Source: Escherichia coli (lineage in GTDB: Bacteria > Pseudomonadota > Gammaproteobacteria > Enterobacterales > Enterobacteriaceae). Taken from it: a stretch of 19,253 bases of DNA. This document shows, piece after piece, positions 1 to 19,253 of the stretch (positions are counted from its first letter, which is position 1; each line of letters starts with the position of its first letter). The stretch lies in assembly GCF_003334335.1 (NCBI RefSeq), contig NZ_QOWQ01000055.1. The stretch is one strand, 5' to 3'. The notes under the pieces were generated by a model. That model ran no database searches. It had not been told where the DNA came from and worked only from the letters and a program-made list of their open reading frames with translations. Both the position numbers and the translations under genes were made by a program.

Positions 1-8521: not shown

Positions 8522-9436
8522 ATGGCTGGTTTAAGGAATAACAACAACACACAGAATGCACAGTGGGCTGATTATGTGGGTGACATTCTTCGGGGGGCTC
8601 AGCCGATAAACCAGCTAGTACCTCAGCACCCTTATCTTAACGACGTCCCACTCATTGATGAGTTAAGGCATCAGAACACTCATCATGTTATTCCCTTGAC
8701 ACTTGATGTTGCAAAAAAAATACTCAGCCCAATAACATCATTTGATTACATTCATTTTATCACTACACATCCTTCAGGTATAAAAGATACACTCGCTTGG
8801 TTAGTTAACGCGGGTAAATTAATGACTGAGTTTGATGACAATGGGAAAATTATATTTAACCTTAATGCCTTAAAGTATACAAAAGCAAGTTACTTTGAAA
8901 TACTTGGAGAGAAATATATAAAAATCACAACATCCAGCCCCTGGCTTTTAGAAAAGCTCGGTAAATATATTTTCTCTTCACGAGCGCCTCAAGTTCTGGA
9001 ACTCGCTATTGGCTGGCGAGGAGCTTTATCTGAATCAATAAAAGGAGTTAAGTTCTGTATCTGGTTTTCAGTAGCCTGGAGAACCATAGAATTTATTATG
9101 AGTTCAGAGCGAGATCTGGTTAATTTTCTTGGCGATTTTTCAATGGATGTGGCCAAAGCAGTTATAGCCGGTGGTGTTGCAACCGCTATTGGAAGTCTGG
9201 CTTCTTTTGCCTGTGTTAGCTTTGGCTTTCCAGTAATTCTTGTCGGAGGAGCAATTTTACTGACAGGGATAGTGTGTACAGTTGTTTTAAATGAAATCGA
9301 TGCTCAATGCCATTTATCAGAAAAATTAAAATATGCAATTAGAGATGGACTAAAACGGCAACAGGAACTTGATAAATGGAAAAGGGAAAACATGACTCCA
9401 TTTATGTATGTTCTTAACACTCCACCCGTGATATGA
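8522..9436 (+). CDS. Hcp-linked 304-aa protein with soluble N-terminal domain and C-terminal small-xxx-small (glycine-zipper-like) transmembrane hairpin; likely the intact form of the yafU-type gene
   Basis: GGAGAG RBS 6 nt before ATG at 8522 (the track's 8507 start is a TTG). C-terminal hydrophobic segments VIAGGVATAIGSLASFACVSFGFPVILVGGAILLTGIVCTVVL. Position between hcp and ykfM matches where yafU sits in K-12 (from memory). Confidence 0.7.
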   Translation: MAGLRNNNNTQNAQWADYVGDILRGAQPINQLVPQHPYLNDVPLIDELRHQNTHHVIPLTLDVAKKILSPITSFDYIHFITTHPSGIKDTLAWLVNAGKLMTEFDDNGKIIFNLNALKYTKASYFEILGEKYIKITTSSPWLLEKLGKYIFSSRAPQVLELAIGWRGALSESIKGVKFCIWFSVAWRTIEFIMSSERDLVNFLGDFSMDVAKAVIAGGVATAIGSLASFACVSFGFPVILVGGAILLTGIVCTVVLNEIDAQCHLSEKLKYAIRDGLKRQQELDKWKRENMTPFMYVLNTPPVI

Positions 9437-9445
9437 GGATTAACC

Positions 9446-9925
9446 ATGCGTTTACATGTTAAATTAAAAGAGTTTCTTTCGATGTTTTTTATGGCCATAT
9501 TATTTTTCCCTGCATTCAATGCTTCTTTGTTTTTTACCGGAGTTAAACCTCTATATTCAATAATAAAATGCTCCACGGAAATATTTTATGATTGGAGAAT
9601 GTTGATTCTGTGCTTCGGTTTCATGTCGTTTTCCTTTTTAAATATTCATGTAATTTTACTTACGATAATAAAATCATTCTTAATCAAAAAAACGAAGGTA
9701 GTCAATTTCGCCACAGACATAACAATACAGCTAACTCTTATATTTTTACTAATAGCTATCGTAATAGCACCTTTAATAGCTCCTTTTGTCACAGGATATG
9801 TCAATACTAATTATCACCCCTGCGGTAATAATACGGGAATTTTCCCAGGAGCAATCTATATTAAAAATGGCATGAAATGTAATAATGGATATATTTCTCG
9901 CAAGGAAGATTCAGCAGTTAAATAA
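9446..9925 (+). CDS. ykfM: Small polytopic inner-membrane protein (159 aa), YkfM-like
   Basis: GAGG RBS; start 10 nt after the upstream stop; several hydrophobic helices; very AT-rich coding sequence; size and position match ykfM next to yafT in K-12 (from memory). Confidence 0.7.
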   Translation: MRLHVKLKEFLSMFFMAILFFPAFNASLFFTGVKPLYSIIKCSTEIFYDWRMLILCFGFMSFSFLNIHVILLTIIKSFLIKKTKVVNFATDITIQLTLIFLLIAIVIAPLIAPFVTGYVNTNYHPCGNNTGIFPGAIYIKNGMKCNNGYISRKEDSAVK

Positions 9926-10027
9926 TTAAATATTCTAAAACAAACAGTTTTTAACTCCGGATTCCATGTCCTTTCTTGCACTGTCTTTGTCAAGAAAAAT
10001 TTCTTATGCAAAGAATTTTGTATTATT

Positions 10028-10062
10028 GCCGCCAGAAATTCCTGGCGGCAGATATAATTTAT
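10028..10062 (+). terminator. Hairpin between convergent ykfM and yafT (probable bidirectional terminator)
   Basis: Stem gccgccag (10028-10035) / ctggcggc (10042-10049), loop aaattc, followed by a moderately T-rich tract. Confidence 0.4.
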
Positions 10063-10847
10063 TATTGATAGCGGTTAACCAAATCTTTTACCATCGCTTT
10101 ATAGGTCTTTTGCTTAAGTTGCATGATTTGCTGCTCTGTCATATCAGTCGTACTGGCTTCATTCTTGTCGGGCAATGGTGGAAGCACTTTATATTCATAA
10201 TTCACCGGCGACCAGGTAGCCCACTCACCTGTTGCCACATCCACCAGCGTGAAACGTACCAGGTAGCGCAGGGAGATAGCGTCAGTGAGTTTGTCATTTT
10301 TATAGTCGGACCATACTGTTGATTTCAGCGCAGAGTCATATTTTCCTGTCTGCAACATATCCTGGTAAACAATAATCGCTTTCTGATGTCCTTTTGCAGC
10401 CACAAAACGCAGTGCCTGCATCCAGTTCATATTCTCAGCACTGGCAACATCCTCGTTCTCATTTTTATCTTTGTTTTTGTTACAAGTCAGAGGCTTTTGC
10501 CTGTCCGGGATACCAGAGAATGTGGAAACAGTATAATATTTTCGCATCTCCTCCTGCATAATGGTTTCCGGTGCGCGGTTGCCGGATTGAACAAGTATTA
10601 CAGGAGAATTAAGGGGAACGCGGAACTCATCTCCATCAAGCGCAGCTTGAATATCCTCTTCGGATACGGCCAGAGTGGTTTCATTACCGAATAAATCTTT
10701 GTCTGTCAGTTGCTGGGGAGTGTTTTTATTAATATTACTTTGTGTGACTTGAGCTTTTTTCTTCTTTTCATCAATAGAAGATTCAGAGGCACATCCTGCA
10801 AGCAGCGAGAATAACACACATATGCAACAAAGCTTTTTTGAATTCAT
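10062..10847 (-). CDS. yafT: Lipoprotein YafT (261 aa)
   Basis: N-terminus [24 protein letters not shown] is a lipoprotein signal with lipobox LAGC; GAGGGAG RBS; size and position next to aspV match K-12 yafT (from memory). Confidence 0.8.
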
Positions 10848-11109
10848 AATTGGACACTCCCTCGCCTGTCATAATGATTAGAATATTTAGCATTGATAAC
10901 GGACTCTAATTATATACCTCACTTAAATAATAACAAACAAAATCAATTTGAAATATACATTCATTTAATCAATATAAATTTATTCTCTAGAAATATATTT
11001 AAGCTGAATGGTTCGATATCATTATTGAATTTTAATGAATGAGACAACAAGCGAGAATCACGCACCTACGCCAGAGTAAAATCATTGAACAGAGAAATGG
11101 TGGAATTCA

Positions 11110-11146
11110 AATACAAAAAAACCGCAAAATTAAAAATCTTGCGGCT
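11110..11146 (-). terminator. Rho-independent terminator downstream of aspV
   Basis: Minus-strand hairpin ccgcaagatttttaattttgcgg followed by a U-run (plus-strand A-run 11114-11121), ~30 nt after the tRNA 3' end. Confidence 0.6.
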
Positions 11147-11174
11147 CTCTGAACTCATTTTCATGAGTGAATAG

Positions 11175-11251
11175 TGGCGGAACGGACGGGACTCGAACCC
11201 GCGACCCCCTGCGTGACAGGCAGGTATTCTAACCGACTGAACTACCGCTCC
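11175..11251 (-). tRNA. aspV: tRNA-Asp (GUC), 77 nt with encoded CCA
   Basis: Reverse complement reads GGAGCGGTAGTTCAGTCGGTTAGAATACCTGCCTGTCACGCAGGGGGTCGCGGGTTCGAGTCCCGTCCGTTCCGCCA, the E. coli tRNA-Asp sequence as I recall it, with anticodon GUC in the loop. Confidence 0.95.
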
Positions 11252-11279
11252 GCGTTGTGTTCCGTTGGGAACGAGGCGA

Positions 11280-11308
11280 ATATTACGGATTGCCTCGACC
11301 TTCGTCAA
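11280..11308 (-). promoter_or_regulatory. Probable sigma70 promoter of aspV (TTGACG-17 nt-TAATAT) with GC-rich discriminator
   Basis: Minus strand: -35 TTGACG (11303-11308), 17-nt spacer, -10 TAATAT (11280-11285), then gcgcctc; AT-rich UP-like tract upstream; the tRNA starts ~28 nt downstream. Confidence 0.55.
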
Positions 11309-11383
11309 CGGTTTTTCTCATCTTTTGAATCGTTTGCTGCAAAAATCGCCCAAGTCGCTATTTTTAGCGCCTTTCACAGGTAT

Positions 11384-12115
11384 TTATGCTCGCCAGAGGC
11401 AACTTCCGCCTTTCTTCTGCACCAGATCGAGACGGGCTTCATGAGCTGCAATCTCTTCATCTGTCGCAAAAACAACGCGTAACTTACTTGCCTGACGTAC
11501 AATGCGCTGAATTGTTGCTTCACCTTGTTGCTGTTGTGTCTCTCCTTCCATCGCAAAAGCCATCGACGTTTGACCACCGGTCATCGCCAGATAAACTTCC
11601 GCAAGGATCTGGGCATCGAGTAATGCCCCGTGCAGCGTTCGTTTACTGTTATCTATTTCGTAGCGAGCACATAACGCATCGAGGCTGTTGCGCTTACCGG
11701 GAAACATTTTCCTCGCCACCGCAAGGCTATCGGTGACCTTACAGAAAGTATTGGTCTTCGGAATATCGCGCTTAAGCAACGAAAACTCGTAGTCCATAAA
11801 GCCGATATCGAACGCTGCGTTATGGATCACCAACTCCGCGCCGCGAATATAGTCCATGAACTCATCGGCTACTTCGGCAAACGTGGGCTTATCGAGCAAA
11901 AATTCATCGGCAATACCATGTACGCCAAAGGCTTCCGGATCCACCAGCCGATCGGGTTTGAGATAAACATGGAAGTTATTGCCCGTCAGGCGACGGTTCA
12001 CCACTTCAACGGCACCAATCTCAATGATCTTGTGGCCTTCATAGTGCGCACCAATCTGGTTCATACCGGTGGTTTCGGTATCGAGAACGATCTGGCGTGT
12101 AATTGCAGTGCTCAT
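11384..12115 (-). CDS. dnaQ: DNA polymerase III epsilon subunit (3'-5' proofreading exonuclease)
   Basis: Translation [20 protein letters not shown]...GGSCLWRA recognised as DnaQ (243 aa). An in-frame ATG three codons upstream (12122-12124) is an alternative start. Confidence 0.95.
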
Positions 12116-12179
12116 AGCGGTCATTTATGTCAGACTTGTCGTTTTACAGTTCGATTCAATTACAGGAAGTCTACCAGAG
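12116..12179. promoter_or_regulatory. Divergent dnaQ / rnhA promoter region
   Basis: 64-bp gap between divergent start codons; a possible rnhA promoter is TTGTCG-17 nt-ATTACA. Known from the literature to carry overlapping divergent promoters; individual sites not confidently resolved here. Confidence 0.45.
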
Positions 12180-12647
12180 ATGCTTAAACAGGTAGAAATT
12201 TTCACCGATGGTTCGTGTCTGGGCAATCCAGGACCTGGGGGTTACGGCGCTATTTTACGCTATCGCGGACGCGAGAAAACCTTTAGCGCTGGCTACACCC
12301 GCACCACCAACAACCGTATGGAGTTGATGGCCGCTATTGTCGCGCTGGAGGCGTTAAAAGAACATTGCGAAGTCATTTTGAGTACCGACAGCCAGTATGT
12401 CCGCCAGGGTATCACCCAGTGGATCCATAACTGGAAAAAACGTGGCTGGAAAACCGCAGACAAAAAACCAGTAAAAAATGTCGATCTCTGGCAACGTCTT
12501 GATGCTGCATTGGGGCAGCATCAAATCAAATGGGAATGGGTTAAAGGCCATGCCGGACACCCGGAAAACGAACGCTGTGATGAACTGGCTCGTGCCGCGG
12601 CGATGAATCCCACACTGGAAGATACAGGCTACCAAGTTGAAGTTTAA
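12180..12647 (+). CDS. rnhA: Ribonuclease HI
   Basis: [28 protein letters not shown]...TGYQVEV, 155 aa. The track's upstream-extended ORF from 12069 is rejected in favour of the ATG at 12180. Confidence 0.95.
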
Positions 12648-13366
12648 GCCTGTGGTTTACGACATTGCCGGGTGGCTCCAACCGCCTGGCGAATTCGTGG
12701 CTTGTTTTTACTCTGTTTCATCGGATTTAGCGTTAAAGGAATAGTCCGTTTCCGGGCAACAATAAGTTGTAAGCAACCAAGCGCAGGAATATGCGCATTC
12801 AATAGTTTTCCTCCGTGTTTGTTCCACGGGAGAACGTGGAAACGGCTGGCGTGTAGCACTTCAAAATTCAACAAAGAGAGCCAGTCCAGCTGCCGCATCA
12901 GAGTAAACATCCGGCTGTTATAGGGCGAGGTTTTGCGCAATACCGGCACAAGTTTGCGTAATCCCATAAAACTGATGGGATTGAAGCCACTAATGACCAG
13001 CCAGCCATCATCAATCAATACCCGATCGGCTTCACGCAATAAACGATGCGGATCGGTGCACCACGGCAATGTATGTGCCAGTAGACAAACATCAACGGAT
13101 TTATCGGCAAAAGGAAGATGAAGTGGGTCCGCCTGTACCTGGACGGGCATTCCTTGCGCAGAAACATTCACTTGATGAGAAACCGCGCACGCTTCGCAAT
13201 TGATTTCTGCGCTTAAATTGCCAATCTTAAGCAGATGAAAACCATACATTTTAGTGAACCACGGGTTGAGCTGGCGCTCCAGCGCCTTGCGATAAAGCTT
13301 TCCCCAGGGCAAATCGCCCCAGCAATCAGGAGCCACGACAGTTTGAGGGACTCTTGCCGGTTTCAT
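12644..13366 (-). CDS. yafS: Putative SAM-dependent methyltransferase YafS
   Basis: Translation [37 protein letters not shown]... recognised as YafS (240 aa; the track ORF adds 6 upstream codons). 3' end overlaps rnhA by 4 bp in convergent orientation. Confidence 0.85.
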
Positions 13367-13396
13367 CACAACCTTCCGTTTCACACTGAGAGGTAA

Positions 13397-14155
<759 letters not shown>

Positions 14156-14226
14156 TAAAACTTTCTTGTCATCGGCTCCGTTCGCCGTTATGATCGGTCG
14201 TCTTTTAAGCAACTATTGACACACAC

Positions 14227-15585
14227 ATGAAGGCAAAAGCGATATTACTCGCCTCTGTCCTGCTCGTGGGTTGCCAGAGTACCGGCAACGTTCAACAGCA
14301 CGCACAGAGCCTTTCTGCAGCTGGTCAAGGGGAAGCAGCAAAGTTTACAAGTCAGGCACGATGGATGGACGATGGGACGTCTATCGCGCCAGATGGTGAC
14401 TTGTGGGCTTTCATTGGCGACGAGCTAAAGATGGGAATTCCGGAAAATGACCGGATTCGCGAACAGAAACAGAAATATTTACGCAATAAGAGCTATCTCC
14501 ACGATGTAACTTTACGGGCAGAGCCGTATATGTACTGGATAGCAGGGCAAGTTAAAAAACGTAACATGCCTATGGAACTGGTACTACTACCCATAGTGGA
14601 GAGCGCTTTTGATCCTCACGCAACGTCTGGCGCCAATGCCGCAGGCATCTGGCAGATCATTCCGAGCACGGGGCGCAATTATGGTTTGAAACAGACCCGC
14701 AATTATGACGCGCGTCGCGATGTTGTTGCTTCAACAACTGCCGCGCTGAATATGATGCAGCGTCTGAACAAAATGTTTGACGGCGACTGGCTTCTGACCG
14801 TAGCGGCTTATAACAGCGGCGAAGGTCGGGTCATGAAGGCAATTAAAACGAACAAAGCGCGTGGGAAATCCACGGACTTCTGGTCGTTACCGTTGCCGCA
14901 GGAAACGAAGCAGTACGTGCCTAAAATGCTGGCATTGAGTGATATTCTCAAAAACAGCAAGCGTTATGGCGTACGTCTGCCAACGACCGATGAAAGCCGT
15001 GCTCTGGCGCGTGTGCACCTGAGCAGCCCGGTTGAAATGGCGAAGGTAGCAGATATGGCGGGGATTTCCGTCAGCAAGCTGAAGACATTCAACGCTGGCG
15101 TAAAAGGCTCCACGCTGGGCGCAAGTGGCCCGCAGTACGTGATGGTGCCAAAGAAGCATGCAGATCAACTGCGTGAATCTCTGGCTTCAGGCGAAATTGC
15201 TGCTGTACAGTCGACGCTGGTTGCCGACAATACGCCGCTTAACAGCCGTGTTTACACCGTACGCTCTGGCGACACGCTTTCAAGTATCGCTTCACGTCTC
15301 GGCGTAAGCACCAAAGATTTGCAGCAGTGGAACAAACTGCGCGGATCTAAGCTGAAGCCAGGCCAAAGTTTGACGATTGGTGCAGGCAGTAGCGCACAGC
15401 GACTGGCAAACAACAGCGATAGCATTACGTATCGTGTGCGCAAAGGCGATTCGCTTTCAAGCATTGCTAAACGCCACGGCGTGAACATCAAAGATGTGAT
15501 GCGCTGGAACAGCGACACTGCGAATCTGCAACCAGGCGATAAGCTGACGTTGTTTGTGAAAAACAACAACATGCCAGATTCCTGA
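14227..15585 (+). CDS. mltD: Membrane-bound lytic murein transglycosylase D (lipoprotein with C-terminal LysM repeats)
   Basis: 452 aa; lipoprotein signal MKAKAILLASVLLVGCQS; two LysM-like repeats near the C-terminus (YTVRSGDTLSSIASRLGV..., YRVRKGDSLSSIAKRHGV...). Confidence 0.93.
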   Translation: MKAKAILLASVLLVGCQSTGNVQQHAQSLSAAGQGEAAKFTSQARWMDDGTSIAPDGDLWAFIGDELKMGIPENDRIREQKQKYLRNKSYLHDVTLRAEPYMYWIAGQVKKRNMPMELVLLPIVESAFDPHATSGANAAGIWQIIPSTGRNYGLKQTRNYDARRDVVASTTAALNMMQRLNKMFDGDWLLTVAAYNSGEGRVMKAIKTNKARGKSTDFWSLPLPQETKQYVPKMLALSDILKNSKRYGVRLPTTDESRALARVHLSSPVEMAKVADMAGISVSKLKTFNAGVKGSTLGASGPQYVMVPKKHADQLRESLASGEIAAVQSTLVADNTPLNSRVYTVRSGDTLSSIASRLGVSTKDLQQWNKLRGSKLKPGQSLTIGAGSSAQRLANNSDSITYRVRKGDSLSSIAKRHGVNIKDVMRWNSDTANLQPGDKLTLFVKNNNMPDS

Positions 15586-15603
15586 CAAACCAGATAATAA
15601 AAA

Positions 15604-15632
15604 GGCACCGATTCCCCCGGTGCCTTTTTTAT
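15604..15632. terminator. Bidirectional rho-independent terminator between convergent mltD and yafE
   Basis: Stem ggcaccg (15604-15610) / cggtgcc (15618-15624), loop attcccc, T-run 15625-15630; an A-run precedes it, giving a U-run for the minus-strand transcript. Confidence 0.7.
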
Positions 15633-16256
15633 TTATGCCGCTTTATGTGCATCTACCATGATGATATCACTGGTGAAAAAGCCATCATTCTGCAAGGCAA
15701 AATACGTTCTCACCTCTGTCGATGCGCTCTGTTGGTAAATGCGAATAGCGTCTACTAACGCTTCTGGCGTACGCATTCTCGCGACCCATGAAGAAAATTC
15801 CAGCGGTAACTTATCTGTAATTAAATTATCAACTATCAGATTGGCTTCATTGATTAACGTCAACCACTCACCGCTGGCGTAGTTTCGTACGTGAGAGGTA
15901 TCGCGTAATGCTTCTACCGTCTGTAACCAGATGTCGCGCACTGGGTGACCCGGAGACATTACGTCCATCACAATCAGCCTACCGCCAGGTTTCAATATCC
16001 TATTCACTTCTCGCAGTGCTGCACCAACATCATGCCAGTGATGGGCAGAATAACGGCTGATAACAATATCAAATGCGTTATCGGCAAATGGCAGACTTTC
16101 GGCATATCCCTGGCGGGTGGTGATATTTTTCAGTTGCCGGGCTTCGGCAGCTTGTGCCACGACATCCAGCATGTGGGCAGATAAGTCATACGCCACCACC
16201 GCGCTCACGTTTTGCGCAGCGCCAAACGTTGGTCTGCCCTGTGGCAGACCTGACAT
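15633..16256 (-). CDS. yafE: Putative class I SAM-dependent methyltransferase YafE (207 aa; motif I not evident)
   Basis: Contains post-I (VVAYDLSAHML), motif II (LPFADNAFDIVIS) and motif III (ILKPGGRLIV) signatures; starts 3 nt after the yafD stop. Confidence 0.85.
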   Translation of the reverse strand: MSGLPQGRPTFGAAQNVSAVVAYDLSAHMLDVVAQAAEARQLKNITTRQGYAESLPFADNAFDIVISRYSAHHWHDVGAALREVNRILKPGGRLIVMDVMSPGHPVRDIWLQTVEALRDTSHVRNYASGEWLTLINEANLIVDNLITDKLPLEFSSWVARMRTPEALVDAIRIYQQSASTEVRTYFALQNDGFFTSDIIMVDAHKAA

Positions 16257-16259
16257 ACC

Positions 16260-17300
<1,041 letters not shown>

Positions 17301-18215
17301 ATGAAAGCCACGTCGGAAGAACTCGCCATTTTTGTTTCGGTCGTCGAAAGCGGCAGCTTTAGCCGGGCAGCGGAACAATTAGGGCAAGCAAACTCAGCGG
17401 TAAGCCGGGCGGTGAAAAAGCTGGAGATGAAACTTGGCGTTAGCCTGCTTAATCGGACCACGCGACAACTTAGCCTGACGGAAGAAGGCGAGCGTTATTT
17501 TCGTCGCGTACAGTCAATTTTGCAGGAGATGGCAGCGGCAGAATCAGAAATTATGGAGACGCGTAATACACCGCGTGGACTGTTACGGATCGATGCCGCA
17601 ACTCCAGTGGTGCTGCACTTTCTGATGCCGTTAATTAAGCCTTTCCGTGAACGCTATCCGGAAGTCACTTTGTCGCTAGTCTCCTCCGAAACGATTATTA
17701 ATTTGATCGAAAGAAAAGTGGATGTCGCGATACGCGCTGGTACGTTAACGGATTCCAGCTTACGTGCCAGGCCGTTATTTAACAGTTATCGAAAAATTAT
17801 CGCCTCCCCCGATTATATTTCCCGCTACGGGAAGCCAGAAACGATCGACGATTTAAAGCAACATATTTGCCTGGGATTCACTGAACCCGCTTCCCTCAAT
17901 ACCTGGCCGATAGCCCGTAGCGATGGACAATTACATGAGGTGAAGTACGGTTTGTCATCCAATAGTGGGGAAACACTGAAACAGCTTTGCCTGAGTGGCA
18001 ACGGGATTGCGTGTTTGTCCGACTACATGATCGACAAAGAAATCGCTCGCGGAGAATTGGTGGAGTTAATGGCAGATAAAGTGTTGCCAGTGGAAATGCC
18101 ATTCAGTGCCGTCTATTACAGCGACCGTGCGGTAAGTACGCGCATCCGGGCTTTTATCGATTTCCTTAGCGAGCATGTAAAAACAGCTCCCGGAGGAGCT
18201 GTCAGAGAGGCTTAA
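17301..18215 (+). CDS. yafC: LysR-family transcriptional regulator YafC
   Basis: 304 aa; N-terminal helix-turn-helix ([23 protein letters not shown]); AGGAG RBS. Confidence 0.9.
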
Positions 18216-19015
18216 TCCCATTCAGGAGCCAGACCTTCCGGGCTAACCAGGCGGTCGTTGCAATCCAGTGCGGCGATCGCTTTTTTATCTTCGGCATCAA
18301 GCTGTAAATTTTGTGCCTTAAGATTACTTTCCAGGTTTTTACGTTTAGTAGAAGAAGGAATTACTGAGTAACCTTCCCCCATAGCCCACGCCAGAATCAC
18401 TTGTGCCGGAGTCGCATTGTGTTTAGCTGCGATACGAGCAATAACCTCATCTTTCAGGGCCTTACCATACGCCAGCGTCATATAGGAAGTAATATGGATG
18501 CCGTGCTGTTTAGCCCAGGCAACCACTTTACGGTTTTGCAGATAAGGAGAGAGTTCAATCTGGTTAGTAGCGATGTTTTCAGCACCAACAGCAGCAATCG
18601 CTTTTTCCATCAACGGGATCGTGAAGTTGGAAATACCGATCTCACGCGTCAGCCCTTGTTTTTTGGCTTCCAGCAGCGCCTGCATAAACTCTTCAACAGA
18701 GACTTCATCGTTTGGTGACGGCCAGTGGATTAGCGTCAGATCAACATAATCGGTACGCAATTTTTGCAGGCTCTCTTTCAGACTTGGGATCAATTTGTCT
18801 TTGCTGAGATTTTCAATCCAGATTTTAGTGGTGATGTAGAGTTCATGACGTGGCACGCCACTTTCTGCAATCGCCTGACCTACTGCGGCTTCGTTATCAT
18901 AGATTTGTGCGGTATCAATTGCGCGATAACCAAGTTCAAGCGCCGTTATCACAGATGAAATAACAACGTCGTCTTTCAGACGGAAAGTACCTAAACCAAA
19001 TGCAGGGATAGCCAT
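18212..19015 (-). CDS. dkgB: 2,5-diketo-D-gluconate reductase B (aldo-keto reductase)
   Basis: 267 aa; aldo-keto reductase motifs; 3' end overlaps yafC by 4 bp in convergent orientation. Confidence 0.92.
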
Positions 19016-19136
19016 AATATGCCTCTTTTAATGCTATTTTCGTTAACTGAGGTGATTATGGGCTTCAGACTGTTGAGGAAAAAGAGCGTAAAATGCAGAG
19101 GATTTTTGCGATTCTGGCAATAATAGATATACAGAC

Positions 19137-19165
19137 GAAAAAAAACCTCGAGCGTTAACTCGAGG
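19137..19165 (-). terminator. Rho-independent terminator downstream of aspU (end of the rRNA operon in K-12)
   Basis: Minus-strand hairpin cctcgag-ttaacg-ctcgagg (plus 19146-19165) followed by a U-run (plus-strand A-run ending 19145). Confidence 0.65.
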
Positions 19166-19177
19166 CTTCTTAATAAG

Positions 19178-19253: not shown

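Follow-up and report, generated by a model that had tools for sequence, protein, structure and literature searches.

The AT-rich aspV-yafT spacer of Escherichia coli carries a conserved predicted yafT promoter and is probably the H-NS-bound border of a decayed type VI island

Genetic organization of the aspV-yafT locus

The window, that is, the whole stretch of 19,253 nt analyzed here, was a segment of the E. coli chromosome that runs opposite to the K-12 orientation. Near its middle lay yafT (10062-10847, minus strand), which encodes a 261-aa lipoprotein of unknown function (Pfam PF25851, YafT). On one side of yafT, the tRNA-Asp gene aspV (11175-11251, minus strand) was identified by its tRNA match and was followed further on by dnaQ (11384-12124, minus strand), and a second tRNA-Asp gene, aspU, at the end of rrnH, started at 19178. 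To the left of yafT, ykfM, a hypothetical gene (309 aa), a gene for Hcp, a VasL-domain gene, a C-terminal remnant of IcmF, a remnant of an RHS core and ISAs1 were found, and this part of the window (1-9925) is a decayed type VI secretion island. The RHS core was a truncated pseudogene, the VasL-domain and Hcp genes were intact, and in K-12-like strains further loss of the island via IS1 and ISAs1 was observed.

The spacer between the two genes (10848-11112) was identical, at 100%, to 237070-237334 of K-12 MG1655, so window positions were converted by the formula K-12 = 248182 - window position. Our analysis was focused on its AT-rich, TpA-rich part, the tract at 10848-11060 (K-12 MG1655 237122-237334), which holds the predicted yafT promoter and its upstream region. 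As the earlier note on this DNA had stated, the tract was bounded on one side by the start codon of yafT (10847-10845, minus strand) and on the other by the intrinsic terminator of aspV, a hairpin with a T-run (11150-11116, minus strand). No feature was annotated in the spacer in any RefSeq E. coli genome. The Rfam scan of 9900-11400 returned the tRNA as the sole match, with weak gltS and RcsR1 signals (9970-10102) far below the threshold, and none of the spacer open reading frames of 21-49 aa was credible, as start signals and conservation were absent from them.

Base composition, palindromes and predicted curvature of the tract

The AT content of the tract was 73.7%, compared to 50.8% in the whole window, and it ranked 69th among 19,041 overlapping 213-bp sliding segments. 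The maximum (75.6%, at 10834-11046) was essentially the tract itself, and the other intergenic spacers of the window, with 54-68% AT, were all below it. In this way, the description of about 200 bp of very AT-rich DNA was confirmed. The share of TpA steps was also raised, from 5.3% in the window to 11.7% in the tract. Only two homopolymer runs of at least four were present, AAAA at 10939 and TTTT at 11030, which made the "A- and T-tracts" of the earlier note a weak description; the unusual trait of the tract is mixed A/T sequence with abundant TpA steps. In the 3' third of gloB (13888-14100), the AT content nearly reached that of the tract, at 71%, though this segment belongs to the coding sequence of a core gene.

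The perfect 8-bp palindrome "ttctagaa" (TTCTAGAA) which had been reported for the tract was absent, and the nearest sequence was CTCTAGAA at 10985-10992, with one mismatch. Behind the reported palindrome stood the 6-bp TCTAGA (10986-10991), a palindrome of chance frequency that was not conserved. The tract contained seven six-bp and two eight-bp palindromes against shuffle means of 5.9 and 1.7, respectively, which is the chance level. Two of the aligned strains with allele A of the spacer (see below), O157 strain 319 and ECO2947, had TCCAGA at the place of TCTAGA, and the strains with allele B differed from TCTAGA further than these. Because the other two aligned A-allele strains read TCCAGA, the TCTAGA of the window was regarded as the product of an unshared SNP.

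Curvature was predicted by a wedge model with the parameters of the Shpigelman 1993 table. The mean value of the tract was average (6.0 degrees per turn, compared with 5.9 for the window), and its end-to-end ratio was no lower than in shuffled sequences, so the curvature prediction that had been proposed as a check gave no sign of a curved tract. The same model reached 23.5 degrees per turn near 11328, the maximum of the window, which served as a sanity check. This peak sits immediately ahead of the aspV promoter, the -35 of which is at 11308, and strong upstream curvature is typical of stable-RNA promoters. Another predicted peak was located in the 3' third of gloB, near 14034.

In its high AT content upstream of a promoter, the tract was similar to intrinsically curved A-tract DNA and to Fis/UP-type upstream regions. 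It differed from them in having only two runs of at least four, unphased and with average predicted curvature, and in the lack of a Fis consensus, as a search of the tract for this consensus found no match.

A predicted promoter in front of yafT

On the minus strand of the tract, a -35 hexamer TTGTTA (10931-10936; TTGTTC in allele B) and a -10 hexamer TATAAT (10909-10914, inside the invariant block GTATATAATTA) were separated by 16 nt, and together agreed with the sigma-70 consensus at 10 of 12 positions. From its distance to the -10 hexamer (4-9 nt), the transcription start of yafT was predicted near 10900-10905 on the same strand, which would give a leader of about 55-60 nt. The Shine-Dalgarno sequence GAGGGAG (10857-10863, minus strand) was found 9 nt before the ATG as part of the block ATGACAGrCGAGGGAGTGTCC, which was conserved in both E. 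coli alleles. The fold of the leader RNA was less stable than those of shuffled sequences (z = +1.27) and showed no significant structure. The claim that the tract drives yafT on the minus strand was therefore supported by a near-consensus sigma-70 promoter kept in both alleles. Compared with a canonical sigma-70 promoter, the yafT site was alike in its hexamers, spacing, 10/12 match and conservation across genera, and it differed in two respects. It had no extended -10 TG, and for so good a match it appears to be little active in vivo, as a repressed promoter would be.

Homologues of PF25851 were found in E. albertii, E. fergusonii, Salmonella, Citrobacter, Enterobacter, Lelliottia, Hafnia, Buttiauxella and Pseudocitrobacter. 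At most of the loci that were retrieved, a cluster of Hcp, VasL and IcmF genes ended in yafT, and the gene on the other side of yafT varied (dnaQ with tRNA-Asp, DUF554 with tRNA-Phe, a type II secretion operon or a phosphate transporter). Each of the 13 yafT upstream regions, which came from 10 genera, from E. coli to Hafnia, had a TATAAT at a distance of 46-61 nt from the ATG, and the -10 region mostly read (A/G)GTATATAAT. In most of these regions, including E. albertii, both Citrobacter, Hafnia and Buttiauxella, TTGTnn was located 16 nt upstream of the -10 hexamer. The last 213 nt before yafT were 62-75% AT in all genera examined, whatever the neighbour gene. The conservation of TATAAT and TTGTnn across the 13 regions is a strong footprint, and argues that the predicted promoter is very probably real and travels with the island.

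Two alleles of the spacer in E. coli

Some version of this spacer was present in 4254 of the 5426 complete E. coli genomes, and the tract was missing from the other 1172. The identity to the window spacer was bimodally distributed: about 2630 genomes, including K-12 and O157, showed at least 90% (allele A), 1619 genomes, including BL21 and APEC strains, fell between 60 and 80% (allele B), and exactly one genome was intermediate. The two alleles were about 66-72% identical to each other. A partial spacer only was found in about 106 of the 4254 carrier genomes. The yafT DNA thus had the traits of horizontally acquired or variable DNA, that is, the tRNA-Asp gene beside it, its presence in 4254 of 5426 genomes, two divergent alleles, type VI, RHS and IS neighbours, and the occurrence of the same module next to tRNA-Phe or further genes in other genera.

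Six E. coli strains with the two alleles were aligned. The tRNA was 100% identical and the aspV terminator 92-97%, and the divergence between alleles climbed sharply just past the T-run of the terminator, at about 11112, where the identity dropped to 66-71%. The identity between alleles was 66% upstream of the -35 hexamer, 76-78% in the core promoter and 77-79% in the leader. Within this diverged spacer, the -35 TTGTT, the 16-nt spacing, the block GTATATAATTA with the -10 hexamer and the Shine-Dalgarno block were invariant in the six strains. Further upstream, the invariant blocks were TTGATTwAATGAAT (10972-10959), TTAAATATATTT (11002-10991), TCGAA / CATTCA (about 11016-11005) and TCATTAAwATT (about 11039-11029).

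Part of these blocks formed a near-palindrome, ATTGATTAAATGAAT (10959-10973, minus strand), which was kept in both E. coli alleles, and at its position E. albertii had a perfect 15-bp palindrome, ATTCATTAAATGAAT. In 7 of 10 lineages, TGAAT preceded the -10 hexamer by either 48-50 or 39-40 nt. The core of a second conserved block, TCATTCATTAAAATTC (11027-11042, minus strand), repeated the CATTCATTwAA core at 10958-10968 in inverted orientation, and the centres of the two cores were 73 bp, about seven helical turns, apart; such a pair could be due to chance in AT-rich DNA. As k-mer sharing among the ten yafT upstream lineages was not above that of shuffled sequences, the TGAAT block was noted as a candidate operator only. 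The consensuses of FNR, CRP, ArgR, ArcA, MetR and Fur, compared by eye, fitted the blocks poorly.

Insertions were also found in the spacer of natural strains. In strain D53-1, IS1B had produced a target-site duplication at 11006-11015, and strain 10034940-2 had an IS1 junction at 11054 together with the loss of yafT, an event independent of that in D53-1. At the distal edge of the tract, 11045-11071 resembled a signal-peptide segment of yafT (10799-10825) over 22-27 nt (GCGTAGGTGCGTGATTCTCGCT compared with GCATATGTGTGTTATTCTCGCT). The score of this local alignment was matched by 1.2% of shuffles, and the likeness may go back to an old partial duplication or be due to chance.

When species-representative genomes were scanned for the exact pattern of the conserved leader, four matches were obtained, one of them by chance. 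The "Citrobacter sp." MAG HRGM_Genome_0066 contained two different yafT-aspV alleles on separate E. coli-like contigs, and the Nocardioides malaquae assembly a 269-nt contig 100% identical to E. coli 10765-11033, both of which look like contamination or mixed bins.

H-NS occupancy and silencing of the yafT locus

Publication of H-NS ChIP data for K-12 allowed the occupancy of the identical tract to be read, a check which the earlier note had suggested. In the anaerobic part of Table S3 of Myers et al. 2013 (PMC3688515), H-NS ChIP-chip peaks were listed at K-12 236434-238303 and 238564-239794, which correspond to 9879-11748 and 8388-9618 of the window, and the tract (K-12 237122-237334) fell within the first. 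Highly transcribed aspV lies under this peak as well, and all of the rrnH operon (223568-229068) is listed in that table, so some of the signal may be artefactual. In Table S7 of that study, an FNR peak "within yafT" was listed only for the Δhns/ΔstpA mutant (0.34 to 0.56, significant), and 81% of the FNR peaks new in this mutant were given as falling in H-NS regions (PMC3688515).

The locus has also been studied with reporters. The yafT locus is a transcriptionally silent extended protein occupancy domain (tsEPOD), in which an inserted lac promoter-gfp cassette was silenced, and replacement of K-12 237530-239300 relieved this silencing (Bryant et al. 2014, PMC4191405). The transcriptional propensity of the yafT site was low, and among three nearby reporter sites it showed the lowest expression in all media tested (Scholz et al. 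2022, PMC9561378). The replaced domain corresponds to window 10652 leftwards and starts about 195 bp inside yafT; since it begins at K-12 237530, the tract, about 200 bp outside, was not included in it. In EHEC, the aspV-linked type VI island was barely expressed and was derepressed in Δhns, where hcp-2 was increased 60-fold and z0254, z0264 and z0267 were derepressed (Wan et al. 2017, PMC5363993).

For the high-affinity H-NS motif TCGATAAATT, the best match in the tract was 7/10, and the density of similar matches exceeded that of the window only as the AT content predicts. The high-affinity motif helps H-NS binding and is not obligatory for it. Two further published peaks have been assigned to yafT. 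One, from FNR ChIP-seq/ChIP-chip, lies at the 3' end of aspV, at about 11177 (K-12 237005), with a weak motif score, and is probably a tRNA-gene artefact; the other, an RpoS-holoenzyme SELEX peak, lies inside the 3' end of yafT, at about 10132 (K-12 238050).

Discussion

The tract is already known as the aspV-yafT spacer of K-12, base for base, and neither its locus nor the kind of element that it represents is new; the yafT locus itself has served in published work to illustrate a silent region that is occupied by proteins and bound by H-NS. The earlier note had suggested a promoter of a horizontally acquired gene that is silenced by nucleoid proteins. The K-12 H-NS peak, the silencing at the locus, the repression of the EHEC island and the variable, tRNA-adjacent DNA supported this idea; its details about a palindrome and A- and T-tracts failed, and so did the argument from curvature. 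Our preferred interpretation, to which we assign a probability of about 75%, is that the tract comprises the yafT promoter with its upstream region and the tRNA-proximal border of a decayed type VI island, bound by H-NS and largely silenced.

According to this interpretation, a strong-looking sigma-70 promoter (TTGTTA, 16 nt, TATAAT) would direct minus-strand transcription from near 10900-10905, and the resulting leader, about 55-60 nt long, would contain a good ribosome-binding site. H-NS, probably with StpA, would be recruited by the AT-rich, TpA-rich sequence that surrounds the promoter and extends upstream of it, and the H-NS-enriched domain would spread over yafT and ykfM and exclude RNA polymerase, and through this domain the yafT promoter would be largely silent in laboratory conditions. 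The data show H-NS occupancy in K-12, silencing at the level of the locus and conservation of the promoter; from the tract as a nucleation site for H-NS to the direct shut-off of the yafT promoter by H-NS and the position of the transcription start, the further steps are what we infer.

The tract and its locus resembled known cases of xenogeneic silencing by H-NS, such as the EHEC aspV-linked type VI islands and Salmonella SPI-6, in the AT-rich and TpA-rich promoter region, the location on the margin of a type VI island linked to a tRNA gene, the ChIP enrichment in K-12, the silencing of reporters and the repression of the homologous EHEC island by H-NS. Unlike in such islands, a high-affinity nucleation motif and predicted curvature were absent from the tract, and the type VI island of the present strain was a remnant in which little was left to silence. 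Among tsEPODs, the yafT locus is one of those tested and silences an inserted lac promoter (PMC4191405); the tract lies about 200 bp outside the replaced domain, yet inside the H-NS ChIP-chip peak.

Three other explanations were weighed against this one. The tract could be a plain AT-rich promoter in which nucleoid proteins play no particular role, with the ChIP signal spilled over from aspV and yafT expressed weakly or conditionally. Artefact peaks at very active genes are familiar. In favour of a plain promoter, the rrnH operon appears in the H-NS table (PMC3688515), the weak-motif FNR peak at 237005 is at the 3' end of aspV, the mapped tsEPOD starts inside yafT and outside the tract, and neither a high-affinity motif nor curvature was predicted in the tract. 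However, as listed in the tables of PMC3688515, the H-NS peak reaches 1.3 kb past aspV over all of yafT, a second peak lies on ykfM-yafU, and the FNR site within yafT is unmasked in Δhns/ΔstpA. Reporters placed at the locus were silenced, the homologous EHEC island was repressed by H-NS, and the silence of a promoter so near to the consensus would be unexpected without repression, so that a plain promoter was considered unlikely. The absence of function upstream of the core promoter was judged highly improbable. In that case, this part of the tract would be the scar of a decaying junction between tRNA and island, AT-rich by mutational bias, which would fit the identity of just 66% between alleles upstream of the -35 hexamer, the IS1 insertions and IS1-mediated deletion tolerated in natural strains and the 1172 genomes that lack the tract. 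Against it, discrete invariant blocks survive within the diverged stretch, the 213 nt upstream of yafT are 62-75% AT in every genus examined, next to any neighbour, and H-NS occupancy is listed in the published peak table.

It was also considered that the main control of yafT is exerted by a specific factor, which would act at the TGAAT near-palindrome (10959-10973) and its inverted partner (11027-11042) and counteract a background of H-NS. The TGAAT blocks do not vary between the E. coli alleles, the identity of which is otherwise 66%, the palindrome is perfect at the same place in E. albertii, TGAAT recurs at -48 to -50 or one helical turn nearer in 7 of 10 lineages, and the inverted copies are spaced by about seven turns. 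On the other hand, the k-mer sharing of the ten lineages did not exceed that of the shuffled controls, pseudo-palindromes are plentiful in AT-rich DNA, and no known factor could be assigned to the blocks, as the consensuses of FNR, CRP, ArgR, ArcA and Fur fitted poorly by eye. A specific factor as the main control was thus thought quite unlikely; it would be compatible with, rather than opposed to, the H-NS explanation. A wider proposal, which we regard as speculative and improbable, would make yafT a conserved gene that closes i1-type type VI islands at their tRNA-proximal end across Enterobacterales, with a near-invariant GGTATATAAT promoter, and would see in the conserved near-palindrome with TGAAT, some 60 bp ahead of the start, together with the inverted partner 73 bp off, the operator of an H-NS-countering regulator that couples yafT to type VI activity.

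Silencing by H-NS at an island border therefore remained our preferred interpretation of the tract. To what was known of this locus, our work made three small additions: a well-supported position for the yafT promoter, which is annotated in no RefSeq record; the conservation of this promoter wherever yafT caps a type VI cluster; and the finding that the aspV-yafT spacer of E. coli comes in two very old alleles. These results have little import beyond annotation, and the position of the promoter, its conservation and the two alleles could aid studies on YafT or on the regulation of T6SS-1 islands.

Follow-up and report, generated by a model that had tools for sequence, protein, structure and literature searches.

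A sigma-70 promoter of the stable-RNA type upstream of the Escherichia coli tRNA-Asp gene aspV: start site, -10 register and likeness to the rrn promoters

The closest described counterparts of the promoter considered here are the rrn promoters and the promoters of free-standing tRNA units, among which that of tyrT is stringently controlled. The tRNA operon promoter pArgX is inhibited by ppGpp (PMC5137449). G+C-rich discriminators and downstream-shifted transcription starts destabilise the open complex, leading to sensitivity to DksA and ppGpp (PMC7822876; PMC4696680), and rrn P2 has been described as the basal, more constitutive rrn promoter (PMC4696680). For the purpose of comparison, the two promoters of rrnH were read directly from the MG1655 genome, in which P1 is TTGTCT-16 bp-TATAAT-GCGCCTCC-A and P2 is TTGACT-16 bp-TAATAT-ACGCCACC.

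The aspV locus was analysed within a stretch of E. coli DNA of 19,253 nucleotides, referred to here as the window. Positions 9080..19253 of this window match the reverse complement of MG1655 228929..239102 with 100% identity and encompass aspU, dkgB, yafC, yafD, yafE, mltD, gloB, yafS, rnhA, dnaQ, aspV, yafT, ykfM and part of yafU; a window position x corresponds to MG1655 position 236931 + (11251 - x). The local gene order is dnaQ-aspV-yafT, and dnaQ ends at 11384, its stop codon lying 75 nt 5' of the -35 hexamer. The aspV gene and its status as a separate transcription unit have reportedly been known since 1987, through the work of Horiuchi and colleagues. The features of the unit, ordered in the direction of transcription and numbered from the transcription start, are as follows.

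11360..11364 (-92..-88), minus strand: A-tract AAAAT, 78-99% conserved among variable neighbouring columns.
11323..11351 (-79..-51), minus strand: upstream block GGGCGATTTTTGCAGCAAACGATTCAAAA, with 1.57 bits per column against 0.37-0.71 in its variable flanks.
11309..11318 (-46..-37), minus strand: A-tract AGAAAAACCG adjoining the -35 hexamer, from its conservation a candidate proximal UP-element subsite.
11308..11303 (-36..-31), minus strand: -35 hexamer TTGACG, matching TTGACA at 5/6 positions in the consensus scan.
11302..11286, minus strand: 17-bp spacer, ending in a nearly invariant CCG.
11285..11280 (-13..-8), minus strand: -10 hexamer TAATAT, matching TATAAT at 4/6 positions in the consensus scan.
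11279..11273 (-7..-1), minus strand: discriminator TCGCCTC, 5/7 of its bases being G or C.
11272, minus strand: transcription start G(+1), equal to MG1655 236910, from published TAP dRNA-seq and Cappable-seq.
11272..11259 (+1..+14), minus strand: leader hairpin GTTCC-CAAC-GGAAC, from per-sequence folds.
11272..11252, minus strand: 5' leader, 21 nt long, which RNase P cuts off the pre-tRNA.
11251..11175, minus strand: aspV, tRNA-Asp(GUC), 77 nt with CCA encoded (ARAGORN; Rfam RF00005, 67.7 bits; MG1655 b0216).
11150..11109, minus strand: intrinsic terminator from the terminator scan, a stem-loop AGAGAGCCGCAAGATTTTTAATTTTGCGG of 16 pairs followed by a T-run (TTTTTT TGTATTT).

Read along the minus strand, the window gives AAAAACCG TTGACG AAGGTCGAGGCAATCCG TAATAT TCGCCTC G(+1)TTCCC and, over a longer span, GAGAAAAACCG-TTGACG-AAGGTCGAGGCAATCCG-TAATAT-TCGCCTC-GTTCCCAACGGAACACAACGC-GGAGCGG. 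An earlier note, made from the sequence of this stretch, had placed a stable-RNA promoter at 11280-11308 (TTGACG, a 17-nt spacer and TAATAT); these coordinates proved exact, and the same site was returned by the consensus scan. The arrangement TTGACG-17-TAATAT has its hexamers within the 16-18 bp separation of sigma-70 promoters and carries both key bases of the -10 hexamer, the A at position 2 and the T at position 6, while an extended -10 motif (TGn) is absent from the spacer. Two details of the earlier description require amendment. With 9/12 positions of the two hexamers in agreement with the sigma-70 consensus, the match is good, and the term near-consensus was generous. Furthermore, the seven bases of the discriminator are TCGCCTC and not the quoted gcgcctc, a string that occurs once in the window, at 8984; the description of the discriminator as G+C-rich nevertheless holds for the corrected string.

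Hexamer pairs of this quality are common. The whole window contains 33 of them, as against 23.5 +/- 5.1 in shuffled sequences, and at least one such match arises in 5.2% of dinucleotide shuffles of the 132-nt dnaQ-aspV spacer (1.5% if a 17-bp spacer is demanded). The hexamer match by itself is unremarkable and only suggestive. We judge the aspV promoter to be real because it is conserved and because its transcription start has been mapped, and not from the hexamer match in isolation.

The start has been located by two published methods, both of which are specific for 5'-triphosphate ends. TAP dRNA-seq of E. coli BW25113 (Romero et al. 2014; PMC4681348) reports the start FWD_(I)-236910, where Class I denotes starts that are enriched by TAP and coincide with the leading edge of transcription; in the table of that report, 236910 is listed without RegulonDB overlap at that time. 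Cappable-seq (Ettwiller et al. 2016; PMC4782308) reports 236910 on the plus strand with a relative read score of 10.7, as compared to 405 for dnaQ, and contains no other plus-strand start between those of dnaQ (236021 and 236046) and 236910. Since the aspV leader is short-lived, the modest Cappable-seq score says little about the strength of the promoter. The two maps thus agree, rather than pointing elsewhere, on window position 11272, a G that lies 8 nt past the last T of TAATAT and, on these published data, within the 6-9 nt 3' of the -10 hexamer at which the triphosphate end of a sigma-70 transcript is expected. The mature tRNA begins 28 nt after the end of TAATAT, and aspV is presented in the dRNA-seq report (PMC4681348, Fig. 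4C) as an example of exact 5' processing by RNase P, with cleavages 1-3 nt past the CCA. A minor Cappable-seq start at MG1655 236925 (window 11257, minus strand; score 3.9) falls on a C, 6 nt before the mature tRNA; no -10-like hexamer lies upstream of it, it is missing from the dRNA-seq list, and it is probably noise.

A plasmid-borne fragment bears on the same question. Wang et al. cloned the region -95..+188, without dnaQ, and obtained a functional anticodon-mutant tRNA whose expression was described as driven by the native promoter. The terminator at 11150..11109 falls within this fragment, which was cloned as the 'aspV operon with original promoter and terminator'. The clone weakly supports a self-sufficient aspV promoter; read-through from the vector is possible.

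The extent of conservation was assessed by means of a DnaQ scan with one genome per species, which returned 80 loci (DnaQ 85-100% identical) from Escherichia, Salmonella, Citrobacter, Enterobacter, Klebsiella, Raoultella, Kluyvera, Kosakonia, Lelliottia, Trabulsiella, Yokenella, Cedecea, Pluralibacter and other genera. A tRNA-Asp gene is located about 135 nt 3' of dnaQ in 78 of these 80 loci. The comparison set comprised 79 sequences, namely the window and 78 other dnaQ-aspV regions, and the column statistics were calculated on the 78 distinct sequences among them. The -35 hexamer TTGACG is invariant (79/79; 2.00 bits per column), and the spacer measures 17 bp in every sequence. The -10 hexamer, at 1.95 bits per column, is TAATAT in 76 sequences, TAGTAT in two and TACTAT in one, its changes being confined to the third position. 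The discriminator (-7..-1; 1.65 bits per column) is TCGCCTC in 39 of the 79 sequences, TCGCTTC in 14, GCGCCTC in 12, GCGCTTC in four and one of several rarer forms in ten, with C(-6) and G(-5) invariant in the 78 distinct sequences. The start base is G in 78/79, and the first transcribed bases, +1..+6, retain 1.89 bits per column. Within the spacer, the 3' part (-19..-14) is held at 1.53 bits and the 5' part (-30..-20), at 0.59 bits, is free to vary. In E. coli itself, a search of 5426 complete genomes returned the 99-nt promoter segment, with identities of 90-100%, from 5425. The phylogenetic footprint marks the -35 hexamer, the -10 hexamer and the discriminator as constrained, in a textbook promoter pattern.

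The footprint extends well upstream of the -35 hexamer. The A-tract region -46..-37 retains 1.80 bits per column, and its AAAAA at -44..-40 is invariant in the 78 distinct sequences. Beyond a variable gap (-50..-47; 0.37 bits) lies the upstream block, whose consensus at -79..-51 is GGG(C/T)GATTTTTGCAGCAAACGATTCAAAA; further upstream, at -100..-80, conservation falls to 0.71 bits per column. The A/T tracts of the block recur roughly every 10 bp, in phase with the A-tract at -44..-40. The block also contains a Fis-like 15-mer centred near -71/-72, with the terminal G, the Y-R steps and an A/T centre, which reproduces only part of the Fis consensus. The promoter-proximal Fis sites of rrnB P1 and tyrT occupy this same position, near -71. 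The aspV promoter matches the distal UP subsite poorly. From their conservation, the -79..-51 block is inferred to be an upstream activating region, and the A-tract at -92..-88 may be a second upstream activator or a curvature element. The comparison shows selection on the upstream region as a whole (-92 to +14) throughout the Enterobacteriaceae. The T-tract at -74..-69 was also considered as the tail of a dnaQ terminator and rejected: the scan found no terminator there, the fold of the spacer did not stand out from shuffled sequences (z = 0.21), and an adjacent hairpin could be drawn in only 8/77 sequences.

The aspV promoter is genuine and already known, its start being present in two public data sets and its architecture being the classical one of stable-RNA promoters. 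Indeed, the mapped start, the phylogenetic footprint and the likeness to rrnH P1 and P2 all support a sigma-70 promoter of the stable-RNA type: it drives a stable RNA, the tRNA lying 21 nt past the start, and it possesses a G+C-rich discriminator with a C at -6. The call made from sequence in the earlier note was right, and the present analysis fixes the register of the -10 hexamer and the start site.

We regard it as highly probable that this is the sigma-70 promoter of a monocistronic aspV unit, with a presumed activation from upstream and a presumed stringent control. The recognition elements for the holoenzyme, TTGACG (-36..-31) and TAATAT (-13..-8), are in place and transcription starts at the G at 11272, the unit consisting of the 21-nt leader, which RNase P removes, the 77-nt tRNA-Asp(GUC) and a short trailer, with the intrinsic terminator at 11150..11109. 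To judge from the architecture, the A-tract at -44..-40 would serve as a proximal UP subsite for the RNA polymerase alpha subunit's C-terminal domain, and the block at -79..-51, possibly together with the A-tract at -92..-88, would activate from upstream, Fis probably binding near -71. The discriminator TCGCCTC would give a short-lived open complex, to which the C two bases past the -10 hexamer and a start at 8 rather than 7 nt may contribute. Owing to this short-lived complex, output would be expected to follow growth rate and to be inhibited by ppGpp/DksA upon amino-acid starvation, as at rrn P1 and P2 and at other tRNA promoters. Control of aspV by ppGpp and DksA is likely, in that the architecture motivates it well.

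The only serious alternative with regard to regulation, which we hold to be unlikely, is that the aspV promoter is genuine but essentially constitutive, forming a stable open complex, and that the discriminator serves promoter escape or the leader RNA instead. This reading draws on the core elements, which at aspV are TTGACG with 17 bp as compared to TTGTCT with 16 bp at rrnH P1; a 17-bp spacer and a strong -35 hexamer both tend to favour stable open complexes and could lessen sensitivity to ppGpp. Furthermore, the -10 hexamer and discriminator most resemble those of rrn P2, described as the basal, constitutive rrn promoter, and a literature search on aspV with ppGpp, DksA, Fis or dnaQ yielded no experiment on the regulation of this promoter. 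That the first discriminator base in the window is a T, and that 9/12 hexamer matches are common, also counts against the preferred explanation. However, neither the discriminator's CGC core nor the C two bases past the -10 hexamer varies across genera, a G+C-rich discriminator is the recognised determinant of DksA/ppGpp sensitivity (PMC7822876), and inhibition by ppGpp is seen at those tRNA promoters that have been examined, for example pArgX (PMC5137449).

The sigma-70 promoter with stringent control being preferred, the register of its -10 hexamer can be examined against a second possibility, which we consider very improbable: a -10 of AATATT (11284..11279) with an 18-bp spacer and a 6-nt discriminator, CGCCTC. 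The two registers obtain the same score of 9/12 in the consensus scan, and AATATT would place the mapped start, G 11272, at the canonical 7 nt past the hexamer. The natural variants nonetheless speak against it, since three sequences would have G or C in place of the A required at position 2, and the T required at position 6 is retained by no more than 77% of the distinct sequences (16 of the 79 have G there and two have C); in addition, an 18-bp spacer is suboptimal. In the TAATAT register, by contrast, both key positions are invariant and variation is restricted to the tolerant third position. The natural variants among the 79 sequences thus select TAATAT, with a discriminator of 7 nt and a start 8 nt from the -10 hexamer.

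Scarcely credible is the proposal that aspV is expressed mainly by read-through from the dnaQ promoters, with the 236910 end a processing product and the hexamers a chance occurrence: although some read-through is likely in the absence of an intrinsic terminator between the dnaQ stop codon and aspV, and hexamer matches of such quality are frequent in the window, the 236910 end is enriched both by TAP and by triphosphate capping and is hence a primary end, conservation holds the start base and both hexamers at their fixed distance amid drifting neighbours, and a clone devoid of dnaQ still gives functional tRNA. Read-through as a secondary contribution to the promoter-driven unit is a different matter. 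In the stretch from the dnaQ stop codon to the aspV promoter (11309..11383, minus strand), no intrinsic terminator was detected, either in the window or in the compared sequences. Because no terminator intervenes, dnaQ transcripts probably run into aspV, where either cleavage by RNase P or the terminator of aspV would end them.

The transcribed leader shows a regularity of its own. Leader lengths range from 17 to 23 nt among the 79 sequences, and all 40 distinct leaders (40/40) fold into a hairpin that begins at +1 or +2, with energies of -3.7 to -10.1 kcal/mol and loops of 3-6 nt. Changes in the hairpin arms are few and are mostly G-U-compatible on this strand only. In its 5' arm, (C)GTTCC, the hairpin has the same sequence as the tRNA's 3' acceptor strand (CGTTCC). 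RNAalifold identified no double compensatory changes in the leader, in an alignment where MAFFT had misaligned the 3' arm in some genera, and in its consensus, subject to this same misalignment, the leader is instead paired to the tRNA's 5' end. That the hairpin has a function, in the aspV precursor or in the promoter's initially transcribed region, as opposed to being a passive leader, is a tentative and rather doubtful proposition. Were it functional, it might tune RNase P cleavage, protect the triphosphate end, compete with the acceptor stem as the RNA folds or set promoter escape.

A second tRNA-Asp(GUC) gene, aspU, is present at 19178..19253 (minus strand) as the last gene of the rrnH operon, one base of it being cut by the end of the window. 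The window contains no separate promoter for aspU, so that aspV is the only independently transcribed tRNA-Asp gene here. Two open reading frames of 80 and 102 aa that overlie the tRNA and the promoter were dismissed as spurious. The best promoter match in the vicinity of aspV is found upstream of yafT, at 10909..10936 (minus strand), where TTGTTA-16-TATAAT agrees with the consensus at 10/12 positions; a Cappable-seq start at MG1655 237280 (window 10902) lies 7 nt past its TATAAT, and this is likely to be the yafT promoter. Genomic SELEX (PMC5493296) reports a peak for the RpoS holoenzyme, with an intensity of 19.0, between aspV and ykfM and inside yafT, at MG1655 238050 (window about 10132).

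Positions 313..9079 of the window, about 8.8 kb, are missing from MG1655, which matches the window on either side (78..312 and 9080..19253); at the junction, the two flanking MG1655 segments share an overlap of 5 bp. The region 313..9079 recurs at 99.9% identity in other E. coli, where the annotation gives an Rhs core protein fragment, a C-terminal fragment of IcmF, VasL, Hcp and a transposase of ISAs1. It is what remains of a type VI secretion island linked to aspV and lost from K-12. Within it, positions 1282..1402 (minus strand) match the Rfam family RF01999, group-II-D1D4-2, with 81.8 bits against a gathering score of 36, directly 5' of an ISAs1-family transposase gene on the same strand (1168..1). 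A search of the window with Rfam detected no other parts of a group II intron, and the match may represent a piece of an intron or belong to the end of the insertion sequence.

With respect to the described systems, the likeness of the aspV promoter to rrnH P1 is most evident in the discriminator, TCGCCTCG in aspV as compared to GCGCCTCC in P1, with 6/8 positions identical. Indeed, the string gcgcctc quoted in the earlier note is the discriminator of rrnH P1, as well as that of aspV in 12 of the 79 sequences. The two promoters also share a C two bases past the -10 hexamer, a start more than 7 nt from it, an A/T-rich stretch adjoining the -35 hexamer and a conserved upstream region where rrn P1 has its Fis sites. 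They differ in that aspV possesses the better -35 hexamer (TTGACG vs TTGTCT) and the weaker -10 hexamer (TAATAT vs TATAAT), a spacer of 17 rather than 16 bp, a discriminator of 7 rather than 8 nt and a start at G rather than A; furthermore, aspV has an A-tract of the proximal type only, and not the full UP element of rrn P1. The P1 type, of which rrnB P1 is the studied model, is marked by a suboptimal spacer of 16 bp and by a start at 9 nt from the -10 hexamer, whereas aspV has 17 bp in 79/79 sequences and starts at 8 nt.

The resemblance to rrnH P2 centres on the -10 hexamer and discriminator, CCGTAATATTCGCC in aspV and GCGTAATATACGCC in P2. The hexamer TAATAT is identical in the two, its surroundings read CCG-TAATAT-TCGCC and GCG-TAATAT-ACGCC, respectively, and the -35 hexamers are TTGACG and TTGACT; an AGAAAAA tract upstream is a further point of likeness. 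In contrast, the spacer of P2 is 16 bp and P2 stands in tandem, 3' of P1, whereas aspV has a single promoter with a conserved upstream block of its own.

Finally, the promoters of free-standing tRNA operons, such as pArgX of argX-hisR-leuT-proM, are likewise of the sigma-70 type and are situated tens of nucleotides 5' of the tRNA, and aspV resembles units of this kind in its discriminator, which is rich in G+C, in its short leader, which RNase P cuts off, and in having an intrinsic terminator. It differs from them as a single-gene unit placed directly 3' of dnaQ, a gene with no evident terminator of its own. By its sequence, the aspV promoter appears to work like an rrn promoter, but it does not belong to the P1 subtype.

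Follow-up and report, generated by a model that had tools for sequence, protein, structure and literature searches.

Two 4-bp convergent gene overlaps in Escherichia coli, rnhA/yafS and yafC/dkgB, and predicted terminators within the partner genes

Genes, junctions and gene ends

The window analyzed here is a stretch of 19,253 nucleotides of Escherichia coli DNA, and from position 9080 to its end at 19253 it matches E. coli K-12 MG1655 with 100% identity. The gene order of its core is tRNA-Asp (aspV), dnaQ(-), rnhA(+), yafS(-), gloB(+), mltD(+), yafE(-), yafD(-), yafC(+), dkgB(-) and tRNA-Asp (aspU). Two convergent pairs of this core, rnhA/yafS and yafC/dkgB, meet without a spacer; the third, mltD/yafE, serves as the contrast case for terminator sites embedded in a neighboring gene. 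The features discussed below are listed in Table 1.

Table 1. Genes, stop-codon tetramers and terminator sites at the three convergent junctions (positions in the window)
Feature	Position	Strand	Basis
rnhA, RNase HI, 155 aa	12180..12647	+	translation; identity to PDB 1rch/2rn2, residues 1-155; RefSeq
TTAA with both stops of rnhA/yafS, 4-bp CDS overlap	12644-12647		sequence
yafS, class I SAM-dependent methyltransferase, 240 aa	12644..13366	-	ORF list; translation; RefSeq
rnhA candidate terminator, inside the last ~21 yafS codons	12659..12709	+	fold z = -2.7; dG -18.3
mltD/yafE bidirectional terminator, fills the 47-bp spacer	15599..15629	both	dG -17.4 / -17.8
yafC, LysR-type regulator, 304 aa	17301..18215	+	ORF list; translation; RefSeq
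dkgB intrinsic terminator (predicted), within yafC codons 293-300	18178..18203	-	fold; conservation
TTAA with both stops of yafC/dkgB, 4-bp CDS overlap	18212-18215		sequence
dkgB, aldo-keto reductase, 267 aa	18212..19015	-	ORF list; translation; RefSeq
yafC candidate terminator, inside dkgB codons ~243-256	18249..18290	+	terminator scan; dG -20.5

In both overlapping pairs, two protein-coding genes run towards each other on opposite strands and meet at their 3' ends, as seen from the open reading frames and from the annotation. In the case of rnhA/yafS, the rnhA stop codon TAA occupies 12645-12647 and is preceded by GTT (Val155), and the yafS stop TAA is read from the complement of 12646..12644 and is preceded by GCT (Ala240) at 12649..12647. 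In the case of yafC/dkgB, the yafC stop TAA lies at 18213-18215 and that of dkgB is read on the opposite strand at 18214..18212, preceded by GAT (Asp267). Within each pair, two bases are common to both stop codons, each stop uses the third base of the partner's final sense codon, and the coding sequences, stops included, overlap by 4 bp. The original prediction of a 4-bp convergent overlap in both pairs is confirmed by sequence, translation and RefSeq coordinates, and the stop codons are indeed interlocked on opposite strands with zero intergenic DNA. Given this arrangement, it was also right to expect that any transcript covering a full coding sequence must enter the partner in antisense. For both rnhA/yafS and yafC/dkgB, overlapping transcripts are listed from 50% or more of 58 RNA-seq sets (PMC12288877, Table 1).

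The ends of the four genes were examined, since revised start or stop assignments could have removed the overlap. A stop is the first in-frame stop codon and is not open to re-annotation in the way that a start is, so the stop assignments are secure. PGAP/RefSeq annotation gives identical ends in strain 720632 and in MG1655 (both records inspected), where the coordinates are 229167-229970 for dkgB, 229967-230881 for yafC, 234816-235538 for yafS and 235535-236002 for rnhA. The rnhA product is the crystallized 155-residue RNase HI from end to end, the DkgB C-terminus APEWD is common to the solved homologue 3up8, and the ends of YafS and YafC orthologues from ~25 loci fall within a few codons of one place, the final 13 YafC residues forming a hypervariable tail. 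The ends hold against the RNase HI structures, the DkgB APEWD terminus and the two annotations. An annotation artefact, in which one stop per pair is misplaced and the true genes do not overlap, is therefore almost certainly not the explanation. It was rejected on the first in-frame stops, the match of RNase HI to residue 155 and the conserved DkgB end; the same PGAP ends in strain 720632 and MG1655 and the presence of the region at ≥97% identity in 5425 of 5426 E. coli genomes also speak against it, and no evidence in its favor was found.

Frequency and comparative history of the 4-bp overlap

Convergent overlaps have a modal length of 4 bp, with the tetramers TTAA, TTAG, CTAA and CTAG, and 58 convergent overlaps have been counted in E. 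coli (Lillo & Krakauer 2007, PMC2174442). The two junctions studied here equally have opposite strands, facing 3' ends and one tetramer with both stops, and from relative to relative the tetramer changes (TTAA, TTAG or CTAA) but the -4 geometry (a negative gap being an overlap) is kept. Nothing essential differs from the known 4-bp convergent overlaps, of which rnhA/yafS and yafC/dkgB are two named instances. Fukuda et al. 2003, Johnson & Chisholm 2004 and Kingsford et al. 2007 are said to treat such overlaps as well.

The base rate of the -4 state was sampled from two 50-kb stretches of MG1655 picked blind (1.00-1.05 and 3.00-3.05 Mb). Exactly -4 was found for 3 of 16 convergent pairs (zapC/ycbX, yccX/tusE and yqfG/yqfH), and the same 100 kb contain one further convergent pair at -38. 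In the 8-kb core of the window, two of three convergent pairs are at -4, for which the chance is ~0.06-0.1 at a base rate of ~0.15-0.2. The 24 kb of MG1655 at 1.006-1.030 Mb likewise contain two -4 pairs. Two such pairs in an 8-kb core are not remarkable in a genome scan.

The prevalence of this one length can be understood from the stop codons themselves. A gene ending in NNY-TAA or NNY-TAG gives TAR on the opposite strand in one frame, and a convergent open reading frame drifting into its neighbor in that frame halts exactly 4 bp in. On account of this stop-codon complementarity, the -4 state is best described as a passive attractor and not as a designed element. The finding as first written accordingly carries little weight, being a textbook effect of stop-codon complementarity in a compact genome. 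Both overlaps are real, ordinary, and already annotated and catalogued.

To follow the junctions across relatives, 34 loci were gathered. The window and its twin (L001) aside, the gap was determined for rnhA/yafS at 22 loci and for yafC/dkgB at 16. The scripted rnhA/yafS gap was -4 in 16 of the 22 loci, 0 in three, +2 in one, and -41 and -47 in two; the value of -47, from locus L016, is approximate, and an overlap of 19 bp was derived there by hand. A gap of -4 is also present in L017 (Enterobacter EA-1; TTAA, read by eye) and in L033. More distant Enterobacterales-like contigs gave -4, -19, -19 and +83. The rnhA/yafS tetramer is TTAA in Escherichia, Citrobacter, Kosakonia and Franconibacter, TTAG in Salmonella, and CTAA in Enterobacter asburiae and Lelliottia WAP21, and the -4 junction occurs with differing YafS tail lengths. 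Drift of the tetramer with constant geometry is the behavior expected of a passive attractor. Judging from these loci, the tight packing of rnhA and yafS is ancient in Enterobacterales.

The history of the other junction is shorter. All seven Escherichia loci have yafC/dkgB at -4 (one, L003, with TTAG and with GAC, not GAT, as the final dkgB codon), and no other genus examined does; at ten loci from other Enterobacteriaceae genera the two genes are 11-38 nt apart. Salmonella has no dkgB at this site, and tRNA-Asp abuts yafC there. The overlap probably arose in the Escherichia lineage, when the distance from the dkgB stop to the hairpin downstream of it fell from ~34 nt to 9 nt; after this loss of ~20-30 nt, yafC would have extended to the built-in TAA opposite dkgB GAT-TAA. 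The description of both junctions as a conserved core arrangement thus holds within E. coli, where the rnhA-yafS segment is present in 5425 and the yafC/dkgB counterpart in 5420 of 5426 complete genomes, and it holds for rnhA/yafS across Enterobacterales. It does not hold for the yafC/dkgB overlap, which is confined to Escherichia.

Predicted terminators within the partner genes

Folding of the 100 nt past each stop placed a hairpin followed by a U-tract 9-35 nt beyond the stops of rnhA, yafC and dkgB, and these three candidate terminators sit in the final 12-25 codons of the partner gene. In a uniform scan, which required a hairpin closing beside at least 5 T in 8, their dG values were -18.3 (rnhA), -20.5 (yafC) and -14.4 kcal/mol (dkgB), similar to the -17.4 and -17.8 of the mltD/yafE terminator on its two strands. 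The background of terminator-like sites over 200 kb of MG1655, counting genuine terminators, is 0.32 per kb of strand, so that ~0.022 would be expected per 70 nt after a stop; they were found at three of four gene ends. When the partner's codons were synonymously recoded, the native score was equaled or exceeded in 2.8% (rnhA), 0.3% (yafC) and 4.5% (dkgB) of 1000 trials. The same control downstream of yafS gave no signal and resembled the null. The absence of intergenic space is not the absence of a terminator, as terminators can occupy the last codons of a neighbor. The claim that the overlaps leave no room for terminators is consequently contradicted by the predicted sites for three of the four genes inside the partner's codons; yafS alone is without one. 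These sites would keep the antisense reach of the three genes short, at ~60-110 nt, with a predicted mutual overlap of ~110 nt for yafC/dkgB and of at least 60 nt for rnhA/yafS.

Terminators of this kind have been described. Of 116 overlapping genes, 23 have a Rho-independent terminator inside the convergent partner, and in 2 of 58 pairs this applies to both genes (PMC2174442). The hairpins and U-tracts predicted here for rnhA, yafC and dkgB likewise lie in the partner's coding sequence, and yafC/dkgB would join the rarer class of Lillo & Krakauer in which both partners contain one. Among five other overlapping pairs of MG1655, a site at dG ≤ -13 was found for 2 of 10 genes; embedded terminators are therefore not universal, in agreement with the published ~20%. 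The nearby mltD/yafE terminator is of the classical symmetric bidirectional type. The TTAA junctions differ from it in having two separate unidirectional hairpins flanking the stops and not one common hairpin. The predicted 3' ends of yafC and dkgB overlap, as do those of the SEnd-seq class of Ju et al. 2019 described in the preprint of Wang et al. 2022. A scan of 11000-19253 against Rfam (E ≤ 1) returned only the two tRNA-Asp genes, and thus no known RNA at either junction; no entry for mapped 3' ends of rnhA, yafS, yafC or dkgB was found in the transcript-mapping supplements searched.

Of the three sites, that of dkgB is the best supported, chiefly by its conservation. The hairpin, ACAGCUCC-UCCG-GGAGCUGU (18202..18183), is a perfect 8-bp, G+C-rich stem with a 4-nt loop that begins 9 nt past the stop and is followed by a U-run down to 18179. 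It is kept in Escherichia, Citrobacter, Enterobacter asburiae, both Lelliottia loci, Pseudenterobacter, Franconibacter and three further lineages. In the alignment, 98.8% of cells are paired, four sequences have C-G in place of U-A at one pair, and the loop is variable (UCCG, UGCG, UUCG, UUUG or UCCU). The dkgB mRNA would end at this hairpin and U-run, 9 nt beyond the stop. A ribosome terminating at a stop codon only 9 nt from a hairpin might hinder its folding.

The same bases also encode the C-terminal tail of YafC, which is probably dispensable. Across 120 cluster representatives, the body of YafC shares 84-99% identity with the E. coli protein, but the conserved ...FLSEH(V/I)K is followed by over 45 different tails. 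Most informative is that the frame in which YafC crosses the hairpin depends on the T-tract: five T give ...KTAPGGAV... and four give ...KQLPKEL followed by a stop. Both frames are found inside Lelliottia, separated by this 1-nt difference. In Salmonella, where dkgB is missing from this site, the hairpin is degraded. The structure is thus conserved independently of coding, with a compensatory pair, a variable loop, two reading frames and loss together with dkgB. We conclude from this comparison that the hairpin, as a putative terminator, would be the selected element and the YafC tail its incidental translation. Translation of the dkgB terminator as a YafC tail, in two frames across genera, goes beyond what Lillo & Krakauer described, and no description of a terminator doubling as a frame-switching YafC tail was found in the literature.

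In the case of yafC, a 14-bp stem with four G-U pairs (18249-18282) is joined to a run of six T (18281-18286), and the mRNA would end at this hairpin and U6, 33 nt into dkgB. The site is thus a G+C-rich hairpin with a U-run directly behind it; its distance from the stop is +33 in Escherichia and ranges from +49 to +69 in other genera. Most of the stem does not vary, with 86% of cells paired, one compensatory cell and little covariation. It encodes a conserved DkgB segment of 13 residues, which accounts for the near-invariance, and because of this coding constraint conservation alone is no proof of an RNA role. Kosakonia no longer has the T-run, but there yafC has an intergenic hairpin and T-run of its own; in Franconibacter, the T-run has been lost with no obvious replacement terminator. 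The yafC site is a candidate, less secure than that of dkgB, and is favored by the recoding test and by the Kosakonia case.

The rnhA site has a non-canonical geometry. Its strong 11-bp stem (12665-12692) lies 12 nt from the run of five T (12705-12709), and it qualifies only as a composite hairpin spanning 12659-12704. RNAalifold found no consensus hairpin in 21 sequences downstream of rnhA (energy about 0). When the pairs of the E. coli hairpin were counted over the 21-locus alignment, covariation and pairing showed no excess, 98 of 500 shuffles reaching the observed percentage of paired cells. The structure thus shows no conservation independent of coding, and conservation of an rnhA terminator across the family was dropped on both results. 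A terminator for rnhA is probable in Escherichia only; there the mRNA probably ends at the composite hairpin and U5, ~60 nt into yafS.

Termination, antisense transcription and the yafS-rnhA-dnaQ layout

Taken as a whole, the account we consider likely is that both junctions are ordinary overlaps of the commonest class, held at -4 by a passive attractor, with terminators placed inside the 3' codons of the partner. The gene that lacks such a site is yafS. No intrinsic-terminator-like site follows yafS in any of the 23 loci scanned, in all genera, and none is present on the yafS strand before dnaQ in the window. The C/G ratio, used as a proxy for Rho sites, is weakly suggestive for yafS read-through (1.0-1.36). 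Untranslated antisense RNA is normally stopped by Rho, which is the default expectation downstream of yafS. Transcripts of yafS would presumably be halted by Rho or by collision within the untranslated stretch antisense to rnhA.

The case of yafS bears on how the other three sites are to be read. The hairpins with U-runs could be by-products of coding, with real termination by Rho or by head-on collision of RNA polymerases. This is unlikely, but it has several points in its favor: the rnhA hairpin is without covariation, the yafC hairpin is invariant in keeping with the conserved DkgB residues that it encodes, yafS has no terminator at all, so that a factor- or collision-dependent route must exist at its junction with rnhA, and yafS read-through RNA is mildly richer in C than in G over its first ~180 nt. 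Against it stand the sites at three of four gene ends where 0.022 were expected per end, a codon choice that favors the structures at the 0.3-4.5% level in recoding, and the dkgB hairpin, which persists in two frames, shows a compensatory change and decays with the loss of dkgB. None of the four genes is presumably highly expressed. Collision termination, the "overlapping bidirectional terminator" of Ju et al. 2019 as related in the preprint of Wang et al. 2022 (10.1101/2022.10.23.513370), works best for highly expressed pairs, which argues against collision here; the collision model itself makes use of a hairpin in the overlap, a point on the side of the by-product reading. Embedded terminators, best supported at dkgB, are the preferred reading. 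Both dkgB-yafC and yafS-rnhA are named among the 165 convergent excludons of MG1655 by ExcludonFinder (Sanmartin et al. 2025, NAR, PMC12288877), a catalogue without per-pair anatomy in which terminators are embedded in the neighbor's transcription unit in 146 of 165 cases. More generally, 276 of 370 convergent E. coli operons (75%) overlap at their 3' ends, by a mean of 286 nt (Conway et al., PMC4161252). Since three quarters of convergent operons overlap, overlap alone implies no regulation. The antisense interference that had been proposed is possible at both pairs, but it is not specific to them, and any regulatory effect of the overlapping 3' ends is probably small.

A stronger version holds that the junctions are selected excludons, in which complementary 3' ends let the partners repress each other through RNase III cleavage or transcriptional interference, making expression of rnhA and yafS, and of yafC and dkgB, mutually exclusive. 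We regard this as quite improbable. The detection of both pairs in at least 50% of the 58 RNA-seq sets is in keeping with it, as are the lack of a spacer between rnhA and yafS in nearly all Enterobacterales loci examined and the embedded terminators, which force an overlap upon transcription of either gene; a function for such overlaps is argued in PMC12288877. It is weakened by the restriction of the yafC/dkgB overlap to Escherichia, by the 75% of convergent operons that overlap regardless (PMC4161252), by the lack of an evident functional link between the paired genes, by the failure of p19 dsRNA capture to validate convergent excludons, and by the passive explanation of the -4 state from stop-codon complementarity. 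The missing yafS terminator allows another reading, slightly more doubtful still, in which yafS, rnhA and dnaQ form a noncontiguous operon: yafS transcripts would cross rnhA in antisense and continue into dnaQ in sense, a relic of a yafS-rnhA-dnaQ operon in which rnhA alone was inverted. The rnhA/yafS junction would then be the scar of that single-gene inversion, and the lack of both a spacer and a terminator after yafS from the outset would be accounted for. The layout has the gene order of a noncontiguous operon and no terminator after the first gene, and yafS and dnaQ flanking an opposite rnhA fit the architecture of Saenz-Lahoya et al. 2019 as outlined in PMC12288877. The three homologues of Thioalkalivibrio all point the same way and are closely packed, in the order yafS, rnhA, dnaQ, and every Enterobacterales locus has only rnhA reversed, with yafS and dnaQ on either side of it still pointing in one direction; the absence of terminator-like sites after yafS in 23 loci and before dnaQ agrees with read-through. 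This outgroup is a single genus, however, and Rho would normally stop such untranslated antisense RNA. Promoters of its own have reportedly been found for dnaQ by Maki et al. 1983 and Nomura et al. 1985, which would count against such an operon. The arrangement is also missing from the published list of three E. coli cases by ExcludonFinder (PMC12288877).

We therefore retain ordinary -4 overlaps with embedded terminators as the reading of both junctions, and the yafS-rnhA-dnaQ layout as a plausible candidate for read-through coupling. If such an operon were real, it would be a conserved one that couples a methyltransferase to the proofreading subunit of Pol III and opposes RNase HI expression. 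What is mildly new here is the dkgB terminator doubling as a frame-switching YafC tail, together with the idea of an rnhA inversion. That an embedded terminator can set the C-terminal tail of a protein, as suggested for YafC, is relevant to C-terminal variability and to the design of deletions: an in-frame deletion of the yafC end would also delete the predicted dkgB terminator, and deletion of the dkgB end or of the yafS end would remove the candidate terminator of yafC or of rnhA, respectively.

The mltD/yafE spacer and the orientation of rnhA

The spacer between the convergent genes mltD and yafE is 47 bp long (window 15586-15632) and is occupied by a symmetric hairpin. This hairpin is a textbook bidirectional terminator, and mltD/yafE, the third convergent pair of the window, provides a useful contrast with the two convergent pairs that have no spacer, rnhA/yafS and yafC/dkgB.

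The Thioalkalivibrio homologues of yafS, rnhA and dnaQ all point the same way (comparison loci L018, 6917-9102, and L019, 3417-5491), and the yafS-like ORF overlaps the start of rnhA by 8 bp. The co-directional arrangement of these homologues suggests that the enterobacterial layout may have arisen by inversion of rnhA alone. The rnhA gene of Enterobacter sp. EA-1 (L017, ~7800-7845) carries an apparent 2-nt deletion, seen as TGGGA--GGGT in alignment A1, which is either a frameshift or an assembly error.

Within gloB, the MG1655 annotation places the short antisense gene ykfO, and gloB-ykfO is listed as a divergent excludon by ExcludonFinder (PMC12288877). The window position of ykfO (~13862-13894) was calculated from its MG1655 coordinates, using the offset between the two sequences in their 100%-identical alignment.

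Variation in the YafC tail

The C-terminal tail of YafC is hypervariable. Among 120 cluster representatives that share 84-99% identity with E. coli YafC, more than 45 different tails were found, ranging in length from 4 to 18 residues, and most of them belong to one of two frame classes (KTAP.GAV or KQ.P.E/G..). The interval from tRNA-Asp(aspU) to yafC contains no dkgB in Salmonella enterica, subsp. arizonae included (L008, 440-640; L021, 8915-9435). At both loci the aspU tRNA and its terminator directly adjoin yafC. The hairpin encoded at the end of yafC, which in E. coli is the predicted dkgB terminator, has decayed there.

The tRNA-Asp genes and the Rhs/T6SS remnant

The core segment of the window is flanked by a near-identical pair of tRNA-Asp genes, aspV and aspU. 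The island attached at aspV differs by strain, being CP4-like in strain 720632 and an Rhs/T6SS remnant in the window. This remnant is the ~8.8-kb segment at window 313-9079, which is missing from MG1655 and is bordered by DNA 100% identical to K-12. Its RHS core protein is broken into two adjacent minus-strand ORFs. Of the 5426 E. coli genomes searched, 161 carry the island with at least 80% of the query covered.

Positions of the features discussed (window coordinates unless stated)
Feature	Position	Strand	Remarks
RHS core protein, second piece	1969-3951	-	model positions 747-1261
RHS core protein, first piece	3984-6041	-	model positions 49-721
TssA/VasL-like ORF	6530-7972		weak match
tRNA-Asp aspV	11178-11251	-	
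ykfO	MG1655 234288-234320 (L027, the MG1655 stretch, 29288-29320)	antisense to gloB	10 codons
mltD/yafE bidirectional terminator	15599-15629		A5 and T5 on flanks
YafC C-terminal tail	18174-18212		YafC residues 292-304
tRNA-Asp aspU	19181-19253	-

Follow-up and report, generated by a model that had tools for sequence, protein, structure and literature searches.

yafE of Escherichia coli K-12 as the probable 3′ remnant of a methyltransferase gene, joined to half of a conserved yafD–yafE spacer element

The yafE gene of E. coli K-12 (b0210) is annotated, and has been studied, as an intact putative methyltransferase gene. The E. coli DNA analysed here (19,253 nt; hereafter, the window) carries a yafE whose 207-aa product has no recognisable SAM-binding motif I and whose first codons form a perfect inverted repeat. 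The question raised by this locus is whether such a gene is an ancestral short form, possibly with a structured start that tunes translation, or what is left of a longer gene, and, in the latter case, where the hairpin comes from. The combined evidence from protein profiles, comparative genomics of the yafD–yafE region and allele counts in E. coli makes it very probable that the K-12-type yafE is the 3′ remnant of a gene for a 256-aa class I SAM methyltransferase, left by a 221-bp repeat-flanked deletion, and that the hairpin is the orphan half of a spacer RNA that may act as an attenuator.

Locus layout and the truncated protein

The locus comprises the following features:

16260 to 17060, minus strand: yafD CDS, encoding a 266-aa EEP-family protein (open reading frame list and RefSeq annotation of the identical K-12 locus).
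15633 to 16256, minus strand: annotated yafE open reading frame of 207 aa, a chimaera in which 35 nt of former spacer precede ancestral yafE sequence; the latter begins with the third base of codon 61 and runs to the stop.
15600 to 15628, unstranded: bidirectional terminator serving both mltD and yafE, which converge here; it is a perfect inverted repeat of 11 bp flanked by A/T runs (terminator scan at the equivalent EDL933 site).

The yafD–yafE locus is found in 5,425 of 5,426 complete E. coli genomes, and the yafD product is 88-100% identical in amino acid sequence across 82/82 loci. Immediately 5′ of yafE, the minus strand reads TAA (the yafD stop, 16262-16260), GGT and ATG (16256-16254). 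The yafD stop is in frame with the yafE ATG and, standing one codon before it, closes the frame, in agreement with the statement of an earlier note on this DNA that yafE cannot be extended upstream. The same note gave an identical gene length for K-12, where a 207-aa yafE is indeed annotated (100% identical over 501 bp).

The absence of GxGxG from the product, and the retention of the other class I motifs, were likewise borne out. The 207-aa protein starts MSGLPQGRPTFGAAQ where orthologues have VLDMGCGAGHASFVAAQ, and it keeps motifs post-I (VVAYDLS), II (FDIVISRYSAHH) and III (LKPGGRLIVMD); motif I of the 256-aa YafE is VLDMGCGAGHAS. The Pfam Methyltransf_11 match to the 207-aa product (E = 3e-23, residues 4-96) begins at model position 5-8, and the Pfam and NCBIfam matches begin at residues 4-16 of the protein, at profile positions that lie past the glycine loop. 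NCBIfam profile matches on this form start 20-35 positions later than on the long form; the TIGR01934 profile, for example, is covered at positions 58-150 by the 207-aa form versus 35-150 by the 256-aa form.

In an AlphaFold model of the 256-aa form (pTM 0.78), residues 1-61 account for three helices, strand beta1 (47-52), the glycine loop and the N-terminal end of helix A. The 207-aa product lacks all of these elements, and without beta1 its seven-stranded Rossmann-like sheet is incomplete. The closest solved relatives are YcgJ (1xxl/2glu) and BH2331 (1vl5), whose motif I aligns to YafE residues 48-57. Full-length YafE belongs with these UbiE/YcgJ-type methyltransferases (Bacillus subtilis YcgJ, B. 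halodurans BH2331), aligning to YcgJ with E = 8e-38 over residues 45-237, motif I included; the window product shares motifs post-I, II and III with this type and differs from it by the loss of beta1, motif I and the N-terminal helices. To our knowledge, no substrate is known for any YafE. The class I fold has beta1 as its central strand, and SAM is contacted by motif I. Since both beta1 and the glycine-rich motif I are lost, the 207-aa product is not expected to bind SAM.

Published biochemistry of the K-12 protein is in line with this. Purified MG1655 YafE gave no SAM-dependent fluorescence change and no methyltransferase activity, while YafS bound SAM in the same assay with a Kd of 0.68 uM (PMC12096079). 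The earlier note had named a same-length homologue with proven SAM binding as the observation that would speak against its view of the N-terminus; the outcome is the opposite, as the purified MG1655 protein did not bind SAM (PMC12096079). The strings 'truncat', 'GxGxG' and 'N-terminal' are absent from the main text of that 2025 study (PMC12096079), whose negative SAM-binding and activity result is explained by yafE being a deletion remnant. Among the papers available to the search, none contains both yafD and yafE, and the matches to b0210 were unrelated reference labels.

A repeat-flanked deletion and its distribution

Alignment of the window with the corresponding region of E. coli O157:H7 EDL933 shows a single 221-bp gap, which divides the annotated gene as follows:

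16222 to 16259, minus strand: retained spacer, the first 38 nt of the ancestral 77-nt yafD–yafE intergenic spacer (DNA alignments with EDL933, JS316, L003 and L006).
15633 to 16221, minus strand: true ancestral yafE part, from the third base of codon 61 to codon 256 and the stop, carrying S242F.
16216 to 16226, minus strand: deletion junction, one hybrid repeat copy TTTGGCGCTGC; 221 bp are missing between 16222 and 16221, with the breakpoint ambiguous within CGCTG(C).

The retained 38 nt read GGT ATG TCA GGTCTGCC ACAG GGCAGACC AACG TTTGG and are annotated here as yafE codons 1-12. The window matches the EDL933 spacer base for base up to ...AACGTTTGG and, past the gap, resumes in yafE codon 61; likewise, it equals the intergenic sequence of EDL933, JS316, L003 and L006 up to TTTGG. 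The deleted 221 bp correspond to the last 39 nt of the spacer and the first 182 nt of yafE, and with them went the conserved AAGGACA Shine-Dalgarno sequence, the true ATG, codons 1-60 and two bases of codon 61. The annotated ATG belongs to the spacer, where all E. coli and also Klebsiella have it as GGTATGTCAGG, and it is in frame with the rest of the gene by accident.

The deletion is bounded by an 11-bp imperfect direct repeat, TTTG(G/T)CGCTGC, whose left copy is part of the spacer and whose right copy falls within yafE codons 59-62. In JS316, L003, L004 and L006 the left copy reads TTTGGCGCTG(C/T) and the right copy TTTGTCGCTGC; the two differ at one position in L003, L004 and L006 and at two positions in JS316. 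A single hybrid copy left behind is the signature of slippage or microhomology-mediated deletion. The F-x-A-A-Q shared by the window product and its orthologues is the direct repeat itself. The suggestion in the earlier note that the yafD/yafE junction had undergone a past rearrangement is thus substantiated as a 221-bp deletion between direct repeats. A repeated or mobile element at the junction was ruled out, the junction region and the deleted segment each occurring once per genome.

The same note had regarded the 207-aa form as ancestral and not strain-specific, and this part of it is overturned. A protein search returned 256-aa homologues in Citrobacter, Salmonella, Klebsiella and Enterobacter, and E. 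coli itself contributed two 256-aa clusters, both very large, with 91-93% identity. In a sample of one locus from each of 80 Enterobacteriaceae species other than E. coli, 80/80 loci have yafD, a spacer of 74-91 nt and a 256-aa YafE with a GCGAG motif I. Within the species, alleles were counted in the 5,426 complete E. coli genomes, with the K-12 junction scored by an exact 40-mer across it:

Allele keeping the 221-bp segment: 3,810/5,426 genomes (70%).
K-12-type junction, TTTG-G-CGCTGC: 1,328/5,426 genomes.
Variant junction, TTTG-T-CGCTGC (TTTGTCGCTGC): 270/5,426 genomes.
Full-length gene whose motif I codons have lost 1 bp (GGG to GG), annotated as 'frameshifted': 193/5,426 genomes.

The short form is thus derived. 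That a 207-aa gene is annotated in K-12, with a hairpin inside its initiation region, would suit an ancestral short yafE whose post-AUG hairpin evolved to tune translation; this is hardly credible given the 256-aa gene in all 80 loci of other species and in 70% of E. coli genomes, the direct repeat at the gap ends, which is a deletion signature, and the conservation of the hairpin in other species' loci as intergenic sequence, ~60 nt upstream of the real yafE start.

The two junction types cover 1,598 of the ~1,616 genomes without the segment. The variant, first seen in NEBExpress, also occurs in REL606, C41(DE3) and STEC O145 strains. The two types lie on different haplotypes, and each fits a crossover on one side of the single mismatch between the repeat copies, so that two independent deletions are more economical than one deletion followed by a point change at that base. 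Among the full-length alleles examined, the one nearest the K-12 type across the retained part of yafE is the frameshifted allele of JS316, with 3 differences beside the junction base, compared to 16 for EDL933. JS316 and the K-12 type share S242F, which corresponds to residue 193 in the 207-aa product; 22/22 aligned orthologues have Ser there. Further lesions are found on truncated alleles: a C-terminal frameshift in P0013 (a cluster of 243 sequences), in-frame deletions in P0010 and P0005, and loss of motif II in P0018. In addition, P0014 is a distinct allele of 243 aa from which 13 residues, motif post-I among them, are missing. The two junctions, the motif-I frameshift and these further lesions indicate that yafE has been lost repeatedly in E. 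coli. The K-12 branch of yafE has 2 non-synonymous versus 2-3 synonymous changes, which are too few for dN/dS; S242F at its invariant site and the added frameshifts and deletions in derived alleles are qualitative pointers to relaxed selection on the remnant.

The window gene is shorter than its orthologues through an identifiable lesion and has lost its native start codon and ribosome-binding site, as is characteristic of pseudogenes; the 207-aa protein is most likely a non-functional pseudogene product. An improbable alternative is that the truncated frame is a working gene, translated by termination–reinitiation from yafD, with a SAM-independent role or as a partner or regulator of another protein. 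The position of its ATG, 3 nt past the yafD TAA and in the same frame, and the persistence of the open frame in the 1,598 genomes, on at least three haplotypes, are what such a gene would display; the recombinant protein is moreover soluble and was purified to about 90% homogeneity, and a yafE knockout had fewer m6A peaks, in a single sample (PMC12096079). These points are offset by the lack of SAM binding and activity in vitro (PMC12096079), the loss of the central beta1 strand of the Rossmann-like sheet, the additional frameshifts and in-frame deletions on truncated alleles, one of them in the cluster of 243 sequences, the S242F change at an otherwise invariant site, and a poor initiation context with a stable hairpin.

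The hairpin and the three-segment spacer RNA

The hairpin at the annotated yafE start has the following position:

16231 to 16250, minus strand: hairpin A, with segment 1 at 16250-16243, loop at 16242-16239 and segment 2 at 16238-16231; the 5′ half of a conserved three-segment spacer element.

The repeat is as perfect as the earlier note had described it, with GGTCTGCC at 16231-16238, GGCAGACC at 16243-16250, 4 nt between them and 100% complementarity; in mRNA order (minus strand) it reads GGUCUGCC-ACAG-GGCAGACC. It also falls, as stated there, near the yafE start, within the ribosome-binding window of the annotated ATG. The distance given there, 5 nt after the AUG, is slightly off: the first base of the hairpin is +7, only 3 nt past the AUG (16256-16254). 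Perfect inverted repeats of at least 8 bp with 3-8-nt loops number 13, at 9 places, in the window, versus 2.0 +/- 1.6 in first-order Markov shuffles of it, suggesting that a hairpin at one named spot is not expected by chance; its retention in 81 species identifies it as real. In E. coli, hairpin A has a computed folding energy of -16.1 kcal/mol. When the K-12 initiation region is folded to minimum energy (-42.5 kcal/mol, z = -3.2), hairpin A is kept and a second helix lies over AAGG and the AUG.

In intact loci, hairpin A is one of two alternative structures. The spacer has three segments, namely segment 1 (GGUCUGCC), segment 2 (GGCAG(G/A)CC) and segment 3 (GCUGCCC followed by a U-run). Segment 2 can pair with segment 1 to form hairpin A or with segment 3 to form hairpin B, shaped like an intrinsic terminator, and the two pairings are mutually exclusive. 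Conservation was compared as majority-base frequency across 81 intact spacers and their flanking genes:

Segment 1, (CA)GGUCUGCC: 0.98.
Segment 2, GGCAG(G/A)CC(UG): 0.94.
Segment 3, GG(U)GCUGCCC: 0.95.
Hairpin A loop: 0.79.
Linker between segments 2 and 3: 0.63.
Flanking genes: 0.81-0.86 at first and second codon positions; 0.61-0.65 at third positions.

Both hairpins fold in 81/81 spacers, with mean energies of -20.0 kcal/mol (A) and -16.2 kcal/mol (B); the E. coli spacer has -16.1 (A) and -14.5 (B) kcal/mol. The 8 nt past segment 3 contain 5.6 T on average, and at least 5 T in 71/81 spacers. Hairpin B in intact spacers is a GC-rich stem-loop followed by a U-run, which is the definition of an intrinsic terminator. 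The hairpin B of EDL933 was missed by a simple terminator scan, on account of the internal loop in its stem. Among 79 distinct spacers, hairpin A is paired in 98.1% of cells; its sole variable pair is 20-36 (UG in 39, UA in 28 and CG in 11), with no double change relative to the commonest pair. Hairpin B is paired in 97.5% of cells, and 3 of its pairs, in 6 cells, are changed on both sides, versus 0.4 in shuffles, which reached the observed value in 0-1 of 500. The compensatory events in hairpin B fall in roughly four or five lineages. Where segment 2 has changed (L041, L024, L030, L039 and L055), the altered base forms a wobble pair in hairpin A and is matched by a compensating change in hairpin B, and inserted linker bases lengthen the stem of hairpin B (Klebsiella, K. 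indica and the Trabulsiella group).

Several other candidate features of the spacer were considered. A conserved small open reading frame running from the spacer ATG/GTG across the hairpins to an ATGA overlap, as in E. coli, was rejected, its start being present in only 51/81 spacers with neither frame nor stop position conserved. An outer helix pairing UAAAGG, in the stop-codon region, with CCUUUA was also rejected, as it is 77% paired and no better than shuffled or slid controls. A pairing of segment 3 with the yafE Shine-Dalgarno region predicted by RNAalifold (CUGCCCUU with AAGGACAG) is 91.8% paired, and every column is invariant or changed on one side only. An Rfam search of the spacer gave no family match, the only hits being two unrelated sub-threshold matches elsewhere in the loci.

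These patterns suggest how the element may work in intact loci. The spacer would be an intercistronic attenuator that sets the share of yafD transcription continuing into yafE, with hairpin B and its U-run as a putative intrinsic terminator and hairpin A, formed first and more stable, as a putative anti-terminator. As the yafD stop lies 8-10 nt before segment 1, a ribosome ending at the yafD TAA would be expected to reach only the base of hairpin A. Tentatively, then, the yafD–yafE spacer of Enterobacteriaceae could be an undescribed cis-regulatory RNA, an anti-terminator/terminator switch that possibly also masks the yafE Shine-Dalgarno sequence and sets the expression of YafE relative to YafD, and the repeat pair could be a recurrent deletion hotspot; this proposal falls somewhat short of an even chance. 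If it is true, the switch would have escaped notice because the deletions in K-12 and B took away its 3′ half.

It is possible, though rather unlikely, that the intact spacer is no switch at all. Hairpin B would then be a (partial) yafD terminator and hairpin A an independent 3′-end stabiliser, RNase barrier or pause site, the shared segment being a by-product of adjacent GC-rich stems. Hairpin A is more stable than B in 81/81 spacers and always wins the equilibrium fold, it has almost no covariation, and neither a sensing component nor a conserved small open reading frame across the element was found, all of which a pair of independent hairpins would account for. It would account less readily for a hairpin B that is excluded while A is formed and is nevertheless 97.5% paired with compensatory changes, for the segment 2 changes in L041, L024, L030, L039 and L055 that are tolerated as wobble in A and compensated in B, or for the conservation of all three segments above that of first and second codon positions, which fits a double pairing constraint on segment 2.

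It is very improbable that the palindrome functions as DNA, whether by binding a dimeric regulator as its operator or by signalling recombination or replication. The E. coli palindrome is a perfect 8+8 and adjoins the left deletion repeat, as such a site might; yet in 39/79 distinct spacers a U.G pair on the sense strand corresponds to a C-A mismatch on the other strand, leaving the DNA palindrome imperfect, the series U-A, U.G and C-G at one position is typical of RNA pairing, and the loop sequence varies freely. The hairpin is a relic of a conserved intergenic element situated 8-10 nt past the yafD stop, not a start-codon device, and it became "codons 3-9" of yafE because the deletion brought an intergenic ATG into frame.

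Consequences of the deletion and comparison with known systems

The deletion between the imperfect 11-bp repeats, with its signature of slippage or microhomology, removed the end of the spacer, the ribosome-binding site, the start codon, codons 1-60 and two bases of codon 61. The pre-existing spacer ATG, 3 nt past the yafD stop, thereby came into frame with the remainder, which annotation pipelines call as a 207-aa gene. A poorly spaced Shine-Dalgarno sequence and a structured start region are established causes of weak initiation. De novo initiation at the K-12 start is predicted to be very weak, since a single nucleotide (1 nt) separates AAGG from the AUG, the AUG itself is covered by a helix, and positions +7 to +26 form a hairpin of -16 kcal/mol. 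Translation of the remnant is probably poor or absent. Of the spacer element, K-12 and B strains retain hairpin A alone, as an orphan. What follows hairpin A in the window is AACGUUUGG; with segment 3 and the U-run deleted, there is no stem-loop running directly into a U-run, as an intrinsic terminator would have. As a consequence of this loss, transcription of yafD would be expected to pass through the remnant and end at the mltD/yafE terminator (15600-15628).

The event is of an ordinary kind, a lineage-specific pseudogene arising by repeat-mediated deletion, and no principle is overturned by it. The lacI deletion hotspots are classic cases of deletions between short direct repeats, attributed to replication slippage or microhomology. 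Like them, the yafE deletion is small (221 bp), has an imperfect 11-bp repeat at its ends and leaves one hybrid copy, in two junction variants that fit crossovers to the left and right of the single mismatch; unlike them, it is no laboratory mutation, being a polymorphism of natural populations found in about 30% of the E. coli sequenced. The new in-frame start created by chance has hidden the lesion from gene callers.

Several lesions of the K-12 lineage, such as rph-1, the ilvG frameshift and rfb-50, misrepresent the species. As in those cases, the yafE of the reference strain is a derived loss-of-function allele; in contrast to them, the deletion is common to many natural isolates and is not confined to laboratory strains. 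With regard to the RNA, the rplL–rpoB intercistronic attenuator and trp-type alternative hairpins are well-known attenuators or partial terminators within operons. The yafD–yafE spacer resembles them in having mutually exclusive helices that share a strand, a U-run past the downstream helix and a position between co-oriented genes. It differs in having three segments only, no conserved leader open reading frame and no Rfam match, and it is known from sequence alone; except for hairpin A, the element is absent from the window.

The remnant status of the K-12 gene argues for its re-annotation as a pseudogene, and its practical weight comes from the fact that both laboratory E. coli lineages and an annotated gene under active study are affected. 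The conserved intercistronic RNA element, not in Rfam, cannot be studied in K-12 or B, and work on YafE function needs a 256-aa allele, such as that of E. coli O157:H7, Salmonella or Klebsiella.

Recurrent damage to yafE within E. coli

Within E. coli, yafE has been hit by additional independent lesions, found in the following YafE protein clusters:

P0014: 243-aa allele lacking 13 residues, motif post-I among them
P0013 (243 sequences): already truncated allele with a C-terminal frameshift
P0010: already truncated allele with a 13-aa deletion
P0018: already truncated allele with a 16-aa deletion that removes motif II
P0005: already truncated allele with a 4-aa deletion

The 221-bp deletion behind the truncated form exists with a second junction, in which the one mismatched base of the direct repeat is T rather than G (compared with 16216-16226 in the window). 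A total of 270 genomes carry this variant, REL606 and C41(DE3) among them; it was compared in NEBExpress (L084) and O145 RM12367-C1 (L085). The haplotypes with the variant junction differ from that of K-12, which suggests that the 221-bp deletion is recurrent. The full-length yafE of O157:H7 EDL933 encodes three derived amino acid changes, at codons 88, 167, and 182. Because R167C affects a site that is invariant among 22 orthologues, this allele, though full-length, may also be impaired.

Conservation of the yafD-yafE locus

Across Enterobacteriaceae genera (loci L003-L082), YafD retains 88-97% amino acid identity to E. coli, whereas its neighbour YafE retains far less, 67-80%. Both gene order and a spacer of 74-91 nt are constant in these loci, where the genes lie as follows:

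about 965-1770: yafD
about 1848: yafE start

One sampled record (L077, CACSKA010000023.1) is labelled Chryseobacterium sp. and carries a yafD-yafE locus typical of Enterobacteriaceae, a sign of contamination or mislabelling. The C. amalonaticus locus (L022, JARDVN010000001.1) has a yafD that is broken after residue 163.

The yafE start region

In intact spacers, CUGCCCUU, comprising seg3 and the first residues of the U-run, is complementary to AAGGACAG, the invariant Shine-Dalgarno region of yafE. The corresponding helix (columns 57-64 with 86-93 of the spacer alignment A4) is 91.8% paired, and no covariation was seen in it among the aligned intact spacers. This helix could mask the yafE ribosome-binding site while hairpin A, formed by seg1 and seg2, is in place.

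In the window, 16254-16262 reads TAA GGT ATG, such that a single codon separates the yafD stop from the K-12 yafE start in a shared reading frame; were the yafD stop read through, a YafD-YafE' fusion protein would be the expected product.

Inverted repeats in the window

The repeat between the convergent genes mltD and yafE is a textbook bidirectional intrinsic terminator. It heads the following list, ahead of other perfect inverted repeats from elsewhere in the window:

15600-15628: 11 bp, AAAAGGCACCG / CGGTGCCTTTT, with A and T runs at its flanks
1430-1452, 10027-10050, and 12500-12523: 9-10 bp, with short loops
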